Notes under the pieces: model-generated
Seen by the model: the letters and a program-made list of their open reading frames with translations, nothing else
What the model was told of the DNA's origin: nothing
Databases searched by the model: none
Part shown: piece after piece, positions 1 through 43,264 of the stretch
How positions within the stretch are numbered: position 1 is the first letter of the stretch
Layout: each line of letters begins with the position of its first letter
Sequence record: NC_048172.1
Length of the DNA: 43,264 nt
Source of the DNA: Escherichia phage Minorna
Strand: one strand, 5' to 3'
Position numbers and translations under genes: made by a program

Positions 1-159
1 CGTTGAGGGTGAGGGAGGGCCTCGCGTGAGTATAACAAATTTCGAGTTCAGGTATACACCTGCGCAGGGGAGAAGCCCCTGGGATGTTCCAGGAGCTTCT
101 CTTGTACCTACTTGCAGCCACTAGAGAGTATCCGTGCACTCTAGGTGTCAGTAATATAA

Positions 160-1680
160 CTACCGCTGCGCTGATACCGTCCAGCTAAAGTATTGGTCCC
201 CCGATACATTATTACGAACACGTATAATAATATTCTGACCGGATACCTCAAACCAGAACGGGGCGTTGATATCTGTAGTAGGAGTTACCTGAACGTAGCG
301 ACCTTGTAAGGCGCGCGATATACCGGTAGGTACAGTAACCGAGTTGGTCCCTGAAGCTATCTTAGCTGCCCCAGTATTATAAGTAACATACTGCGGGCAG
401 TTCTCGATGGTGACAGCTGCATCGCTAGCATTACTTATTGCACCGTTTACGTTACCTCGGGCATCTACGTTAACGAACTTAACACCACTACCAATACCGT
501 CAGATATAAAGATCCCGTAACCTTGATTGTTAAACTCGAATACAGGAGTTGCACCAGCCTTAACGTTTGTGAAGTTCACATTCTGCACCCCGGCCCCTAA
601 CTCTATTCCGTGCTTCTGTCCGCGGGTTGCCATACTGTTAGCATTACAACTGATGTTACTGAAGTTAATGCCTCCTACATTATAACCTGTGAGCAGTATT
701 CCTGAGCCTTTATTGTTAACACAGGTCAGTCCGTTAAAGTTCAGGTTCTCAAGCCCACCATTCTCAGCATTAAGATGTACTCCAGGATGTAATGCAGTTG
801 TCCCACAAGAACTTCCCCAGCAACCGTTGAAGTTCAGGTCTGAGACACTGGCTCCCCCAGTAGGGGCAAACATTAACCCGCACTCCTTACAGGTATCGCC
901 TAAGATAGCAGTGTAGAAACTGCCTCTACATTTAGTAGCACCAGACGGTAGCCAGGCGTAACCATACTTCATTCCCAAACAGTCGATGTTAGACGCATAG
1001 ACGCCAGAGGCATTGACCTCCTTAACCCCACATCCTTTACCACCCCCTGACAGTACTAGGTTCTGCAGGAACACATCCTGAACTACAGCCGAGGAGGTAT
1101 CGCCTATCACAATAACATCTTCGCTAGTAGTTGCACCGTTAATGGTACAGTTGTTTACGCGGTAGATAAACTGCTGGGGACCGCCGTGCATCTTAAGGAA
1201 GTTATAGAAGGGACCATCTACACGAACATTCTCCAAGCATAAGTTGTATCCGTTAGTCCACGTAATGAAGTCGCCGCTTGTATGTGTCCCATCCACAATA
1301 ATTTGTAGGTCACGGATATGAACATTATTAATATTGGTAGATGCTGTACCGATGGCTGCAAAAGGCACGTTAATTGCAGAGTATAAAAGTACAGTGCTAC
1401 CCTGTCCTGCCCCCACCAAATGCACGTTATTATAGAATGTAAGAGAGCCCTTTAAAGTCCATGTACCAGAGGGTACAGTTACAGCCCCTCCTCCTAGGCT
1501 GTGAGCGTGATTAATCGCGGCTTGGAAGGCAGCACGCGAGTCAGTATTACCTGGAATAGCTCCGAAGTCTGCAACACTAATGTTATCCATTAGTTTAGAC
1601 TCCATGGTACGTTCAACTGCACCTGTTGCGGATGCTTTCCAGTTAACTAACCATGTAGCCACTTTGGTAAGATTTAGCAT
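160..1680 (-). CDS. tailspike / putative polysaccharide depolymerase (pectate-lyase-like beta-helix)
   Basis: 506-aa ORF, last gene in transcription order. N-terminal region (DISVADFGAIPGNTD..AFQAAINHA..GGGAVTVPSGTWTL) resembles the start of pectate-lyase-3 / right-handed beta-helix domains of phage tailspikes; remainder is Gly/Asn/Ser/Thr-rich. Only ~30 aa precede the enzymatic domain. Confidence 0.7.
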   Translation of the reverse strand: MLNLTKVATWLVNWKASATGAVERTMESKLMDNISVADFGAIPGNTDSRAAFQAAINHAHSLGGGAVTVPSGTWTLKGSLTFYNNVHLVGAGQGSTVLLYSAINVPFAAIGTASTNINNVHIRDLQIIVDGTHTSGDFITWTNGYNLCLENVRVDGPFYNFLKMHGGPQQFIYRVNNCTINGATTSEDVIVIGDTSSAVVQDVFLQNLVLSGGGKGCGVKEVNASGVYASNIDCLGMKYGYAWLPSGATKCRGSFYTAILGDTCKECGLMFAPTGGASVSDLNFNGCWGSSCGTTALHPGVHLNAENGGLENLNFNGLTCVNNKGSGILLTGYNVGGINFSNISCNANSMATRGQKHGIELGAGVQNVNFTNVKAGATPVFEFNNQGYGIFISDGIGSGVKFVNVDARGNVNGAISNASDAAVTIENCPQYVTYNTGAAKIASGTNSVTVPTGISRALQGRYVQVTPTTDINAPFWFEVSGQNIIIRVRNNVSGDQYFSWTVSAQR

Positions 1681-1689
1681 TCTGTTCCC

Positions 1690-2289
1690 TTATCTAGGTA
1701 TAGCAGCAACTGCTGCTTGCGTTGATTTGAATTCATTCCCTATAGCCTTAGATTCCCACATACGGCGCTCCCATAGGCCCCAGCATACCTTATTACGCTG
1801 CCCGTTAATATACTGAGAGCAGTCAAAGGTCCAGCGGTTGCCACCCTTGTACACCCAACCGGTGCCTGGGGATTTCTGCTGGTACTTACTAATGTAACGC
1901 CAGTTCAGCACAGCCTTTCCAGCCGCTGCGTAATCTAGGTTTTTGAGGTGCCGTTTCACGGCGCTGCCATTGAAGCCGGCTACGCCTACGTTGTAGATGA
2001 AGTCTACAGACCCTATCAGAGCCACGTCAGAGAGCTGCATAGGAAGCCCGTCAAGAGCCCTAGCATGTCCCCCTGCTGATTCTATCAGTTGCTTCTGACA
2101 GTCGCTCAGAGTGGCTCTCTGGCCCATTTTGACACCTTTTGTCTCCCCGTAGCAGATCGTAGGGATACCGGCACTGTCTTTGTAGGCCGTAAGGCTCAAA
2201 CCTTCATTGTGCTGGACTACCTCCGTAATAGCCCCGCCAAGCATAGTGGCCCCGGCGAGTGCGGCTATAACCCTAGTCCTTAAACTCAT
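1690..2289 (-). CDS. SAR endolysin (T4-lysozyme-like glycoside hydrolase, GH24-type)
   Basis: Catalytic E-x8-D-x5-T pattern (EGLSLTAYKDSAGIPTICYGET); N-terminal Gly/Ala-rich weakly hydrophobic segment (RTRVIAALAGATMLGGAI) typical of a signal-anchor-release domain. Start set at ATG 2289 (AAGGGGG about 9 nt upstream); the track ORF extends to 2313, where the SD would sit too close. Confidence 0.75.
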   Translation of the reverse strand: MSLRTRVIAALAGATMLGGAITEVVQHNEGLSLTAYKDSAGIPTICYGETKGVKMGQRATLSDCQKQLIESAGGHARALDGLPMQLSDVALIGSVDFIYNVGVAGFNGSAVKRHLKNLDYAAAGKAVLNWRYISKYQQKSPGTGWVYKGGNRWTFDCSQYINGQRNKVCWGLWERRMWESKAIGNEFKSTQAAVAAIPR

Positions 2290-2524
2290 ATTTAATAGCC
2301 CCCTTACGTGCATGCTCCTCTAGGAGCTTGTATGTGCGCCATTTATAGTACGCATTCCACGCCAGGGTTAGCACTGCACACACCGTCGCAGTGATGAAGC
2401 TGATAACACTCCAGTCCCAACTCATTAGCTCTGCCAACCAACCTCCTGAGACTGTAGCACCAGTAACAGCTGCTCCTGCCCGGGTAGCGAGGTCTGCCCC
2501 AACTACATCTCCCACTTTAATCAT
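2273..2524 (-). CDS. putative holin (pinholin-like, Gly/Ala-rich first segment plus one strong TMD)
   Basis: 83 aa; Gly/Ala-rich segment (RAGAAVTGATVSGGWLAEL) followed by hydrophobic helix (VISFITATVCAVLTLAW) and charged C-terminus; sits between spanin and SAR endolysin. Confidence 0.5.
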   Translation of the reverse strand: MIKVGDVVGADLATRAGAAVTGATVSGGWLAELMSWDWSVISFITATVCAVLTLAWNAYYKWRTYKLLEEHARKGAIKYEFKD

Positions 2525-2921
2525 CCTGCTGACCCTTCTTCCTAAATAGCTTACGAATCACCAGAATGGCCACTAGGAAGACCAAAGGGATGCTGGCCCC
2601 TGCTAATCCGGCGAGAATAAGACTGTAACTATCGTTGTTAACCACCTGTAGGCGCTCTGCCTGGATTGTGCCTGTACTAATAGTCTGCACTTGCTTCTTG
2701 CTAGAAGTATCCAGTGTACCTACGTTAGAATCCTGTACATCGGTTTTGTTGGTGGTGCTGGAGTCCACCTTATTATTCAGCCCGAGCATCTGTTTAGTAT
2801 TCTCAGCGCCAACCTGAGCAGATACTTCCGGCTTAGAACCAACTAAGCCGGTCAGTGCAGAGGTCGCTGAGCAACCAGTCAGAGTAACCGCGAGCAGTAA
2901 CCCAGCGACCAGTTTGCGCAT
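2517..2921 (-). CDS. unimolecular spanin (u-spanin, T1 gp11-like topology)
   Basis: 134 aa; N-terminal lipoprotein signal with lipobox (LAVTLTGC), Ser/Thr-rich periplasmic region, and C-terminal TMD (ILAGLAGASIPLVFLVAILVI) followed by RKLFRKKG; within the lysis cassette. Confidence 0.6.
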   Translation of the reverse strand: MRKLVAGLLLAVTLTGCSATSALTGLVGSKPEVSAQVGAENTKQMLGLNNKVDSSTTNKTDVQDSNVGTLDTSSKKQVQTISTGTIQAERLQVVNNDSYSLILAGLAGASIPLVFLVAILVIRKLFRKKGQQDD

Positions 2922-3103
2922 TAGCTAGCCGCCTTCACCGCTGCAATAGCAGCTTCCAGTGCGGCAACCTTAGTGTCGAACGCTGCACCAGTCTGGGCTA
3001 CGTTCTGAGGCTGCGTAAGGATTGCATACAGGTCCTTACCCAGAATGTTCAGTTGACGCAGCAGCTCCTGCTGCTGTGCTTGTGTTGCCTTAGCAATTGC
3101 CAT
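2921..3103 (-). CDS. hypothetical protein (60 aa, Ala/Gln-rich, helical)
   Basis: ORF in the gene-dense minus-strand array; stop overlaps the spanin start; no TMD. Confidence 0.4.
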   Translation of the reverse strand: MAIAKATQAQQQELLRQLNILGKDLYAILTQPQNVAQTGAAFDTKVAALEAAIAAVKAAS

Positions 3104-3116
3104 AGTAATTCTCCTA

Positions 3117-3494
3117 TTATGCTGCAGCAGCGTTAGTCGCTGCTACGAAGGCCGACTGTAGGGCCTTGAATGAGTTGTCGAAGTCCGTACCAGAACCCTC
3201 ACCTAGCGGCATACCTGTACCGGTGAGCGCTACGTAGCCGGTCTTGCTAAGCTGGAACAGCATGGAGAACAGTCGCGCCTGCAGGGTGCCATCATCCTTA
3301 AAGGATTCCCCGACAGCTGTAGCCGAGTAGCCTTGGGACTCCATGTAGGCAAAGAACGTGTTGAATTTATCCAGCGCACCCGTACCCACAAAGCCGACAT
3401 TGTAGTCAGGGGCCACCTCTTTCTCAAGGTTCTGGCTCTTGCCTACAATGGCGTACTGTACATCCGCAGATTTAGCCGCGATGATTGATGCCAT
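3117..3494 (-). CDS. hypothetical protein (125 aa)
   Basis: ORF immediately downstream of the large terminase gene; start overlaps the terminase stop; no recognisable motif. Confidence 0.5.
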   Translation of the reverse strand: MASIIAAKSADVQYAIVGKSQNLEKEVAPDYNVGFVGTGALDKFNTFFAYMESQGYSATAVGESFKDDGTLQARLFSMLFQLSKTGYVALTGTGMPLGEGSGTDFDNSFKALQSAFVAATNAAAA

Positions 3495-5350
3495 TATCGT
3501 CTTCCTCTATGTTGTTTGCCTCTACCCCGACCTTGCAGCCGTGCAGCGACTCCCCGCAACTGTTTCTGGACCATACCCTGTGCCCAGTCCAACGGGTTAT
3601 TGATGAATGCTAGTGCCTGCTTCTCAGACTCTCGTGCAGCTACCACTTTCTCATCTTCTACCAGATGCCCGTTCAGTACTGCTACCATCATAGCGATGGC
3701 GTCTGCTCGGTCATCCTTAGCCAAGCTACCCCGGTCATACGTAATACCTGCGAGCTGTGCGAACGCAGAGTACAACCAGCGACGATCTCGGGGGTATAGC
3801 ATACAAGTCCCAATATCATCGTGAATAGCACGCTCATGCACCACTAGGCGGTGTCGTCGAGTTACTGGACTGATTGTGTCTATGATACGACGTTCTTTCT
3901 GCGTGGTGTTGTTAATGTCACGCACACCAATACCAGCAAGGTGACGCTCTCGTAAGCGGTTCAGAATAAGCATAGACACGGTACCGTGCCCCATGTTACT
4001 CTCTACCACCATGTCAGAGATGTCTAACTCTACGCACAGGTCAATGAGCTTGTCGATATTCTCGGTGCTTACACCTCCTTGGAAGCCCCCAACTGAGAAC
4101 AGATGAATGTATGAGTTAGCAGCCCCGCCCGCAGCATAGGAGACTTCATCCCCACCACAACCAGCTGGGTCCACCACCAGCACCTTGTGCTGATACGGCA
4201 AGTGCATATCTCCGTAGAATGCCGGGAAGTACATCTGCTGACCCATAATCCCCTCATGCTCGTGCTGGTATAAGTACCGGCGGTCCGCAATGTAGGAGAA
4301 GGTCTCTGGGGAGGAATCCTGGCTACCAGAGTAAACCAGCATATCCGAAAGCTTGATACGTGTACGCATCTGGTCGGACAGGGTTGTGTCGAGCATGTAC
4401 TGCAACTGGAAGCCTTCTGGGCCGAAGTCCAACTCCTTCTCAATCAGCGCATCCTCATCGTAGCGACCCTTATCGGTGCTCTCCCCTAACGTCCCATCGA
4501 CGCCGAAGCCGGTGCGTTTATAGCCGCGCTCAATAAGCTCCCGGATATAAGGAGCAAGTGTACTTCCATATCGCTCTTCCATTTCAACAGACGGAATGCG
4601 CCCAGGCCACACGCGGACCTCGAAGCCACGTCCCGGCAGTGTTTTATAGATACTGTCCTTGGTCTGTGGTGTACCCAGGTACAGCGTATCCCCGTGCGTA
4701 CAGATGGCCGCGAAGTCTTTAGAAATCGTCAGCAGCTGCTCGCGCTGGGTTTGCGTTAAGCCGTTCTTGGTGGTCTCGATATCGTCCGGAATCAGTAGGT
4801 CCGCACGCTTCCCCTGTAGGGATGCAGTGATACCTACACAGGCTACGCTGGCGGACTTATCTAGAGGTTTCAGGTCACAGTGTACGTCGTAACCTTCAAA
4901 GGAGGTTCGGTCCCCACGTGTAGGGTCAGCCTTCAAGTAGCACAGCAGCGGCCAGGTTTCCAGCATACGAATAATTAAGTTTGCTACGTCGGAAGCCTGC
5001 TTCTCAGCACCCGACACAATCAGGATACGGCAGGATTGGTCCTGGATGAGCCTCCAGACAGCGTATAGCGCAGCTAGTGTAGACTTAGCCTCACCACGCT
5101 GTGCAGCCACCATGCGCTTCCTAGGGCCCTTCTGCATATACTCTGCAATGTCGGCTTGCATGTCCGTGAGCGTAAAGCCTAGGAAGCGCATACCTATATA
5201 TGCGAACTCCCTGAAATTACTGAGGGTAGCCGCCATCATCATGGCGATATCCTCGCGCTCCTCTTTGGGAATACTGCGCGGGTTCGCATTATAACCAGTA
5301 AGTTTCTGGTTGAGCATGCGCAGTCTTCGCGCAGTCTTCACCGATACCAT
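3494..5350 (-). CDS. terminase large subunit (T7 gp19-like DNA maturase B)
   Basis: 618-aa ORF at the position and size of T7-like large terminases, with ATPase-like N-terminal half and nuclease-like C-terminal half; directly follows the putative small subunit. Confidence 0.85.
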   Translation of the reverse strand: MVSVKTARRLRMLNQKLTGYNANPRSIPKEEREDIAMMMAATLSNFREFAYIGMRFLGFTLTDMQADIAEYMQKGPRKRMVAAQRGEAKSTLAALYAVWRLIQDQSCRILIVSGAEKQASDVANLIIRMLETWPLLCYLKADPTRGDRTSFEGYDVHCDLKPLDKSASVACVGITASLQGKRADLLIPDDIETTKNGLTQTQREQLLTISKDFAAICTHGDTLYLGTPQTKDSIYKTLPGRGFEVRVWPGRIPSVEMEERYGSTLAPYIRELIERGYKRTGFGVDGTLGESTDKGRYDEDALIEKELDFGPEGFQLQYMLDTTLSDQMRTRIKLSDMLVYSGSQDSSPETFSYIADRRYLYQHEHEGIMGQQMYFPAFYGDMHLPYQHKVLVVDPAGCGGDEVSYAAGGAANSYIHLFSVGGFQGGVSTENIDKLIDLCVELDISDMVVESNMGHGTVSMLILNRLRERHLAGIGVRDINNTTQKERRIIDTISPVTRRHRLVVHERAIHDDIGTCMLYPRDRRWLYSAFAQLAGITYDRGSLAKDDRADAIAMMVAVLNGHLVEDEKVVAARESEKQALAFINNPLDWAQGMVQKQLRGVAARLQGRGRGKQHRGRR

Positions 5351-5658
5351 TAGACAATTCCTTCTAGTAAGTCCTCAGAGTCTGAACCACTAATCTTGTT
5401 CAAAATCTCTTTCTTACGCGCCTCTCTGCGCGCCGCTAGTTCGTCATCGAATTCATCACGTAGCTCCTGCATCTCCTCGGAATCTGCATCGGCGGTGATG
5501 TCATTGTCTTTCAGGAACTTGGCAATAACAGATTTATCAGCAGCCGGTAAAGGGACCGCATCTTCCCCGGCCTGACGCAGCTCCTCAATAAGTGCCTCCG
5601 TGAACATGCGGTGCAGTTCGCTGAGTCGGCTACGCGTTCCTGCCTTGGATACAGCCAT
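5350..5658 (-). CDS. putative terminase small subunit (DNA maturase A)
   Basis: 102-aa acidic helical protein immediately upstream of, and translationally coupled to, the large terminase; assignment by position and size only. Confidence 0.5.
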   Translation of the reverse strand: MAVSKAGTRSRLSELHRMFTEALIEELRQAGEDAVPLPAADKSVIAKFLKDNDITADADSEEMQELRDEFDDELAARREARKKEILNKISGSDSEDLLEGIV

Positions 5659-5667
5659 AAACCCTCC

Positions 5668-6009
5668 TTACCAGCCCACGGTGTAAATCAGAGCACCCAC
5701 TGGGAGTTCACTGGCGAAAGTTACAGTAGCCCCGCTGAGCGTGTAGCTATAGCCGGGAATCTGAATAACCCCATTGATGTAGATATCTACATCCGTGTAG
5801 GTGTTAGTTAAGGTAAAGGTAGTCCCTGCCTTGGATACAGTCAGGTACGCCGATGTACGGACACCCGGCTTAAGCGGCTTACCCCCAGCAGTGCTGCCAT
5901 CTCCAATGGTCAAAGTGTTGCTAGTGGTCAGAAGAACCAACTCCCCGGCCTTCAACACCTTGGTTGCCACTACGGCATCAGCACCTCGGCGTAGTTGTAA
6001 AGTTGGCAT
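5668..6009 (-). CDS. small tail-fiber-like protein (paralog 2)
   Basis: 113 aa; N-terminus MPTLQLRRG..AGELVL..GDGSTAGGKP parallels the adjacent 149-aa ORF and resembles N-terminal motifs of phage fiber proteins. Confidence 0.5.
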   Translation of the reverse strand: MPTLQLRRGADAVVATKVLKAGELVLLTTSNTLTIGDGSTAGGKPLKPGVRTSAYLTVSKAGTTFTLTNTYTDVDIYINGVIQIPGYSYTLSGATVTFASELPVGALIYTVGW

Positions 6010-6021
6010 TTCTACCCCCTA

Positions 6022-6471
6022 TTAGGTAATGACACCCAGGTCAATATTTTGCAACGTAGTATTGATGGTAACAGCAGCTGAGCCGTCAAAGTTAGCTGTA
6101 CCACTCACGTCACCAGACAATGCAATAGCTCTGGCAGTAGTCAGCTTAGCAGCACTACCCGTGGTGTTGACACTAGCAGTACCGGTTAGCAAGTTTGCTG
6201 GTACATCGGTAACTGCAAACGTAACGTCAGCACTACCGTCGAAACTTTGAGGAGCCGCCGTAATACCGGAGAAGCCAATAGTTCGAGCAGTCTTCAGTTT
6301 ATCGGCGGTGGATGCCGGGGTACCGGCACCTACCGGGAAGCCACCTGCGGTTGTACCATCACCCACGTAGATAATTTTAGCGGTGCTGTCATACACCAGC
6401 TCCCCGGCAAGCGGGATATACTTAGAGACCTGGGCGGTAGTCCCACGTTTAAGTTGTAAAGTTGGCATCAA
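6022..6471 (-). CDS. small tail-fiber-like protein (paralog 1)
   Basis: 149 aa; N-terminus MMPTLQLKRG..AGELVY..GDGTTAGGFP; Thr/Ala/Gly-rich remainder; follows the fiber adaptor gene. Confidence 0.5.
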   Translation of the reverse strand: MMPTLQLKRGTTAQVSKYIPLAGELVYDSTAKIIYVGDGTTAGGFPVGAGTPASTADKLKTARTIGFSGITAAPQSFDGSADVTFAVTDVPANLLTGTASVNTTGSAAKLTTARAIALSGDVSGTANFDGSAAVTINTTLQNIDLGVIT

Positions 6472-7220
6472 AGTTCTCCTAAGTCCATGTTATATACATA
6501 CTCTTTTAAGTCGTCGAACTCAGACCGTGACACTGCATCCAAGTCCGTCGAATCCTGTCCGATACGCACAGACACTACTGTACCAGCCGGAATTGTCTCA
6601 GCCAGGATAATCTGGTTGTTCACAATACTGAACCCGTAACCGATATCCTGGTGCACCCCATCAAGATACAAGGTGGCACGAGTAAATCGGTACGGTGGGC
6701 TGATGATATTAGTCGGGACCGTGGTAACAGTACACCACGGGATAGTCACATCATCTGTGTTTATACCCTGCTCAAGCGCGGTTACACGGGCATCTACTAC
6801 ATCCAGCTGTCCCTTGTTTACAGCGTCTCCGGGATTAACACCATCCCCAAGATTGGTAATCCGGTAGCCGTTCATGCTTATATCCCCGTAGAATCCGGGG
6901 ATGGCCCTACCCTCCACCAGCTCTTGAGCTAAGTGTAAGAACTGTGTGTTTTGAGAGTCTACGTTCACCTCGATGAATGGGGAACCGCTAGCAAACTCAA
7001 TGTACAGATACTCGCGCTCAGTCTTGCGAATGAGCAGTACCGTCGTATCCGCTGTCAAGGCTGTGTTCAGCCTAATATTTGTAGAGCTGGTCCAGGTGTA
7101 CCCAGTGGTTTCAACGCCGTCGAGATATACATGAATATAGGACTTGTCCAAATATTCAATATCACACTGGATATCCTGGGTACCAGCTGGCTTGATTTGC
7201 TCTTGCCAGCTGTATGCCAT
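6468..7220 (-). CDS. tail fiber protein / adaptor (T7 gp17 N-terminal-domain-like, no large distal domain)
   Basis: 250-aa ORF directly after the internal virion protein genes, the canonical gp17 position; too short to carry a full receptor-binding domain. Confidence 0.6.
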   Translation of the reverse strand: MAYSWQEQIKPAGTQDIQCDIEYLDKSYIHVYLDGVETTGYTWTSSTNIRLNTALTADTTVLLIRKTEREYLYIEFASGSPFIEVNVDSQNTQFLHLAQELVEGRAIPGFYGDISMNGYRITNLGDGVNPGDAVNKGQLDVVDARVTALEQGINTDDVTIPWCTVTTVPTNIISPPYRFTRATLYLDGVHQDIGYGFSIVNNQIILAETIPAGTVVSVRIGQDSTDLDAVSRSEFDDLKEYVYNMDLGEL

Positions 7221-7221
7221 A

Positions 7222-10200
7222 TTAATCGTCTCCGAAGTTATTGATGATAGCTCGCGTAGGCGCGAATTCCTGGATTAACGGGACCTGCTTAGTGAAGGTC
7301 TGGATATCCATATCCCCAGTAGCCAGGGCTTGCACCGCACCCAACAGCCCGGTGACGTAGCCCATAGACGCCAGAGAATGACGCGGAGAGTCCCCAGTGA
7401 AGATATCCTGCAGAAGCGAGATACCACCGATGGCACTCATACCCATAACCGATTCAGCGATAAGCTTTTGAGTGTCGACCTCTTTGCCGTCCATACCGTG
7501 CTTCGCCATAGTTGCTAGAAGCATCAATGGGAACTGGTATGCCATGATGTGTGCAACCCCAATCCACCCGGCATCATTCAACTCGCGGCGCAGAATCTTG
7601 TTGGTGGCAGCCAGGGCGAAGCTCTGATAGCCGACAATTACTTTGCCGATAGGGTTGAACTGGGCGAAGTGCGAGGTCTCACCGGTACGTACTTGCTGCA
7701 CCAAATAGTCCATCATACGCGTCCCTACCACCTCAACTTGCATTTGCAGGTCCGGCTGGAACATAGCACCAGGATTAGCTTTGTTAGCAGCAATAGCCCG
7801 GTCAGCGATTTCACGAGTAAGACCGAAACGTTCCAGACGCTTAAACGCCTCAGCGTCGCCCTTGAACATCTGCTGGAGCTCGTCCGCTACAATACCTGAG
7901 TTAAGGTTAACCTGCAGTCGATGTACCATACTCATACCGTTGACGTGACGTGCAGCCTGTCCAACGTTCTGGGTGACGTTAAACCAGGAAGCCTGACGGG
8001 TCAGGTCCAAGTTATCGTCTGCGTAGGTATTCAACCAGCGGAAGCGCATCTCCTTCTGGATACTACCACGTAGGATTGCATCCAGACGACTAGCCATATC
8101 CGGAGTGCGAATAGCTACGGAACCTTCTTTAAACCAAGGCTGCTCACGCATACTGCGAAGTACTCGGGACATACCAAACTCTTTCAGCGCTAGGGCGGTG
8201 TCAGTAAGCTGGTACAACCCAGAGTTCTTAAGCATGGTAGCGTTGGCCATGTTACCGGCTGCACGGAGCAGGTCCGGCATCTGCCCGGCGTCGGCTGGTG
8301 CCCCACCTAAGATAAAGTCGATGGTGTCATTAACGGTCTTCTCCCACTTACCTGAATCGGCCAGGGCGTGTTTGGACTCATTAATCATTGTCTCCAGCAC
8401 CTTGAGGTCAGATATCCCAGCATAAGCCATACCCACACGACCTGACATTCGGTTAGTATAACCATGCATAACCTTGGCTACGTCAGTATCCATCAGATCC
8501 TGCATACGCATAACCTGACCGTCTACGATGTACTCTTTGTCCATGTTGAAGCGGGTACGTTGACGGAGGTTCTTAGCAGGCGAGGTGGCGCCAGATTCTC
8601 GGACATTACCTGCCAAGAAACTCTGGATTGCATCCTCGTCTACACCAGCATTACGCATGGCCATAACTACTTCATCATTACCCATACCATTGATGAGTTG
8701 CTTCCACATAGGACCAGAGGCCGAGGAGCGTCCGTTGTAGATACCGTCAACCATCTCCTTAGCAACACGTTGAACGACCTCAGGCTCCATAGATGGATAC
8801 ACATCACGCAGTGCCTGACGGAACAGATCCCGATAATTATCCAAGGAGCGACCATTTGCAATACCTTGGCGCATCTTATCGTAGCTGTACTGGCGAGGGA
8901 AGTAATAGTCCGATTTAATCAGAGTACCGTCATCCACCAGCCCGGCAGCAGTCATGTGATCGTGCCACTTACTGGCCCAGCCGGAGTTGCGGTATGCCTC
9001 TACTAGCGGAACCAAGTCAGAGTCCGGCAGAGGTACCGGGCGTCCATTAACCTCCGCGCTGTATGCAGAGTCCAGGTAACGGCCCAAGCGGGCTTCTAAG
9101 TCAGCGCGAGCTGCTCGGAAGTTGCTACGGTGGAAGAAGCGGTCTATGAAACCTACACCTTTGGCCTTAAGGGCACCAAGTATAGCGTCCTCAACTACAC
9201 TGGCACTAGCGTCCATCTCCAACGTAAGGTTACGCTTGAAGTCCACCACAGACGGTTTACGACCGCCTACAGCAGTAGCGTCAGATACTAGTAAGCGTGC
9301 CAGGTCCTCGCTACCCTCTGCGATGTTATCATACAGGGAGAACATAGTGGCGAACTTGCGCTTAGCAGTGTCCATCATAGCTTGGGCCTTCAAGGCCTCA
9401 TGCTTAACCGATGTATCCGCCAAGTCCTGGAAGGCCTCACTCCGGAAGCTCTGAGCTTGGTCTGCGTAGTCCTTTGCGGTCCACTTGACAGCATCCTCGT
9501 ACGCGTCCAGAACATCCTCCAGAGCGGACCCCTTGGTGCGAATCCCCAGGGCATTCATGATGTACTCACCAATCTGGCGGAGCATACTCCTACCAGTAGG
9601 AGATTGAGTTCTAGAGAGATACTCCACCCACTCAGGGCTATCACCTAGTCCTGCTAACATCTCGTGCACATCGCTTGCGTAGTACTTAAGCTTATCACTG
9701 AGGGTTGAATCAGCTGCTATTGCAGCGCGCACCTCTTCCAGCTTACTAGCAATTTCAGGATTCTGCTTGATGGCTCTGGTGGTGGCAGCGTGAATCAGCT
9801 CGTGCACTGCTACTCGGCTAGTGTCCGCATCCATAGCACGCAGAGCATCCCCGGCAGTAGTCCAGGTACTTCCGTTCGCTTTCTTAGGGGCACGTAAAGA
9901 TATAAAACCCCTATCAGTTGTTGATGCTGGTGAAAATCCGTAGTGACTACGGTTAGAAGAACCGGCCACCAGTTTAAAGTCGATATCCTGTACTGCGTCA
10001 CCCAGGGTGTCCAGGATAGCCTTCTGACCTTTAGATAAGTGTTCAGAGGTCTTGAGGAAACGGACTACGTCCTGCGCTTTCATGTTAACAGCAGCAGTGT
10101 TATTCCGGCGAACTTGGATAGGTTCATCCAGTACCTTAGTGAGTATTGTGTCCCCTTCTCCTACTCCTGTAACATTAGCATCCCTTGCTGTACGAGTTGT

Positions 10201-10920
10201 GGGCGCGTCCGGGTCAAACATAGGCTCACGCCCAGTGCGTGCCTTTGCTGCTGCTTTAGCAGCCTTAGACATATCCCAGAGCTGGTCTAGTCCAGCTACC
10301 CCTGCTACCAGAGCAGTGACTGCCGCAGACTGTCCCAATTGATCTTGTGCATAGACAGCTGTACCTACATCCGCTGCACGGATAGCAGTACGCACTGCTA
10401 AGCCAGCACGACCAGCGATACCCGCCGCTGACATCGGAGCCAGTATAAATGGAGCATCACCAGCCAGTGCACCGGCGAACCCAGCTACCGTGTTATCAGA
10501 CATCTGACGGTCACGGTCACGCTGTTCTAGCATAGCCTGAATGCGATAATTATAATCATCCAAGGACACCGCCCCGTGCAAGTAATCAATCTCTTCCTGA
10601 TTAGGGGTGTAGAGCTTAGCTCTGGAGTCGGTGCTTAGTTGTTTCTTAGCATCAAACCCCTGCTCTGGGATGAATGTTGGGGAGGAGGCCTTTCTAATGG
10701 CTGCAGCTATAATGCTGTTACCAACCCCAGCAGCAAAGCTTTCCCCTGCTGACGTCGCTGGGGTTTTAGCCTGGGCCAGTATAGATGAACGCTGTAGTGC
10801 ATTCAGCCCATCATCTCCTGCGTCATTCCAATCTACGCTTGCAGGCGCAGGTTTAAGTGTTGCGCCCTTAGCAGAATCCTTTTCCTGTGGATTCGGTTCT
10901 TGGTTCAGAAACTGAGCCAT
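7222..10920 (-). CDS. internal virion protein C (T7 gp16-like)
   Basis: 1232-aa ORF, third and largest of three consecutive large ORFs after tail tubular B, matching the gp14-gp15-gp16 order. Confidence 0.75.
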   Translation of the reverse strand: MAQFLNQEPNPQEKDSAKGATLKPAPASVDWNDAGDDGLNALQRSSILAQAKTPATSAGESFAAGVGNSIIAAAIRKASSPTFIPEQGFDAKKQLSTDSRAKLYTPNQEEIDYLHGAVSLDDYNYRIQAMLEQRDRDRQMSDNTVAGFAGALAGDAPFILAPMSAAGIAGRAGLAVRTAIRAADVGTAVYAQDQLGQSAAVTALVAGVAGLDQLWDMSKAAKAAAKARTGREPMFDPDAPTTRTARDANVTGVGEGDTILTKVLDEPIQVRRNNTAAVNMKAQDVVRFLKTSEHLSKGQKAILDTLGDAVQDIDFKLVAGSSNRSHYGFSPASTTDRGFISLRAPKKANGSTWTTAGDALRAMDADTSRVAVHELIHAATTRAIKQNPEIASKLEEVRAAIAADSTLSDKLKYYASDVHEMLAGLGDSPEWVEYLSRTQSPTGRSMLRQIGEYIMNALGIRTKGSALEDVLDAYEDAVKWTAKDYADQAQSFRSEAFQDLADTSVKHEALKAQAMMDTAKRKFATMFSLYDNIAEGSEDLARLLVSDATAVGGRKPSVVDFKRNLTLEMDASASVVEDAILGALKAKGVGFIDRFFHRSNFRAARADLEARLGRYLDSAYSAEVNGRPVPLPDSDLVPLVEAYRNSGWASKWHDHMTAAGLVDDGTLIKSDYYFPRQYSYDKMRQGIANGRSLDNYRDLFRQALRDVYPSMEPEVVQRVAKEMVDGIYNGRSSASGPMWKQLINGMGNDEVVMAMRNAGVDEDAIQSFLAGNVRESGATSPAKNLRQRTRFNMDKEYIVDGQVMRMQDLMDTDVAKVMHGYTNRMSGRVGMAYAGISDLKVLETMINESKHALADSGKWEKTVNDTIDFILGGAPADAGQMPDLLRAAGNMANATMLKNSGLYQLTDTALALKEFGMSRVLRSMREQPWFKEGSVAIRTPDMASRLDAILRGSIQKEMRFRWLNTYADDNLDLTRQASWFNVTQNVGQAARHVNGMSMVHRLQVNLNSGIVADELQQMFKGDAEAFKRLERFGLTREIADRAIAANKANPGAMFQPDLQMQVEVVGTRMMDYLVQQVRTGETSHFAQFNPIGKVIVGYQSFALAATNKILRRELNDAGWIGVAHIMAYQFPLMLLATMAKHGMDGKEVDTQKLIAESVMGMSAIGGISLLQDIFTGDSPRHSLASMGYVTGLLGAVQALATGDMDIQTFTKQVPLIQEFAPTRAIINNFGDD

Positions 10921-10949
10921 ATTATCTCCTAAAAGAATTTTGATAAGGG

Positions 10950-10967
10950 GAGGCCCCGAAGGGCCTC
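10950..10967 (-). promoter_or_regulatory. intergenic stem-loop with cUUCGg tetraloop (candidate attenuator / RNA processing site)
   Basis: Minus-strand RNA gaggccc-UUCG-gggccuc: 7-bp GC-rich stem closed on a UUCG loop, starting 3 nt after the stop of the gp15-like gene, followed by a moderately U-rich stretch and the GGAGA RBS of the next gene. Confidence 0.4.
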
Positions 10968-10969
10968 TG

Positions 10970-13654
10970 TTAGTGTGTTACCTCAAACATCCAGTTACGC
11001 AGTCCTTGCTCCAGATATTTCTTACGTTTAGGCTGTGCCTGCTTGTAAGCTGGAGTATTGCGCAGTGCTTGCCAAGCCTTACCTTGGGCCTCCGATACAG
11101 GATACTGGTAAGCCCCTACAGGGGTCTTAGATGCCTTACGTACCTGTGCCACGGCCTCTGCTACAGGGCCAGAACTCCCGTTGCCACCATGATAGTTCAA
11201 GTCAACCATAACCTTCAGGGCATCCGCAGAGGCGCTTAGGCCCTGCCCGCGCAGTTGCTTGTTCACGTTCGGGATGTACTGCTGCTCCAGAGAGGATTTC
11301 AGAATGCTGATACCGTCGTCGATAGTAACCTTCTTAGGAACAGGCATACCAGAGTTGTTGTGCAGACCAAAACCTACACTGCCATTACCTTTACCTTCCC
11401 GGAACCCTTCAAACTGCATGATATTGGCGAGAATCTCACTAAATAAAGAAGGTTCTACACCAGCCCCATTACGACCATTGACCTGAACACTTACAGCTCT
11501 GCCGTTGTCATGATCGTAGAAAGTAGCTGGGCGGATACCAACTTGCTCGCTGCCAATCTTCATCTCACCAGCCAGCGCCTTGTTGTAAGCATCCTGCGCA
11601 GTAGATTGAACATCCTGTAGATTCACAGACATAGTCTGAAAGGTACCCTTCTTGTCGAATACGGTGACAGTCATATTCTGTGCTGAGTTGCCTGCTGTAG
11701 CAGCCTGCACTACTACGCGCTCAAGGTTGCTTGGGTCGATTAAGGCGTTGACCTGGTTCTGAATCTGCTGCTGCAGAGACGACTTGAACTGCTCCTGGTC
11801 TCCTCGATAATCCCCCATTAGGGATTGAATAGAAGTCCCAGCTGGCAGGTACACGTGCCGAGGAGCCCCAGAGATATCTAACTCCAGCTTACGGGCTTGG
11901 ATGTTACCTTTGAGCATCGTGTTGATATCATCAGGATCCTTACCAACTAACGCCTCTGGGTTGTGATTGTATACGTACCGATACTCTTCCTCCATAGCGG
12001 CGCGCGCTTCCTGGCGCTGTGCGTCAGCTGTGCCGAAGAAGCTGAACCAATTAGCAGTGTGACTCGGATCCACCATTTTGTCTGTGGGGTTGCTACTGAT
12101 GTTGCTGTAGCGCCCGCTAGCCTTGTTACGGGCCTGGCGACGCAGGTCGTCCAGAATGGTGTTGCTAGCGTTATTGGGGTTCTGTGCAATGGCCTTCTGA
12201 ACCACCCCCTGCCACTCAGATGGGACTTCAGACAGCAGAGCCATCTTACCTAAGTCGGTACTGGTACTATACGCTTGGGCCCACAGGTTGATGCTATTGA
12301 CATTCTCCTTGGACACCTGCCCATCCTCACCTAACTGGTCCAGTGTAGTGAGGGTGCGTGCCATATCCGAGGACATGCGCTTGTGTGCTTCATTGATGGC
12401 CCACGCATCTTTACTATTGCTACCATAAGCCAGTAGCTGCAAGTTCCCCTCTGGAGTGTCTGGGAAGTTTTTGAGTACCTGTGACCGGGCCTTATCCAAA
12501 TCCCCTTTAAACATACCAGCTAAGGTGGATGTAGGAAGGTTTCCTGTGATGGCACTACGTAAAGCCTGTGTATCGGCAGTCTTCTCCCTGATAGTCTGAG
12601 CCTTGTTCCAGAACTCCATACTGGTGCCGGGGCTTAGTACATCCGTAGCAGATAGCTCAATCACGCGGTTGCGGATACGCTGCATCGTCTGCTCCTGCTC
12701 TTCTGGGGACTGCCCCTCCAGAGACTGAATTGCATCTGAGATTTCAAAGCGAGCCCGAGTCTCAATCTGAGCCCCAGCACGCTTAAATTCCTGATACAAG
12801 GCAGCATTAACGTCTACAGAGTTAACACCAAGCTCTTTAGTTGCCATTTCCTGCAACTGGTTGATGATTAGAGGGTCCTGAGTCTGCTGCGCTACACTGA
12901 CCAGATACTGCTTGGCCCGGTCCAATTTCTTGGACTTATCCAGGTGCTCAGCTGCCAGGATACTATCCAATCCTGTCTTAATTGACATCTGTGCAGCAGC
13001 ACCCTGCCCAGCATCCAGGCGCTGATAGAACTCATCAACGGAGGAGCTGAGCCCATGGTCCAGCGCACGGTCTGCTTGTACTACCGCAAACTCTGCGCGA
13101 CCCTTCTGGAAGGCCGTATAGTTCGCTAAGCTGGTTGCACGGAGCTGCTGCAGTATCGCTGTAGCGGACTGTTTGGACATATCCGGAAGATACATACCGA
13201 GCTTGTCAGACATAGCTTGAACATGCTCTTGCTCCTGCTGGTGGAATTCCTCATCAGTCAGTCCAGCCTCAGCTGCCTTCTTAGCGCGAGCAATACTATC
13301 CGTACGCCACTTAGCTAGAGAATCGTAGGCCGCAGCAGATACATAACCATCCTGGTAGGCTTCTCGTACAAATAGATTCTGCTTCTGTACTGCCTCATCT
13401 TTAGAGGCCATTGCATCTACTGCACCCTGGGCATCCATAGCACCTCGCACAGTGGCCGCTGCTGCATTTTCTTTTACTGCTGCATCAAACCCTATACCAA
13501 AGTCCTGGACGAAGCCAGAAAGTGCTGCAAGGCGGTTTGCTTTGGATGGGTCTACTGCTACATCCCCGACGGTAGAGGGTAAGTTAACCTCGTTGGCCTG
13601 CAATTGCACGCCGCCGATACTTAGACCCTGTCGGTTGGGTTGAATTACAGGCAT
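10970..13654 (-). CDS. internal virion protein B (T7 gp15-like)
   Basis: 894-aa ORF between the gp14-like and gp16-like genes; helical, Ala/Gln-rich. Confidence 0.7.
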   Translation of the reverse strand: MPVIQPNRQGLSIGGVQLQANEVNLPSTVGDVAVDPSKANRLAALSGFVQDFGIGFDAAVKENAAAATVRGAMDAQGAVDAMASKDEAVQKQNLFVREAYQDGYVSAAAYDSLAKWRTDSIARAKKAAEAGLTDEEFHQQEQEHVQAMSDKLGMYLPDMSKQSATAILQQLRATSLANYTAFQKGRAEFAVVQADRALDHGLSSSVDEFYQRLDAGQGAAAQMSIKTGLDSILAAEHLDKSKKLDRAKQYLVSVAQQTQDPLIINQLQEMATKELGVNSVDVNAALYQEFKRAGAQIETRARFEISDAIQSLEGQSPEEQEQTMQRIRNRVIELSATDVLSPGTSMEFWNKAQTIREKTADTQALRSAITGNLPTSTLAGMFKGDLDKARSQVLKNFPDTPEGNLQLLAYGSNSKDAWAINEAHKRMSSDMARTLTTLDQLGEDGQVSKENVNSINLWAQAYSTSTDLGKMALLSEVPSEWQGVVQKAIAQNPNNASNTILDDLRRQARNKASGRYSNISSNPTDKMVDPSHTANWFSFFGTADAQRQEARAAMEEEYRYVYNHNPEALVGKDPDDINTMLKGNIQARKLELDISGAPRHVYLPAGTSIQSLMGDYRGDQEQFKSSLQQQIQNQVNALIDPSNLERVVVQAATAGNSAQNMTVTVFDKKGTFQTMSVNLQDVQSTAQDAYNKALAGEMKIGSEQVGIRPATFYDHDNGRAVSVQVNGRNGAGVEPSLFSEILANIMQFEGFREGKGNGSVGFGLHNNSGMPVPKKVTIDDGISILKSSLEQQYIPNVNKQLRGQGLSASADALKVMVDLNYHGGNGSSGPVAEAVAQVRKASKTPVGAYQYPVSEAQGKAWQALRNTPAYKQAQPKRKKYLEQGLRNWMFEVTH

Positions 13655-13669
13655 TTACTTCCCCTTAGT

Positions 13670-14251
13670 TTACCAAGTGTGTACTTTACTGCTGCCTTTA
13701 CTGCCCCACAGGTCATACAAGAATGAATTATCCGCTGTAGGTTCCGAGGAGGTGTCAGTACTATCGGGAGTGCTCTTGGATAGTTCATTCCCTATGTATT
13801 GCCCGAGCAGCTGCCCACCAAAGCCCAAGGCGGCATTAAACATCTTGTCGTATCCGCTCTCCAGGTCCATATTGGCTAATCCGCTATCCACGGCCTTATC
13901 CACCATCATTCGGTAGCCCTCTTCCTGAGTGGCCTGCTGGGACCTGATTCCGGATACCTGACGATCTGCCACTGTATTCACGGTTGCTACGGCATCCTTA
14001 ACAGACGCCCCCATAGTACCGGACGCAGCAGCTTGCAGGCCTACCTGACTCTGCGCTTGCAGCTTCTGCTGTTGAACGTTGAACAGGGCAACCTCAGTCC
14101 GATCCCTGGACTGAGCACGTTGCAGCGCAATATCGTTAAGCTGCTTCGCTGTCTGCTGAATTACTGCTTTGTTACGTGCTTTGGCAACCTCAATCTGCGC
14201 CCCAGCACCAAGCAGTTTAGAGCCTGCTAAGGCGGCGACTGCCCACCACAT
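13670..14251 (-). CDS. internal virion protein A (T7 gp14-like)
   Basis: Position after tail tubular B; start set to ATG 14251 (GGAGG 7 nt upstream, TAATATG junction with the upstream stop); the track ORF is over-extended to 14308. Confidence 0.6.
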   Translation of the reverse strand: MWWAVAALAGSKLLGAGAQIEVAKARNKAVIQQTAKQLNDIALQRAQSRDRTEVALFNVQQQKLQAQSQVGLQAAASGTMGASVKDAVATVNTVADRQVSGIRSQQATQEEGYRMMVDKAVDSGLANMDLESGYDKMFNAALGFGGQLLGQYIGNELSKSTPDSTDTSSEPTADNSFLYDLWGSKGSSKVHTW

Positions 14252-14252
14252 A

Positions 14253-16631
14253 TTAAATCCTCCGTCTGCGTTGGTTGTAGCGCAGGATATAAGAGATATC
14301 CAGCACATTCAGCTCCTGAGAGCCTTTTGTATACAAAGTGATTTCGGTAGTGTCCGCGTTAGTACGGCACGGTACTGTGATGGTAGCCAAGTCCATACGC
14401 AAGGTCTGCCCCAGCGTCAGCTCCTTGGAGTTCATCAAGATACCTGTGAGTTCTCCACTCCAATCAACATCCCGGGGCGTATCCGTTACATGCACATCAA
14501 AGTGCCCAGAGTTACGTACTGCTACATCCAGACGCAGTAAGCGCACGTGCCCACTACCAACTAGCTTATCATTCTGATCCCGAAGTACTGGGGTAGTCAG
14601 AGTGAATGCGCTATTGTACCTGCGACCCAGGATATACTGCCCATCAGGAACACCCCGCACTACACTGAGCTTGTTTGTACCTGCAATATCCTTGAGACCC
14701 ACCTCAGTAGGCCCCATGGGGCTATTGGCTGGATACGTAAGGATTAAGTCCTCCTTGTATGTATCTGCCCAACCAACCGGACGCAGCACTGCTGGCACAT
14801 CTAGCACCCCTCCGCTTACGGTAACTTGCGTCTGCAAGTCCGAGTAGGCGTTCGTGTACTCCATGCCGAGGTTGTATCCCTCGCGTGGGTCCATAGACAG
14901 AATCAGGAGTTTATTGCCAGGGCTTGGCCCTTGTAAGTACAGGAACACCTCATCTTCGAGCGCCTGCACGCTCAGGATATTATACGGGAATGTCCACTGG
15001 TGCCAGGCTGCTTGCACCTTACCACCATCCTGTCCACCCCACATGAACTCATATACCAGCAGACCCTTGCGCTGTCCGGACATACGCACAAACGCCATAT
15101 TAGTGACACTGGAGTTTTGCATCTGCAGCACCCTCCCAGGGATATACCGAGGGAGGTGCACAGTCGCATCCTGCGTAGTATATTGTGAGGCAGTATACGG
15201 GGATGGGATAAGCTCCAGAATACCCGCGTAGCTGTTGTTGCGCTTGTTCGGGTAAATCACAGTCTGCCCAGCCATTACTGGCGTTACTCGGCTGTCACAT
15301 TCGTAGGTGCTAGTGATGCTAATACTGGCGTTGGTTGGAGTAAGCACTACTGACCCAGGCACCACGGCCTGCATACTGTTCGCAAACAGAACCAAGTCTC
15401 GGTTGAATTGTATAGCAGTACGGTACACGGAATCCTGGGCAGATGCCGAGCTAATGCTGATACGGTCCGTATCCAGCAGCGAAGTTACTGTAGAGCGATA
15501 GAATCGCTGATACAGCCCAGAGGCTGACATATCCACTACACTACCACTAAGCAGCACCAGACGGCCCTGGAATGCTGCTATACCTGTAATGTAGCCATTC
15601 TCAATAAACCCAGGATCCTGATTGTTTTCGTCGTTCCCAGCAAGACGCCCCTCCCATTCACGGGCAATGATGTTATCATCTGATGCCAGCTCCCTGGGCA
15701 TGTTAGTAATTTTGGAGATGCTACCATAGGCCCCAACTTCAGACCAGGTGCGGGAATTATAGTCGAACTGATACCACGCTGTCTCAGCTGAAGCTGTACC
15801 CACTTGACACATCGTGCCGTGAGCCTGTGCTGGTAGCTGTGCAGGGAGATCCTGTTCTTGATGAACCCTACTCTGCCCAGATGCCACGGCGTAGGTGTCT
15901 CCAGCAGACGTACTAACTACGAGATTAGGCAGCCCGGATATATACATATATCCCTCGAAACGGCTTATACTTCCACCAGCCGCCGTAATAGCTGAGCCTA
16001 TACCCCGACCATTAGGATCCCCGTCGATTAAGGCCCTAACTACATACGACGCGGAAACCCACTCTGCGGATTCGCTGTGACTTGCGTCAGGGGCATTGTA
16101 ATAACCTGATACGGAACCACCTGTCCAGGATACAGTAACCTCCCAGCGCTTCTGGAAGGCCACTGTCTTGATGTAGAAGAATCCCGTGGTGCTCGGGTCA
16201 ATTCGACCGGTGTTGTCCACGGTCGCATTTGGGGCCATCTCCGTATTCAGGATGTAGGTCAACCCAGCAATACTCGCAGTCTGGATAGAGGTCTGCCCTA
16301 CCGTTGTTACGAAGTACGGGTCGTTCCCGCTGTTTACAATGGATTTGCCATCCTTGGACAATAGCCACCAATTACCGTTACTGGTGTTAATCAGCAGGTG
16401 CCTACCGTCGGAACCACGCTCAACGTATTCTGTATACAGGGAGTCTAGGTCCGGATTGTCGATACTACTCTCCCATACAATCTCTGCTGGGGGTCGTCTA
16501 CGTATTCCGGATACCGGGTCACTGAGCATGTTCAGTTGCGCCCCAAGTTGCCCAGGTTGGCGCTCTCTTGGAATCTGCTGGGACACACCCTGGAGCAAAC
16601 TCTGAATGGTGCCTTCTAATGATTGCGCCAT
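14253..16631 (-). CDS. tail tubular protein B (T7 gp12-like)
   Basis: 792-aa ORF, size and position match T7 gp12 (about 794 aa), directly after tail tubular A. Confidence 0.8.
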   Translation of the reverse strand: MAQSLEGTIQSLLQGVSQQIPRERQPGQLGAQLNMLSDPVSGIRRRPPAEIVWESSIDNPDLDSLYTEYVERGSDGRHLLINTSNGNWWLLSKDGKSIVNSGNDPYFVTTVGQTSIQTASIAGLTYILNTEMAPNATVDNTGRIDPSTTGFFYIKTVAFQKRWEVTVSWTGGSVSGYYNAPDASHSESAEWVSASYVVRALIDGDPNGRGIGSAITAAGGSISRFEGYMYISGLPNLVVSTSAGDTYAVASGQSRVHQEQDLPAQLPAQAHGTMCQVGTASAETAWYQFDYNSRTWSEVGAYGSISKITNMPRELASDDNIIAREWEGRLAGNDENNQDPGFIENGYITGIAAFQGRLVLLSGSVVDMSASGLYQRFYRSTVTSLLDTDRISISSASAQDSVYRTAIQFNRDLVLFANSMQAVVPGSVVLTPTNASISITSTYECDSRVTPVMAGQTVIYPNKRNNSYAGILELIPSPYTASQYTTQDATVHLPRYIPGRVLQMQNSSVTNMAFVRMSGQRKGLLVYEFMWGGQDGGKVQAAWHQWTFPYNILSVQALEDEVFLYLQGPSPGNKLLILSMDPREGYNLGMEYTNAYSDLQTQVTVSGGVLDVPAVLRPVGWADTYKEDLILTYPANSPMGPTEVGLKDIAGTNKLSVVRGVPDGQYILGRRYNSAFTLTTPVLRDQNDKLVGSGHVRLLRLDVAVRNSGHFDVHVTDTPRDVDWSGELTGILMNSKELTLGQTLRMDLATITVPCRTNADTTEITLYTKGSQELNVLDISYILRYNQRRRRI

Positions 16632-16640
16632 AACCTCTCC

Positions 16641-17201
16641 TTAAATCATAAAGCGTGCACGACGAATACGACGTGCGAATCTGGTCTTGCTGGTACTGTA
16701 CTTCTGGTTACGCAGATGCTCTCGCAACACCAAGGACTTGTACCGCTCTGCCTCTGCAGCGTAGTTGGCGTAGTTACCGTCACTTCCGAGGTCATTCAGG
16801 TACACCTGCGCAGCAGTGTAGTTTGCAATCCACATGGCGGCATGCTCCGGAAGATCCTCAAAGTTAAGGTCCAGTACCACCTTAATCTTAACAGGGGAAT
16901 CGAAGTACTCGTCCTGCTCGACCAGGTTGTAAAGGTTTCCATCACGTACACCATACTTATTGTCGGAGCACGCATCATACACTGCTAGCTGGTTCCACGG
17001 AATTTTAATAAAACCATCAGTTGTAGGGGTAACCTCCCGCTCAACCACATTGAACCAGTAACCGGTACTGAGCAATCCTCGGCGATTACGCGCGAGCGCA
17101 GAACGTGCTAATCCCGCACTAAGGTTTGAAGTATTGATATCCATAACGCGAGATTCCCCTAGGGCTTCCAGCGTCAAATTAATGGCGTCTAACTCTCTCA
17201 T
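16641..17201 (-). CDS. tail tubular protein A (T7 gp11-like)
   Basis: Position after capsid and terminator; start set to ATG 17201 (MRELDAINLT..); the track ORF to 17321 would run through the terminator hairpin. Confidence 0.7.
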   Translation of the reverse strand: MRELDAINLTLEALGESRVMDINTSNLSAGLARSALARNRRGLLSTGYWFNVVEREVTPTTDGFIKIPWNQLAVYDACSDNKYGVRDGNLYNLVEQDEYFDSPVKIKVVLDLNFEDLPEHAAMWIANYTAAQVYLNDLGSDGNYANYAAEAERYKSLVLREHLRNQKYSTSKTRFARRIRRARFMI

Positions 17202-17246
17202 ATTTGTTCCTCTATTAAAGACCCCTAGGACCCTTAAGACAGGGAC

Positions 17247-17284
17247 AAAAAAAAAAGCCCCCGGCACCCGAAGGCACCAGGGGC
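17247..17284 (-). terminator. rho-independent terminator downstream of the capsid operon (T-phi-like)
   Basis: Minus-strand RNA gccccuggugcc-UUCG-ggugccgggggc followed by U10 (plus strand shows A10 at 17247-17256 then the hairpin): 12-bp stem including three G-U pairs, UUCG tetraloop, long U-tract. Confidence 0.85.
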
Positions 17285-17289
17285 GCATA

Positions 17290-17487
17290 TTACTCTTTAG
17301 TTTCTGTACCCGTCGCTGCATCAGCTACTGCATCAACAGCTTTGCGGGTACGCTTAGTAGCTTTACGGCCAGATTCTACCGAACCTACTTGAATGTGCTT
17401 CGCTACATCAGAGGCGGCCTTTACCGCCTCACGTTGAGCAGCGTTGGCCTGGAGAGTCTCCAGACCGAACACGGCGATTACTGCCAT
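17290..17487 (-). CDS. hypothetical small protein (65 aa) between capsid gene and terminator
   Basis: Own ATG with strong SD (tgattGGAGGttaaATG); Ala/Lys-rich; a TAA stop sits directly upstream of the ATG in this frame, so it is not a capsid frameshift extension. Confidence 0.5.
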   Translation of the reverse strand: MAVIAVFGLETLQANAAQREAVKAASDVAKHIQVGSVESGRKATKRTRKAVDAVADAATGTETKE

Positions 17488-17498
17488 TTAACCTCCAA

Positions 17499-18518
17499 TC
17501 AGACTTTGGTGGTGAAAGTGAACTTAGTCACTGCCGCTGTATCCGGACGGCGCAGACCGATGTTGTACATCGCGTAGCAGTCCAGAACGTTGTTGAACTC
17601 GCGCTGGTCATCCCAGATACGAGAAGTGAACGGCTTAGCCTCTACCGTCACCAGGGTCTTGGACTTGCTGAAAGTTACCATGCGGCACTTCGCATCATCC
17701 GCGGTAACGGTGTAAGCCGAACCCAGCGGGTGCGTACCAGCTTCGGTCGGGAACTCAGTGCACTCTACTACCGGCACACCGTTCATTTTCACAACTCGGC
17801 GATTCTTATAGCCATCGTCGTTAGTTGCGCCGAACTCGAGATTTAACAGCTTCGGATGCTCCAGCAGTCGGGAGTAGGTATCCACGTCCACCAGAGTAAT
17901 CATATCCATCAGCGGGGTCTTACGCTTGATGAGTTCATCGATACCAGCCTTGTGAGCCAGGTTGATGTTCATGGCGTTGGCTTCCATCTCAGCCTGAGTC
18001 AGCTGCTTATCCGGAGTGTTACCCGCTACGAGGATAGAGGCACCTACTTCGATACCGTCGTTGAACGCAGGCTTCAGGTGCGCTGGTGCAACCCAGGAAC
18101 GGCCCTTGATGAGCTGAATCAGGTGCGCCTGGTCGAAGGTCTCCGCGAATTCGGAACCGTTGTTCTGGCCCATCTCAGAGAGGAAGTCCGGACCAGTCCA
18201 GTCGTCCTGGTAGTCGATTGGGTTACGGATGTACAGCACCGTATCCACTACGATAATCATCTTATCGTTACGGACCGGAGTGCTATCCAGCGCTTCACCA
18301 GAACGACGACCCTTCACCGCAGAGGTATTCAGGCGGTCGATACGGTAGGTGTTAGAGCCGCTGATAGAGCGCTGGCTAGAGAGGCCTAGGAACAGCGCCT
18401 GGTACTGGAAGCGAGTGTCCACTTCGTTCTGGTACACTTCCAGGTGAATATCTACGTCGGACGCCGCGCCGCCCCAATGTGGACGAGTGTCACCAGCTTT
18501 ATAAATAGTATCTGCCAT
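17499..18518 (-). CDS. major capsid protein (T7 gp10-like)
   Basis: 339-aa ORF (T7 gp10A is about 345 aa) directly after the scaffold gene and followed by a strong terminator. Confidence 0.85.
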   Translation of the reverse strand: MADTIYKAGDTRPHWGGAASDVDIHLEVYQNEVDTRFQYQALFLGLSSQRSISGSNTYRIDRLNTSAVKGRRSGEALDSTPVRNDKMIIVVDTVLYIRNPIDYQDDWTGPDFLSEMGQNNGSEFAETFDQAHLIQLIKGRSWVAPAHLKPAFNDGIEVGASILVAGNTPDKQLTQAEMEANAMNINLAHKAGIDELIKRKTPLMDMITLVDVDTYSRLLEHPKLLNLEFGATNDDGYKNRRVVKMNGVPVVECTEFPTEAGTHPLGSAYTVTADDAKCRMVTFSKSKTLVTVEAKPFTSRIWDDQREFNNVLDCYAMYNIGLRRPDTAAVTKFTFTTKV

Positions 18519-18542
18519 GTATTACTTTCCTTTTAAATAATA

Positions 18543-19415
18543 TTAAAGACCTACGCGTTTACCGGCTTCACGGCGTGCGAGTAAATCGTGATAACGTTGA
18601 CTGAACTGCTGGGATTCCAAGCTTCGGTTCCCTGCCTCCTGACGCAGTTTAGCATACTCTACTTTGAAGTCCGCAGCGGACAAGGCATTGTTGCCAGGGA
18701 CACCACGTACCAATGGATTTGAGGTCTTGATAAGACCCATATCACGGCAGTAACCTGCCACCAACTCCGCTGCCTGTTTAAGCTCACCAGAATCAGCCAG
18801 GACACGTGCAGCCTTACGCAGAGGCTCTGGGGCCTTGGAATTAAACAGCTGCGCTGCTACCTCCCAATTCTCCTTCCCGCCTACGAGGTCATACGCTTCC
18901 TGTACAGCCTTAGTGGCTTGTCCCACCTGGTCTTCAAGATACGCCTTAGCCAGCAGCTCTGCATACGCAGCGTGCTCACCGAAGCGCTCTTTGATGAAGG
19001 CCGTATCGATTAGGTTAGGGTCCTGATACTCCAGGGCCTTACTAAGTGCCCGCACCATATCAGAGTCAGTTAACCCAGAGACTTTCTGCAACATAGCTAC
19101 ACCGGCGTCAATCGTCGGGTTGCCTGTTTGAGCCAGCTCCTGGGGCTGCTCTTTGGTGCTTTCACCACCCTTGTCATTAAGGGCCGCTTTTAGGGCTTCG
19201 ATATCCAGAGGAATCTGTGCTGGGGCTACTGCTGGAGCTACAGCAGGTGCAGGGGAATCTTTGCCCTGTTGCTGCTGCATAGAGATCTGCGCATCCTGCA
19301 CACCCTGATTATTTGGGGCGTTAAGAGGAGCGCCCAGGCCCGGAATCTTAGGGCCGCCTTGGTTCTCTACCTGGGTAGTTGTTACGTTAGTTTGAGTGGT
19401 TTCTACGCCGTCCAT
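18543..19415 (-). CDS. capsid assembly / scaffolding protein
   Basis: 290-aa acidic, Ala/Gln-rich helical protein between portal and major capsid genes. Confidence 0.7.
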   Translation of the reverse strand: MDGVETTQTNVTTTQVENQGGPKIPGLGAPLNAPNNQGVQDAQISMQQQQGKDSPAPAVAPAVAPAQIPLDIEALKAALNDKGGESTKEQPQELAQTGNPTIDAGVAMLQKVSGLTDSDMVRALSKALEYQDPNLIDTAFIKERFGEHAAYAELLAKAYLEDQVGQATKAVQEAYDLVGGKENWEVAAQLFNSKAPEPLRKAARVLADSGELKQAAELVAGYCRDMGLIKTSNPLVRGVPGNNALSAADFKVEYAKLRQEAGNRSLESQQFSQRYHDLLARREAGKRVGL

Positions 19416-19429
19416 TTATACCTCTGTTG

Positions 19430-21025
19430 TTAGCCCGGTAACAGGCCTAATTGTTGTCCCGCTACGGTAGGATCCGCTGCCTGGAGATCTTGTACCTGCG
19501 ACTGTGCTTGTGCTGCTGATGCCGCCGCTGCATTATCTTGAACTTGCTGCTTCTCTTGCAGTTGCTCTTCTGTGAGCATGAACGGTCCGCTTACGATACC
19601 GTATGCATCCAAGTACCAATCTACGCATGCATCCTCATTAAAGCGAGGAGTAAGCTGTTTGAGCACAGGAATAGCCAGCTGCATAGCCTGGGTAGCTTCT
19701 AGCAGTTTATCTGCTGCTGCTGCTTTAGCTAGTGCTGCAGTACCTACCATCACGTTGATATCCACTACGCCCTCGGTGAGATACACCTTGAACTTAGGAT
19801 ATGCCACGATAGTATACAGGTACGCGAGCTTACGCAGCCAGGAGTCACTGAGGATGCTGAATCCACCACCCATAGCGTACTCTGCCTCTTTAGCATTCTG
19901 ACGAATCTCATAAGCAGTTACACGCTCACCCTGTCGAGCATTACCAGTGTACATAAACGCACGAGCCAGTTTCTGCTCAAGCATCTGAATGTCGCTAGCA
20001 ATCCACTGAATCTTTTGAGCTGCACCACCCTCGTAAGCTGTTACAGGGGACTTGGTGTTACCATTACTACCACCACCACCAACCTGTACTGCCTCACCGG
20101 TCTCGGCTTGAGAGAACTCATCAACGTCTAAGCCGGAACTAGCATCAACCATAGGAATAAGGCGAGAAGCCTCAATCTCGTAGTTGGTCAACGCTTCGGT
20201 CAGCACAGACAGTCGCGCAAAGTCACCCGCATAGTCTTCCACCAGGCCGCGTCCGTAGTGCTCACCGTTAACCAGGTTCCACACCAATACGTTATACGGA
20301 AGTTCCAGCTCAGGGTAGGTGCTGCTCTCGCCTAGGCGACGGCCATCAACTTCTTGATACACCTCATAGCTTACTGCTTCTTCTCCATTTGGAAGGTGCT
20401 TAATCTTACGACAAGCGGCAGTGTAGATATCAATGTCGCTGTATGGGTCTCGACCATTGTAGTGTGCTTTTTGAATGTCTTCTGGGAGGTCCTGGATGCT
20501 GGCGCGCTCTTTGATAATGAGTCGCAGCACGTTCCCGCTACCATCCCTTCGAACGGTAAAGTTACGGACCGAGTAGATAATGGATTTCCCGGTTCTTTCA
20601 TCGATATACTCCAATGCGTTCCCGGTGATAAGCAGCAACTTCACAGCTTGAAGCTTCGCAGCGTATCCGTCCTTCTCAAATACCTTCTGAGAGGCGGTGT
20701 TCTCTACCTCGGATAAGCGGGATTCCGCAGTGCTAGAACTTCCCAGACTACTAATAAAGTTGTCAAGGGCTGCACTCTTAGAGAACCGAAAGAAGCTAGT
20801 ACCTTGCGGGAATAATGCACCTACAATTTTAGTCGCTGCTGTATTGACCAGCTGAGCACCTGTACTCTGATAGTCTCGACTAAGCTGCATACGCCGCCCA
20901 TCAGTATAGAGCTCTCGGGTAAAGATTGTAGGTAGCGTCCACTCAGCAAACTTCTCTGACGCATCCAGTACGCCAGCATCCTGGTCTCCCAGGAACAGTT
21001 CCGCTAATGTCTTTTTATAGTCCAA
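19430..21025 (-). CDS. portal (head-tail connector) protein, T7 gp8-like
   Basis: 531-aa ORF (T7 gp8 is about 536 aa), first large gene of the structural module, upstream of scaffold and capsid. Confidence 0.8.
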   Translation of the reverse strand: MDYKKTLAELFLGDQDAGVLDASEKFAEWTLPTIFTRELYTDGRRMQLSRDYQSTGAQLVNTAATKIVGALFPQGTSFFRFSKSAALDNFISSLGSSSTAESRLSEVENTASQKVFEKDGYAAKLQAVKLLLITGNALEYIDERTGKSIIYSVRNFTVRRDGSGNVLRLIIKERASIQDLPEDIQKAHYNGRDPYSDIDIYTAACRKIKHLPNGEEAVSYEVYQEVDGRRLGESSTYPELELPYNVLVWNLVNGEHYGRGLVEDYAGDFARLSVLTEALTNYEIEASRLIPMVDASSGLDVDEFSQAETGEAVQVGGGGSNGNTKSPVTAYEGGAAQKIQWIASDIQMLEQKLARAFMYTGNARQGERVTAYEIRQNAKEAEYAMGGGFSILSDSWLRKLAYLYTIVAYPKFKVYLTEGVVDINVMVGTAALAKAAAADKLLEATQAMQLAIPVLKQLTPRFNEDACVDWYLDAYGIVSGPFMLTEEQLQEKQQVQDNAAAASAAQAQSQVQDLQAADPTVAGQQLGLLPG

Positions 21026-21034
21026 GCTTCCTCC

Positions 21035-21298
21035 TTACAGGCCCAGGGGGTTGCTCTGCCCTGCCTGTCGCCGTTTCTTCTGCTCAGACGTAATTGCATC
21101 TGCAGATGCAGAGGCCGCCCCGGAGGGGTTGATCTCAGCAATATTGTCAGCTGCACTGTTCGCCTCTAAGGCTGCCTGCTGTTTTGCTGCCTCGGCCTGC
21201 TGCTCAGCCATGCGCTGCTGTTGTTCTAATCCTTCGTTATCAGTAAGGCCAAGCATATCCGTGGCCTTACCTAACAGTTTACCTAATCCACCGCTCAT
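21035..21298 (-). CDS. hypothetical protein (87 aa; possible small virion protein by position before the portal gene)
   Basis: Gln/Ala-rich helical ORF; contains the 16-bp palindrome TGCATCTGCAGATGCA in its coding sequence. Confidence 0.4.
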   Translation of the reverse strand: MSGGLGKLLGKATDMLGLTDNEGLEQQQRMAEQQAEAAKQQAALEANSAADNIAEINPSGAASASADAITSEQKKRRQAGQSNPLGL

Positions 21299-21735
21299 GC
21301 TGACCTCACTAAATGGTAAGTTGTTTTGTAAGTATTATCCGATGTATTGCGACTAATAGCGATGCGCCCAGCTCGCATACACTTAGCGATTGCTTGCAGA
21401 CCCTTCATAACTACAAGCATTGCCTCACTATTTCCTGGTTTCAATACGAAGAAGTCTGTGTACAACACAGGCTCTACGTAATGGCAGTCCTCTACAGCTT
21501 CTGGGTAGTAACTGACAGCACCTACTAAGTCGCCCCGGGAGTCATAGACTCCTAGTATATACTGTTTACCTAGTATACTTTTTAGTACTCTCCAATAGTG
21601 TTGCTCTGGAGCCAGGCCCCGACTAATGCCGTGGCCCAGTTCATGCAGTCGCTTCACTGCGTCTGTAATGTCGTCAGACTTATACAGAACCCTGAGAGTG
21701 TAGTCGGAAGTTTTACTAGTGTGTTTTAACTTCAT
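21295..21735 (-). CDS. hypothetical protein (146 aa)
   Basis: Start set to ATG 21735 (AGGAG 5 nt upstream); the track ORF to 21798 would overlap the upstream gene by about 40 nt. Confidence 0.45.
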   Translation of the reverse strand: MKLKHTSKTSDYTLRVLYKSDDITDAVKRLHELGHGISRGLAPEQHYWRVLKSILGKQYILGVYDSRGDLVGAVSYYPEAVEDCHYVEPVLYTDFFVLKPGNSEAMLVVMKGLQAIAKCMRAGRIAISRNTSDNTYKTTYHLVRSA

Positions 21736-21758
21736 TCCTACTCCTGTAACATTAAATT

Positions 21759-22097
21759 TTAGTAGGGTTCCCAAACCGGTATACCTGCCTTTCTGCACAG
21801 TTCAACCATACCAGCGGTCCCCCTTCCTCCAGGAAAGGCAACACAGTATTCAGGAAAGGCCAGGGATATCATGGCTGCGTTCCTACGTATACCCGCAGAT
21901 TTACCTTGTGCATCCCACAGTGCGGGCATACGCAGAACAAATACACCAGATTCCAGGGCCCACCTATCTGCCAGTGCATCCGCCCCTCTGGCATTTCCAT
22001 GTATCACTACAGATGGCTTGTTTGGCAGCATATCCATTGCGGTTTTTAGTGCTAGGTAGTCTGAGTAATCACGCCCACCAGTTACCAGTACTCTCAT
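21759..22097 (-). CDS. SLOG / YpsA-like (DUF2493-type) small protein
   Basis: 112 aa with pattern VLVTGGRDY..VVIHGNARGADALADRWA..FPGGRGT, which I recognise as the DUF2493/SLOG-family signature; immediately downstream of the RNAP gene. Confidence 0.55.
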   Translation of the reverse strand: MRVLVTGGRDYSDYLALKTAMDMLPNKPSVVIHGNARGADALADRWALESGVFVLRMPALWDAQGKSAGIRRNAAMISLAFPEYCVAFPGGRGTAGMVELCRKAGIPVWEPY

Positions 22098-22106
22098 ACG
22101 ATTCCC

Positions 22107-24575
22107 TCAACAAAAGAAGAATGGAGATTCCAGCACTTGTCGGATGTCCAAAGTACCGATTGCAGGCATCTCTAAATCTGTGAGGTCTGCCCCTGCTTCG
22201 GCAGCTGCCCGGGTAATATCTCCAAGCAGATCGTGCTCCTCGTACAACTTCACAAACTGTTCACGGATATGTCGGTGCAGGGCATCTACATCAGCCGCAT
22301 GAGTAGCCATTGAGTCGTGAATCGGGACAATATCCAGACCCTCTGCAGCACAGAGCACCATCATGAGGTGTGTGCTATCTAGGCTATGCACAAAGTTCGG
22401 AGCAATACCGGAGGCAGCCTTGCGCTTATTACAGGTCTTAAAGTCACGGTTGTGCACCAGCACGGCAGACAAGTTCATGCAGTCAATACGTACACGCACC
22501 TCCTCTCGTTGAGAGTACCGGTTCATCACTAGCCCACCTAGCGGGGTCTTCCACTGCAGATGCTGACTAGCAGGTACACGCCTAGCGAGGTTCTGCAGAT
22601 ACCCCATAGCTGCTGCTGCTGCCGGGTTAGCTTCCTCAATAGCGCTACGCATTCTAGGGGCAAGGTAGCAGGATAAGTTCCAGAGACTGTGCGTGTCTGT
22701 TCCTTCATACCCCTCTTCACAAGCACCTGCAAAGATGTAGTCGCTGCAGCTGCGCACCGTGGCGCTGTAGAAGTAGGTCATGCTAGGACGCTTGGTCATG
22801 CTTCGAGTGATTTTGTTCTCTCTCCAGTACGTGCTCTGGATAACGAAATCCTCTTTGTCCAGGTCCAGTATCACCTTCTCGTCCGTACGGCGCTTCACGT
22901 CCATATACAGGTCCGCTTTCTTGTCGTTACCCTCCCAGTACAAGTTAGTCAGGCGCCCGCCTACAGGGTCTCTCAGGAGCGCTGAGAGGTGCTGCCCACC
23001 TGAGTTTGTAGCATCCATAGCAACTGGGATTCGGCTAATATACTCTTCTGGGCATCCAGAACGTACAGCATTAACCAAGTCGATAGCGGCTGCCAGGAAG
23101 CACCAAGGGCTGTCGGCGGAGGTAAAAGCAGGGCAATCAAAAGGAGAATCCGCGAGCTGCTCAATCTCTGCAAAGTTTGCATCAACCCAAGCTGCACGGT
23201 CTTCGAATAGGGTTTTGTCATAACCAAAGCAGGTAGCGACGTGCACTTTAAGCCAGAATAACCCTCTCTCTCCCAGAGGTTTACCTCGTCCGAATTCAAG
23301 AAGTGCCTTCTGCAGATCAGAACCTTGGGGGTGCAGTGAGGACTTGAAGTACAGCCGGTATCGCCAATCCACACAGGTTGGGAAGTACAGGGCTTTCTCA
23401 TCTTTGAATTCCTCTGCCATCTCTAGCGTGGTCAATAGGCTACGTAGTTGCGACACACGCTTACGGTCAGCGCTGTACCAAAGAGACATACGCGTCTTCC
23501 ACTCTCCGAAGCGGTCGAGTTCCTCCTCGGTGTAATTCTCTTTTGGTACACCATCTAAGTACCACTCAGGTTTCGGCTCTGGCACTGAGCGCGGCATACC
23601 TACACCAATACCTAAGGCCCGTGCTTCTTGTACCAGTTCCAGTATTCGCTTATTAATGCGATAAGGAGTTTCCTGCGCCTTATTCAGTGCCTTCTTGATA
23701 CCGTCCGCAGACTTAAATGCTTCCGCTACTTCACGCAGTCTGGCGCGGTCAATGTGTGAGTTGTGGTACGTCCCACGGTTATCGATTGGGGTGAGGTATC
23801 CACCATCCCACAGTGTAGTATGTTGCACCGGCGGCACCAGCATCGGAGGCTTCATAGTTACAGTGTCAGCAGATTCCACTAACTGCTGAAATGCTTCCAT
23901 AACATTATCTGCGGGATAGAGCATACTCAAGTTCCCGCTACCAGTCTTCCATTGGAACAGCCCTGTCTCAAACACTGCGGAACACAGCAGACGTCCCACA
24001 GAAATATTCTGAGCGTTGGTCCAAGGCTCATGCCCATAGTGCACGTTCTCAGCACTGGCGCGGAGCGTACGCAGAATGTGCGTAGGCGACTTAGTACGGC
24101 GCTCAGTGAGGTATTCATATACCCGGTCCATATACGCTGGGGCAACATTACGCAGTTGTAGGGCCAGCAGCTCTGACTGTACATTCCTACCCAGAGCGGA
24201 CATCACTGCCTGTGCTGTCTGGCGGCGACTGGCGGACTCACCAGGGGCAACACTGAACGCCTCAAACATTGTGCACAGGCTCAGAGTAGTTAGGACATCC
24301 AAGGGGACTAAGCGTAGGAATCGGCGGTACTTTCCACCGATACCCGGGGCTTTGACATTACGCATTTCCTCAATGGCTGCAGAGGCCACGTCGTACGCAG
24401 AGGTTAGCATGCGCTGAGCCATAGGCAGGTTCATAATCCCGCCGTTTTGCAGAGCATCGGTAATCAATTTGCGAGCACGTTCAATGCCGCGAATCTTGTA
24501 GGTCTCTTCAAGCTCCAACTGACGTTCCACCAGCGCTTCATCTGGTACTACAACCGTATTCAGGGCGCTAATCAT
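22107..24575 (-). CDS. single-subunit DNA-directed RNA polymerase (T7-like)
   Basis: 822-aa ORF, the size of phiKMV-type single-subunit RNAPs, at the junction of replication and structural modules; AAGGAG SD upstream of the ATG. Confidence 0.85.
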   Translation of the reverse strand: MISALNTVVVPDEALVERQLELEETYKIRGIERARKLITDALQNGGIMNLPMAQRMLTSAYDVASAAIEEMRNVKAPGIGGKYRRFLRLVPLDVLTTLSLCTMFEAFSVAPGESASRRQTAQAVMSALGRNVQSELLALQLRNVAPAYMDRVYEYLTERRTKSPTHILRTLRASAENVHYGHEPWTNAQNISVGRLLCSAVFETGLFQWKTGSGNLSMLYPADNVMEAFQQLVESADTVTMKPPMLVPPVQHTTLWDGGYLTPIDNRGTYHNSHIDRARLREVAEAFKSADGIKKALNKAQETPYRINKRILELVQEARALGIGVGMPRSVPEPKPEWYLDGVPKENYTEEELDRFGEWKTRMSLWYSADRKRVSQLRSLLTTLEMAEEFKDEKALYFPTCVDWRYRLYFKSSLHPQGSDLQKALLEFGRGKPLGERGLFWLKVHVATCFGYDKTLFEDRAAWVDANFAEIEQLADSPFDCPAFTSADSPWCFLAAAIDLVNAVRSGCPEEYISRIPVAMDATNSGGQHLSALLRDPVGGRLTNLYWEGNDKKADLYMDVKRRTDEKVILDLDKEDFVIQSTYWRENKITRSMTKRPSMTYFYSATVRSCSDYIFAGACEEGYEGTDTHSLWNLSCYLAPRMRSAIEEANPAAAAAMGYLQNLARRVPASQHLQWKTPLGGLVMNRYSQREEVRVRIDCMNLSAVLVHNRDFKTCNKRKAASGIAPNFVHSLDSTHLMMVLCAAEGLDIVPIHDSMATHAADVDALHRHIREQFVKLYEEHDLLGDITRAAAEAGADLTDLEMPAIGTLDIRQVLESPFFFC

Positions 24576-24716
24576 AGGCGCTTAATCTCCTTGGTTATGT
24601 CCGGTATTTCTAATTACTGGTTTCGACTTAACCAGAGATTGTACATCTCCAGGTAGTCATTAGCGGAGCTTTCATCACCCCGCTCTATTGCTGCTTGCCA
24701 CATCCGGTGGCACCAC

Positions 24717-25031
24717 TCACTTGGAAGCATCTTCTCGCTGCTCTAATTCCAGAATAAACAAGGCGCAACACGCGGCGTGCGCTAGATGCGGAAGCCCGCT
24801 CTCGGTATCCGTTAACTCCCCATTAGCATGCGCCGTTAGGTGGCGCAGAAGCGCGGCTTTGTACCGAGACCGCCCCTCCTCAACAGTGTGCCAGCTATGT
24901 GCTGCATACTTCTGAGCTCCGAATGTAAGTACATCACTAATGCGGAGCAACGCATTAGGGCACCCATCCAGTAGCAGATCCATACGAGGTTTGCCTGCGT
25001 CATACTTCATACCAGTACCTACTGCGCTCAT
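24717..25031 (-). CDS. putative nucleotide pyrophosphohydrolase-like protein (MazG-like / dATP-dGTP diphosphohydrolase N-domain-like)
   Basis: 104 aa; MKYDAGKPRMDLL..FGAQKYAAHSW resembles the N-terminal signature of phage dNTP pyrophosphohydrolase-like proteins as I recall it; assignment tentative. Confidence 0.4.
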   Translation of the reverse strand: MSAVGTGMKYDAGKPRMDLLLDGCPNALLRISDVLTFGAQKYAAHSWHTVEEGRSRYKAALLRHLTAHANGELTDTESGLPHLAHAACCALFILELEQREDASK

Positions 25032-25522
25032 ACTAACTCCTCCACCCCATGAGATTTTAAATCGGTCCGATGTTCCGCCACGCCGTAGTCACATACAGCG
25101 TAAGTAGTGATACCCAGTCGGCGGAAATGCTCAATCACTGCAGGACTATCGTCCCAAGCTGCTACGATATTCTCTAACCCTACCTGGTTGCGCAGGAACT
25201 CCTCTTTGATAATGATGTCCTTTCGGTTGTCGCTGTGTGACCGCATAACCAGCTTGTGGTACATAACGAAGTTCCGCTCCAGCCAGGCCTCTGTTTCGGC
25301 TCTTACTATATCCGAGCGCCCCGTCAAGATAATAACTCGCAATCCTGCTCGCACCATGCTGTTACACACGTCGATAGTGTCCTGGAATGGAGGGTCATCC
25401 TTAGAGGCTCGGTTGAACTCGTTCCAACTATCGGTCAGATGCAAATCCACAGTGGGTAGCAAGTGCAAGCGATGCTTACCATCAGCTAGTGTGCCATCCA
25501 AATCAAAGATTGCTGTCTTCAC
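25028..25522 (-). CDS. HAD-family phosphatase (polynucleotide 3'-phosphatase-like)
   Basis: 164 aa beginning MKTAIFDLDGTLADG, the HAD motif I (DxDGT) at the extreme N-terminus. Confidence 0.6.
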   Translation of the reverse strand: MKTAIFDLDGTLADGKHRLHLLPTVDLHLTDSWNEFNRASKDDPPFQDTIDVCNSMVRAGLRVIILTGRSDIVRAETEAWLERNFVMYHKLVMRSHSDNRKDIIIKEEFLRNQVGLENIVAAWDDSPAVIEHFRRLGITTYAVCDYGVAEHRTDLKSHGVEELV

Positions 25523-25941
25523 TTAATAGTCTCCCGAGCTTTGCGTCGTGCTCTAGCCTTACGGGCCTTGAGCTTCTGTGCCTGTGCCAGTTCTTCCGGC
25601 GTCTTGTGCGTATAGTATAGCATATCCGTAGGTTCGCGGTCTAGGTAATCGGCGACCCTACGTAGAGATTCAGCAATAGCCCTAGAAGATTGCATGCTAC
25701 CAACAATCCAGCGCCCAGCGGCAGATGCCACTTTGCCTTCCCCTCCATTGCACGAGCGATGAAGAGCACCCCGAATACGCCCAGTAATATGATCGTGGTC
25801 AACGACAACAGAATCACCAGTTACCCCCTTGATTGTGAAGTCCAAAGGTTTTCCACAAAGGAGGCATATGCCCCCCTGGTCTTGGGCAAGCTTAATAGCC
25901 ACGGAGCGAATTTGTGCCCGTGTAATCTTTCTTAGGGCCAT
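25519..25941 (-). CDS. recombination endonuclease VII (Holliday junction resolvase-like)
   Basis: 140 aa with Cys cluster and His/Asp motif (CLLCGKPL..VVDHDHITGRIRGALHRSCN) as in endonuclease VII-type proteins; basic C-terminus. Confidence 0.7.
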   Translation of the reverse strand: MALRKITRAQIRSVAIKLAQDQGGICLLCGKPLDFTIKGVTGDSVVVDHDHITGRIRGALHRSCNGGEGKVASAAGRWIVGSMQSSRAIAESLRRVADYLDREPTDMLYYTHKTPEELAQAQKLKARKARARRKARETIK

Positions 25942-26135
25942 ACTTCAATCTCCCCCACTACATCCAGCATAGCATTGTCGTGAATGAGAGAATCCAAATG
26001 CTCAACTGTTCTTCGATGTGTTTTGGGTGCTCGTTCACGCAACGCGTCCAGAATAGTTTCCAGTTCATCATGTTTCCCCTCATAGTATAACTCAATCGCC
26101 CGCAGGCTCATTTCCTTCGCAGACATCTTCGCCAT
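25932..26135 (-). CDS. hypothetical protein (about 67 aa)
   Basis: Start set to ATG 26135 (AGGAG about 10 nt upstream); the track ORF to 26204 overlaps the exonuclease gene extensively. Confidence 0.4.
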   Translation of the reverse strand: MAKMSAKEMSLRAIELYYEGKHDELETILDALRERAPKTHRRTVEHLDSLIHDNAMLDVVGEIEVWP

Positions 26136-27060
26136 TGTCTGGGTGCTCCTGTATCCACTGTATGTGCTGTTTATGGTACTCGTGCAGCGACTGCACCCAG
26201 TCACGTAGACTGGGAGTAGTCAACAGTGACATCAGATACTGATAGGCAGAATCTGATTGGGAGCGTCGCAGGAACAGGCATTCAGCCTCTGCGAGTACAT
26301 CTTGGTTGTTTCTAGCATAAGCCGCTACAACGAACTCTGCGGCGTCTTGCTCTGAGGTAATAGGGTAGATAGCATCAAAGGCCGTTCGCTTGCCACAGGG
26401 CTTCCCATCAAGCAACGTGATGCCTTTGACGTTATCTGCGTCGTCTCCTGCTAGCATCTGCCACCAGAAGAACTTCAAGCCGTGTGCTCGTACAGGCATA
26501 GCCTGGGTGTCATCCCACTTAATCCATCCGAAGGGATCCTCCAGTGCAGGCCACACTGTACCGGTTGGGATATCAAACCGGGCCATAGGACTGAGCCAGG
26601 AATCTTTATCCTGTGACATCAGGATACCGCGCTCACCGAAGGCGTATGAATCCATTACGAACAGGTCATCCGCCTCGAAGAAGTCACTGCTAACCACCTG
26701 GATACCTTGCTCAGAATACTGGTCCGGGTTATCAATCAGGTGCCGCTTCAAAGGGGCCTTCAGTGGTAGCTCCTGCCGGTTAGCTCGCTGCCCCTGGTAG
26801 GGCTTAGCCGTAGGCAGGTGCCAGCGCAAGCACTTAGCACAGCCCGTAGGCGTTAGATACGCCACTGCTTCTGAGCAACCGACCAGGAACATATCCTCAA
26901 GCAGCAGCTGATAGAAGCGGCGTATCGCGGTATCTAGCCGTTTCACTGTAGCAGCGGCTTTGTACACGCAAAAGTCCGCATCATACAGCAGAATCTTCCC
27001 AGAGTTCTGCGGAGCTAACTGCTCTGGGAGCTGGGATAAGTCAACCCCGTTGATAATCAT
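26092..27060 (-). CDS. 5'-3' exonuclease (FEN/T7 gp6-like)
   Basis: 322 aa with ILLYDADF near the N-terminus, FEADDL, and a GDDADNVKGI helix-hairpin-helix-like motif, as in flap endonuclease/5'-3' exonuclease proteins. Confidence 0.75.
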   Translation of the reverse strand: MIINGVDLSQLPEQLAPQNSGKILLYDADFCVYKAAATVKRLDTAIRRFYQLLLEDMFLVGCSEAVAYLTPTGCAKCLRWHLPTAKPYQGQRANRQELPLKAPLKRHLIDNPDQYSEQGIQVVSSDFFEADDLFVMDSYAFGERGILMSQDKDSWLSPMARFDIPTGTVWPALEDPFGWIKWDDTQAMPVRAHGLKFFWWQMLAGDDADNVKGITLLDGKPCGKRTAFDAIYPITSEQDAAEFVVAAYARNNQDVLAEAECLFLRRSQSDSAYQYLMSLLTTPSLRDWVQSLHEYHKQHIQWIQEHPDNGEDVCEGNEPAGD

Positions 27061-27218
27061 TAGCGCCCCGTAATATCGCGGGCCTTCTTATCGGCCCAGT
27101 TAACCCAACGTTCAGCCCACTTCGCCTTTGTGAGTTTATCACACAGATAGCAGAGCCCCGCCAAGGGGATTAGTGGGAGAATCAAAACTACGTAAATCGC
27201 ACGCTGTAAGTATAGCAT
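27060..27218 (-). CDS. small membrane protein (52 aa), absent from the ORF track (below 60 aa)
   Basis: ATG at 27218-27216 shares its A with the upstream TGA stop; its TAA stop overlaps the exonuclease ATG (TAATG); translation MLYLQRAIYVVLILPLIPLAGLCYLCDKLTKAKWAERWVNWADKKARDITGR has one hydrophobic helix. Confidence 0.35.
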   Translation of the reverse strand: MLYLQRAIYVVLILPLIPLAGLCYLCDKLTKAKWAERWVNWADKKARDITGR

Positions 27219-27598
27219 CAGCACGACTCCAACTCAGACAGCACCAGCACGGTACCAAGCATGTCCCCGATTACTTCCGGCGTACGCAGGCTCTGGTCTA
27301 CATCGTAGATACAGGAACCAATCTCCGCCAACCCGATACTGAGAGTACCTACGATGCGGATAACTGCCAGATCGTCCCCCTTCAACTTATCGGCATGTGC
27401 CGCCAGGTCGTTGTGTTCCTTGAAGGCGGTAGCGGCCAGCTCCAGATCCATACCGTATAGGGCAGCCAGTTTATCCAGCGCATCATAGAGTGTGCCCAAC
27501 TCATCACCATCTACAACATAATCATGCGCCGAGTCGTATACCACTGAAGCTACAGCTTTAGCCAGATTCTTGTATGCATCTAATACTTTATCCATCAA
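27218..27598 (-). CDS. hypothetical protein (126 aa, acidic)
   Basis: ORF in the coupled gene array; no recognisable motif. Confidence 0.5.
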   Translation of the reverse strand: MMDKVLDAYKNLAKAVASVVYDSAHDYVVDGDELGTLYDALDKLAALYGMDLELAATAFKEHNDLAAHADKLKGDDLAVIRIVGTLSIGLAEIGSCIYDVDQSLRTPEVIGDMLGTVLVLSELESC

Positions 27599-27853
27599 TC
27601 ATACCCCCAGAAAGTTTACTACTTCATCACGCTTAGCGCGCAGTTTATCAGCCTGTTCAGCGCACTTAGCCGCTTCAGCTTTGCTGCGTTTGGAGTCTTC
27701 TACTCGTGCCTCGGATTGTGCCGCCAGGCGCACCGCATCATCTGCAAACTTAATCGACAACTGCTCATTCAGTTGTGCCTTAGCGTCAGCACGTTTAGCT
27801 TCTGCTGTATAAGCTACACTTAGGAGTTTGGTGAGAATCTTGATGATATTCAT
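27599..27853 (-). CDS. hypothetical coiled-coil protein (84 aa)
   Basis: Lys/Ala/Glu-rich helical ORF. Confidence 0.45.
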   Translation of the reverse strand: MNIIKILTKLLSVAYTAEAKRADAKAQLNEQLSIKFADDAVRLAAQSEARVEDSKRSKAEAAKCAEQADKLRAKRDEVVNFLGV

Positions 27854-27866
27854 AGGCTTCCTCTAA

Positions 27867-27882
27867 GGCCCCAGGCGGGGCC
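27867..27882 (-). promoter_or_regulatory. intergenic GC hairpin (6-bp stem, 4-nt loop) just upstream of an RBS
   Basis: Plus strand ggcccc-aggc-ggggcc at 27867-27882, between the stop of the 280-aa gene and the SD of the next gene; no U-tract. Confidence 0.3.
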
Positions 27883-27905
27883 GTATTAGTTAGTAATAGG
27901 GTTGC

Positions 27906-28748
27906 TTAGGCTTGCGGTGCAGCAGGCGCTACAGGAGCCGCTGGAGCCACTGGCGCTGCCGGTGCTACAGGGGCGCTTGGTGCTGTTGGTGCTACTGGAG
28001 CACTCGGTGCCGCTGGCGCAGTGGGCGCAGCCGGGGCCTGCATAGACTGAGGGCTCGGAACCGAACCAGCGTTCAGCATAATATCCAGGGCACTGCCCGG
28101 GAAGTCTACAGCCTTGTACATATCCTCCTGAATCCAGTTCTTGCTCTTACCGTCGTCCTTGGTCCCCTCAATATATAAGCTATCCCAGGTTTCCTTGGTC
28201 GGGTTGTTCCACAAGAACAGCTTAATCTCGGAAGCATCCAGCTCAGGCATTTTAATCGGCTCACCGGTATTCGGGTCGAACTTCGGAATCGGACGGATTG
28301 CCGCGAGGTCTACAATGTTAGACTTCTTACCTGCTGCGCTGGTGTGCTCATCCAGCGGGAACACAAACGCCTGTCCCAGTCGCTGCGCAGCGTGCTTAAT
28401 GCTGCCATCGTAGTTGAGCTTGTCGAAGAACTTCTTGAAGCCCGCGCGCTCAAAGTTGCTGATGGTCATCGGATATGGACGAATACGCTTAACCTCACCG
28501 TTCGGGCCGTACACCACAATCCCGATGCGAACGTTCGGCGCGGCAGGCTTACCGGTAGGCTTACCACCTTTAGTCGGCAGGCGCTTACCAATTTCCACGT
28601 ACTCAGTAAAGTAACCGTAGTACTCACCCTTCGGCAGAAGCACATCCTCATACGCACCACCCTGGGCGGTCTCAGTCATATCAACTTCTTGAGTTTCAAT
28701 CGCAGCAGCAACCAGGGAGTTCAGAGTGTCCAGTGCATTCATAGTCAT
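27906..28748 (-). CDS. hypothetical protein with C-terminal Pro/Ala-rich repeat tail (possible DNA-binding protein)
   Basis: 280 aa; globular N-terminal part followed by about 43 aa of (A/V/T/S)PAAP-type repeats. Confidence 0.55.
   Translation of the reverse strand: MTMNALDTLNSLVAAAIETQEVDMTETAQGGAYEDVLLPKGEYYGYFTEYVEIGKRLPTKGGKPTGKPAAPNVRIGIVVYGPNGEVKRIRPYPMTISNFERAGFKKFFDKLNYDGSIKHAAQRLGQAFVFPLDEHTSAAGKKSNIVDLAAIRPIPKFDPNTGEPIKMPELDASEIKLFLWNNPTKETWDSLYIEGTKDDGKSKNWIQEDMYKAVDFPGSALDIMLNAGSVPSPQSMQAPAAPTAPAAPSAPVAPTAPSAPVAPAAPVAPAAPVAPAAPQA
27909..28037 (-). repeat. imperfect in-frame tandem DNA repeat encoding the Pro/Ala-rich tail
   Basis: Plus-strand series of gcNggNgc(c/t)ac(t/a)gg-like units (gctacaggagccgctggagccactggcgctgccggtgctacagg...). 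Confidence 0.7.
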
Positions 28749-28799
28749 ATAATTACGTCCTCGTTTAGTTCAAGTAATATTTACGTGCAGATGCAGGGC

Positions 28800-28964
28800 T
28801 TAGAGTTTTGAAGCGACGGCGGCGGCAACGAACACCAGGATTATAGCCAGCGCAGCAGGGCCCCAGAACGGGAGCAGCACCCACAGCCAAGACCAGGTGA
28901 TAACTCCGGTCAGTTTCAAGGTTACAAAGATAAGGCCCAGTACAGAACAGATTCCCATTTTCAT
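28800..28964 (-). CDS. small hydrophobic membrane protein (2 predicted TM helices)
   Basis: Translation MKMGICSVLGLIFVTLKLTGVITWSWLWVLLPFWGPAALAIILVFVAAAVASKL; start set to ATG 28964 (GAGGTG upstream; alternative ATG 28958); track ORF extends to 29006. Confidence 0.45.
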   Translation of the reverse strand: MKMGICSVLGLIFVTLKLTGVITWSWLWVLLPFWGPAALAIILVFVAAAVASKL

Positions 28965-28977
28965 AATCACCTCTACG

Positions 28978-29958
28978 TTATTTAGAACGGCCAACCCAAC
29001 GACCATCGTCGTCGAGCAGCATCGGAATTAGCTGCGGACAACCCTCTGTGATTACCAGTACGCCTAGGATTGGTTTCTTACGGGCTAACCTACCGTATGC
29101 AAAGGCCAGACTCTTACGGTCAATCAAGCAGCCTGCATACGCGCCAAAATATAGTGCCGTCGAAGACGCTGCATACTGAACTTCGAACCGCCCATGCTCG
29201 TGACCGAGAACCAGTGAAGTGCGCTCATGGGACGCATTAAGCATGAAGTCACCTGATACTTGATGCTGGAAGCGGACAGGTCCCAGCGGTGTATTAAGTA
29301 CCCAAGCATCGGCCCACGACCATGCCGGAGCACCGTGCTCAGGGAACAAGATATCGCGGTACTTCTTAATAAATTGCACCGGCAAACCGTGAGCCTTGGC
29401 GCGACGATACACCAGACTCCCGTGATTGGAATCGCATACGAGAAGATTCGGGAAGAGTTCATGCAGCTGCTCCAGTACTAACTTAGCCTTCTCCAGTTCC
29501 ACCCCGGCGCTATCCAGGTTCGGGTTGCTTTCGTGGAATGAAATAGCGTGGCCGTCAGTCTCATCCCCAACTTGTACAACCATATCCGGGCAGTAAGTGT
29601 CTCGGACAGACTCTAAGAAGTCCATAGCGTCTACGTGGGTGTAAGGGGCATGCAGATCCCCTACCACTAAGATGCGGTGACACACCTCCGGGACGAAGGT
29701 TTTACCTAGGTCATCAGTCGGACTTGGCTGTATAAGCTTTAATGCCTCCTTCATATGTGACACAGCCTTGCCCTTGCTACCACCGTGATCTAGGAATATG
29801 CTGCGCCAATACTTAACCATCTGACGATATACTACTGGCTCACTTAACCCAGCCAGCTTATTATAGGCAGCTGCAGCATCCACGTTAGAGCTATACTTGC
29901 TCAGGATGTCTACATGTTGTTCTTTGGTGAACAGCTTTATTGTGTTTAACTTAGGCAT
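28978..29958 (-). CDS. calcineurin-like metallophosphoesterase
   Basis: 326 aa with ordered metallophosphatase motifs: VVGDLHAP (GDxH), VQVGDETDGH (GDxxD), DSNHG (GNH), GHEHG. Confidence 0.7.
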   Translation of the reverse strand: MPKLNTIKLFTKEQHVDILSKYSSNVDAAAAYNKLAGLSEPVVYRQMVKYWRSIFLDHGGSKGKAVSHMKEALKLIQPSPTDDLGKTFVPEVCHRILVVGDLHAPYTHVDAMDFLESVRDTYCPDMVVQVGDETDGHAISFHESNPNLDSAGVELEKAKLVLEQLHELFPNLLVCDSNHGSLVYRRAKAHGLPVQFIKKYRDILFPEHGAPAWSWADAWVLNTPLGPVRFQHQVSGDFMLNASHERTSLVLGHEHGRFEVQYAASSTALYFGAYAGCLIDRKSLAFAYGRLARKKPILGVLVITEGCPQLIPMLLDDDGRWVGRSK

Positions 29959-30385
29959 TCCAGCTCCTGTTACTTATTACGTCACTGATTACGTGTACAC
30001 CTACACCATACTTATTGGCGAAGTATTGTCGCACACCTTTCTTGTAAGGGATATAGTTATTTCTAATATCCTGCACAGCATCCCAAGATAGCTTCGCTTT
30101 TGGGTTTCTCTCTCCACGCACATCCGGGTTCCTTCCACGTTCCGCACGGTCTCTCATATTATCTAAATGTGTCCCCAGCACGAGGTGTTCTGGATTAATA
30201 CATCTAGGATTATCACAGGTATGCCTAACAGATAAGCCAGCTATAACATCTAAGCTTAGCCCGTTATGTTCTGCATACACCACCCTGTGTAGCAGTTCTA
30301 AGCGCTTGGTTGGTTTGTACCAAGCCCTACGATAGCCATTCTTATTAAGGCATTTAGTATACCCGTGGTCAATACACATCGACAT
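29951..30385 (-). CDS. HNH homing endonuclease
   Basis: 144 aa with HRVVYAEHNG..VRHTCDNPRCINPEHLVLGTHLDNM, a typical phage HNH nuclease motif; preceded by a 160-nt AT-rich non-coding segment. Confidence 0.8.
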   Translation of the reverse strand: MSMCIDHGYTKCLNKNGYRRAWYKPTKRLELLHRVVYAEHNGLSLDVIAGLSVRHTCDNPRCINPEHLVLGTHLDNMRDRAERGRNPDVRGERNPKAKLSWDAVQDIRNNYIPYKKGVRQYFANKYGVGVHVISDVISNRSWNA

Positions 30386-30546
30386 TTGGTATCCTCTTAT
30401 GTTGTTCCTACTCGTATCACATTAATTCTCGGTAAATCACAGAATCAAGCCAGAGTCAACAAATAATTTTATTTAATTATCTGCTTGACCCCAGCTAATT
30501 CTCGTGTTACCCTAACCCCCTACACCGCCCAAGGGTCCACCTATCA

Positions 30547-30768
30547 TCACTCCGCGATGAGCTTGTACTCTCCAGCGAAGAAGGTGATGCCGTCCCCAGG
30601 CTTCTCTGAATTATTGTCTGGATTCATTAACTCCACCTCCCAGAATTCGGGGTCATAAGATATCACACGATGCTGAGTGCCTGGTGCAAAGTAATCACGA
30701 TGTCTAGGTTCTAAGGGTTCCGGCCCAAGTCCCAGTATCTCCACAATACTACCCGGTTTAATAGTCAT
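30547..30768 (-). CDS. hypothetical protein (73 aa)
   Basis: Small ORF directly after the DNA polymerase gene; start overlaps the polymerase stop. Confidence 0.45.
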   Translation of the reverse strand: MTIKPGSIVEILGLGPEPLEPRHRDYFAPGTQHRVISYDPEFWEVELMNPDNNSEKPGDGITFFAGEYKLIAE

Positions 30769-33131
30769 TCTACTTTCTCCTTACTGTACATGCTTGTACC
30801 CATTTCAGCTTCCGCTGGGAACGGGACTTCGCCAATGATGCCGTAGTTAGGCCAGAGCTGGTGAATACGCTTAGGTGCATCCTCCATACACTGCTTAACT
30901 AACAGGCTCGCTTCTCTGCCTACTTCCGGATTAGCACTATCCAGATACAATGCATCGTGCACGTTCGTAATCAAGCACACCTGATTATTGAACCAATCCC
31001 GTGCCAGCATTGCACGCAGAACCATACCAGCTGCTACCGCCATCAGGAAGAATGCCTCACCCTGACACCAGTAGTTAGCCATCTCAGTTTCTTTGTAGTC
31101 CATCACCTTTTGTTTGCGCTGGCCAGGGACTACTTCCTTCCACTGCTCCTTCTGGCGGAAACTGTACCGTGCACCAGCTGGGCTGGTCCAGGTGCCAATG
31201 CGGTAGATGCGGTAGCTGCCATCATCCGCTTGCTCCCGGTAAATGCGCCCAGCCGCCCCGGTGCGCTCTACCTCCTCCTTTACTACCGCCCGGAATCCGA
31301 TGGTGTCTGGGAACAGCTTCGCCTCGTTATCCAGGAACGACTGCGCATACTCCACTGTACAGCCTGTAGCAAACGCAATCCCTTTAGCCGTAGCCCCGTA
31401 CTGTGCAGCAAAGCTCGGAGGCTTAATGTCCGTACGCTGCTGCTTCCAGTATTTGTAGTCCGGCCCATCTGCGTTGTGGCAGAGGTCGTACATCTCTTCG
31501 TAGGTTTTGCCCTCCTTGAACGCTAGGCGGTAGCAGTGCATATCCGTGCCGTTCTGCAGCAAACCCAACAGCTTCCTGTCTCCGGTGTGAACACAAGACA
31601 TAACCACTTCCAGGGCAGAGTAGTCAACCTCAGTGATACGACCGGATTCACCGAAACGGGAAGTGAACATCTGTTTTACTTTACTAGTTCCATCTCGCGG
31701 GAGATTCTGGAGGTTTGGGTTAGAGCCAGATAGTCTCCCGGTAACAGTAGCACAGGTGTTGAGGCGGTGGTGGATAACACCCGAACCATCAAGGTTCTGA
31801 GGTATAACATATTGGAGCATGCCTGAGGTCTTTTTAATTGACCCATCTTCGTTATACTCCGTTCGTAGATAGTAAGTTCCTGTATCCTTTTCCAGAGCGC
31901 CGAGTTCGTTCACCAATCGACAGAACTCAAATCCATGACGTGCTAGGGCTTCCATTGCATCTGTGCTGGTGCTGTAGATTGGTGTCCCATCCTGCAAGCA
32001 CCGAGCTTGCCTGAACTCCCCACGCTCAGCGTATTTCTCTCGGAGCACCTCTGGGAGTTCTTGGATGTTAACTAGGCCTGGACAGAAGTAGAGGTCGTCC
32101 TCCCACTTGAGTTTCTCCTCTTCAGTGTCCACTCGGAACACTTTTGGTAGGCCCTTGTTCTTCCCTGCTTTGTAGGTTACATAATTGTGTGGTCCAGATA
32201 CGTCGGTGCTATCACAAGGTACGAATGTTCCGTCAGTGCCCTGCACCAGGTACGCATCACACTTAACGTACTGTGGAGGGTCGTATGGTACTTTCTTGCG
32301 ATACTTGATAGGGCCACCGTATACCAGTGCAGACATATGGAAGTCCGAGCCGAAGTTGAAATCCAGTGTCTCCGGCAAGTCCTTCGGGATGTATTGTTGC
32401 AGCTCCTTCTTAATCTCCAGGATACGCTGCTCCTGCTCCTCTTGGTTCTTGCGAGCAATGGGCATATTCACGAACAGACCGAACCATTCGCAGTAGGCCC
32501 AGGCCAGTAAGGCATCCATGCGCTCCCACACATACTGCATCTGATTACGCTGGGCGAACGTAGCGCACTGGCCGTAGAAGCACAGGGCCGTGTTCGGTAT
32601 ATCCCCATTCACTAGGTAGTCATGCAATAGCATAGGATCAATCTGGGAGGTTAATACACCTTGATCCCAGAGAATCTTAACCCCATCTACTTTGTGCGTA
32701 CCGCCGTACTTAGGAGCCGTCTCGTCCAGTGACGGATACATGCTCTGAAAGTCCGAGGCGATGTATTCTCCGTGCATCGTGCAGAACACCCTGCCGCCGC
32801 GCTTGAGGAAGGCCTCAAACTGCTGCCGCTGGTACGTGAGAAACCAAGAAATCTCATAGGCTGCGTTGTGCGCAACAATAAGCCAGCAATCTTCTGGGAT
32901 ATGAAACCACCGGCAGCCTTCTGCTGCACTGTTTCCCGCCAAGAAATCAGCTCTTGAATTGAAGCGCACCGATTGAGTCGCACCAACAGTGGTAGTACCG
33001 TCAGCCTGTGTCGTGTCGATACGCCATGCTGACTCAACAACATAGTTGTCAGGGCAGTATGGGCTTGCTTTAGAGCCATAATATTCATGGTTCTCTGTCT
33101 CCAAGTCGATGTGCATTATGCTGGTTGTCAT
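30765..33131 (-). CDS. DNA polymerase (family A, with 3'-5' exonuclease domain)
   Basis: 788 aa; N-terminal Exo I-like HIDLETE; Pol A fingers motif VTGRLSGSNPNLQNLP; position after the helicase gene. Confidence 0.85.
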   Translation of the reverse strand: MTTSIMHIDLETENHEYYGSKASPYCPDNYVVESAWRIDTTQADGTTTVGATQSVRFNSRADFLAGNSAAEGCRWFHIPEDCWLIVAHNAAYEISWFLTYQRQQFEAFLKRGGRVFCTMHGEYIASDFQSMYPSLDETAPKYGGTHKVDGVKILWDQGVLTSQIDPMLLHDYLVNGDIPNTALCFYGQCATFAQRNQMQYVWERMDALLAWAYCEWFGLFVNMPIARKNQEEQEQRILEIKKELQQYIPKDLPETLDFNFGSDFHMSALVYGGPIKYRKKVPYDPPQYVKCDAYLVQGTDGTFVPCDSTDVSGPHNYVTYKAGKNKGLPKVFRVDTEEEKLKWEDDLYFCPGLVNIQELPEVLREKYAERGEFRQARCLQDGTPIYSTSTDAMEALARHGFEFCRLVNELGALEKDTGTYYLRTEYNEDGSIKKTSGMLQYVIPQNLDGSGVIHHRLNTCATVTGRLSGSNPNLQNLPRDGTSKVKQMFTSRFGESGRITEVDYSALEVVMSCVHTGDRKLLGLLQNGTDMHCYRLAFKEGKTYEEMYDLCHNADGPDYKYWKQQRTDIKPPSFAAQYGATAKGIAFATGCTVEYAQSFLDNEAKLFPDTIGFRAVVKEEVERTGAAGRIYREQADDGSYRIYRIGTWTSPAGARYSFRQKEQWKEVVPGQRKQKVMDYKETEMANYWCQGEAFFLMAVAAGMVLRAMLARDWFNNQVCLITNVHDALYLDSANPEVGREASLLVKQCMEDAPKRIHQLWPNYGIIGEVPFPAEAEMGTSMYSKEKVE

Positions 33132-33316
33132 ACTACACGCATCTCCCCTACGTAAAAGTCTTCGTGCGGAACGTTGTAGTGTTTGCGGCTATCATTCAAC
33201 CAATACGCAGCAAGCTCCGCGTGGTATCGGTCTTTGAAACACCCCAACACCTCCTCGCCGTAATCCTCATAGTCCCAGCTATAGCTATACATCAGCATGT
33301 ATATCTTCATTTCCAT
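33128..33316 (-). CDS. hypothetical protein (62 aa)
   Basis: Small ORF translationally coupled to the DNA polymerase gene. Confidence 0.45.
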   Translation of the reverse strand: MEMKIYMLMYSYSWDYEDYGEEVLGCFKDRYHAELAAYWLNDSRKHYNVPHEDFYVGEMRVV

Positions 33317-33462
33317 TTAGCCCTCCGAGCCTTGTTAATTGCCAAGTGCACAATCAGCTGGCTGCTATCCAGTGCGAACCGTTTACGGAAAGTACCTGCA
33401 GATGCAGCGTACGCCTTGATTACCTCATCGTCGAGATAGTTAATGTCTAGTGGTTTAAGCAT
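33307..33462 (-). CDS. small ORF (51 aa), absent from the ORF track
   Basis: ATG at 33462 with AGGAGG 6 nt upstream; stop overlaps the next gene start; contains the CTGCATCTGCA motif in its coding sequence. Confidence 0.35.
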   Translation of the reverse strand: MLKPLDINYLDDEVIKAYAASAGTFRKRFALDSSQLIVHLAINKARRAKWK

Positions 33463-33480
33463 GGTAGCCTCCTATGTACC

Positions 33481-33510
33481 TACATAGCGCCCTCTAGGAA
33501 GGCGCTAGGG
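33481..33510 (-). promoter_or_regulatory. conserved dyad element, copy 3 (tagcgcc-N9-ggcgcta)
   Basis: Plus strand tacatagcgccctctaggaaggcgctaggg; shares ACATAGCGCCC and the GCTA arm with the elements at 40691 and 41467; 19 nt upstream of the ATG at 33462, just after the helicase stop. Confidence 0.45.
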
Positions 33511-33513
33511 AAG

Positions 33514-34794
33514 TCACCTGTTAATCTGCCCTTCGTTAAAGCGGCACCTACCTGGGTCGAATGCCACCTCGAATTGCAGGAGCGATTCTTTACCAGATAG
33601 TGCCATCTTATTCTTCGGCGTACTGATACCACGAATGTTTTGCATATGCGGCTGCTCATTCCTGTCCAAGCACCCCATCATAATCGCCAAATCCAAAGCA
33701 CCTTGTACACCAATCTTACTCTGTTTCATTGCCGTGAGCGGAGGGAACAGTAGGTTGTAACCTTCGAGTGAAAGCTGCATAGTACCGATAACGGCACAGT
33801 CATTCTCACACCCCAAGATACGCAGCTCCTGCCACTTCGCTTCTAGATTCTGGTGCTCACTCTCCATAGTACCACCACGGATGTTCGCCACCATATCAAT
33901 GATGATTACCGCTGGGCGCATCTCCTCCATGAGCGTAGAGATTTGAGCCATCGTAAGGGAGTGCGCTGCCTTGATACGGATGCGGTCTGCCCTACCTACT
34001 TTCTCCAGATAGGCTGGCACAAACTCTTGCTTACTGTGCCTGTCCTTAATCTCAGCCAGAGTCCAATGCAGCGCCGCTTGGTATACCCTCGGCACAGTAC
34101 GCGTCGCCGGGCCTTCATTAACCAGCCATAGAATCGGACGATCCCCGTACACTTCCGGTTGCTGCTGCATCTGCTTAGCGAAGTCCACAGCAATAGCAGC
34201 GAGTAGGCTAGTTTTACCAGAATCAACAGGGGCAGCCACAGCAATACAATCACCACCACGAAGCCCACGGATGCTATTAGAGAGTTGCTCAAACACACCC
34301 AGCTTAAGACCGCCACTTTCATCAGTCGCGGCAAGTATCTCATCAACACTTCCGCTCTCCCATTCCAGTAGCGAATCATGAACAGCAGCACCATCACCGT
34401 ACTTGCGCTGGAGGTGCTTCATCTCCAGCAGGTAATCAACTTCCTCCCCGTCTTGGTAGCGCTGCGTGAGCGCTGCGACCTCTCCACTGTACGCCAGCTC
34501 GTTCAGGGTCTGGACAATCCCCACCACAGAATCCTGCGGCACGGCTTGTACTCCCCGCATAAGCTCGTCCATGATTACCCTCTCTTCCCGGGATAAGTGT
34601 CCGGCCCGGAGATTGAGCATGCTCTGCATTGCATCCCACTGCACCTCCTGGTGCTCTGGGTACGTGTTCCAGTACAGCCCTACCCAGTCAAGTAGGTTCG
34701 AGGTATCAGGGGCGAGCATGCTCTTGGGTATCTGCTCTCGCAGTCGGTTCCAGACCTTCTGCGTGCACATTGCCTTGACTACTATTAGGTCCAA
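33514..34794 (-). CDS. replicative DNA helicase (DnaB-like)
   Basis: 426 aa with Walker A-like AAPVDSGKTSLLAAIAV and DnaB-like C-terminal architecture; adjacent to the primase region. Confidence 0.8.
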   Translation of the reverse strand: MDLIVVKAMCTQKVWNRLREQIPKSMLAPDTSNLLDWVGLYWNTYPEHQEVQWDAMQSMLNLRAGHLSREERVIMDELMRGVQAVPQDSVVGIVQTLNELAYSGEVAALTQRYQDGEEVDYLLEMKHLQRKYGDGAAVHDSLLEWESGSVDEILAATDESGGLKLGVFEQLSNSIRGLRGGDCIAVAAPVDSGKTSLLAAIAVDFAKQMQQQPEVYGDRPILWLVNEGPATRTVPRVYQAALHWTLAEIKDRHSKQEFVPAYLEKVGRADRIRIKAAHSLTMAQISTLMEEMRPAVIIIDMVANIRGGTMESEHQNLEAKWQELRILGCENDCAVIGTMQLSLEGYNLLFPPLTAMKQSKIGVQGALDLAIMMGCLDRNEQPHMQNIRGISTPKNKMALSGKESLLQFEVAFDPGRCRFNEGQINR

Positions 34795-35019
34795 TTATAC
34801 AATCTCCACTCTGATAGTTCTGTTTGGGCCACCAACTTCATGAACATAGTGACGGAAGTATTCTAACTGCAGTCGCCGCTTTGCATCTTCCAGTGCTTGG
34901 TGGTACTGTACCAGCTTACGCTCCTCCTGCTTGCTACGGCAGTATCCACACTTAAGGTCGTGCCAGGAGCGATAACCTTTTCCACAGTCACAAACATGGC
35001 TAATTAATTGTACGCCCAT
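34795..35019 (-). CDS. hypothetical zinc-ribbon protein (74 aa)
   Basis: Two Cys pairs (CDCGKGY..CGYCRSK) suggest a zinc ribbon. Confidence 0.45.
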   Translation of the reverse strand: MGVQLISHVCDCGKGYRSWHDLKCGYCRSKQEERKLVQYHQALEDAKRRLQLEYFRHYVHEVGGPNRTIRVEIV

Positions 35020-35225
35020 TAAACCTCCACTTTGTAGATGGCACTCTTTCTAGCATGCGCTCGACACAGGCTCTCTGCCTCATGAAGGTTGGGGTACGTG
35101 TTAATACCTACCCCACGCCCGGATCTGCACAGTTGCCACCAGCGCACCGGAAACCACCAGAACTTAACCTGCGCCTCAAATCCTGCGTAGTTGTCCTGCA
35201 CTACTCTGTACTTATTCTTAAACAT
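35019..35225 (-). CDS. hypothetical protein (68 aa)
   Basis: Small basic ORF coupled to neighbours. Confidence 0.4.
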   Translation of the reverse strand: MFKNKYRVVQDNYAGFEAQVKFWWFPVRWWQLCRSGRGVGINTYPNLHEAESLCRAHARKSAIYKVEV

Positions 35226-36006
35226 TCAAAGCCTCTAGTATCTCTTTGATTTCTGCGTCCTTCGGGTCCGCAGCGAAGTAGTGTTCTCGGCATTGCATGA
35301 ACGGGCGCAGCGCTTTGCGTGCCGCTGCTACCCCAGCATGCCCTGCCAGGTCATTGTCCAGCATTAGAATCACTTCCGGGCGATTCTGAATCAGCCAGGC
35401 CCTTAGCTGCGTGGGCAAGCGTGTACCCAGCATAGCTATAGCCTGCACGTTCAACGCACTGTAGCTCGTAACTGCGTGCTGTATCTTCCGGGCTGAGAGT
35501 AAGTCCTCGGTGAGCACGACCTTTAGAGGTGCGGCCGCAGCTACAGCCGGTGCTACGGCAGGTGCCGCGACAGCGAAAGCTATTGGCTGGCCGTACATTA
35601 CCCACTTCGGTTGCTGCCGGGCATGAACAGCACGGCCCAGTACAGCACCCCCGACACAGAATAGTATCCGCTGTTTCTCGTTGCTCCACTCTGCATCCTC
35701 CACCATTTCAGGCATGATTCCTTTTGAAGCAAGGAATCCGTAAATAAAACTCTGCGTTTCCGCAGGCGCTTGGCTAATGCAAATTGCATCTGCAGGTGCA
35801 GAGGGCTGCACCCTCGGCTCTTCCTGTAACTGTATGCGCTGGTACTGCTTGCGCTCCTTGCCTACCTGTTTGCAGCGGTGGCAATAGTATTCCCAGGCAT
35901 CCGGGTTATTGTAGAGCACCCCGGCGGCGTCCCTGCCGCAGCACCGAAAGCGTGCCCTCTGCCCCACGGCCAGGCGCTTGCACGCTCTAAGCCAGGGTTG
36001 GTCCAT
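35218..36006 (-). CDS. DNA primase (zinc-binding N-terminus plus TOPRIM domain)
   Basis: 262 aa; N-terminal Cys pairs (RCCGRD..CHRCKQ) and TOPRIM-like acidic motifs (VVLTEDLLSARK..ILMLDNDLAGHAG). Confidence 0.75.
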   Translation of the reverse strand: MDQPWLRACKRLAVGQRARFRCCGRDAAGVLYNNPDAWEYYCHRCKQVGKERKQYQRIQLQEEPRVQPSAPADAICISQAPAETQSFIYGFLASKGIMPEMVEDAEWSNEKQRILFCVGGAVLGRAVHARQQPKWVMYGQPIAFAVAAPAVAPAVAAAAPLKVVLTEDLLSARKIQHAVTSYSALNVQAIAMLGTRLPTQLRAWLIQNRPEVILMLDNDLAGHAGVAAARKALRPFMQCREHYFAADPKDAEIKEILEALNV

Positions 36007-36212
36007 TACTTTAATCTCATAGTTGTGGCATATGCGAAGTTAGGTTGCCGGAGAATCATGGGCTCACTCAACAGCACCGGGGCCCCGTCGTGTAGGTAAA
36101 ATATATCCCCGCTAGGAGATTTTATGGCCCAGTAACTTGTTGTGCCCCAGGTAAATGGGACAGCCGTCCTGATAGTGTTGGGTACGGTGTTGTAATTTAT
36201 AGTACTAGACAT
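36006..36212 (-). CDS. hypothetical protein (68 aa)
   Basis: Small ORF in the coupled array. Confidence 0.4.
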   Translation of the reverse strand: MSSTINYNTVPNTIRTAVPFTWGTTSYWAIKSPSGDIFYLHDGAPVLLSEPMILRQPNFAYATTMRLK

Positions 36213-36678
36213 GTGCTTTCCCCTTGCGTTTGATATCCATAGCCATGCGACGAAGGTCGTGTGCTAATTGCAGGGCTGCGTCGGGACTCATATTAATACC
36301 GATCTCCCGCTCCGCCCGGGTGCTGTTCTTTCTAGGAACTACTCCGATGTAGAGTAGGTTCTCATCAGTCCAACTGCATCTTTCTAGGACTAGCCGCTGA
36401 TCGTTGCCGTGGTCGCGCTTGGAGTTCATGTAAGCCACACTAGCTGGAACCGGTGGCAGCTCGTCGTCAGGCTCTTGGTACAGTTTGAAGTTAGGTGCAT
36501 ACCACGGGCAACAGTCATAGTCGATAGTAAAGTTATCCAACTGCAGCCAGTGGCCGCTTGAGGTCATAGCTGTAACTGTGTAGTAATCAAAATCCCCTTG
36601 GTGCTTCTTAAACGGCGAGCGGTCGTCGGGTGATTTGCGTACTACTTTATCACCAATTTTAAACTTAGACATAATCAA
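36205..36678 (-). CDS. hypothetical protein (157 aa)
   Basis: ATGA-type overlap with the upstream peptidase-like gene; no recognisable motif. Confidence 0.5.
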   Translation of the reverse strand: MIMSKFKIGDKVVRKSPDDRSPFKKHQGDFDYYTVTAMTSSGHWLQLDNFTIDYDCCPWYAPNFKLYQEPDDELPPVPASVAYMNSKRDHGNDQRLVLERCSWTDENLLYIGVVPRKNSTRAEREIGINMSPDAALQLAHDLRRMAMDIKRKGKAHV

Positions 36679-37709
36679 CCCTCCACAATATTATCGTATC
36701 CACCCCAGTCCTCTACAACTCGGGTGCCTAGTTCAATCAGTTCTTCTTTGAAGCCATAATCAGAATACACCATGATGTATTCCGCCGCCCTTGCTGGGTT
36801 ATCTAGCACCCAGCTAATCAGTTGCTGCTTAGAAAGTTGTGACACCTCCTTAAACGCTGCTAGTAAATGCGGATCTTCCGCAGGGGGAACATCCAGGGGC
36901 ATCGTTAGGGGATGCGTATAGGCAGATAACCACGTATCCGGTTCCACTACTTTAGGATCACGCTCAATCGGCAGGTGCTTGAATGTACCTGGACTGAGTA
37001 CGTGCTCCAGTACGCTGCCAAGAATGCTAAGGTCCAGCACCTCATCCGGAGTATGCTCGTGCATGTACCCTACACCTACGTTAGTGCATTCCGGGATAAT
37101 CTGCATGAACTCAGCGGAGTCCGTGTATACCCCTTTCTGTAAGTGCGCATCCGTTCGTCCTAATCGGGCCGCCAGCTCCTTTGCAAACGTATCAGAACAG
37201 CAACGTTGGTATCGTTGATGCGTAATGATCCCATCCCCACGGCGGTCAAAGCTAATCATTGCCTTGACCCCAGTCCAGAAGCCAGTATCATCTTTTGCGG
37301 ATGCACTGCTACCCTCACAGCCTACTTCTTCATCCACGAAGAAGCAGTAGCGTCCATGTACTCCCTGCCTAATCATCTCCAGCATCAAGTAGATACCAGC
37401 ACCACAGTCTGCACCTAGACAGTCCGCCACCTGTGGATTCCGCAGGAACATTACACCCTTGTTAGTGATTGCAATGTCTGGCGCAGCGCTACCAGGCCGG
37501 GCCACTGTATCCAGATGTGAAGTAAACGCTACATCACTCTGTTCAGAGCCGCCAATAAGCACAAAGTAGTTACCATGAGCGTCTCTTACATAGTGCTCTG
37601 CACCAGCAAGAGCGCTACTAAGTAGCGGCTCAAACCATTTGGTACTACCCCAGCTAGGTCGGTGCGTTGTTAGTATCTTTGTTAGTAGTTTAAGGTCAAC
37701 ACCATACAT
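36675..37709 (-). CDS. putative zinc metallopeptidase-like protein (M20/M28/M42 aminopeptidase-like fold)
   Basis: 344 aa with metal-ligand-like motifs in the order expected for co-catalytic aminopeptidases: TSHLDTV (HxD), GADCGAG, FFVDEEVGCEGS (EE pair), GYMHEHTPDE (distal His/Glu). By-eye motif match only. Confidence 0.5.
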   Translation of the reverse strand: MYGVDLKLLTKILTTHRPSWGSTKWFEPLLSSALAGAEHYVRDAHGNYFVLIGGSEQSDVAFTSHLDTVARPGSAAPDIAITNKGVMFLRNPQVADCLGADCGAGIYLMLEMIRQGVHGRYCFFVDEEVGCEGSSASAKDDTGFWTGVKAMISFDRRGDGIITHQRYQRCCSDTFAKELAARLGRTDAHLQKGVYTDSAEFMQIIPECTNVGVGYMHEHTPDEVLDLSILGSVLEHVLSPGTFKHLPIERDPKVVEPDTWLSAYTHPLTMPLDVPPAEDPHLLAAFKEVSQLSKQQLISWVLDNPARAAEYIMVYSDYGFKEELIELGTRVVEDWGGYDNIVEG

Positions 37710-39409
37710 TAAGCTGCCTCCTGTTCTGCTTTAGCTTCTTTGTCTTCTTCGGCTTCTTCATTACCGAGGTAGGGCTCATCCAATACGGACGCAGCATACT
37801 CCGTGAGAATCATACCGTGCACGGGGTGCTCTTCGGCATGCACACTCAGAACATTGTACCCTTGTACGCACACCATTGGCTCTTCATCATGCACTGTACC
37901 CTCTACAGCACAATGTTCTACGTCCCGGTCAAGTACCCAAGAGTCGTGGTAGTCAGACCATGAGCAATCCCATGATGGGTACACTACGCTGCGGCCCACT
38001 ACCTGTACGTAAGTATCACCGATGCAGTGCGGGCATACATAACCACCGTCACAAGCTACGTACATGTCATCCTCGTCGAAGCGTCCCCCGCACTCTACAC
38101 AAGCGCTGCGACCATCATCAATCCAAATGTACCCATCAGCGTCCTGCGCTTCGTAGTCGTAACAGTCGCAGATACAGAATGCATCCCCGCCCAATTCATC
38201 CACCCCGTCTTGGTTCCCATCCAAGTACGGCATAAGCACGGCACCGTCATGCTCTGGGTGCGGGATACGCGCCAGCGTTGCACCATCTAAGCAGTCTGTA
38301 TCTAGCTCATACCCATTAGCACGTAGAATGGCGTCCGCAGCATCCCCGTATGCACGGACGTATTCATTGGTTTCGATGTTAACGATAGCGCGGGCGTGCA
38401 CTTTAAAATCATCGCCAAAAAGTTCACCAGTATACTGGATGAACAAGCGCAGCCCATTATCCGGCAAGCCGTGACTAGTCGTGGCATATACACGCACCGG
38501 GCTAGCCTCGAAGTCGTATCCGGTCATGCAGCTACGAGGACCATTCTCGTATGCGTAGTACCACTCCCGTTCGGTCTTACAAAGATATGTAGTAGGCTCC
38601 ACGTTCATAGCTTTGAGGTCTTCAATACATTCCCGGAAGTCTACACCGCCTCCGTAATAATTAGCGAGCAACTTGCCTGCCCGCATCTCTACACAGCGAT
38701 ACTCAGTAACAGCGGCGTAGTCTTTGTGTAATCGCGGCTGCCCCAGCATTACTACAGGCTCACCGTTGCGGAAGCCAAAACCTAGAGGGATTGCAAATCT
38801 AGACACTACAAATCCGTGCAACTGCATAAGCAAGGTTGCTGCCCAAGAGTCCCCATCATACACACTGTACCCACGAAGGTATTTGGCCCGGAGGGAGTGA
38901 GTAGGTGCTAGCATAATCTCTTCGAACAACTCTATAGCCTGTTTGTGCACCTTGTATCCGGTAAAGTATTGGACCGCTTCTACTACACGCTCTGTAACTA
39001 CATCAGGGCCATCATAGAAGGTTCTGCTAGATAAACCGAATGCTTGGTCGCAGGTACCTGCACAGTCAAAGAGCTTATACAGGAGAGTGTCACTAATATC
39101 AACCGTGCCCAGCGGCCCAACATACCCACCCAAATCCTCTCCTGCAGCTGTAAAGTTGCCGAGTGCTACAATATACCCCGGCAGCACCCTTGAAAACATA
39201 TAAAAGCCATTCAAAAGCGCACGGGTTTTGTTACTTTGCACGCGCGCACGGCCTTGAGTTGATAGGCAGGGAAGTTGGCACCAGTAATCCCCGGAAGAGT
39301 ACATACTATCCTTCAGTGGGAGAGCATTGGCCCCTTCTGGAAATTTGATGGTCCAACTCTCATAGGCAGGTACTTTTACGTCTACGGTTACTTTGTTAGT
39401 CTCTTGCAT
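37709..39409 (-). CDS. large early hypothetical protein, acidic with Cys-rich C-terminal region (566 aa)
   Basis: Largest early ORF; start set to ATG 39409 (GGAGA about 8 nt upstream) because the track ORF to 39703 overlaps the upstream gene by about 250 nt; C-terminal region has CxC and CxxC clusters (CICDC..CVECGG..CPHC) in a strongly acidic context; Glu/Ala-rich tail. Confidence 0.55.
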   Translation of the reverse strand: MQETNKVTVDVKVPAYESWTIKFPEGANALPLKDSMYSSGDYWCQLPCLSTQGRARVQSNKTRALLNGFYMFSRVLPGYIVALGNFTAAGEDLGGYVGPLGTVDISDTLLYKLFDCAGTCDQAFGLSSRTFYDGPDVVTERVVEAVQYFTGYKVHKQAIELFEEIMLAPTHSLRAKYLRGYSVYDGDSWAATLLMQLHGFVVSRFAIPLGFGFRNGEPVVMLGQPRLHKDYAAVTEYRCVEMRAGKLLANYYGGGVDFRECIEDLKAMNVEPTTYLCKTEREWYYAYENGPRSCMTGYDFEASPVRVYATTSHGLPDNGLRLFIQYTGELFGDDFKVHARAIVNIETNEYVRAYGDAADAILRANGYELDTDCLDGATLARIPHPEHDGAVLMPYLDGNQDGVDELGGDAFCICDCYDYEAQDADGYIWIDDGRSACVECGGRFDEDDMYVACDGGYVCPHCIGDTYVQVVGRSVVYPSWDCSWSDYHDSWVLDRDVEHCAVEGTVHDEEPMVCVQGYNVLSVHAEEHPVHGMILTEYAASVLDEPYLGNEEAEEDKEAKAEQEAA

Positions 39410-39455
39410 TTTCTTTGTCTCCGGTGTTAATAGTATCTCATCATGTATTAAAAGT

Positions 39456-39800
39456 TCAGCGCGCATACCACGCAGAGAGCTGTCGCTGCTTATAGTATGA
39501 GCGCACAGCCGCCCTAAATCTTGTATACGCTCCACGATACCCATACCGTAGCAGTGCTGCGACCACATCGAACGCAATGTGCTCTTGCAATCTGCGCGCG
39601 GCAGACTCTGTATACTCTCGATAGGTTGTGAGAACAGTGCCAGTACCCTCTTTTCTAACGCGGAGTAATCGACGCTCAACTGGTACGATTTGCTTGAGTT
39701 CATTAGGAACCTCTTTGAATGTTTCCCAAGTGCAGCCGCACTTGCCTTGTGTTTCCAGCAAGCGCCAACACAGTAGCGCTGTTTCGTCTACTGTGAGCAT
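39456..39800 (-). CDS. hypothetical early protein (114 aa)
   Basis: Arg-rich small ORF in the early array. Confidence 0.5.
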   Translation of the reverse strand: MLTVDETALLCWRLLETQGKCGCTWETFKEVPNELKQIVPVERRLLRVRKEGTGTVLTTYREYTESAARRLQEHIAFDVVAALLRYGYRGAYTRFRAAVRSYYKQRQLSAWYAR

Positions 39801-39802
39801 AT

Positions 39803-40006
39803 TTAATCCTTGAATACTACGTTGCGGGCCACGAGGGTAATCCCACTACCAGCTACTACATCGCCAACTGTGGCATGTGCCTGCATCCACCCACCATACA
39901 CTTTGAGGTATAACTCGGCGGGTTTGTGCAGCGCGTTATGCAGTTGCACTCGGTACAGTACCCCGTACTGACTCTTGTACAAGTCATACTTAACTAGTTC
40001 ATTCAT
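39803..40006 (-). CDS. hypothetical early protein (67 aa)
   Basis: ATG overlaps the upstream stop in an ATGA arrangement. Confidence 0.45.
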   Translation of the reverse strand: MNELVKYDLYKSQYGVLYRVQLHNALHKPAELYLKVYGGWMQAHATVGDVVAGSGITLVARNVVFKD

Positions 40007-40182
40007 ATTACACCTCGCACATTAAAACGTTGACAGTAACCGCGCAGGGTCATACCCAGCCGCTTTGCTTGTTTCTCATAGTGCTGGCGCAGCGCTGCTT
40101 TTGCGGTGTACTCCCGCGCCAGTCCGTCGATTGTTGGTTGCTGCTTACGCATCAGCAGCACCTCAGGATTCTTTCCGTACAT
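40003..40182 (-). CDS. small early ORF (59 aa), absent from the ORF track
   Basis: ATG 40182 with GAGGT 6 nt upstream; stop overlaps the next start; fills an otherwise unexplained 180-nt gap in a tightly packed array. Confidence 0.3.
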   Translation of the reverse strand: MYGKNPEVLLMRKQQPTIDGLAREYTAKAALRQHYEKQAKRLGMTLRGYCQRFNVRGVI

Positions 40183-40189
40183 CTTTACC

Positions 40190-40453
40190 TCAAATATCGT
40201 TGTTGCTTACACCGTCCACGGTCAGAGTTACAGCGATGTTGGGTTCTTGCTCTCGCACCGCCTTAAGTAGGCGAATACCTAACGCCTTGCAACCTCCCTC
40301 TGGATTCTCAAAGAGGTCATACTCAGGGCGCGGTTGCTGCTCTTGATGCTGCCCTTGTTGAACGTGTACAGTGCAATAGGGCACTGGGTTATTCACGTCG
40401 TTGCCTAGCACCAGCATGGCGCTGGTAACAATGATGTTGACAATACTAGTCAT
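40190..40453 (-). CDS. hypothetical early protein (about 87 aa)
   Basis: Start set to ATG 40453 (GGAGA 7 nt upstream); track ORF extends to 40483 and would overlap the upstream gene. Confidence 0.45.
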   Translation of the reverse strand: MTSIVNIIVTSAMLVLGNDVNNPVPYCTVHVQQGQHQEQQPRPEYDLFENPEGGCKALGIRLLKAVREQEPNIAVTLTVDGVSNNDI

Positions 40454-40667
40454 AAAGTTGTCTCCAGTCGGTAACAATACCAAGATTCACGGCGTCCAGC
40501 AAAGTACGCGCCGCCATTTCGGTGCAAGTATCTACGAGATCTAAAGGGGATTCCTGATTGGTGTCGCGGTCAGAGAATATCATTACAGTGTAGTTGTACT
40601 CTGTATGCACTTGATTGCACCATATGGGCCAGAGTACATGCCCCGGATAGATTAGCTTTGCTTTCAT
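40446..40667 (-). CDS. hypothetical early protein (73 aa)
   Basis: ATG preceded by GAGGT and by the conserved dyad element 24 nt upstream. Confidence 0.5.
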   Translation of the reverse strand: MKAKLIYPGHVLWPIWCNQVHTEYNYTVMIFSDRDTNQESPLDLVDTCTEMAARTLLDAVNLGIVTDWRQLYD

Positions 40668-40690
40668 TTGAAACCTCGTTGTTAACGGTA

Positions 40691-40720
40691 TTCACATAGC
40701 GCCCCGCAGGACGCTATAGG
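40691..40720 (-). promoter_or_regulatory. conserved dyad element, copy 1 (atagcg-N10-cgctat)
   Basis: Plus strand ttcacatagcgccccgcaggacgctatagg; 26 of 30 nt identical to copy 2, with a compensatory pair change in the stem; lies in a 188-nt intergenic gap; a perfect TATAAT (minus strand, 40732-40727) sits just upstream. Confidence 0.5.
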
Positions 40721-40855
40721 CTTACCATTATACGTATTCTCCCAATCCCTCATAGTGCCACCTGTTATGGCGGCCTCGGGTTGGCACATCAAAGGCGTCA
40801 GAGTCGTTAGCTGCCGGAATCAGTGCTCACCACTTGATAGCTTGAATCTTATAAA

Positions 40856-41431
40856 TCATGCCGCTACCTTCAAAGTTGCATCCAGCACAGCGCGTACATC
40901 CACGCCCTGACTGATAAGCATAGATACCAAATCAGAGTCGCTCACCCCAGTTTCTTTAGCCTTCTTGATAGCGTTTTTAACGCGCCCCAGAGCTTGCAGA
41001 CGCACTGCATCGGCATCAAGGGCATCATTCTTCACCTGCTCTGCTTCGGCGTTGTACAGGGCCATACAAGCGCTATAGAAGCTGGCCACAATCACTTCAC
41101 GGCCTTGCTTGTCAGCTTGTTTATAGTCCAAACGCATAGTGTCCAGTTCAATGCCCAGCTTTTCAGCCGACGCATAGCACTTTTTAGCGTGGAATTCGTA
41201 CTTGCCCGATTCCTTGTTGAACTTGATAGGCAGCAGTGTACGCAGCACCATATCGAAATCGGCGGCATCACTGCGCTGCATATCCGTCGCCCAAGAAACG
41301 TTGCTACTAATCAGGCCGTGGAACAGAGCGCTGATAGTAATATTGCGTTTTGCTTCCACTACATCGCCCAGCGCCTTGCGAATGCTGCCAGCAGCGGTTA
41401 ATTTGAATACTCTACCAGTTGAATGAGTCAT
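40856..41431 (-). CDS. hypothetical early protein (191 aa)
   Basis: Second gene of the early region; GAGGT 5 nt upstream of the ATG; no recognisable motif. Confidence 0.55.
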   Translation of the reverse strand: MTHSTGRVFKLTAAGSIRKALGDVVEAKRNITISALFHGLISSNVSWATDMQRSDAADFDMVLRTLLPIKFNKESGKYEFHAKKCYASAEKLGIELDTMRLDYKQADKQGREVIVASFYSACMALYNAEAEQVKNDALDADAVRLQALGRVKNAIKKAKETGVSDSDLVSMLISQGVDVRAVLDATLKVAA

Positions 41432-41466
41432 GATGCACCTCTTTGATTGGTTGTTTAGGTAATTAC

Positions 41467-41496
41467 TTCACATAGCACCCCATAGGATGCTATAGG
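41467..41496 (-). promoter_or_regulatory. conserved dyad element, copy 2 (atagca-N10-tgctat)
   Basis: Plus strand ttcacatagcaccccataggatgctatagg; relative to copy 1 the stem changes G/C to A/T at paired positions; 36 nt upstream of the ATG at 41431. Confidence 0.5.
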
Positions 41497-41502
41497 CTGT
41501 AA

Positions 41503-41718
41503 TTAGCGTCCGAACTGCCCAGCAGTATACCAGCCTTGTGGCACCTTGCTACTTCCCCTTGTTTTGGTCTTACCGCGTACATTCGTACTAAACGTCGCAG
41601 ATTGCTTCATCCGCATATACCCAGCACGATTCAGCGCATCCCGGCGTTTTCTCAATTCAGGACCGGATAACTTCTCGAGTCCAGCGAACTGTTGTGCTAA
41701 CTTCTCACGATATTTCAT
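41503..41718 (-). CDS. first early gene, small basic protein (71 aa)
   Basis: ATG 41718 preceded by GAGGAGG; the track ORF (41733) begins at an in-frame TTG lying inside the SD, so it is over-extended. Confidence 0.5.
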   Translation of the reverse strand: MKYREKLAQQFAGLEKLSGPELRKRRDALNRAGYMRMKQSATFSTNVRGKTKTRGSSKVPQGWYTAGQFGR

Positions 41719-42266
41719 TGTGTACCTCCTCAAAGTTAATGATTAACGCCCTAGCAGTATTTAGCAGGACGCTAATTCTTAACCTTGTTGCCCACTGCAC
41801 TACCGTGGAACCTGTGGTTCAGGTCTCGGCGCTATTCTTTTAAGGGGCAGCGCCTCAGCGCCCCAGCCGTTTGTCATCTCGGCCCTTGATGTTACTTCTG
41901 AACTGCACTGATTATCTAGGATTGGTCGTCATCGTACCAGTCAAGGTACTGGGCCTCCCCGCAAATCAGCTTACTACGCCTTGCTTGCTTACTAAGTTAC
42001 TGCTTATCGCTCAGCTTGTCAATCACTTTCTTTCGTTCGGTCATCCGGTGCTTCATACGCCACCGGCAGCTACTGCGTGGGCTTTCCCTCCCTCCCGAAC
42101 TACTTTGATTTGTTTACCGTGTCCGCATACTCCGGTAAACGGTGCTTTCCCTAGCGGGTATCCGGCAGGCTTCGCGGTTCCTATCCGTTCCCCCTTTGGC
42201 GCGTCCTTGTATCACTCCCCGCCGTGTCGCGCCTTCCGTTGCGCCTCCTCCGTATTGCTTGGATTC

Positions 42267-42295
42267 AATCTAGCCTATGTTCTTCGCGGTGTCAA
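42267..42295 (-). promoter_or_regulatory. candidate sigma70-type early promoter (TTGACA-N17-TAGATT on the minus strand)
   Basis: Plus-strand tgtcaa at 42290-42295 and aatcta at 42267-42272; correctly oriented and spaced for minus-strand transcription toward the early genes. By-eye hexamer match only. Confidence 0.25.
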
Positions 42296-42499
42296 CCCTT
42301 TTTGTTGAGTATATAACCCTTCACACTATCTAGCCTTAATCCGGCGGAGTCTCCCGACTCTGCCCCGTTCAGCGCCTCAGCGCCTCCCGGTGATTGAACT
42401 ATAGCGCCAATAAACCAAAGGAAGCAAGCACTTTTTTAAACTTTTTATCACTAGGAGCAAAAAGGGTAAGCAGGGCAATGATTTAGCCAATGCCTCCAT

Positions 42500-42549
42500 T
42501 CTAGGGATAGCTCTAGGGATAGCCCAATACTAGCCAATACTAACTAATA
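42500..42549. repeat. tandem 12-mer tctagggatagc x2 followed by ccaatacta(g/a)-type tandem units
   Basis: Plus strand tctagggatagctctagggatagc then ccaatactagccaatactaactaatac. Confidence 0.85.
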
Positions 42550-42771
42550 CCATTTAACGCTACACAAAGCAGAGCGCAGTGACGTAACGGGAGTGGAGTC
42601 ACGGAGCGATGCGGTGACTGTGTAGGTAATGCTTACTCCCTACGGTCGTAATATAGGGCATTACTAGGGGATACTAGTGAATAGTAGTAAGTAGTATGTA
42701 TCTAGTGCCCTAAAACCCTCCTACTCGTGTAACATCATTTCTAAATAGCTTTCGAATGAAAGTAAGGGGAA

Positions 42772-42792
42772 AGGGATAGCTCTAGGGATAGC
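42772..42792. repeat. second copy of the gggatagc-tctagggatagc repeat
   Basis: Plus strand agggatagctctagggatagc, about 270 nt from the first copy. Confidence 0.85.
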
Positions 42793-42879
42793 AAAGGATA
42801 ACGCTAGGTGGCGGATAGTGGAAGTGCGCCCTAGTGGGGAGCGCGCAGCGTAGCATATAATCGGCACAATGTAAAGCAC

Positions 42880-42913
42880 TAGAGATAACCCTAGAGATAG
42901 CTCTAGAGATAGC
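42880..42913. repeat. variant repeat ctagagataaccctagagatagctctagagatagc
   Basis: Same CTAG-(G/A)GATA(G/A)C unit family with G to A variants; agagataaccctag recurs at 43051-43064. Confidence 0.85.
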
Positions 42914-43050
42914 ATATAGACGCACTAGCAGCGCACTGGGCGGCCCACTCGGCACATACTATGGCCCACTACTGGCCCACTGGGCGGCCCGCTAGAGGTC
43001 CGCAAAATAAGCAAGGCAGAGCGCACCTCTACGCCCCACAGAGAGCACGC

Positions 43051-43091
43051 AGAGATAACCCTAGTGCCCCTCAGTGCCTCCCTAGTGCCTC
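43051..43091. repeat. tandem ccctagtgcc-like units
   Basis: Plus strand agagataaccctagtgcccctcagtgcctccctagtgcctc. Confidence 0.8.
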
Positions 43092-43187
43092 TACGAGAGG
43101 CGCATAGTGATAGGCATAGGGTTACCCTAGTGATAGCCATTAAGGCGCGCAGGGAGCTTCTGCGGCCCTCCTAGAGCGCCCTCAGCT

Positions 43188-43211
43188 GGCCATCTAGACG
43201 TCTAGACGGCC
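43188..43211. repeat. 24-bp near-perfect palindrome (ggccatctagacgtctagacggcc) at the extreme end
   Basis: Perfect 12-bp core ctagacgtctag at 43194-43205; one mismatch in the outer arms; immediately followed by a C13 homopolymer (43210-43222) and a ccccc-tat-gggggg inverted repeat (43241-43254). Confidence 0.85.
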
Positions 43212-43264
43212 CCCCCCCCCCCTCCTTTATACGCTAGGCACCCCCTATGGGGGGCAATTGGGCG

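What the first reader, a model, noticed from the sequence alone, without database searches (positions are those of the whole stretch)
36675..39409. Early-region pair: metallopeptidase-like protein and a large acidic Cys-rich protein
The two largest early ORFs are adjacent and translationally coupled. The 344-aa protein carries motifs in the order expected for co-catalytic zinc aminopeptidases (HxD, xDxxG, EE, distal His/Glu). The 566-aa protein is strongly acidic with CxC/CxxC clusters and has no obvious enzymatic signature. Early genes of T7-like phages are where host-takeover and anti-defence functions reside (established for T7 gp0.3 Ocr and gp0.7), so a peptidase-like enzyme paired with a large acidic protein is a candidate host-takeover or anti-defence module of unknown mechanism. 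This is the most plausible place in the window for an undescribed system.
Basis: partly seen in the sequence, partly recalled or inferred. Interest (0 to 1): 0.6.

Follow-up and report, generated by a model that had tools for sequence, protein, structure and literature searches.

The report
Conserved phage peptidase and partner pair
Two overlapping genes in this Klebsiella/E. coli-type phage, a zinc exopeptidase and a large acidic protein of an unstudied family, stay side by side in very different phages, so they almost certainly work together, but what they do is unknown.

Summary
The window is the whole genome of Escherichia phage Minorna, a Drulisvirus. A 344-aa clan-MH zinc peptidase (36675-37709, minus strand) overlaps by one base (TAATG) the stop of a 566-aa acidic protein with 20 Cys (37709-39409).

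Across 12 divergent lineages, 22 of 22 testable loci have the peptidase gene directly downstream. Two very distant phages carry the pair in reverse order. Half of the family ends in Ala-Ala, against 0.6% expected. That resembles an ssrA degron or a docking tail.

Both genes are core genes next to the primase, which argues against an accessory anti-defence role. The pair is a real, old two-gene module of unknown mechanism. The peptidase annotation is not new; the linkage, the motifs and the Ala-Ala tail appear undescribed.

The parts
37709..39409 (-). Large acidic partner protein, 566 aa (stop codon 37709-37711). GenBank's 664-aa form starting at 39703 is probably over-extended.
   Evidence: ORF list; codon-phase test and invariant M99; PHROG 6980 function unknown; 1,094 family clusters; AlphaFold pLDDT 90.5
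37850..38692 (-). Conserved family core, residues about 240-520. Motifs: G245-K, Y287, S293-C294-M295, Y308, R340, Y354, P394-Y395-x-D397, G426.
   Evidence: Profile matches of distant members cover positions about 240-520; conserved columns in 147 sequences; motifs retained in Cellulophaga phage gp037
38525..38533 (-). Ser293-Cys294-Met295 motif. Cys294 is invariant; it is a candidate nucleophile or ligand residue.
   Evidence: C294 invariant and S293/M295 at least 90% conserved in 147 sequences; 'SCMRY' in the most distant homologues
38024..38101 (-). Zinc ribbon: C437-x2-C440 ... C459-x2-C462.
   Evidence: Four Cys at least 90% conserved; beta-hairpins in the model; weak RBR/LIM zinc-finger matches. 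Absent from the most distant homologues.
37712..37789 (-). Low-confidence acidic C-terminal tail (residues 541-566) ending in Ala-Ala (codons at 37712-37717).
   Evidence: pLDDT 55-59 for the last 20 residues; 68 of 137 family representatives and 117 of 120 close homologues end in -AA
37707..37722 (-). Coupling junction: AGGAGG (37717-37722) and the TAATG stop/start overlap (37707-37711).
   Evidence: Sequence; overlapping or near-abutting junctions in relatives
36675..37709 (-). Clan-MH (M28/M20-like) co-catalytic zinc exopeptidase or amidohydrolase, 344 aa. Catalytic domain about residues 40-245 plus a lineage-specific C-terminal helical extension.
   Evidence: Pfam M28 above cut-off; PHROG 4191; PepT-like structures at E 1e-14, with no lid domain; invariant H65 D67 D101 E127 E128 D155 H219
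39456..39800 (-). Upstream 114-aa basic protein (PHROG 6167, function unknown). It accompanies the pair in enterobacterial and Vibrio relatives, and its frame is the selected one in the overlap.
36205..36672 (-). Downstream 155-aa protein (PHROG 4317, function unknown), starting 2 nt after the peptidase stop. Conserved after the pair only in the closer relatives.
42267..42295 (-). Best sigma-70-like promoter match upstream of the early block (TTGACA-17-TAGATT). Consensus match only.
   Evidence: No convincing promoter or terminator lies between it and the pair, but the total number of hits does not exceed the shuffled controls.

Best explanation
The two genes form an old, dedicated two-protein module of tailed phages, and it is a core function rather than an accessory one.

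Shown:
- The downstream protein is a minimal clan-MH zinc exopeptidase or amidohydrolase. It has an M28-type single catalytic domain and PepT-like sequence, with every metal ligand and the catalytic Glu intact.
- The upstream protein belongs to a very large, unannotated phage family. Its core carries invariant Ser-Cys-Met, Arg, Tyr and Pro-Tyr-x-Asp residues. In most lineages it also has a zinc ribbon and a flexible acidic tail that usually ends in Ala-Ala.
- The two genes stay adjacent, and are usually translationally coupled, across phages that share almost nothing else.

Inferred:
- They are made in fixed proportion early in infection, from the early operon just before the replication genes, and act as a complex or in consecutive steps on one cytoplasmic substrate.
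- The partner supplies substrate recognition or chemistry in its conserved Cys/Arg/Tyr/Asp pocket. A weakly GNAT-like alpha/beta domain hints at acyl or aminoacyl handling.
- The peptidase hydrolyses a terminal peptide or N-acyl-amino-acid bond of that substrate.
- The acidic Ala-Ala tail either docks in the exopeptidase site or sets the partner's lifetime through ClpXP.

The identity of the substrate is unknown.
For: Peptidase identity and intact active site.

Partner family:
- Size and conserved core.
- Confident model (pLDDT 90.5, pTM 0.79).
- A secondary-structure order like the GNAT core runs through residues about 207-290. G245 sits at the start of a helix and Y287-x2-G-P follows, but the mapping is my inference.

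Linkage:
- The peptidase is directly downstream on the same strand in 22 of 22 loci that have enough sequence, from 12 lineages. Partner identity goes down to about 25%.
- Junctions mostly overlap by 1-4 nt.
- The pair occurs in reversed order in Cellulophaga phage phi40:1 and in a 99-kb contig, with the motifs intact.
- Record counts for the two genes match in cultured Klebsiella (232/232), Vibrio (42/42), Escherichia (8/8) and Shigella (4/4) phages.

Core-gene status: PMC4411677, PMC6115819.

Position next to primase and helicase.

Ala-Ala terminus: 68 of 137 representatives against 0.6% expected. It persists where the two genes do not overlap.
Against: - No physical interaction was tested; both structure-prediction jobs went to the partner alone.
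- No fusion of the two domains was found among 396 retrieved homologues.
- The peptidase also occurs without a detectable partner within about 5 kb (L003; Thermus phage P74-26), so it can work alone.
- The invariant Cys could be structural.
- Some paired lineages lack the Ala-Ala end (VP93, Peggy, C171).
- In Minorna the antepenultimate residue is Glu, and polar residues at that position are unfavourable for ClpX recognition (PMC10862746).
- No experimental data exist for either protein in any phage in the literature searched.
Confidence: 0.4

Rival explanations
1. ClpXP-directed device. The partner's exposed acidic tail ending in Ala-Ala is an ssrA-like degron. Either the protein is deliberately short-lived (timing control), or it acts as a hard-to-unfold decoy that occupies ClpXP. 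The exopeptidase edits such C-terminal tails, on its partner or on ssrA-tagged host proteins.
For: - 50% of family representatives end in -AA against 0.6% expected. 39 of those 68 have L, I, V or A at the antepenultimate position.
- The tail is flexible and variable in length.
- Terminal Ala-Ala is the critical ClpX determinant (PMC10862746).
- An exopeptidase is a plausible tail editor.
Against: - Drulisvirus tails are ...EQEAA, and polar residues upstream of Ala-Ala disfavour recognition. Ala-Ala alone is not sufficient.
- Several paired lineages lack -AA.
- It does not explain the deeply conserved Cys/Arg/Tyr/Asp core.
- The closest solved relatives of the peptidase (PepT-like) act on N-termini of tripeptides, not on protein C-termini (direction of action is from general knowledge).
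Confidence: 0.2
2. One reading: a host-takeover or anti-defence module in which the large acidic protein acts as a nucleic-acid mimic or inhibitor (as Ocr does) and the peptidase inactivates a host factor.
For: - Strong acidity: pI 4.47, net charge -49, with residues 401-566 especially acidic.
- Early-operon position downstream of a sigma-70-like promoter.
Against: - Core-gene distribution across genera and host phyla, rather than patchy accessory distribution.
- No PADLOC, Pfam or structural match to known mimics or anti-defence proteins.
- Clan-MH enzymes are exopeptidases or deacylases, not endoproteases that would cut a folded host protein (general knowledge of the clan).
- Invariant polar motifs suggest a pocket rather than a charge-mimic surface.
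- Rac is a small protein encoded downstream of the phage RNA polymerase gene, a different locus.
Confidence: 0.15
3. Metabolic supply. The peptidase simply degrades host oligopeptides, or deacylates amino-acid derivatives, to feed phage synthesis. The partner is an unrelated neighbour kept nearby by synteny.
For: PepT-like tripeptidase similarity; the peptidase occurs alone in some phages.
Against: - Adjacency survives in 12 lineages with otherwise unrelated neighbourhoods, and even after the gene order is inverted.
- Translational coupling.
- Hosts already encode such peptidases (general knowledge).
Confidence: 0.1
4. Nucleotide or DNA modification pathway. The partner transfers an amino-acid or acyl group to a base or nucleotide, and the clan-MH enzyme trims it.
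For: - Position next to replication genes.
- In one distant locus the pair lies near Nmad5 and a deoxynucleotide monophosphate kinase.
- In another it lies near CoaE and NUDIX genes.
Against: - No known modification genes (hydroxymethylase, kinase, transferase families) occur in the early and replication regions examined here or in the Drulisvirus loci.
- No homology to known base-modifying enzymes.
- The supporting contexts are single instances.
Confidence: 0.05

Closest known systems
MEROPS clan MH co-catalytic zinc peptidases: M28 aminopeptidases and PepT-like M20B tripeptidases (PDB 3gb0, 3rza)
   Same: Same ligand set and order (His, Asp, Glu-Glu, Asp, His), all invariant. Pfam M28 match above cut-off. 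Profile E about 1e-14 to PepT-like structures over both halves of the catalytic domain.
   Different: No M20 lid or dimerisation domain: the two aligned halves are contiguous here but about 140 residues apart in 3gb0. It has a phage-specific C-terminal helical extension, additional family-specific invariant residues (N47, R156, Q165, T196-D197, E207-x-T-N) and an obligate-looking partner gene. Substrate is unknown.
GNAT (Gcn5-related) acyltransferases, including the GNAT-like Fem-type peptidyltransferases
   Different: No sequence-profile match to any acetyltransferase family. No Foldseek PDB hit. The canonical Q/R-x-x-G-x-G/A motif is not clearly present. The invariant residues lie mostly outside the putative GNAT part.
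LysW/LysK amino-group carrier system (recalled from general knowledge, not tested)
   Same: A zinc-ribbon protein with an acidic C-terminal tail works with an M20-family hydrolase that releases a product from that tail. This is a working analogy for 'acidic tail plus clan-MH enzyme'.
   Different: LysW is about 54 aa and ends in Glu. No ATP-grasp ligase accompanies this pair, no homology was detected, and the partner here is 566 aa with its own conserved pocket.
ssrA degradation tag (C-terminal ...LAA) recognised by ClpXP
   Same: Free C-terminal Ala-Ala after a flexible segment, with a hydrophobic antepenultimate residue in many lineages (PMC10862746).
   Different: It is genetically encoded, not added by tmRNA. 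Drulisvirus tails are ...EAA with acidic upstream residues, which are unfavourable, and it is not universal in the family.
Rac (LUZ19 gp28), the GNAT of phiKMV-like phages that triggers cleavage of the host RNA polymerase alpha subunit
   Same: A phage of the same broad group uses a GNAT-type protein together with a proteolytic event to take over the host (PMC7552054).
   Different: Rac is encoded after the phage RNA polymerase gene, has clear GNAT sequence motifs and needs no phage peptidase. The sequence relationship to the partner here was not tested.

Membership tests
Clan MH zinc peptidases (M28/M20/M42) | Significant profile match to a family model | tested here: met
   Pfam PF04389 at 24.9 bits against a 21.3-bit cut-off; family profile against PepT-like PDB chains, E 1.6e-14 and 3e-14
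Clan MH zinc peptidases (M28/M20/M42) | Five metal ligands (H, D, E, D/E, H) plus the catalytic Glu, in canonical order and conserved | tested here: met
   H65, D67, D101, E127, E128, D155 and H219 invariant in 40 sequences down to 33% identity
M20 subfamily specifically | Inserted lid or dimerisation domain between the two halves of the catalytic domain | tested here: not met
   Query segments 38-136 and 165-228 align to 3gb0 residues 55-160 and 303-366, so the roughly 140-residue insert is absent. The TIGR01883 PepT-like match is far below its cut-off.
Clan MH zinc peptidases (M28/M20/M42) | Hydrolytic activity on peptide or N-acyl-amino-acid substrates | not testable with these tools
   Needs enzyme assays
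GNAT acyltransferases (for the large protein) | Sequence-profile match to an acetyltransferase family | tested here: not met
   No Pfam or NCBIfam hit for the protein or for 65 family members
GNAT acyltransferases (for the large protein) | GNAT fold | tested here: inconclusive
GNAT acyltransferases (for the large protein) | CoA pyrophosphate-binding motif Q/R-x-x-G-x-G/A after strand 4 | tested here: inconclusive
   R243-A-G245-K at a strand-to-helix junction, with G245 at least 90% conserved. The second Gly/Ala is missing and the register is inferred only from secondary structure.
Zinc-ribbon domains | Two CxxC knuckles on beta-hairpins, conserved | tested here: met
   C437, C440, C459 and C462 at least 90% conserved in 147 sequences; hairpins in the model; weak RBR/LIM matches. 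Metal binding itself was not tested.
DNA-mimic anti-restriction proteins (Ocr/ArdA type) | Homology or fold similarity to known mimics | tested here: not met
   No sequence or structure match. Acidity alone is met.
Known defence or anti-defence protein families | Match to PADLOC models; patchy accessory distribution | tested here: not met
   No PADLOC hits; core-gene distribution
ssrA-like ClpXP degron | Free C-terminal Ala-Ala | tested here: met
   Minorna ends ...EQEAA; 68 of 137 family representatives end in -AA
ssrA-like ClpXP degron | Favourable (hydrophobic, non-acidic) residues upstream of Ala-Ala | tested here: not met
   Minorna and 114 of 120 close relatives have Glu at the antepenultimate position in an acidic tail. 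Other lineages do have LAA, IAA or VAA. Requirements taken from PMC10862746.
ssrA-like ClpXP degron | ClpXP-dependent degradation | not testable with these tools
   Needs stability assays in clpX or clpP mutants
Rac (LUZ19 gp28) | Sequence homology and position downstream of the phage RNA polymerase gene | not tested
   The position differs: this pair is upstream of the primase.

The most novel reading that the evidence does not exclude
The pair is a previously unrecognised phage enzyme system. The large protein would be a new kind of Cys-dependent acyl- or aminoacyl-transferase-like enzyme that carries its own flexible acidic Ala-Ala tail. The tethered clan-MH exopeptidase would process that tail, or a tag built on it or on host proteins. 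This would be a tail- or tag-editing reaction, comparable in logic to carrier-protein (LysW/LysK) or ubiquitin-like C-terminal processing. Many unrelated tailed phages would use it at the start of replication.
Probability: 0.15. Interest if true: 0.85.

Novelty: new variant of a known kind. Interest (0 to 1): 0.55.

Why it matters
Drulisvirus phages are among those most often isolated for therapy against Klebsiella. These two genes are core genes of the genus, yet one is only labelled 'peptidase' and the other 'hypothetical'.

The partner family has more than a thousand 50%-identity clusters. It has no Pfam, NCBIfam or functional PHROG annotation and no solved relative. Showing that it is locked to a zinc exopeptidase across distant phages, some infecting a different bacterial phylum, turns two anonymous genes into one testable module. 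It comes with clear mutational targets: C294, R340, Y395/D397, the Ala-Ala tail, and H65/E127 of the peptidase.

If the Ala-Ala tail engages ClpXP or the peptidase, that would be a new way for phages to control or exploit proteolysis. The work also corrects a recurrent start-codon error, 664 versus 566 aa, that has spread through GenBank and PHROG.

Tried and rejected
**Searches that gave nothing**
- Pfam, NCBIfam and PADLOC scans of the large protein and of 65 family members gave nothing usable. PHROGs returned only families of unknown function.
- Sequence and profile searches of PDB chains with the large protein found only generic zinc-finger similarity.
- Foldseek against the PDB found no hit at E below 1e-3.
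- BFVD returned only uncharacterised phage proteins. Marginal hits to 'amidoligase', 'PcfJ-like', 'LIM' and 'N-acetyltransferase' were too weak to use.

- The first AlphaFold run, with 12 close sequences, failed (pLDDT 48). A 147-sequence alignment fixed that.
- AFDB50 was not available.
- The third homologue search, with the profile, returned only close Drulisvirus proteins.

**Ideas tested and dropped**
- I looked for fusion proteins as evidence of interaction and found none in 396 sequences.
- I considered that the Ala-Ala end is a by-product of the downstream Shine-Dalgarno sequence or start overlap. I rejected this because LAA and IAA ends persist with 12-18 nt intergenic gaps and without GAGG.
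- I rejected the 664-aa start.
- I considered homology to Rac. The locus and protein size differ, and the sequence comparison was not possible.

**Literature**
- Searches found no functional study of either protein.


Full report
**Identity of the window**

The 664-aa ORF product is identical to CPT_Minorna_049 of Escherichia phage Minorna, on a 43,264-bp contig, so the window is that whole genome. Megablast places it in Drulisvirus (KP34-like; Autographiviridae, Slopekvirinae). The nearest relatives are Klebsiella phage KPV811 and several Escherichia and Shigella phages at 88-92% identity over this region. All genes examined are on the minus strand. Downstream of the pair come a 155-aa protein, the DNA primase (35218-36006) and a DnaB-like helicase (33514-34770). 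The best sigma-70-like promoter match lies upstream at 42267-42295. The pair therefore closes the early block and abuts the replication genes.

**Checking the observation**

Both ORFs exist as described.

The peptidase:
- It scores above the Pfam gathering threshold for Peptidase_M28, with weaker M20 and M42 matches.
- It matches PHROG 4191 'peptidase' end to end.
- As a family profile it hits PepT-like M20 structures at E about 1e-14.
- In an alignment of 40 homologues down to 33% identity, H65, D67, D101, E127, E128, D155 and H219 are invariant.
- The alignment to 3gb0 shows that the M20 lid domain is missing, so the protein is a bare M28-style catalytic domain plus a lineage-specific C-terminal extension.

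The start of the large gene needed a test, because GenBank records annotate 664, 586 or about 566 aa.
- The first 98 residues of the long form are poorly conserved, while M99 is invariant.
- In the 245-nt overlap with the upstream 114-aa ORF, variability across nine genomes is 0.125/0.106/0.243 by codon position in the 114-aa frame. The most variable position is the second position of the long frame.
- GGAG lies 9 nt upstream of ATG 39409.

The 566-aa protein has pI 4.47, net charge -49 and 20 Cys. Its stop overlaps the peptidase start (TAATG), with AGGAGG 7 nt upstream of the ATG. The CICDC cluster is not conserved; the CxxC-x18-CxxC pair is.

**What the large protein is**

No Pfam, NCBIfam or PADLOC model matches it or 65 of its relatives. 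PHROGs 6980 and 13313 are 'unknown function'.

An exhaustive profile search of 1.84 billion cluster representatives found 1,094 proteins at E up to 1e-3 and 231 at E up to 1e-10. The shared part is residues about 240-520; the N-terminal 200 or so residues are lineage-specific. In 147 sequences, C294 and D397 are invariant. G245, Y287, S293, M295, Y308, R340, Y354, L362, G366, P394, Y395, G426 and the four ribbon cysteines are at least 90% conserved.

With this alignment AlphaFold gave pLDDT 90.5 and pTM 0.79, against 48 with a shallow alignment.
- Foldseek found nothing in the PDB at E below 1e-3.
- BFVD returned only uncharacterised proteins of phages infecting Klebsiella, Shigella, Vibrio, Pectobacterium, Pseudomonas and Caulobacter, and of uncultured marine phages.

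The deep conservation of polar residues suggests a catalytic or ligand pocket. The zinc ribbon is missing in the most distant members and so is accessory.

**Linkage of the two genes**

I collected loci around divergent partner homologues:
- Eight Drulisvirus genomes.
- Cultured phages of other genera: Vibrio phage VP93, Pectobacterium phage Gaspode, Pseudomonas phage C171 and Cronobacter phage Peggy.
- Metagenomic contigs whose partner protein is only about 25-45% identical.

Profile searches of six-frame ORFs gave these results:
- All 22 loci with sequence downstream of the partner gene have the peptidase as the next gene on the same strand.
- The 23rd locus ends 129 nt after the partner's stop.
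- The loci fall into 12 lineages, and some are clearly not Autographiviridae.

Junctions are mostly 1-4-nt overlaps (TAATG, ATGA, TGATG); a few have 12-25-nt gaps.

In cultured phages the record counts for the two proteins match: Klebsiella 232/232, Vibrio 42/42, Escherichia 8/8, Shigella 4/4.

The peptidase family is wider, reaching Bacillus, Thermus and Cellulophaga phages among others. With filters off, two of the apparently solo loci do carry a distant partner homologue next to the peptidase, in reverse order:
- Cellulophaga phage phi40:1 gp037, E 1.6e-8.
- A 319-aa protein on a 99-kb contig, E 3e-5.

Both keep the motifs G[KR]xL, SCMRY, GRAL[VL]W, RIY and YPY[LM]DTF. No partner was found near the peptidase in L003 or in Thermus phage P74-26. 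No fused protein was found.

In the closer relatives the 114-aa gene upstream and the 155-aa gene downstream accompany the pair.

**An unexpected feature: the C-terminus**

- Of 137 family representatives of at least 300 aa, 68 end in Ala-Ala and 86 end in Ala. Expectation from composition is 0.6%.
- Of 120 close homologues, 117 end in -AA, and 114 of those end in -EAA.
- The antepenultimate residue is L, I, V or A in 39 of the 68, and E or D in 20.
- The preceding segment varies in length (median 70 residues after the core), is acidic (median net charge -4 over the last 20 residues) and has low confidence in the model.
- The pattern holds where the genes do not overlap (LAA with an 18-nt gap; IAA with a 12-nt gap), so it is not a by-product of the ribosome-binding site.
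- A terminal Ala-Ala is the critical, though not sufficient, determinant of ssrA-like ClpXP degrons. Acidic or polar upstream residues weaken it (PMC10862746).
- Some paired lineages lack it (VP93, Peggy, C171).

**Interpretation**

Firmly shown: an intact clan-MH exopeptidase-type enzyme, a large uncharacterised partner family with a conserved pocket-like motif set, and a very old and strict genetic linkage.

My best reading is that the two act together, as a complex or in consecutive steps, on one cytoplasmic substrate early in infection. The partner would provide recognition or chemistry, and the peptidase would hydrolyse a terminal amide. The Ala-Ala tail would serve as a docking or lifetime element.

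The anti-defence idea is weakened by core-gene status in KP34-like and PhiM1-like phages (PMC4411677; PMC6115819) and by conservation across host phyla. [quoted passage not shown]

No study of either protein's function turned up in the literature searches.

**Novelty and score**

The peptidase annotation is already in GenBank and in genus descriptions. The following appear undescribed in what I could search: the partner family's extent, its motifs, its confident but unmatched structure, the strict pairing including the reversed order, the Ala-Ala terminus, and the corrected start.

I rate the module a new variant of a known kind: a clan-MH peptidase with a dedicated unknown partner. I give about 0.15 probability that it is a categorically new tail- or tag-editing system. 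Interest is 0.55. It is a well-supported, widespread, testable unknown in medically relevant phages, but its mechanism is not established.

Noticed in passing
window 39410-39703 (minus strand); also L014, L020, L007: The 664-aa annotation of the large gene (GenBank Minorna, KPV811, SFN6B; PHROG 6980 profile) includes a 98-residue N-terminal extension. It overlaps the 114-aa ORF and shows no coding-type conservation. The reading frame nevertheless stays open in most relatives.
   Followed up: yes
window 40856-41431 (minus strand): Another early protein (191 aa, PHROG 5277, function unknown) also ends in ...KVAA, an ssrA-like C-terminus. Whether its family shares the trait was not checked.
   Followed up: partly
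window 3117-3494 (minus strand): A 125-aa ORF near the lysis/late end of the genome ends in ...TNAAAA.
   Followed up: no
whole window: The genome announcement (PMC6554615) calls Minorna a 'myophage' and its relatives 'T1-like'. The sequence, however, is a Drulisvirus (Autographiviridae, podovirus type) by nucleotide identity, and the announcement itself lists an RNA polymerase gene. The published morphology or classification looks inconsistent with the genome.
   Followed up: partly
L019 4496-5508 (Pseudomonas phage YMC11/06/C171_PPU_BP): The peptidase homologue is split into two overlapping ORFs, each annotated 'peptidase'. This is either a frameshift in the sequence or a pseudogene. This phage's partner protein also lacks the Ala-Ala end.
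   Followed up: partly
L005 3077-8981 (99-kb metagenomic contig): The reversed-order pair is flanked by a NUDIX hydrolase and a dephospho-CoA kinase (CoaE) gene. This is a possible hint of CoA or nucleotide chemistry, but it is a single instance.
   Followed up: no
L007 5305-5766; L014 8353-8814; L010 6067 onward: HNH homing endonuclease genes are inserted at varying places between the pair and the primase and helicase genes in some relatives but not in Minorna, so this stretch is an insertion hot spot.
   Followed up: no
Others have VITAH or IIRDS at the same place.
   Followed up: yes
window 36675-36960 (peptidase residues about 250-344): The C-terminal extension of the peptidase ends with a conserved ...E-D-W-G-G... 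motif in Drulisvirus-like phages. A related extension is also present in a solo peptidase (L003). Function unknown.
   Followed up: partly

Follow-up and report, generated by a model that had tools for sequence, protein, structure and literature searches.

A conserved intergenic RNA hairpin of Drulisvirus and related phages, annotated as a promoter, is a candidate RNase III processing signal

Introduction

An inverted repeat of about 30 nt recurs between the genes of Escherichia phage Minorna (NC_048172.1). The window analysed here is this whole Drulisvirus (KP34-like) genome, 43,264 nucleotides long and read in reverse orientation. The two copies are the AGCCTATAGCGTCCTACGGGGCGCTATGTGAA motif, and for both loci it has been described as the 'putative phage promoter' of Kp34likevirus (Eriksson 2015, PMC4411677). 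In KP34-like genomes this was the sole repeated motif longer than 20 nt, it lay upstream of genes, and promoter or nick-site roles were suggested for it (PMC4411677); the SU552A record annotates it as 'promoter'. A template bearing the motif yielded no RNA with KP34 RNA polymerase in a transcription test that used a linear PCR template and the polymerase alone, and the verified promoter of this enzyme, T(A/G)ATGTTACAGGAGTA, is unrelated to the element (Lu 2019, PMC6834552).

A motif that had been a 'promoter' in the literature and in GenBank since 2015 was left functionless by the negative assay of 2019. Searches of the literature on KP34-like phages gave nothing on RNase III or the mapping of transcript ends, and nothing on the motif sequence beyond these two papers. 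The motif is already known; its reinterpretation in terms of RNA processing appears to be new. The original prediction, made from the letters of the window, had offered three candidate roles for the dyad, namely a promoter or operator, an RNase III-type processing hairpin, and a 5'-UTR structure for translational control. The processing hairpin, whose anatomy is like that of the T7 sites, is the best supported of the three.

Results

Location of the elements

The two copies at 40691-40720 (ttcacatagcgccccgcaggacgctatagg) and 41467-41496 (ttcacatagcaccccataggatgctatagg) have 4 mismatches over 30 positions and are both followed by ct, which reproduces the 26/30 identity first reported. The paired change between them (atagcG..Cgctat in one, atagcA..Tgctat in the other) is present in the sequence, as is the third copy, tagcgcc-N9-ggcgcta, at 33481-33510. 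The string gcaggacgcta does occur at 41764-41774, but what had been taken for a partial copy of the dyad forms one side of a conserved ~24-bp hairpin. The elements and their neighbours are listed below.

42267..42295, minus strand: sigma-70-type early promoter, TTGACA-17-TAGATT (sigma-70 scan)
41731..41787, minus strand: E0, a long hairpin immediately 5' of the gp1 Shine-Dalgarno sequence, including the 'partial copy' at 41764-41774
41503..41718, minus strand: gp1, 71 aa, no assigned function, the cistron 5' of E1 (ORF list, phrog_6352)
41455..41510, minus strand: E1 (copy 2 of the original prediction), between gp1 and gp2
40856..41431, minus strand: gp2, 191 aa, no assigned function, the cistron 3' of E1 (ORF list, phrog_5277)
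40679..40734, minus strand: E2 (copy 1 of the original prediction), upstream of gp4
40446..40667, minus strand: gp4, 73 aa, no assigned function, the cistron 3' of E2 (ORF list, phrog_7657)
33474..33518, minus strand: E3 (the third copy), between the helicase gene and a 51-aa ORF

The early promoter has the hexamers and 17-nt spacing of the host promoters in Table 3 of PMC4411677, and a host-polymerase transcript from it likely carries E0, E1 and E2. It is the sole sigma-70 site in 40400-43264 (42295-42267); no hexamers at 16-18 nt spacing were found at the elements. The scan detected no intrinsic terminator at the elements either, the stem being followed by UGUGAAK and no U run. The T(A/G)ATGTTACAGGAGTA motif lies at 10162-10177, 21739-21754 and 42722-42737 and at none of the elements. 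With a negative published assay and the true promoter motif elsewhere in the window, a phage-polymerase promoter is unsupported, and the promoter role originally considered finds no backing from an overlapping sigma-70 site.

The elements end 18-45 nt before the minus-strand start codons downstream of them (ATGs at 40667, 41431, 33462 and 41718) and lie between ORFs, in keeping with the intergenic position first described. The hairpins may still play a part in translational control within the 5'-UTR, although the Shine-Dalgarno sequences fall outside them. None of the proteins encoded beside the element has an assigned function, and in a PHROG comparison they differ between genera. We rejected a tie to one particular downstream gene, as gp2 of Drulisvirus and gp2 of J8-65 are unrelated and belong to different PHROGs.

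Structure and covariation of the hairpin

Each of the two copies forms a hairpin of about 56 nt on the sense (minus) strand, and the 30-nt dyad is its core. The upper stem of 10 bp includes two U•G wobbles and carries a tetraloop. Beneath it, AGCC on the 5' side and UGAA on the 3' side form a conserved internal loop in which a single C-G pair is invariant; then comes a lower stem of 6-8 bp that flanks the 32-nt core and varies in sequence between copies and phages with its complementarity kept. The whole helix is equivalent to about 20-22 bp (6-8 bp + 4 loop positions + 10 bp), or roughly two turns, and the fold was also predicted independently by RNAalifold. The stem noticed at the outset is real, but it measures 10 bp on the sense strand rather than 6 because of the two U•G pairs, and the outer stem of 6-8 bp had been overlooked.

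In E1, the lower stem pairs 41506-41499 with 41466-41459 (AAUUAC/GUAAUU) and its 5' arm contains the gp1 stop codon TAA; the 32-nt core spans 41498-41467, with the upper stem and its UAUG loop at 41494-41471. The core of E2 spans 40722-40691, with a UGCG loop, and its lower stem (AUGGUA/UACCGU) was found in this phage alone. The predicted RNA folds have energies of -17.1 kcal/mol (z -3.7) for E1 and -23.3 kcal/mol (z -4.0) for E2, compared with -12.8 and -15.0 for the antisense strands; antisense folds are weaker by 4-8 kcal/mol. A covariance model was built from the copies of relatives and then scanned over the window. It matched E1 with 74.2 bits (E 1e-19) and E2 with 71.3 bits, while elsewhere in the window nothing scored better than E 0.28. 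With scores of 74 and 71 bits (E ~1e-19), these matches are far beyond chance. A search of the window against Rfam 15 gave no match at the gathering threshold, and around the elements it gave noise alone at E <5.

Covariation was analysed in two alignments, A1 and A2, of 45-63 distinct sequences from several genera. Pairing is possible in 92.9-93.4% of the cells, and in 22-48% once the partners are slid by 1-3 columns. Both sides have changed at 10/19 pairs in A1 and at 13/19 pairs in A2, where 500 shuffles all fell short of the real alignment on every measure. The lower stem exists in at least six unrelated sequences, all of them complementary, and upper-stem compensations are found in other genera (UAAUGC/GCAUUG in LIMEzero, A-U at the closing pair in Dickeya, a C-G to G-C flip in PP2). 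A strand test of the pairing counted 143 G•U cells versus 18 A·C cells. The 93% pairing, the double compensations and the excess of G•U over A·C cells therefore identify a sense-strand RNA structure and not a DNA dyad.

The element is a selected structure that keeps its pairing through compensatory change, and the case for this is now much stronger than the one first made. The original prediction had named a selected structure or a dimer-binding site; the compensatory pairing sustains the former, whereas its strand asymmetry counts against the latter. A palindromic dimer operator is likewise disfavoured by the G•U to A·C ratio and by outer arms that covary without conservation of sequence.

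E3 and E0 are structured relatives of the canonical element

E3 has the architecture of E1 and E2 with a different internal loop. Pairing by hand gives an upper stem of 10 bp (33507-33498 with 33494-33485) and a CUA loop, beneath which follow C·U, C-G, C·U and then the lower stem, whose 5' arm contains the helicase stop codon TGA. In short context E3 folds with -20.8 kcal/mol; with longer flanks, the minimum-energy fold pairs just the apical 8 bp and z is merely -1.6. It was missed by covariance model R1 in the window scan. E3 is kept in 10 Drulisvirus loci, with the loop as the sole varying part.

In E0 (~24 bp), a 2x2 loop separates a lower stem of 9 bp from an upper stem of 13 bp, the latter with one bulge; E0 has UAGCGUCCUGC in common with the element family. 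Its predicted fold has an energy of -30.7 kcal/mol (z -4.8), and its covariance-model match is weak (E 0.65). The fold is retained by compensatory changes in ten distinct orthologous sequences, for example L032 and L027.

Distribution across phages

Across 296 phage records, which represent at least eight enterobacterial host genera and at least seven phage genera, identity in the 32-nt core is 87-100%, and the ~56-nt hairpin is carried by about 300 genomes of Klebsiella, E. coli and Pectobacterium phages. Conservation and covariation in related genomes, which the original prediction had proposed to test, are both present. In about 11 genomes that were examined, the element adjoins unrelated genes and is always intergenic and in the sense orientation. 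Such a wide distribution beside unrelated genes points to a shared trans-acting factor, for example the conserved host RNase III. The core has no match among 5,426 E. coli genomes, and a host origin was rejected on these grounds. A mobile element was rejected as well, since the flanking repeats are inverted whereas insertion would yield direct ones.

Hybrid elements in L013, L052 and L075 mark a deletion of gp2-gp3 between two copies. Because these natural hybrids are mismatched in the lower stem, the latter is dispensable at least there. L044, L051 and L065 have an additional copy of the element along with additional sequence. In J8-65 and LIMEzero, hairpins of similar build occupy most early intergenic gaps, and the canonical element occupies the first slot of this series. 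At least three of these early-gap hairpins closely resemble T7 sites (compare CAGGCCAUCUGCGGGUGGCCUG of J8-65 with CAGGUCAUCUGCGGGUGGCCUG of T7 R1). The J8-65 element retains its own sequence class beside five T7-like hairpins. Within the Minorna window, a search for T7-type hairpin signatures returned none that were convincing.

Discussion

RNase III processing as the probable function

The elements are probably host RNase III processing signals in polycistronic early and middle mRNA, built like the T7 early-mRNA sites. RNase III of the host would bind the two-turn helix, and the internal loop would limit the cut to the 3' side, ~13 nt past the loop (...GCUAUGUGA^A). The predicted cuts, placed solely by analogy, lie between 41468 and 41467 in E1 (GUGA^A), between 40692 and 40691 in E2, and between 33482 and 33481 in E3. 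Cutting in E1 would part gp1 and gp2, in E2 the gp2 region and gp4, and in E3 the helicase gene and the ORF that follows it. A stable 3' hairpin, resistant to 3'-5' exonucleases, would remain on the upstream message, and the downstream message would acquire a defined 5' end 20-37 nt ahead of its start codon.

The determinants of E. coli RNase III (distal, proximal and middle box) were defined with uR1.1, in which a U•G pair at distal-box position 2 (U15:G24) is stringently required and G-C or C-G at proximal-box positions 2 and 4 act as binding and catalytic antideterminants (PMC1540722). The box register on the element was assumed from its anatomy, and in this assumed register the element agrees with the published determinants (PMC1540722). 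The equivalent of distal-box position 2 (columns 24:33), the third pair from the loop, is U•G in 61/63 and 42/45 sequences. Proximal-box position 2 (columns 18:39) corresponds to A-U in all sequences, without G-C or C-G, and position 4 (columns 16:41) to a C·U mismatch like that of natural R1.1; the middle box reads G-C then C-G. The invariant C15-G42 pair agrees as well with a rule seen in vivo, by which at least one of the two positions separating the cuts is usually G-C or C-G (PMC6212723). The internal loop would fit a design in which a single strand is cut.

Several observations count against RNase III processing. E2-type copies have G-C at distal-box position 1, and every distal-box substitution examined in uR1.1 lowered cleavage ~5-fold or more (PMC1540722). 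In one LIMEzero copy the wobble is flipped to G•U, a change that cost uR1.1 50-fold (PMC1540722). The natural hybrids with mismatched lower stems also count against it. Finally, the core is far more invariant than RNase III requires and than the T7 sites are, and another sequence-specific factor may read the element.

Alternative explanations

One alternative is a structured RNA that works without RNase III cleavage, whether as a protein site (for translational or decay control, or for antitermination of the nut/boxB type), through uncoupled RNase III binding, or as a plain stabiliser that blocks exonucleases or insulates cistrons. The evidence for structure and sense-strand specificity is as solid for such an RNA as it is for RNase III processing; the 32-nt core, unpaired AGCC/UGAA included, is (near-)invariant across genera, and this conservation beyond that of T7 sites suggests base-specific recognition. 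The J8-65 element, distinct in class from its T7-like neighbours, fits as well, and RNase III binding motifs resistant to cleavage are documented (PMC1540722). We nevertheless regard cleavage-free action as unlikely, given that the neighbouring genes offered no candidate binding protein and that the hairpins do not cover the ribosome-binding sites; a generic stabiliser, moreover, would do without what RNase III needs, namely a helix of this length, an internal loop of this design, and U•G and A-U at the conserved positions. A bolder proposal, which we hold to be similarly doubtful, is that phiKMV-like enterobacterial phages possess a dedicated cis-regulatory RNA, not recognised before, in place of a plain RNase III site. 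A specific factor, either a conserved phage protein or RNase III that binds without cleaving, would recognise its invariant internal loop and upper stem and so time or balance early versus middle expression. It would fit better than RNase III processing with the near-perfect conservation of 32 nt in at least seven genera beside unrelated genes.

A role at the DNA level (a phage polymerase promoter, perhaps N4-style and dependent on supercoiling, a phiKMV-like nick site, or a dimer operator) is very improbable. What recommends it is the motif's standing as the sole long repeat 5' of genes in KP34-like genomes, for which promoter and nick roles have been proposed (PMC4411677), and the linear-template assay would be blind to a promoter that depends on supercoiling or a co-factor (PMC6834552). 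However, KP34 RNA polymerase gave no RNA and has its verified, unrelated promoter (PMC6834552) elsewhere in the window, and there are no overlapping sigma-70-like hexamers. The conserved wobbles become C·A mismatches on the template strand, and a duplex site leaves unexplained why arms without sequence conservation should covary. The published consensus of the strand-specific nicks in phiKMV-like phages is unrelated to the element. We give even less credit to the idea that the core is mainly a recombination 'boundary' for swapping or deleting gene modules between related phages, with an incidental hairpin. A shared core beside unrelated genes in different genera would suit it, as would the hybrids and extra copies described above, yet a recombination substrate needs identity and not pairing, so that the compensatory changes, the wobbles, the strand bias and the covarying, non-identical flanks are left unexplained; any repeat can be expected to recombine between its copies as a side effect.

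Implications

Read as an RNA processing hairpin, the motif gains a role that can be tested, and its annotation is corrected. If RNase III processing holds true, T7-style mRNA processing reaches another large branch of Autographiviridae. Drulisviruses belong to the most frequently used candidates for therapy of Klebsiella pneumoniae infection, and if their early expression depends on host RNase III, this host-factor requirement would deserve notice. In phage and Klebsiella engineering, the compact, highly conserved 56-nt module could provide a part that insulates cistrons or processes messages. With ~300 genomes and good covariation, the hairpin family lends itself to a new Rfam entry.

Comparison with known systems

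The sequence that Eriksson 2015 listed as a promoter is read here as RNA, comprises ~56 nt with a covarying lower stem, and occurs in at least seven genera. Like the lambda nut boxB, it is a small conserved hairpin early in phage operons that is read as RNA. BoxB has a 5-bp stem and a GNRA-like pentaloop and acts together with boxA and the N protein, whereas the elements lie scattered among the cistrons, their helix spans two turns and is interrupted by an internal loop, and neither an N-like gene nor boxA was seen here. With the N4 virion RNA polymerase promoters the element shares an inverted repeat 5' of early genes and a phage that encodes a T7-family polymerase. The N4 promoters, which form on the template strand when the DNA is supercoiled, are hairpins with stems of 5-7 bp and loops of 3 nt; the element, in contrast, forms its better hairpin on the non-template (sense) strand, as a 20-bp structure with internal mismatches.

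The closest comparison is with the T7 RNase III sites R0.3, R0.5, R1, R1.1, R1.3, R4.7 and R18.5. The coordinates used for these sites are backed only by their folds and by the 28-nt product and the uR1.1 numbering in PMC1540722. Folded from the T7 genome, each site shows a lower stem that varies, the series C·U / U-A / C·U, a 10-bp stem and a loop of 4-5 nt; cleavage falls after nucleotide 13 on the 3' side of the loop. In the canonical element the series is G·A / C-G / C·U, topped by 10 bp and a tetraloop; in E3 it is C·U / C-G / C·U, topped by 10 bp and a triloop. Pair-type identity with the T7 sites is 0.30-0.35 in register and 0.34-0.35 shifted for E1 and E2, and we left this pair-by-pair similarity out as evidence because the register brings no gain; for E3 the gain is modest (0.46 in register versus 0.32 shifted). 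The two groups differ in sequence class (UAUAGCRUCC...GGGYGCUAUG in the element, AAGGUC...GGCCUU in T7), in the internal loop (4/4, AGCC/UGAA, versus ~4/5, ACUC/UAUGA), in the far more invariant core of the element, and in their carriers, which are phiKMV-like phages (Drulisvirus and others) for the element, whose cleavage is a prediction, and Studiervirinae for the T7 sites. They are alike in lying between genes, in the sense orientation of polycistronic mRNA, 20-37 nt ahead of the next start codon, and in occurring as several paralogous copies per genome. They also share the variable lower stem, the loop of mismatch / pair / C·U, the 10-bp upper stem and 4-nt loop, the U•G at the third pair from the loop, and the A-U at proximal-box position 2.

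Genome setting of the conserved elements

All long ORFs listed for the window lie on the minus strand. A comparison of its right-hand 4.3 kb gave 254 matching phage records, almost all of which belong to Klebsiella or Escherichia Drulisvirus (KP34-like Autographiviridae). This identifies the window as a KP34-like genome that runs in reverse orientation, with the elements of interest in the early region, at the left (5') end of that genome. The copies are designated as follows.

41731-41787, minus strand: E0, hairpin ahead of gp1
41455-41510, minus strand: E1, canonical copy between gp1 and gp2
40679-40734, minus strand: E2, canonical copy upstream of gp4
33474-33518, minus strand: E3, third copy, after the helicase gene

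The original prediction was correct in its description of the sequence. The 30-mers of the two main copies differ at four positions, are both followed by ct, and carry the paired change G..C to A..T. The third and partial copies are located where it had placed them, and all four copies stand in gaps, 18-45 nt ahead of ATGs on the minus strand. In a search with a covariance model derived from relatives, the main copies scored 74 and 71 bits (E about 1e-19), and no other match in the 43 kb was better than E 0.28.

Structure of the hairpins

The inverted repeat that had been described as a 6-bp dyad is present, but the sense-strand RNA structure is larger. In E1 and E2, the minus-strand RNA forms a 10-bp upper stem (UAUAGCRUCC/GGGYGCUAUG, two U•G wobbles included), which is closed by a UGCG, UAUG or UACG tetraloop. 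Beneath it are a C·U mismatch, an isolated C-G pair, a 2x2 loop (AG/AA) and a lower stem of 6-8 bp (AUGGUA/UACCGU in E2, AAUUAC/GUAAUU in E1). The folding energies are -23.3 (E2) and -17.1 (E1) kcal/mol, with z about -4, whereas the antisense folds are 4-8 kcal/mol weaker because the wobbles turn into C·A mismatches.

E3 is kept in ten Drulisvirus loci, with variation confined to the loop. Paired by hand, it has a 10-bp upper stem, C·U, C-G and C·U, and below them a lower stem of which the helicase stop codon is part. When longer flanks are folded as well, only the apical 8 bp are paired at minimum energy and the z-score is only -1.6. The partial copy turns out to be one arm, the 5' one, of the hairpin E0, which spans about 24 bp (-30.7 kcal/mol, z -4.8) and has the gp1 ribosome-binding site immediately downstream. 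E0 is kept in relatives, with compensatory changes in L032 (Klebsiella phage KPV811) and L027.

The small gene SU552A_03 (43 aa) has a homologue at 40735-40861 (minus strand) that seems to be truncated: an ATG overlapping the gp2 stop codon opens about 10 codons only. A different frame, which is probably not a gene, continues through the E2 hairpin as far as a TAA near 40686. The 73-aa gp4 homologue of L002 (Kp_Pokalde_001, 2039-2260) is annotated as 'DNA topoisomerase II large subunit', which is implausible at this length and probably an annotation error.

Covariation and selection on the RNA

An exact-pattern scan of IMG/VR gave 86 loci, which after removal of chance matches yielded 63 distinct 56-nt elements. 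Their lower stem has at least six unrelated sequence types, every one complementary (TAATTAC/GTAATTA, GTAGCA/TGCAAC, ATGGTA/TACCGT, GGCTGAT/ATCAACC, GGTTAAT/ATTAACC, GGTTGAC/GTTAACC), and a further form, TAGTTAC/GTAACTA. In the ungapped alignment of these elements, 92.9% of cells pair, compared with 25-43% for partners shifted by 1-3 columns; 10 of the 19 pairs have changed on both sides, and RNAalifold arrives independently at the same structure. When the alignment was enlarged by other genera, 93.4% of cells paired with double changes in 13/19 pairs, although this alignment, unlike the first, had been fitted to the model, which somewhat favours the structure. The predicted covariation was borne out: pairing is kept by compensatory change, and none of 500 shuffles of the enlarged alignment came up to the observed value on any of the measures, two of which resist phylogenetic inflation.

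Individual compensations include UAAUGC/GCAUUG in the LIMEzero upper stem, a closing C-G pair replaced by A-U or U-A in a Dickeya member and in the Drulisvirus locus L064, and the isolated C-G turned to G-C in PP2. G•U cells outnumber A·C cells by 143 to 18. The covariation and this excess show that the structure is selected, and on the sense strand, which leaves the suggested dimer-binding site on duplex DNA without support. The selected molecule would be RNA, with sense-strand ssDNA as the less plausible candidate.

Three IMG/VR contigs of Drulisvirus (L013, L075, L052) carry a single hybrid element whose 5' lower-stem arm is of E1 type and 3' arm of E2 type, and this hybrid lower stem has lost its pairing; gp2-gp3 were apparently deleted by recombination between the two copies. 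An extra canonical copy with its own lower stem (GGUUAAU/AUUAACC) follows E1 by 88-92 nt in the Drulisviruses L044 (12898-13041), L065 (6796-6939) and L051 (4502-4649), and L044 has a hybrid E1 upper stem with an A·C mismatch. In KPV811, E1 (11921-11981) has a 5-nt insertion in its loop (UACGGUAUG) and E2 has the non-matching arm pair AUGAUA/UGCAAC. Evidently, changes of loop size and occasionally a broken lower stem are tolerated.

Distribution among phages

The 32-nt core occurs at 87-100% identity in 296 phage records: 211 from Klebsiella, 53 from Pectobacterium, 18 from Escherichia, and two each from Cronobacter, Enterobacter, Shigella, Pantoea and Dickeya phages. Among the genera represented are Drulisvirus, Bonnellvirus (J8-65), Waewaevirus (LIMEzero), Phimunavirus (CB5), Stompvirus (BF25/12), Kotilavirus (PPWS2) and Wanjuvirus (PP2). 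In about eleven genomes examined, the core is always intergenic and in sense orientation, and its flanking genes vary; in J8-65, its neighbours are an anti-restriction SAMase gene on one side and, on the other, a gene that is not related to gp2 of Drulisvirus. It has no match in 5,426 complete E. coli genomes, and the element matches no Rfam family. The recurrence of an identical core next to unrelated genes, among the phages of many Enterobacterales, suggests that a common trans-acting factor reads it.

Hairpins that closely resemble those of T7 occupy other early gaps of related phages. Of the early intergenic gaps (about 50-150 nt) of J8-65 (2533-4004) and LIMEzero (2957-4719), most hold a hairpin in which an internal loop separates the lower stem from an upper stem of 9-10 bp. 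The first of each series is the canonical element, and at least three others are close to T7 sites.

J8-65 3259-3328: CAGGCCAUCUGCGGGUGGCCUG, compared with CAGGUCAUCUGCGGGUGGCCUG in T7 R1
J8-65 3605-3680: CUCAAG...CUUUAUGG
LIMEzero 3253-3315: CUC-...-UAUGAUU

This suggests that T7-style processing signals may be widespread in these phiKMV-like genera. The Drulisvirus window contains no T7-type hairpins, and its early and middle gaps are thus filled by the canonical family together with the related hairpins E0 and E3. Other intergenic hairpins are found on its minus strand at 10921-10969, 27854-27905 and 30386-30546: GAGGCCCUUCGGGGCCUC, with a UUCG loop and no U run, directly behind the 1232-aa internal-core gene; a second, GGCCCCGCCUGGGGCC; and a long A+T-rich palindrome with a TTGAC-like box in a 161-nt gap downstream of the DNA polymerase region.

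The motif as a presumed promoter

Both main loci are annotated 'promoter, discovered using MEME' in SU552A. The motif was described in five phages with the consensus AGCCTATAGCGTCCTACGGGGCGCTATGTGAA and proposed to act as a phage-specific promoter, with a role as a nick site as the alternative (Eriksson et al. 2015, PMC4411677). Purified KP34 RNA polymerase made no RNA from a PCR template with the motif, and its true promoter is T(A/G)ATGTTACAGGAGTA (Lu et al. 2019, PMC6834552). The motif has consequently been an orphan since 2019. The window contains this strong promoter at three positions.

10162-10177, minus strand: exact match
21739-21754, minus strand: exact match
42722-42737, minus strand: one mismatch, near the genome's left end

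Some 350 nt, with an extra 112-aa ORF (21759-22097) among them, separate the second from the RNA polymerase gene upstream of it; in KP34, the corresponding promoter stands directly behind the gene.

The motif itself and the classical T7 paradigm are already known. Within the searchable literature, the RNA reading, the 56-nt two-stem extension, the evidence from covariation, the occurrence in at least seven genera and the RNase III assignment appear to be new. The orphan motif becomes directly testable, and a specialist would be modestly surprised.

A proposed processing model and its alternatives

The analysis establishes an RNA hairpin on the sense strand, located between cistrons, that is conserved and covaries, spans about two helical turns and has an internal loop like those of T7. 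We consider it fairly likely that these hairpins are host RNase III processing signals in polycistronic phage mRNA. Transcription by host RNA polymerase would start at the following site.

42295-42267, minus strand: sigma-70-type promoter from a promoter scan

The transcript would run through E0, gp1, E1, gp2, E2 and gp4, and host RNase III would bind each hairpin and cut its internal loop on the 3' side, with cleavage predicted at 41468|41467 (E1), 40692|40691 (E2) and 33482|33481 (E3). E0 may be cut on both strands because it is almost fully paired. Upstream fragments would keep a 3' hairpin and with it protection from 3'-5' exonucleases, a principle given in PMC1540722. Downstream messages would begin 20-37 nt before the ATG, the same range as in four of five T7 early sites (27-35 nt).

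As an unlikely alternative, the structured RNA could be recognised by a different factor or do no more than stabilise the message; the extreme invariance of the core and, in J8-65, the coexistence of the element with T7-type hairpins favour this reading. Roles at the level of DNA, as a promoter, nick site or operator, are made very improbable by the strand asymmetry of the pairing and by the covarying arms, even though the negative transcription test used a linear template and is compatible with an N4-like, supercoil-dependent hairpin promoter. Hybrids of and deletions between the copies do occur, but a recombination boundary would leave the pairing unexplained, and we regard it as more improbable still.

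Comparison with the RNase III sites of T7

The T7 records consulted carry no RNase III features, and the T7 sequence was folded around the coordinates that we take to be its sites (890, 1468, 3138, 5887, 6448, 13892 and 36856). Six of the seven folds place the coordinate directly behind nucleotide 13 on the 3' side of the loop; R0.5 is ambiguous owing to its larger loop. In the six, a loop of 4-5 nt caps an upper stem of 9-10 bp, and the internal loop C·U / U-A / C·U lies between this and a lower stem that varies. These folds agree with the numbering of the 34-nt T7 substrate uR1.1 and its 28-nt product (PMC1540722). The canonical element has G·A / C-G / C·U, 10 bp and a tetraloop in the same places, and E3 has C·U / C-G / C·U, 10 bp and a triloop. 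All three are one design.

Pair-type identity with the T7 sites is 0.35 in register and 0.34 out of register for E1 and E2, and only modestly better in register for E3 (0.46 vs 0.32). The argument for RNase III therefore rests on the architecture and on specific determinants rather than on overall similarity. In the T7 register, the element agrees with the published reactivity determinants. Position 2 of the distal box is U•G in 61 of 63 and in 42 of 45 sequences of the two alignments. At position 2 of the proximal box, where G-C or C-G blocks RNase III binding, it has an invariant A-U, and at position 4, where either pair blocks catalysis (PMC1540722), it has a C·U mismatch in common with natural T7 R1.1. 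Its middle-box pairs are G-C, the substitution that raised reactivity, and then C-G, the wild-type pair (PMC1540722). The isolated invariant C-G lies between the two potential cuts, where sites cleaved in vivo usually include at least one G-C or C-G pair (PMC6212723). Such determinants would explain why the wobbles and particular pairs are frozen while others vary.

Follow-up and report, generated by a model that had tools for sequence, protein, structure and literature searches.

What lies in the long stretch that precedes the first early gene of Escherichia phage Minorna (accession number NC_048172.1), and how might it set early transcription going? The window (the whole stretch of DNA analyzed, 43,264 nt) was the genome, in reverse orientation, of a KP34-like (Drulisvirus) Autographiviridae phage. 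Its closest records among the matches listed were Escherichia phage EC22.5-2 (88%), Shigella phage SFN6B, and many Drulisvirus phages, and the stretch homologous to the region studied was nt 1 to 1800 of the records of linear relatives, adjoining their annotated terminal repeats. Its place beside the terminal repeat put the region at the leading (left) genome end, where it preceded the first early gene on the coding strand, and the region probably served as the start-up (early transcription) control region, laid out on the plan of the T7 left end. It also adjoined CTAG-rich repeat arrays. The preliminary description had put about 1.5 kb of non-coding DNA before the first early gene, and 1,546 nt were indeed counted between the window end (43264) and the ATG of the first conserved gene gp1 (Table 1). 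Small minus-strand open reading frames (ORFs) before this gene looked non-coding, because in relatives the 40-aa ORF at 42499 to 42377 contained a 7-nt indel; a 145-aa ORF on the opposite strand (41871 to 42308, plus strand) was judged spurious, because it spanned a hypervariable insert and had a TTG start.

Table 1. Elements of the Minorna left end, in minus-strand order (all on the minus strand of NC_048172.1)
Element	Sequence or composition	Position	Remark
Phage-RNA-polymerase promoter (putative)	TGATGTTACACGAGTA	42737-42722	Counterpart of T7 phiOL; match to KP34 motif
Promoter PA	A-tract; TTGCTT-N18-TATAGT	42427-42398 (A-tract 42447-42431; -35 42427-42422; -10 42403-42398)	Start predicted near 42391
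15-nt repeat, upstream copy	GGCGCTGAGGCGCTG (plus strand CAGCGCCTCAGCGCC)	42384-42370	About +8 to +22 of PA transcript
Hairpin between PA and PB	GGCAGAGUC[GGGA]GACUCCGCC	42364-42343	
Promoter PB	TTGACA-N17-TAGATT	42295-42267	Start predicted near 42260
PB-PC insert		42260-42023	Variable, purine-rich (68% purine)
Promoter PC	TTGACA-N17-TAACTT	42022-41994 (-10 41999-41994)	Start predicted near 41988
Leader RNA	~270 nt	41988-41719	Conserved structured 5′ UTR of early operon
5′-domain hairpin	GUACC[UUGACU]GGUAC	41949-41934	
Core RNA module (covariance model R1)	Pseudoknot, GAG, hairpin, CCAC/GUGG stem	41870-41788	
H-type pseudoknot		41864-41828	Core of leader RNA
Pseudoknot S1	GGGGC with GCCCC	41864-41860 with 41848-41844	
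15-nt repeat, downstream copy	GGCGCTGAGGCGCTG	41862-41848	
Pseudoknot L1	GCUGA	41859-41855	
Pseudoknot S2	GGCGCU with AGCGCC	41854-41849 with 41833-41828	
Pseudoknot L3	UUAAAAGAAU	41843-41834	A-rich
Module hairpin	ACCUG[AACCA]CAGGU	41824-41810	
Module stem	CCAC/GUGG	41808-41805 with 41796-41793	
Terminal extended hairpin	9-bp lower stem, 2x2 internal loop, 11-13-bp upper stem	41787-41731	~22 bp
gp1 Shine-Dalgarno and start	GAGGAGG; ATG	41731-41725; 41718-41716	Preceded by UUAACUUU

A predicted phage-RNA-polymerase promoter lay upstream of three sigma-70-type sites PA, PB, and PC, with a perfect -35 hexamer in PB and PC. The strong promoter T(A/G)ATGTTACAGGAGTA of the KP34 RNA polymerase was defined by 5′-RACE plus in vitro transcription, and the left-end KP34 copy (nt 475 to 490) was its G-variant (Lu et al. 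2019, PMC6834552). The putative Minorna promoter displayed one difference from this G-variant (position 11, C for G), and two perfect copies of the KP34-type promoter were found at 21754 to 21739 and 10177 to 10162; these three Minorna sites of the 16-nt motif mirrored three KP34 genome positions, including the left non-coding region. The preliminary description was incomplete rather than wrong: it had picked out PB and PC and overlooked the phage-polymerase promoter, PA, and the structured leader RNA (see below).

The promoter prediction proposed there as a check was done with a consensus scanner and a PWM scan. PB, reported earlier as TTGACA-N17-TAGATT at 42295 to 42267, was the sole consensus-scanner match in 39500 to 43264 (10/12 matches) and the best PWM site on the coding strand (15.5 bits), PC ranking third (13.4 bits); among 86,466 positions on both strands of the genome, they held ranks 2 and 5. 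The second TTGACA of the preliminary description, that of PC, existed but was one base off (42022 to 42017, not 42023 to 42018), and its -10, already called weak, was TAACTT (3/6 consensus) exactly 17 nt after TTGACA. Two sites as good as PB plus PC arose in 3/2,000 shuffles of the 1.5-kb region, and of the only four TTGACA on the entire coding strand, where about 10.6 were expected, two lay in this region. The plain count of promoter-like sites from the consensus scanner was not above that of shuffles (1 vs. 3.7 ± 2.4 expected): PB and PC stood out by quality, placement, and conservation, not by number.

The sequence comparison was applied to 50 loci gathered via the neighboring protein gp2, not via the promoters. 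PB was present in 45 of them, with conservation ending ~8 nt past the -10, and PC in ~39, leaving ~11 without a recognizable PC; where PC was retained in relatives, both hexamers and the 17-nt spacing were kept while the spacer and upstream sequence diverged. PB was conserved over a whole 45-nt block, spacer included, which was more than a promoter requires and could reflect some other constraint or recent recombination. The PB-PC distance ranged from 66 to 346 nt among relatives, and the Minorna version of the insert, which gave no significant fold (z -0.06), was absent from the Drulisvirus loci but shared 91% identity with a non-coding stretch in Escherichia phages phiKT and PGT2. Host promoters of 'Kp34likevirus' had been predicted in silico, with up to three mismatches, in Table 3 of Eriksson et al. 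2015 (PMC4411677), namely TTGACACCGCGAAGAACATAAGCTAGATT and TTGACAAG...TAACTT, and only the PB-type entry was given for KP34 itself. Minorna PB and PC were the two recurrent entries of that table (PB with one base different), while PA was absent from it, RNA structure was not covered, and the first promoter listed for SU552A was another upstream site, unconserved in Minorna (PMC4411677). The host-promoter reading of the preliminary description gained support from this genus-level prediction, from the conservation in gp2-collected loci, and from the active LUZ19 equivalents (see below); judged by sequence, PB and PC look like real host sigma-70 promoters, already predicted for the genus. No mapped transcript 5′ ends for Minorna or any Drulisvirus phage were found in the literature.

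PA was found in ~40 relatives with its hexamers and the sequence past its -10 invariant and four to five spacer positions varying, and scored 10.1 bits in the PWM scan (rank 20 on the coding strand). Its -35 was weak (3/6), and neither PA nor PC was reported by the consensus scanner. The base composition turned purine-rich exactly at PA, the C/G ratio being 0.67 in the leader vs. 0.84 genome-wide.

A repeated motif had been noted in the 41840 and 42364 regions, and it corresponded to two exact copies of a 15-nt repeat with no other copy in the window; the number of exact 15-mer repeats expected by chance was estimated at ~0.004 in 2.8 kb. The downstream copy represented the 5′ strands of the leader pseudoknot, comprising part of S1, all of L1, and the whole 5′ strand of S2, while the upstream copy was variable in relatives or swapped for a CTAG-rich version. 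Three roles for the upstream copy were considered and rejected: (i) a second RNA module, because the model of this module (see below) gave one match per phage and none near PA; (ii) pairing with the pseudoknot 3′ strand, because the upstream copy stayed unchanged when S2 changed; and (iii) a local hairpin GCGC-UGAG-GCGC within the repeat, because in KP34-type leaders the second half became ACAC while the first stayed GCGC, the compensating change lying 20 nt downstream and A-C mismatches for this pairing being common in the upstream copy. The separate hairpin between PA and PB showed, by eye, compensatory variants in relatives (GAGTC/GACTC to GAGCC/GGCTC, and GGC/GCC to GGT/ACC).

The long leader turned out to be a conserved structured RNA rather than a spacer before the first gene. 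It was 87 to 93% identical in full-length matches among the phage records listed, vs. 77 to 88% for the whole left end; its single-sequence fold had -94.9 kcal/mol (z -3.2), and RNAalifold gave nine pairs with compensatory changes, including U-A to C-G and G-C to A-U in the 5′-domain hairpin (RNAalifold pairs 26-44 and 27-43). The core of the leader was an H-type pseudoknot, whose crossing helices S1 and S2 were both backed by compensatory changes: among 37 distinct sequences, pairing was kept in 98.4% of cells for S1 and 100% for S2, and all 11 stem pairs (five in S1 and six in S2) showed two-sided changes. The observed pseudoknot covariation was reached by 0/500 shuffles, and slid controls gave 35 to 49% pairing; since S1 was absent from the search model, its covariation made an independent test. 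Folding of the pseudoknot module as a single sequence gave no signal (z +0.2), so the case for the pseudoknot rests on covariation. A long-range helix UCAGU/GCUGA proposed by RNAalifold was not adopted, having one-sided changes only and its partner missing in Loshitsa2 and phiKMV.

Two-sided compensatory changes were counted at 17 of 20 pairs, and the G-U pairs that occurred fit an RNA of the minus strand. Both observations bear on the alternative of a DNA-level function for the conserved blocks (ejection stop, packaging, or replication origin at the genome end), with the promoter-like hexamers and the pairings as by-products. Such a function would suit a region beside the terminal repeat and CTAG-rich arrays and the full-length conservation of PB, and T7 phiOL has links to both replication and packaging. 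It is nevertheless highly improbable: besides the two-sided changes, the G-U pairs would be A-C mismatches on the opposite strand, which argues for an RNA of the transcribed strand, and promoter hexamers plus spacing were conserved while spacers diverged. The equivalent LUZ19 promoters, moreover, were active (PMC10914365).

The core module was searched with covariance model R1, for which true matches scored at least 38 bits and chance matches at most 26 bits. The window contained a single match (103 bits, E about 1e-26), and one match per related phage was obtained with a clean score gap. The 37 distinct sequences came from at least four named Autographiviridae subfamilies plus unclassified phages, and a separate model match extended the family to phiKMV. 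Members were found in Slopekvirinae, Corkvirinae, Melnykvirinae, Krylovirinae (phiKMV), and unclassified Erwinia and Vibrio phages, and their hosts included Klebsiella, Escherichia, Pectobacterium, Aeromonas, Vibrio, and Pseudomonas. Rfam 15 gave no match to the window leader up to E = 10 or to the leaders of nine diverse members up to E = 5, the window leader contained no tRNA or tmRNA, and no report of a pseudoknot leader in Autographiviridae was found in the literature; the ~270-nt leader is newly described here as a structured pseudoknot RNA that matches no catalogued RNA family. Among minus-strand ORFs of at least 30 aa, only a 31-aa GTG frame overlapping the gp1 start reached into the leader; it was open only in the Slant and CB5 annotations, and leader substitutions were compensatory, not codon-patterned. 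Pattern matches in bacteria did not reveal a homologue in hosts or prophages: all 28 (many in Burkholderiales, e.g., Acidovorax) scored at most 25.9 bits, within the chance range, and the search of bacterial genomes returned no related RNA.

All 38 module-bearing leaders, including those from phages of Pectobacterium, Erwinia, Aeromonas, Vibrio, and Pseudomonas, had upstream a TTGACA-type promoter of the form TTGACA-N16/17-TAnnnT. The proximal promoters displayed TTGACA as -35 in 35/38 and a 17-nt spacer in 35/38, and their -10 was always TAnnnT, in 16 versions. The module always lay 80 to 270 nt behind the strong host-type promoter, and PC-type promoters were modally 116 to 126 nt upstream of it in distant phages. 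This arrangement would be expected if the pseudoknot leader acted in cis on host RNA polymerase, as an antiterminator or anti-pausing RNA like HK022 put that helps it travel ~20 kb to the phage RNA polymerase gene. Host polymerase has indeed a long way to go, since a phage-polymerase promoter lay just after that gene at 21754 to 21739, far from the left end. The module occurred in phiKMV-type phages, phiKMV included, in which the polymerase gene is late, and had no match in nt 1 to 1500 of T7, in which this gene is early; the invariant single-stranded nucleotides of the module (GCUGA, GAG, and UCCACGGU) point to a conserved host macromolecule as binding partner. We regard such a role as unlikely, because the stretch scanned showed no intrinsic terminators past the leader, translation coupling normally shields such operons from Rho, and the presence/absence pattern fits plain phylogeny equally well. 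In addition, VP93, LIMElight, and some Drulisvirus phages lacked the module despite the same genome layout, and HK022 put RNA consists of two stem-loops, not a pseudoknot. LIMElight and the subset of Drulisvirus phages carried a different leader, and the pseudoknot RNA is therefore replaceable.

The leader ended in the terminal extended hairpin (-27.7 kcal/mol, z -5.3). Most related leaders, including that of phiKMV, had a 16- to 25-bp hairpin of quite different sequence before the ribosome-binding site, i.e., the shape was conserved and the sequence was not, and this shape and position make the hairpin a candidate RNase III site. Between the hairpin and gp1, the gp1 Shine-Dalgarno was preceded by UUAACUUU, which we take to resemble the 'epsilon' enhancer of T7 gene 10. 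The gp1 start codon matched the annotated start of homologues, and gp1 encoded a very basic 71-aa protein; the early proteins gp1 to gp4 belonged to PHROG families of unknown function and had no Pfam match.

The place of the pseudoknot in the gp1 5′ UTR, ~110 nt before a ribosome-binding site next to a very stable hairpin, raises the question of a translational element, which would tune first-gene translation either as a standby or ribosomal-protein-S1 landing site or as the operator for an early protein such as gp1. The gp1 homologues accompanied the leader in Drulisvirus and a Kotilavirus. A standby site that depends on a pseudoknot has been documented for tisB (PMC7708055). Besides this tisB pseudoknot, the pseudoknot in the leader of T4 gene 32 is a precedent for such an element. 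A translational role is nonetheless rather improbable: the gp1 Shine-Dalgarno was almost wholly unpaired in the predicted fold, so that rescue by a standby site seems unneeded; Aeromonas phage Ahp1 and phiKMV had a different, more distant gene after the leader; and gp1 had no known RNA-binding domain.

A ligand- or state-sensing (riboswitch-like) RNA, or a trans-acting decoy at the onset of infection, was also considered and is very unlikely. Several small riboswitch aptamers are typically built as a compact H-type pseudoknot in which loop nucleotides are invariant and the third loop is A-rich; the Minorna module had this build, was absent from Rfam, and was conserved among phages whose hosts ranged from Klebsiella to Pseudomonas, Aeromonas, and Vibrio. 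On the other hand, neither a terminator nor a sequestered Shine-Dalgarno was visible as an adjacent expression platform, bacterial genomes yielded no related RNA, and no candidate ligand could be named.

The best explanation of the locus as a whole, which we hold to be likely, is an early control region with three promoters and a folded leader that is probably cut by RNase III. Under this explanation, the leading DNA end would enter the cell and host RNA polymerase would initiate at PA, PB, and PC to transcribe the early genes, all three transcripts having the same ~270-nt leader in common. This leader would fold into short 5′ hairpins, the pseudoknot with its invariant GCUGA and A-rich L3, two small stems, and the ~22-bp terminal hairpin adjoining the gp1 ribosome-binding site, and its purine-rich, C-poor composition would make it a poor Rho substrate. 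The terminal hairpin would most likely be cut by host RNase III, as T7 R0.3 is, giving an early mRNA with a defined, efficiently translated 5′ end and freeing the pseudoknot-bearing leader as a separate stable RNA. As to what the pseudoknot does, we propose only tentatively that the leader belongs to an undescribed phage RNA family whose pseudoknot core binds either a small molecule or a conserved host machine, be it RNA polymerase, ribosome/S1, or an RNase, and thereby controls the first infection step, e.g., through the processivity of host polymerase toward the distant phage polymerase gene; once released by RNase III, the leader could alternatively act as a free regulatory or decoy RNA.

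There is nothing unusual about the promoters, and their confirmation would bring better annotation and strong compact Escherichia coli/Klebsiella promoters for engineering. The covariation-backed pseudoknot RNA sits in the first host-polymerase transcript of phiKMV/KP34-type phages of several subfamilies, including therapeutic Klebsiella and Pseudomonas phages, and its strong non-coding conservation across phages with widely diverged proteins implies a step that is important for host takeover. Being short, well defined, and easily mutated, the element is directly testable; an Rfam entry is warranted and would stop the spurious small-ORF calls that are present across the leader in some records. 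If the proposal of a host-binding pseudoknot family is true, the earliest infection step would be under the control of a phage leader RNA.

Among known systems, the T4 gene 32 operator, the tisB standby site, and HK022 put RNA are likewise cis-acting structured 5′ transcript elements behind a strong promoter, but no sequence or architectural match between them and the Minorna leader was established. T7 (phiOL at 405, A1 at 498, A2 at 626, A3 at 750, and gene 0.3 at 925 in its record) and Minorna shared the same order, a phage-polymerase promoter (putative in Minorna) followed by three strong tandem sigma-70 promoters of TTGACA-N17-TAnnnT type, and an untranslated leader ending in an extended hairpin right before the ribosome-binding site of the first gene, in the place of T7 R0.3. 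They displayed no sequence homology, however, and the Minorna leader was longer (~270 nt from the last promoter and up to ~670 nt from the first) and held the conserved pseudoknot module, which the model did not find in T7 nt 1 to 1500; RNase III cleavage is proven for the T7 site and would be expected for the Minorna hairpin by analogy. In LUZ19, five promoters (P002 to P006) were mapped at the equivalent genome position by ONT-cappable-seq (Putzeys et al. 2024, PMC10914365), and four sigma-70-like promoters were active in E. coli reporters (PMC10914365). LUZ19/phiKMV and Minorna, although of different subfamilies and hosts, both had strong host promoters (predicted ones in Minorna) clustered at the left end before the first gene. 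The leader RNA module was additionally present in phiKMV, at nt 1391 to 1483, with the last TTGACA-type site 125 nt upstream of it, an L3 of only 4 nt, and an extra hairpin in the CCAC/GUGG loop.

The window, listed in IMG/VR as IMGVR_UViG_2974544971_000001 (43,264 bp), was a KP34-like Autographiviridae genome in reverse orientation, with genes and signals on the minus strand. Its last 1.9 kb matched Escherichia phage EC22.5-2 (88%), Shigella phage SFN6B (85%), and about 230 records of Klebsiella Drulisvirus phages at their left ends, which adjoin annotated terminal repeats. No second terminal-repeat copy was present at the opposite end of the window, and thus the assembled contig probably did not show the true genome ends. 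The far left end (43264-42500) was dense in CTAG-centred short repeats (AGGGATAGCTCTAGGGATAGC and relatives), spaced 12 nt in places, with 21 CTAG in 764 nt versus 142 genome-wide (about 8-fold enriched), reminiscent of the short repeat arrays beside the T7 terminal repeat; a 13-G run was located at 43222-43210 (minus strand), about 45 nt in from the end of the contig. gp1 (encoded by the first early gene) to gp4 fell into uncharacterised PHROG families and gave no Pfam match.

Coordinates of the left-end features and of the loci compared with them
Feature	Position	Strand	Remarks
Candidate phage-polymerase promoter	42737-42722	minus	TGATGTTACACGAGTA; missed in the preliminary description
Promoter PA	42427-42398	minus	TTGCTT-N18-TATAGT, downstream of A-tract; missed in the preliminary description
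Promoter PB	42295-42267	minus	TTGACA-N17-TAGATT
Promoter PC	42022-41994	minus	TTGACA-N17-TAACTT
Pseudoknot	41864-41825	minus	5'-GGGGC (S1) GCUGA (L1) GGCGCU (S2) GCCCC (S1') UUAAAAGAAU (L3) AGCGCC (S2') GAG-3'
Extended hairpin	41787-41731	minus	directly 5' of Shine-Dalgarno; -27.7 kcal/mol, z -5.3
Shine-Dalgarno of gp1	41731-41725	minus	GAGGAGG
gp1, first conserved gene	ATG at 41718	minus	71 aa
Hairpin motif	41496-41471, 40720-40695	minus	within 32-nt repeat family D3 (41498-41467, 40722-40691)
CTAG-centred repeats, examples	42503-42523, 42772-42792, 42881-42913, 43051-43064	minus	
Module of phiKMV	nt 1391-1483		S1 GGGU/ACCC, GCUGA, S2 AGACUC/GAGUCU
Alternative leader, LIMElight	L091:1270-1330		
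Alternative leader, Drulisvirus loci			L016, L023, L027, L028, L030, L032, L033, L037, L039, L045
Acidovorax pattern loci			L160, L166, L169, L173, L174, L180, L181

Two candidate sigma-70 promoters had been picked out by eye in the preliminary description, and both were confirmed in the sequence: PB was present exactly as claimed, while the TTGACA of PC, followed by 17 nt and TAACTT, had been placed one base off and lay at 42022-42017. A simple consensus scanner recovered PB only, and its count of promoter-like sites was not above that of shuffles (1 versus 3.7 +/- 2.4); a position-weight matrix (PWM), built from published hexamer frequencies, ranked both highly, first and third on the coding strand and second and fifth among 86,466 positions on both strands, and when the 1.5-kb region was shuffled 2,000 times, just 3 shuffles held two equally good sites. 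TTGACA was scarce on the coding strand of the whole window (4 versus about 10.6 expected; 9 on the other strand), consistent with stray strong -35 elements being selected against within genes, and two of the four belonged to PB and PC.

The sequence comparison was applied to 50 loci: 10 from GenBank and 40 from IMG/VR, the latter gathered via the neighbouring protein gp2 and therefore sampled independently of the promoters. PB was found in 45 loci as a block near-invariant from about -8 of the -35 element to about +8, with similarity collapsing just past the predicted start. PC was found in about 39 loci: TTGACAAG and GTAACTTAG were retained, the spacer varied at at least eight positions with a constant length of 17 nt, and the upstream flank was unrelated from phage to phage; PC thus behaved as would be expected for a promoter, with hexamer blocks and spacing kept while spacer and flank diverged. 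PWM ranks, conservation in relatives, and earlier genus-level predictions together supported the host-promoter reading. PB and PC were not new, having already been predicted for the genus: TTGACACCGCGAAGAACATAAGCTAGATT and TTGACAAG...TAACTT were predicted host promoters in five 'Kp34likevirus' phages (Eriksson et al. 2015; PMC4411677), and GenBank annotates both in SU552A, KpV475, and KpV74; a literature search found transcript-start mapping for no Drulisvirus. The PB-to-PC distance ranged from 66 to 346 nt among the loci. The 238-nt insert of the window (42262-42024; 68% purine, only 10% T) had no significant fold, shared 91% identity with a non-coding stretch of the Escherichia phages phiKT and PGT2, and was absent in this version from the Drulisvirus loci (Klebsiella relatives); the segment was a mosaic insert, suggestive of recombination hot spots immediately after the start of the first promoter and immediately before the next promoter.

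Three elements were new here: the third promoter PA, the candidate phage promoter, and a pseudoknot-containing leader RNA. In about 40 relatives, the hexamers of PA (PWM score 10.1 bits) were invariant while its spacer varied, and composition shifted exactly at this site (purine from 46% to 63%, C/G ratio from 1.03 to 0.67). The candidate phage promoter was one mismatch from the KP34 left-end copy (nt 475-490) of a 16-nt strong promoter established by 5'-RACE and in vitro transcription (Lu et al. 2019; PMC6834552); two perfect copies of this 16-nt promoter, at 21754-21739 and 10177-10162, mirrored the other two KP34 sites.

The stretch from PC to gp1 was 87-93% identical among the full-length BLAST matches listed, versus 77-88% for the whole left end. 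Alignments of 25-28 leaders contained many compensatory substitutions, including 9 pairs with two-sided changes (RNAalifold), and the single leader sequence of the window (a 5' untranslated region of about 270 nt) folded better than shuffles (z -3.2). The repeated motif noticed earlier proved to be a 15-mer, GGCGCTGAGGCGCTG, exact at 42384-42370 and 41862-41848 and with no further copy anywhere in the window. Pairing between the two halves of its downstream copy was rejected: the second half, GGCGCU, is the 5' strand of S2 and pairs with AGCGCC 20 nt downstream, and this helix is crossed by pairing of GGGGC immediately upstream with GCCCC immediately downstream. The leader core was an H-type pseudoknot, as proven by covariation: in 13 diverse sequences, 98% of cells were paired and all 11 pseudoknot pairs showed two-sided changes, while 0 of 500 shuffles matched the observed covariation and slid controls were 33-49% paired. 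A covariance model composed of S2 and two downstream stems, with S1 left out, gave at least 45.8 bits for true matches versus at most 21.5 bits for chance pattern matches (88 IMG/VR stretches), with exactly one match per phage; in 37 distinct sequences, S1, outside the model, was paired in 98.4% of cells (5/5 pairs covarying) and S2 in 100% (6/6). The G-U pairs present fit an RNA of the minus strand, not duplex DNA or the antisense strand. A coding role for the leader was rejected.

BLAST with the leader identified the module (pseudoknot core plus downstream stems) well outside Drulisvirus, in (i) Pectobacterium phages PP16, PPWS2, and Rambam (Corkvirinae, Kotilavirus), (ii) Pectobacterium phages Slant and CB5 (Corkvirinae, Phimunavirus), (iii) Erwinia phage Loshitsa2, (iv) Aeromonas phage Ahp1 (Melnykvirinae), and (v) Vibrio phage Ph19S9E2; phiKMV also carried it (38 bits), and the pseudoknot leader is widespread in phiKMV/KP34-type phages. 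The stems were fully rewritten from group to group: S2 as GGCGCU/AGCGCC, GACACU/AGUGUC, GACUCU/AGAGUC, AACCCU/AGGGUU, GAGAUU/AAUCUC, GACCCU/AGGGUC, or GACUUG/CAAGUC, and S1 as GGGGC/GCCCC, GGGGU/ACCCC, GGGAC/GUCCC, GGGGAG/CUCCCC, UGGCGU/GCGCCA, GGGCA/UGCCC, CCCGC/GCGGG, or GGCGA/UCGCC; L1 (GCUGA), the GAG following S2', and UCCACGGUnnUGCAGUGG were constant. The covariance model did not find the module in LIMElight, in T7 (first 1.5 kb), or in VP93 (first 3 kb). LIMElight, a Pantoea phage, and ten gp2-anchored Drulisvirus loci had an alternative leader (GAGGCGAGAGCAGCUCGCUCC...GGCGCGGAGUGUAUCCCGC), which was unrelated to the pseudoknot module and took its place; it showed compensatory changes of its own (GCGAG/CUCGC to GCGUG/CACGC) and may be a functional substitute.

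Neither the window leader nor nine diverse members matched any Rfam 15 family, the leader held no tRNA, and no publication matching this RNA was found. When the two invariant blocks were searched for in 100,044 bacterial and archaeal genomes, the 28 matches obtained all scored within the range of chance, giving no indication of a counterpart in hosts or prophages. The pattern GCTGA-N38-52-CCACGGTNNTGCAGTGG recurred in many Acidovorax, Cupriavidus, and Ralstonia genomes more often than expected by chance; matches in Acidovorax and other Burkholderiales had chance-level scores with the RNA model, and the pattern probably reflects conserved coding sequence in a gene unrelated to this RNA. Small 'hypothetical proteins' were annotated over the non-coding left end of Klebsiella phage AttikonH1 (L010, 150-1439), and the first CDS in the public records of Slant and CB5 (L085 and L088) was stretched through the module; given the RNA covariation and non-triplet indels, these calls and extensions were probably spurious.

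All 38 module-bearing leaders had same-strand sites scoring 12 bits or more in the 700 nt upstream, between one and five per leader. The site nearest the module had TTGACA as -35 in 35/38 and a 17-nt spacer in 35/38, TAnnnT as -10 in all 38 (16 versions), and a modal distance of 116-126 nt from the -10 end to the module. The upstream sites of phiKMV overlapped three of its four annotated putative promoters. In LUZ19, a close relative of phiKMV, ONT-cappable-seq mapped five promoters at this position, of which the four sigma-70-like promoters were active in Escherichia coli reporters (PMC10914365); these data are the best, if indirect, experimental support so far for the early promoters.

The upstream repeat copy, spanning roughly +8 to +22 of the transcript predicted from PA, was only partly conserved, with a CTAG-rich version instead in many relatives; it gave no covariance-model match and no covariation with the pseudoknot 3' strand, and the exact identity of the two copies was specific to this lineage. 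A small covarying hairpin (42364-42343) followed it. Another motif, AGCCTATAGC(R)TCC-loop-GGG(Y)GCTATGTGAA, occurred downstream of gp1 and a second time ahead of the fourth early ORF. It was predicted as a phage promoter (Eriksson 2015; PMC4411677) and was inactive with KP34 RNA polymerase in vitro (Lu 2019; PMC6834552). It forms a 9-bp hairpin, and 19 distinct copies varied at one stem pair (G-C in 13, A-T in 5) and in the loop (TACG, TATG, TGCG); these features suggest an RNA hairpin placed between early genes, perhaps a processing or stability site, and not a promoter.

The extended hairpin at the leader end had a lower stem of 9 bp and an upper stem of 11-13 bp, separated by a 2x2 internal loop, and UUAACUUU just 5' of the Shine-Dalgarno resembled the 'epsilon' translational enhancer of T7 gene 10. 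In most related leaders, among them those of PP16, Loshitsa2, phiKMV, and the metagenomic members that diverge most, an equivalent hairpin of 16-25 bp occupied the same spot, with an unrelated sequence. The pseudoknot leader most likely acts in cis in both stabilisation and processing, and its 5' part, once released, may remain as a small RNA; less likely, the pseudoknot modifies host polymerase in the manner of put, serves translation as a standby or operator site, or is a sensor or decoy RNA. By its shape and position, the latter exactly that of the RNase III site R0.3 in T7, the extended hairpin is a candidate site for RNase III processing. The order of elements in the window, phage promoter, three host promoters, leader, and first gene, was the same as in T7: phiOL, A1, A2, A3, R0.3, and gene 0.3.

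Follow-up and report, generated by a model that had tools for sequence, protein, structure and literature searches.

The flagged stretch (42480-43264) lies at the end of the 43,264-nt window analysed here, which is the whole sequence record NC_048172.1 of Escherichia phage Minorna, and is in our view the non-coding left-end region of a KP34-like podophage (genus Drulisvirus, family Autographiviridae), in which the terminal repeat was collapsed and the contig was opened 15 nt off the true end (probability about 0.85). For 244 KP34-like phages, the left end can be aligned with this region end to end, at 72-85% identity; 156 of these phage records span 80% or more of its length, and almost all of the 244 belong to Drulisvirus of Klebsiella, Escherichia or Shigella. 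The records closest to the Minorna left end are those of Escherichia phages EC22.5-2 and AV102, and the left ends of KP34 (GQ413938), fHe-Kpn01 (MN380459), AttikonH1 (PP974225) and Kp_Pokalde_001 (MW590329) are homologous over the whole region. All long open reading frames of the window are found on the minus strand and, because the genes run on this strand, the window end corresponds to the genomic left end; the window minus strand is taken as the forward genome strand. The original prediction for this stretch, namely the left end of a T7-family phage with a terminal repeat and short repeat arrays, is upheld by the alignments of the relatives: the comparison with related termini that it had proposed gave 244 matching left ends and aligned annotated repeat ends, and each element that it had listed was found where it had been placed, the elements being jointly above chance. 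Judged from these alignments, the region is real, conserved and ordinary for the KP34-like group, with features that are not peculiar to Minorna. Those discussed below are, in window coordinates:

1-15, minus strand: the 15 nt at the outer end of the direct terminal repeat (reverse complement CCCTCACCCTCAACG), from the KP34 and AV102 alignments
42267-42295, minus strand: sigma-70 early promoter TTGACA-N17-TAGATT, outside the flagged range (forward nt 985-1013)
42500-42550, plus strand: array 3, two copies of TCTAGGGATAGC followed by 2.7 copies of CCAATACTA(A), the latter at 42524-42550
42665-42700, unstranded: A+T-rich tract with ATAGTAGTAA-like units (GC 0.34-0.38), just downstream of the phage promoter
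42722-42737, minus strand: predicted strong promoter of the KP34-type phage RNA polymerase, TGATGTTACACGAGTA (forward nt 543-558), 15 of 16 positions as in the proven sequence
42772-42807, plus strand: array 2, units (A)GGGATAGC, CTAGGGATAGC and AAGGATAACGCTAG, 35-70 nt upstream of the phage promoter
42812-42884, minus strand: near-invariant 73-nt block, with an identity of 90% or more in 242 of 243 phage records
42875-42914, plus strand: array 1, 3.3 copies of the 12-nt unit CTAGAGATA(G/A)C(C/T), from tandem-repeat and motif counts
43013-43024, minus strand: conserved inner repeat boundary GCGCTC/TGCCTT (forward strand, the slash marking the boundary), where four annotated repeats end
43019-43264, minus strand: the other 246 nt of the direct terminal repeat (predicted length 261 bp), four annotated repeats ending at 43019
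43059-43093, plus strand: short tandem units CCCTAGTGCC(T) inside the terminal repeat, from the tandem-repeat search
43188-43211, unstranded: 24-nt near-palindrome GGCCATCTAGAC/GTCTAGACGGCC, with 11 of 12 pairs
43210-43222, unstranded: C13 homopolymer, read on the forward strand as G13 at nt 58-70 from the end
43241-43254, unstranded: terminal inverted repeat CCCCC-TAT-GGGGGG, on the forward strand CCCCCCATAGGGGG at nt 26-39

The contig end had been treated as a physical end, which has to be corrected, since the true left terminus is predicted to lie 15 nt away, between window bases 15 and 16, with the repeat collapsed to one copy. Position 1 of the KP34 record aligns at this point, and the KP34, Pokalde and AttikonH1 sequences extend 15 nt past the window end with ...CGTTGAGGGTGAGGG, which is the sequence of window bases 1-15. 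The AV102 sequence is contiguous from the window end into the window start, and the unique right end of KP34, terminating in ...CTCACGCGAGGCCCT, matches the window from base 16 on. A second copy of the terminal repeat was searched for in the window and is absent, the single copy being joined as in a concatemer or a circularised assembly, which is what a collapsed assembly would give and in itself no sign of a duplication.

The other limit of the repeat is given by the annotated repeats of KP34 (216 nt), fHe-Kpn01 (222 nt), Kp_Pokalde_001 (247 nt) and AttikonH1 (247 nt), which differ in length and share one end column, corresponding to window position 43019. Of these, only the fHe-Kpn01 termini were established by experiment, with PhageTerm supported by ligation, Sanger sequencing and restriction digests (PMC7291057). 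The conserved flank of this inner boundary runs to about 42999 (TGCCTTGCTTATTTTGCG), the column-conservation profile is high over 42999-43038, and the Pokalde record has a 'concatemer junction' annotated at the same site. We thus predict for Minorna a direct terminal repeat of 261 bp, formed by 43019-43264 plus 1-15, with the right-end cut between 43019 and 43018; it is longer than those of its Drulisvirus relatives (216-247 bp) because of extra short repeats and an 8-nt duplication. Both conserved Drulisvirus termini are present in the window, the outer one (CCCTCACCCT...) between 15 and 16 and the inner one, GCGCTC/TGCCTT, between 43019 and 43018, and we infer that Minorna DNA is cut at these sites. 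In the genome annotation, the opening point of the contig should be moved 15 nt further on and the repeat, of about 261 bp, entered twice, after which the phage promoter and the repeat boundaries can be annotated.

Inside the repeat, the C13 tract is the longest homopolymer of the window. It had been suspected of being an artefact of a physical end, a suspicion that does not hold, as a homologous, conserved C-rich tract that varies in length is present in the relatives and the Minorna tract lies 58-70 nt inside the end; its exact length of 13 is provisional. In the relatives the homologous tract reads C9-C15 or CCCC[G/A]CCCCC, and one IMG/VR locus (L028) has identical flanks around C12. Two further IMG/VR loci (L014 and L031) were left out as probable misassemblies, with inflated C runs and unrelated upstream sequence. 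The near-palindrome next to it rests on two exact tandem copies of the 8-mer TCTAGACG (43193-43208) and is the longest palindrome of the window with at most one mismatch, a length reached in one of 300 shuffles of the 785-nt region. It is found also in two IMG/VR loci (L028 and L018) and in imperfect form in EC22.5-2 and AV102, and among the left ends compared it is absent from KP34, Pokalde and AttikonH1.

That the C13 tract, the palindrome and the arrays are all assembly or sequencing artefacts at a contig end seems to us extremely improbable. Such an origin would fit two IMG/VR contigs that break at the C tract with inflated runs of C16-C20, a terminal hairpin with one G more in Minorna than in every relative, and the one collapsed repeat copy of the contig; however, all elements align with independently sequenced relatives, the C tract lies 42-54 nt inside the contig end, and an identical palindrome with C12 is present in L028, which is only 83% identical overall.

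The palindrome contains AGACGTCT, a perfect met box. A MetJ-operator reading was considered and set aside as coincidence, as this box is found in few lineages only and is flanked by degenerate boxes. Folding of the palindrome, the terminal hairpin, the conserved block and the inner boundary as single-strand DNA gave nothing exceptional, with z-scores of -0.4 to -2.3 for the first three, and a structural RNA or stable cruciform was dropped because the folds are not unusually stable. Rfam covariance models gave no match on either strand of 40800-43264 at E-values up to 1.

Further inward, the sequence TGATGTTACACGAGTA at 42737-42722 is predicted to be a promoter of the phage RNA polymerase. The proven promoter of the KP34 RNA polymerase is T(A/G)ATGTTACAGGAGTA (Lu et al. 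2019, PMC6834552), from which the Minorna sequence differs by one base, a C instead of G at position 10. It is the counterpart of KP34 promoter S2 (nt 475-490, confirmed in the KP34 sequence), with the same 5' TG variant. Copies of the KP34-type promoter are found in the window at 42737, 21754, 10177 and 30424, all on the minus strand; those at 21754 and 10177 are exact, and that at 30424 shares the C at position 10. The phage RNA polymerase promoter was not mentioned in the original prediction. A tandem array was identified by TRF at 42671-42696, within the A+T-rich tract.

Strong host promoters had also been expected in the flagged range. A standard scan detected none within 42480-43264, and the recognised sigma-70 promoter lies outside it, at 42295-42267, where the sequence is the same as that of the published host promoter of the KP34 group, TTGACACCGCGAAGAACATAAGCTAGATT (PMC4411677). 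The 'phage promoter' motif of Eriksson et al., present at 41496-41467 and likewise outside the flagged region, was discarded, being inactive with the KP34 polymerase.

The 73-nt block is near-invariant: its mean identity is 0.958, whereas 70-nt windows have a median of 0.81. Within it lies a candidate sigma-70 promoter of the extended -10 type (TTTACA, a 17-nt spacer ending in TGC, and TACGCT, from 42875 to 42847), and the few variable positions of the block lie in the spacer of this candidate. A leftward sigma-70 promoter with a perfect TATAAT (42856-42861), resembling T7 A0, was rejected, having no usable -35 element and variable block positions inside the hexamer; the rightward TTTACA/TGcTACGCT candidate appears to fit better than this leftward one. 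The block had not been listed before.

It is very unlikely that the region instead encodes small proteins, as in the AttikonH1 record, where four short ORFs (1-4) are annotated here. Short ORFs do occur in Minorna, for example a minus-strand frame of 64 aa at 42721-42915, but among relatives the open frames over the conserved block vary in frame and extent, the predicted peptides are translated repeats, and most records have no annotation here.

We also considered that the phage promoter, the A+T-rich tract and the conserved block might together form a replication origin, similar to the secondary origin of T7 at phiOL, with the repeats serving this origin. T7 phiOL, which has origin activity, occupies an equivalent position, and in Minorna a promoter of the proven type is directly followed by a tract of 34-38% GC, with the near-invariant block 75-150 nt upstream. 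However, no origin has been mapped in any Drulisvirus, and the GC-skew profile is uninformative at this scale, leaving positional analogy alone, so that we consider an origin at this site quite unlikely.

Three arrays of short CTAG-containing units are interspersed with these elements. CTAG is the most enriched tetranucleotide of the region, with 23 copies in 42300-43264 (23.8 per kb) versus 2.8 per kb elsewhere, and the spacing between CTAG sites peaks at 10-12, 22, 32-34 and 44-46 nt. The unit CTAGRGATARC has six exact copies, all on the plus strand (42501, 42513, 42782, 42879, 42891 and 42903), and a copy with one mismatch at 43127; allowing up to one mismatch, the whole window has 10 matches, with 2.9 expected, a number reached in none of 100 shuffles. 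Of the CTAG tandem proposed at 42772, the second unit does carry CTAG, and the first one reads GAAAGGGATAGC. The arrays had been considered unusual, a view that the relatives contradict, as CTAG enrichment and units in one orientation recur in nearly all of 26 related left ends, where the units are found in conserved places and in variable copy number (the exceptions being one left end with a single reverse-strand match and one without an exact unit). Array 1 borders the TTTACA hexamer in the conserved block on its upstream side and varies in copy number among relatives, and the CCCTAGTGCC(T) stretch inside the terminal repeat is also variable and indel-rich.

The arrays most likely act, by analogy with T7, as phased protein-binding or bendable DNA, with sites about one helical turn apart, that would aid end processing, packaging or ejection, and a role of the repeats in concatemer processing or packaging is plausible. 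For the CCTAAAG arrays of T7 such a role has been proposed and, to our knowledge, never proven.

The variation in copy number amid indel-rich stretches also fits slippage-prone DNA of little function. The arrays would then be filler whose sequence as such has no specific role, with selection acting only on leader length, such that the first ~1 kb entering the cell carries the promoters; we regard this as doubtful. Close relatives do differ in copy number and spacing, with many indels, and other Autographiviridae have unrelated short repeats at this place (CTAAAG in T7, other units in phiKMV and SP6). Against mere filler, the motif, its orientation and its approximate position are kept among relatives that are only ~73% identical overall, CTAG is 6-fold above the expectation from composition, which is beyond mere release from avoidance, and TATC-N-CTAG occurs seven times here and is absent from the remaining 42 kb of that strand.

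The CTAG-GATAGC arrays could also be operator-like sites for a host or phage regulator of the adjacent promoters, rather than packaging or processing elements. Every array sits just upstream of a promoter-like element, with array 1 abutting TTTACA, array 2 located 35-70 nt upstream of the phage promoter, and array 3 ~22 nt upstream of TTGCCC, which had been predicted to be a host promoter in phage SU552A, and the units are tandem, in a single orientation and spaced by 12 nt. This regulatory role is nevertheless unlikely: no DNA-binding protein of such specificity has been identified, the third 'promoter' (TTGCCC) has no -10 element in the Minorna window, the heterogeneous flanks of CTAG argue against a single sequence-specific binder, and similar CTAG-rich repeats are found inside the terminal repeat, far from promoters.

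From the end inward, the left end starts with the predicted 261-bp repeat, which contains the family-wide motif CCCCCCATAGGGGG (nt 26-39), a G/C homopolymer that differs in length among relatives, and short CTAG-containing repeats that are also variable. It is followed by the boundary GCGCTC/TGCCTT, at which the right genome end would leave the concatemers. The three one-orientation arrays of 12-nt CTAG-N-GATAGC units, interleaved with the 73-nt block, come next, then the putative phage RNA polymerase promoter with the A+T-rich tract and, at ~985 nt, the host sigma-70 early promoter. As in T7, replication would produce head-to-tail concatemers with one repeat copy per joint, the terminase would cut at both conserved boundaries, packaging would duplicate the repeat, and the left end, packaged last, would enter the cell first and carry the promoters in.

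The order of elements is that of the T7 left end, where the terminal repeat, short-repeat arrays in one orientation, a phage promoter and the host promoters also follow one another within the first ~1 kb. In the T7 record, the terminal repeat spans 1-160, the ATCTGTT pause signal 161-167 and the CTAAAG array 176-333, with phiOL at 405 and A1-A3 at 498-750. The Minorna phage promoter holds the position of phiOL, between the repeat arrays and the host early promoter, whereas the repeat unit is centred on CTAG in Minorna and on CTAAAG in T7. The class II pause signal of T7, ATCTGTT, is absent from the right boundary of the Minorna repeat, which reads GCGCTC/TGCCTTGCTTATTTTG, the Drulisvirus boundary being CTC/TGCCTTGCTTATTTTG where T7 has ATCTGTT, and, unlike in T7, the right flank of the repeat has only 145 nt and no array. 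The terminal repeats of T7 and Minorna share only CCCCCATAGGGGG, located at nt 26-38, and TCAC close to the end. The relationship to T7 is one of organisation and not of sequence-family membership, and because the 13-nt terminal motif is the sole T7 homology, the T7 mechanism is used here as an analogy only; the current understanding of the T7 family is unchanged by the Minorna left end.

In phiKMV, LKA1 and LIMElight, three Autographiviridae whose RNA polymerase gene lies mid-genome, short repeats and host promoters also come after a direct terminal repeat (277-414 bp), and a C-run starts about nt 24-27 off the end; these phages have no alignable sequence with Minorna, and their repeat units and lengths differ. 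With its Drulisvirus relatives, Minorna has in common the outer end, the inner boundary, the terminal motif and the C-rich tract, as well as the phage promoter, the conserved block and the sigma-70 promoter, and it differs from them by one substitution in the promoter and by six G in the terminal hairpin instead of five.

These comparisons provide candidate cutting and recognition sites for a group of phages that are widely used against Klebsiella and E. coli: the 73-nt block, the terminal CCCCCATAGGGGG motif, which is found in T7 too, and the conserved inner boundary. The minimal packaging signals, once known, would help phage engineering and the design of transducing particles. More tentatively, it is possible that Drulisvirus genomes have in the phased, one-orientation CTAG arrays and the 73-nt block a cis-acting module not described so far, serving packaging termination or ejection control, or else as an origin or early-promoter complex to which a specific protein binds, and, separately, that the C-run/ATAGGGGG located ~25 nt from the left end is a terminal recognition signal across Autographiviridae subfamilies, from T7 to KP34. 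We found no literature on the arrays, the terminal motif or the block in Drulisvirus; older T7 packaging papers were outside this search, so we do not claim that the terminal motif is undescribed, and we know of no function assigned to it so far. The terminal inverted repeat is invariant in all relatives, with G5 there and G6 in Minorna. T7 has the identical CCCCCATAGGGGG at nt 26-38, at an equal distance from its left end, and related motifs are found at a matching distance from the end in gh-1, SP6, K1-5, phiKMV and LIMElight, the chance of CCCC[AG]TAGG at that position being ~1e-4 per genome.

The minus strand of the window carries all of its long ORFs, and 244 phage records align with the final 965 nt from end to end. 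Almost all of these are KP34-group phages (Drulisvirus, Slopekvirinae, Autographiviridae) of Klebsiella, Escherichia or Shigella; the nearest are Escherichia phages EC22.5-2 and AV102 (identity ~85%). In records opened at the physical end the match starts at about nt 15 and overlaps the annotated left direct repeat, and thus the window end is the genomic left end in reverse complement. The non-coding, repeat-rich stretch at 42480-43264, for which the original prediction proposed this location, is a typical Drulisvirus left end, one more example of a structure that is already known and has been sequenced in many phages. Every element listed in that prediction was found in the sequence, so the observation is confirmed, while its interpretation holds only in part. 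The terminal repeat is already annotated in GenBank records of relatives, and the host and phage promoters of this left end have been published; what the comparison of left ends yields is a set of annotation corrections and a few conserved candidate cis-elements. The alternatives that the region is an artefact, or that it consists of small ORFs, are poorly supported.

Three relatives, KP34, Kp_Pokalde_001 (Pokalde) and AttikonH1, continue beyond the window end for 15 nt, ...CGTT(G/C)AGGGTGAGGG, that coincide exactly with window 1-15, and in AV102, whose record is opened elsewhere, the window end is continuous with the window start. The sequence past window base 15 corresponds to the unique right end of KP34, before its right repeat, and a second terminal-repeat copy is absent from the window. 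The read-through in relatives and the single repeat copy indicate that the contig is a collapsed, circular-style assembly opening 15 nt off the homologous physical terminus. To be complete, the genome record would have to be re-opened and the ~261-bp repeat entered twice. This length is predicted from one shared alignment column (GCGCTC|TGCCTT, window 43019|43018) that ends four annotated repeats of unlike length (KP34, 216 nt; fHe-Kpn01, 222 nt; Pokalde and AttikonH1, 247 nt each), so that the repeat would comprise 43019-43264 plus 1-15, exceeding those of the relatives because of additional short repeats. The fHe-Kpn01 termini are blunt, as determined by PhageTerm, restriction digests, Sanger sequencing and a ligation assay (PMC7291057). 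When 26 related left ends are compared column by column, the inner-boundary stretch (42999-43038) proves well conserved; in the Pokalde record it carries the label 'concatemer junction'. The interval separating the stop of the tailspike gene from the terminal repeat contains, at window 40-80, a stem-loop that reads CAGGGG-CTTCT-CCCCTG on the forward strand (the genome read from its predicted left end, i.e. the window minus strand), with no T-run after it and kept in AV102.

The CCCCC-TAT-GGGGG(G) inverted repeat is invariant across the KP34 group and reads CCCCCCATAGGGGG at forward nt 26-39. An identical CCCCCATAGGGGG occupies nt 26-38 of T7, and related motifs lie equally far from the end in gh-1 (CCCCCGTAGGGG, at 27), SP6 and K1-5 (TCCCCATAGGGT, about 27-28), LIMElight (CCCCATCGGGG, about 25) and phiKMV (CCCCCGTAGG, at 26). 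The chance of CCCC[AG]TAGG at that position is ~1e-4 per genome. That the motif keeps this position in several subfamilies is independent support for where the end is placed, and suggests that the motif may function in end recognition. The hairpin has G6 in the window (43249-43254) versus G5 in every relative examined, a comparison in which the IMG/VR search pattern itself demanded five G and seven BLAST-derived relatives were chosen without that condition; the sixth G could be a true variant or a homopolymer miscall.

The C13 tract (43210-43222), the longest homopolymer of the window, had been named as a possible end artefact. The tract is real, since all relatives have a counterpart (C9 to C15, or CCCC[G/A]CCCCC), including locus L028, 83% identical overall, with the same flanks and palindrome but C12; its exact length is provisional, since two metagenomic contigs break inside it with C16-C20. 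In T7-like Yersinia phages, poly-C stretches of variable length also occur within terminal repeats (PMC5923468). The two broken IMG/VR contigs (L014, 13180-13272; L031, 12080-12145) end at the inflated poly-C with unrelated sequence upstream, and L014 also contains the terminal motif in inverted orientation; both probably result from misassembly that started at the homopolymer. The palindrome (43188-43211, 11/12 pairs) is based on an exact tandem of TCTAGACG and is the longest in the window at ≤1 mismatch; when the region was shuffled 300 times, only one shuffle reached this length. Only some lineages have it (the window, L028 and the IMG/VR locus L018); in EC22.5-2 and AV102 it is imperfect, and KP34, Pokalde and AttikonH1 lack it. 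Its centre (43196-43203), AGACGTCT, matches the MetJ 'met box' consensus, with degenerate neighbouring boxes (5/8 and 6/8 matches); as the duplication is confined to few lineages, the likeness is probably a coincidence.

Across the 26 left ends, conserved blocks alternate with variable, indel-rich repeat arrays. Short-repeat units and promoters of the window are as follows:

42524-42550, CCAATACTA(A) units
43059-43093, CCCTAGTGCC(T) units, inside the terminal repeat
42295-42267, recognised sigma-70 host promoter, TTGACA-N17-TAGATT
10162-10177, minus (coding) strand, KP34-type phage polymerase promoter by sequence match
21739-21754, minus (coding) strand, the same
30409-30424, minus (coding) strand, the same

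The recognised host promoter lies outside the flagged range. A phage promoter that had been overlooked, TGATGTTACACGAGTA (42737-42722, minus strand), sits in a conserved block, and a stretch of 34-38% GC comes directly after it. Of the 16 bases of the promoter, 15 agree with T(A/G)ATGTTACAGGAGTA, the strong promoter of KP34 RNA polymerase, proven by in vitro transcription and 5'-RACE, with a copy at KP34 nt 475-490 (PMC6834552) that we confirmed in the KP34 sequence; from this match we infer that it is active. The copy at 30424 is the variant TAATGTGATACGAGTA, with the same C as the left-end copy, and the one at 10177 lies within a 1232-aa ORF (7222-10920). The 73-nt block at 42812-42884 shows at least 90% identity in 242 of 243 records, with a mean identity of 0.958 versus a median of 0.81 for 70-nt windows over 15 kb of comparable sequence. 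It contains a sigma-70-like candidate with an extended -10 (TTTACA, a 17-nt spacer ending TGC, TACGCT), which a standard promoter scan did not report, and the few variable positions of the block fall in its spacer.

CTAGRGATARC occurs in six exact copies, on the plus strand only (42501, 42513, 42782, 42879, 42891 and 42903), with a one-mismatch copy at 43127; allowing ≤1 mismatch, the whole window has 10 against 2.9 expected, a number reached in 0 of 100 shuffles. No tetranucleotide is as enriched as CTAG (23.8 per kb in 42300-43264 versus 2.8 elsewhere), and TATC-N-CTAG on the forward strand occurs 7 times in the left end versus 0 in the other 42 kb. These arrays had been supposed unusual but are not: in nearly all of the 26 relatives the units recur in one orientation and as one to three copies at each of three roughly corresponding places, the exceptions being one relative with a single reverse-strand match and one without an exact unit. 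Distances between CTAGs, pooled over relatives whose counts are not independent since the sequences are related, peak at 10-12, 22, 32-34 and 44-46 nt, about one helical turn; the flanking bases are otherwise heterogeneous. In rival, less likely readings, the arrays might be slippage-prone filler of which length alone matters, or operator-like sites for a regulator of the neighbouring promoters, consistent with the position of every array directly upstream of a promoter-like element. No paper on the cross-subfamily terminal motif, the 73-nt block or the CTAG arrays of Drulisvirus came up in a literature search whose scope did not extend to the classic T7 packaging papers.

The elements follow each other as they do in T7, by both its annotation and its sequence, where the terminal repeat (1-160) is followed by a CTAAAG array in one orientation (176-333), the phage promoter phiOL (405) and the A1-A3 host promoters (498-750); a further rival reading, also less likely, makes the arrays a component of an origin like phiOL. 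At the T7 junction the polymerase-lysozyme complex pauses, contacts terminase proteins and starts maturation (PMC3276506). ATCTGTT, the class II pause signal that T7 has at 161-167, is missing from the repeat boundary of the window, so this feature is not shared. By analogy with T7, concatemers would be cut at both conserved boundaries and the terminal repeat duplicated in the course of packaging, the left end would be the first part out of the capsid, carrying the promoters into the cell, and in the most likely reading one of these steps would use the arrays as phased protein-binding or bendable DNA.

Beyond the host promoter, a leader of ~530 nt (41733-42267, minus strand), rich in purines on the coding strand and with no convincing gene, leads to the first conserved small ORF (41503-41733); it contains a second sigma-70-like site, TTGACA-N17-TAACTT (42022-41994), and the 145-aa ORF that runs the other way (41871-42308) seems spurious. 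Further on, the motif CCTATAGCATCCTATGGGGTGCTATGTGAA (41467-41496, minus strand) is among the most conserved 70-nt windows (identity 0.969). Once predicted as a KP34-group phage promoter, it was then shown to be inactive with KP34 polymerase (PMC6834552); Eriksson et al. regarded it as a possible nick site, and its core ...ATGGGGTGCTA resembles the terminal ...ATAGGGGGTGCCTA.
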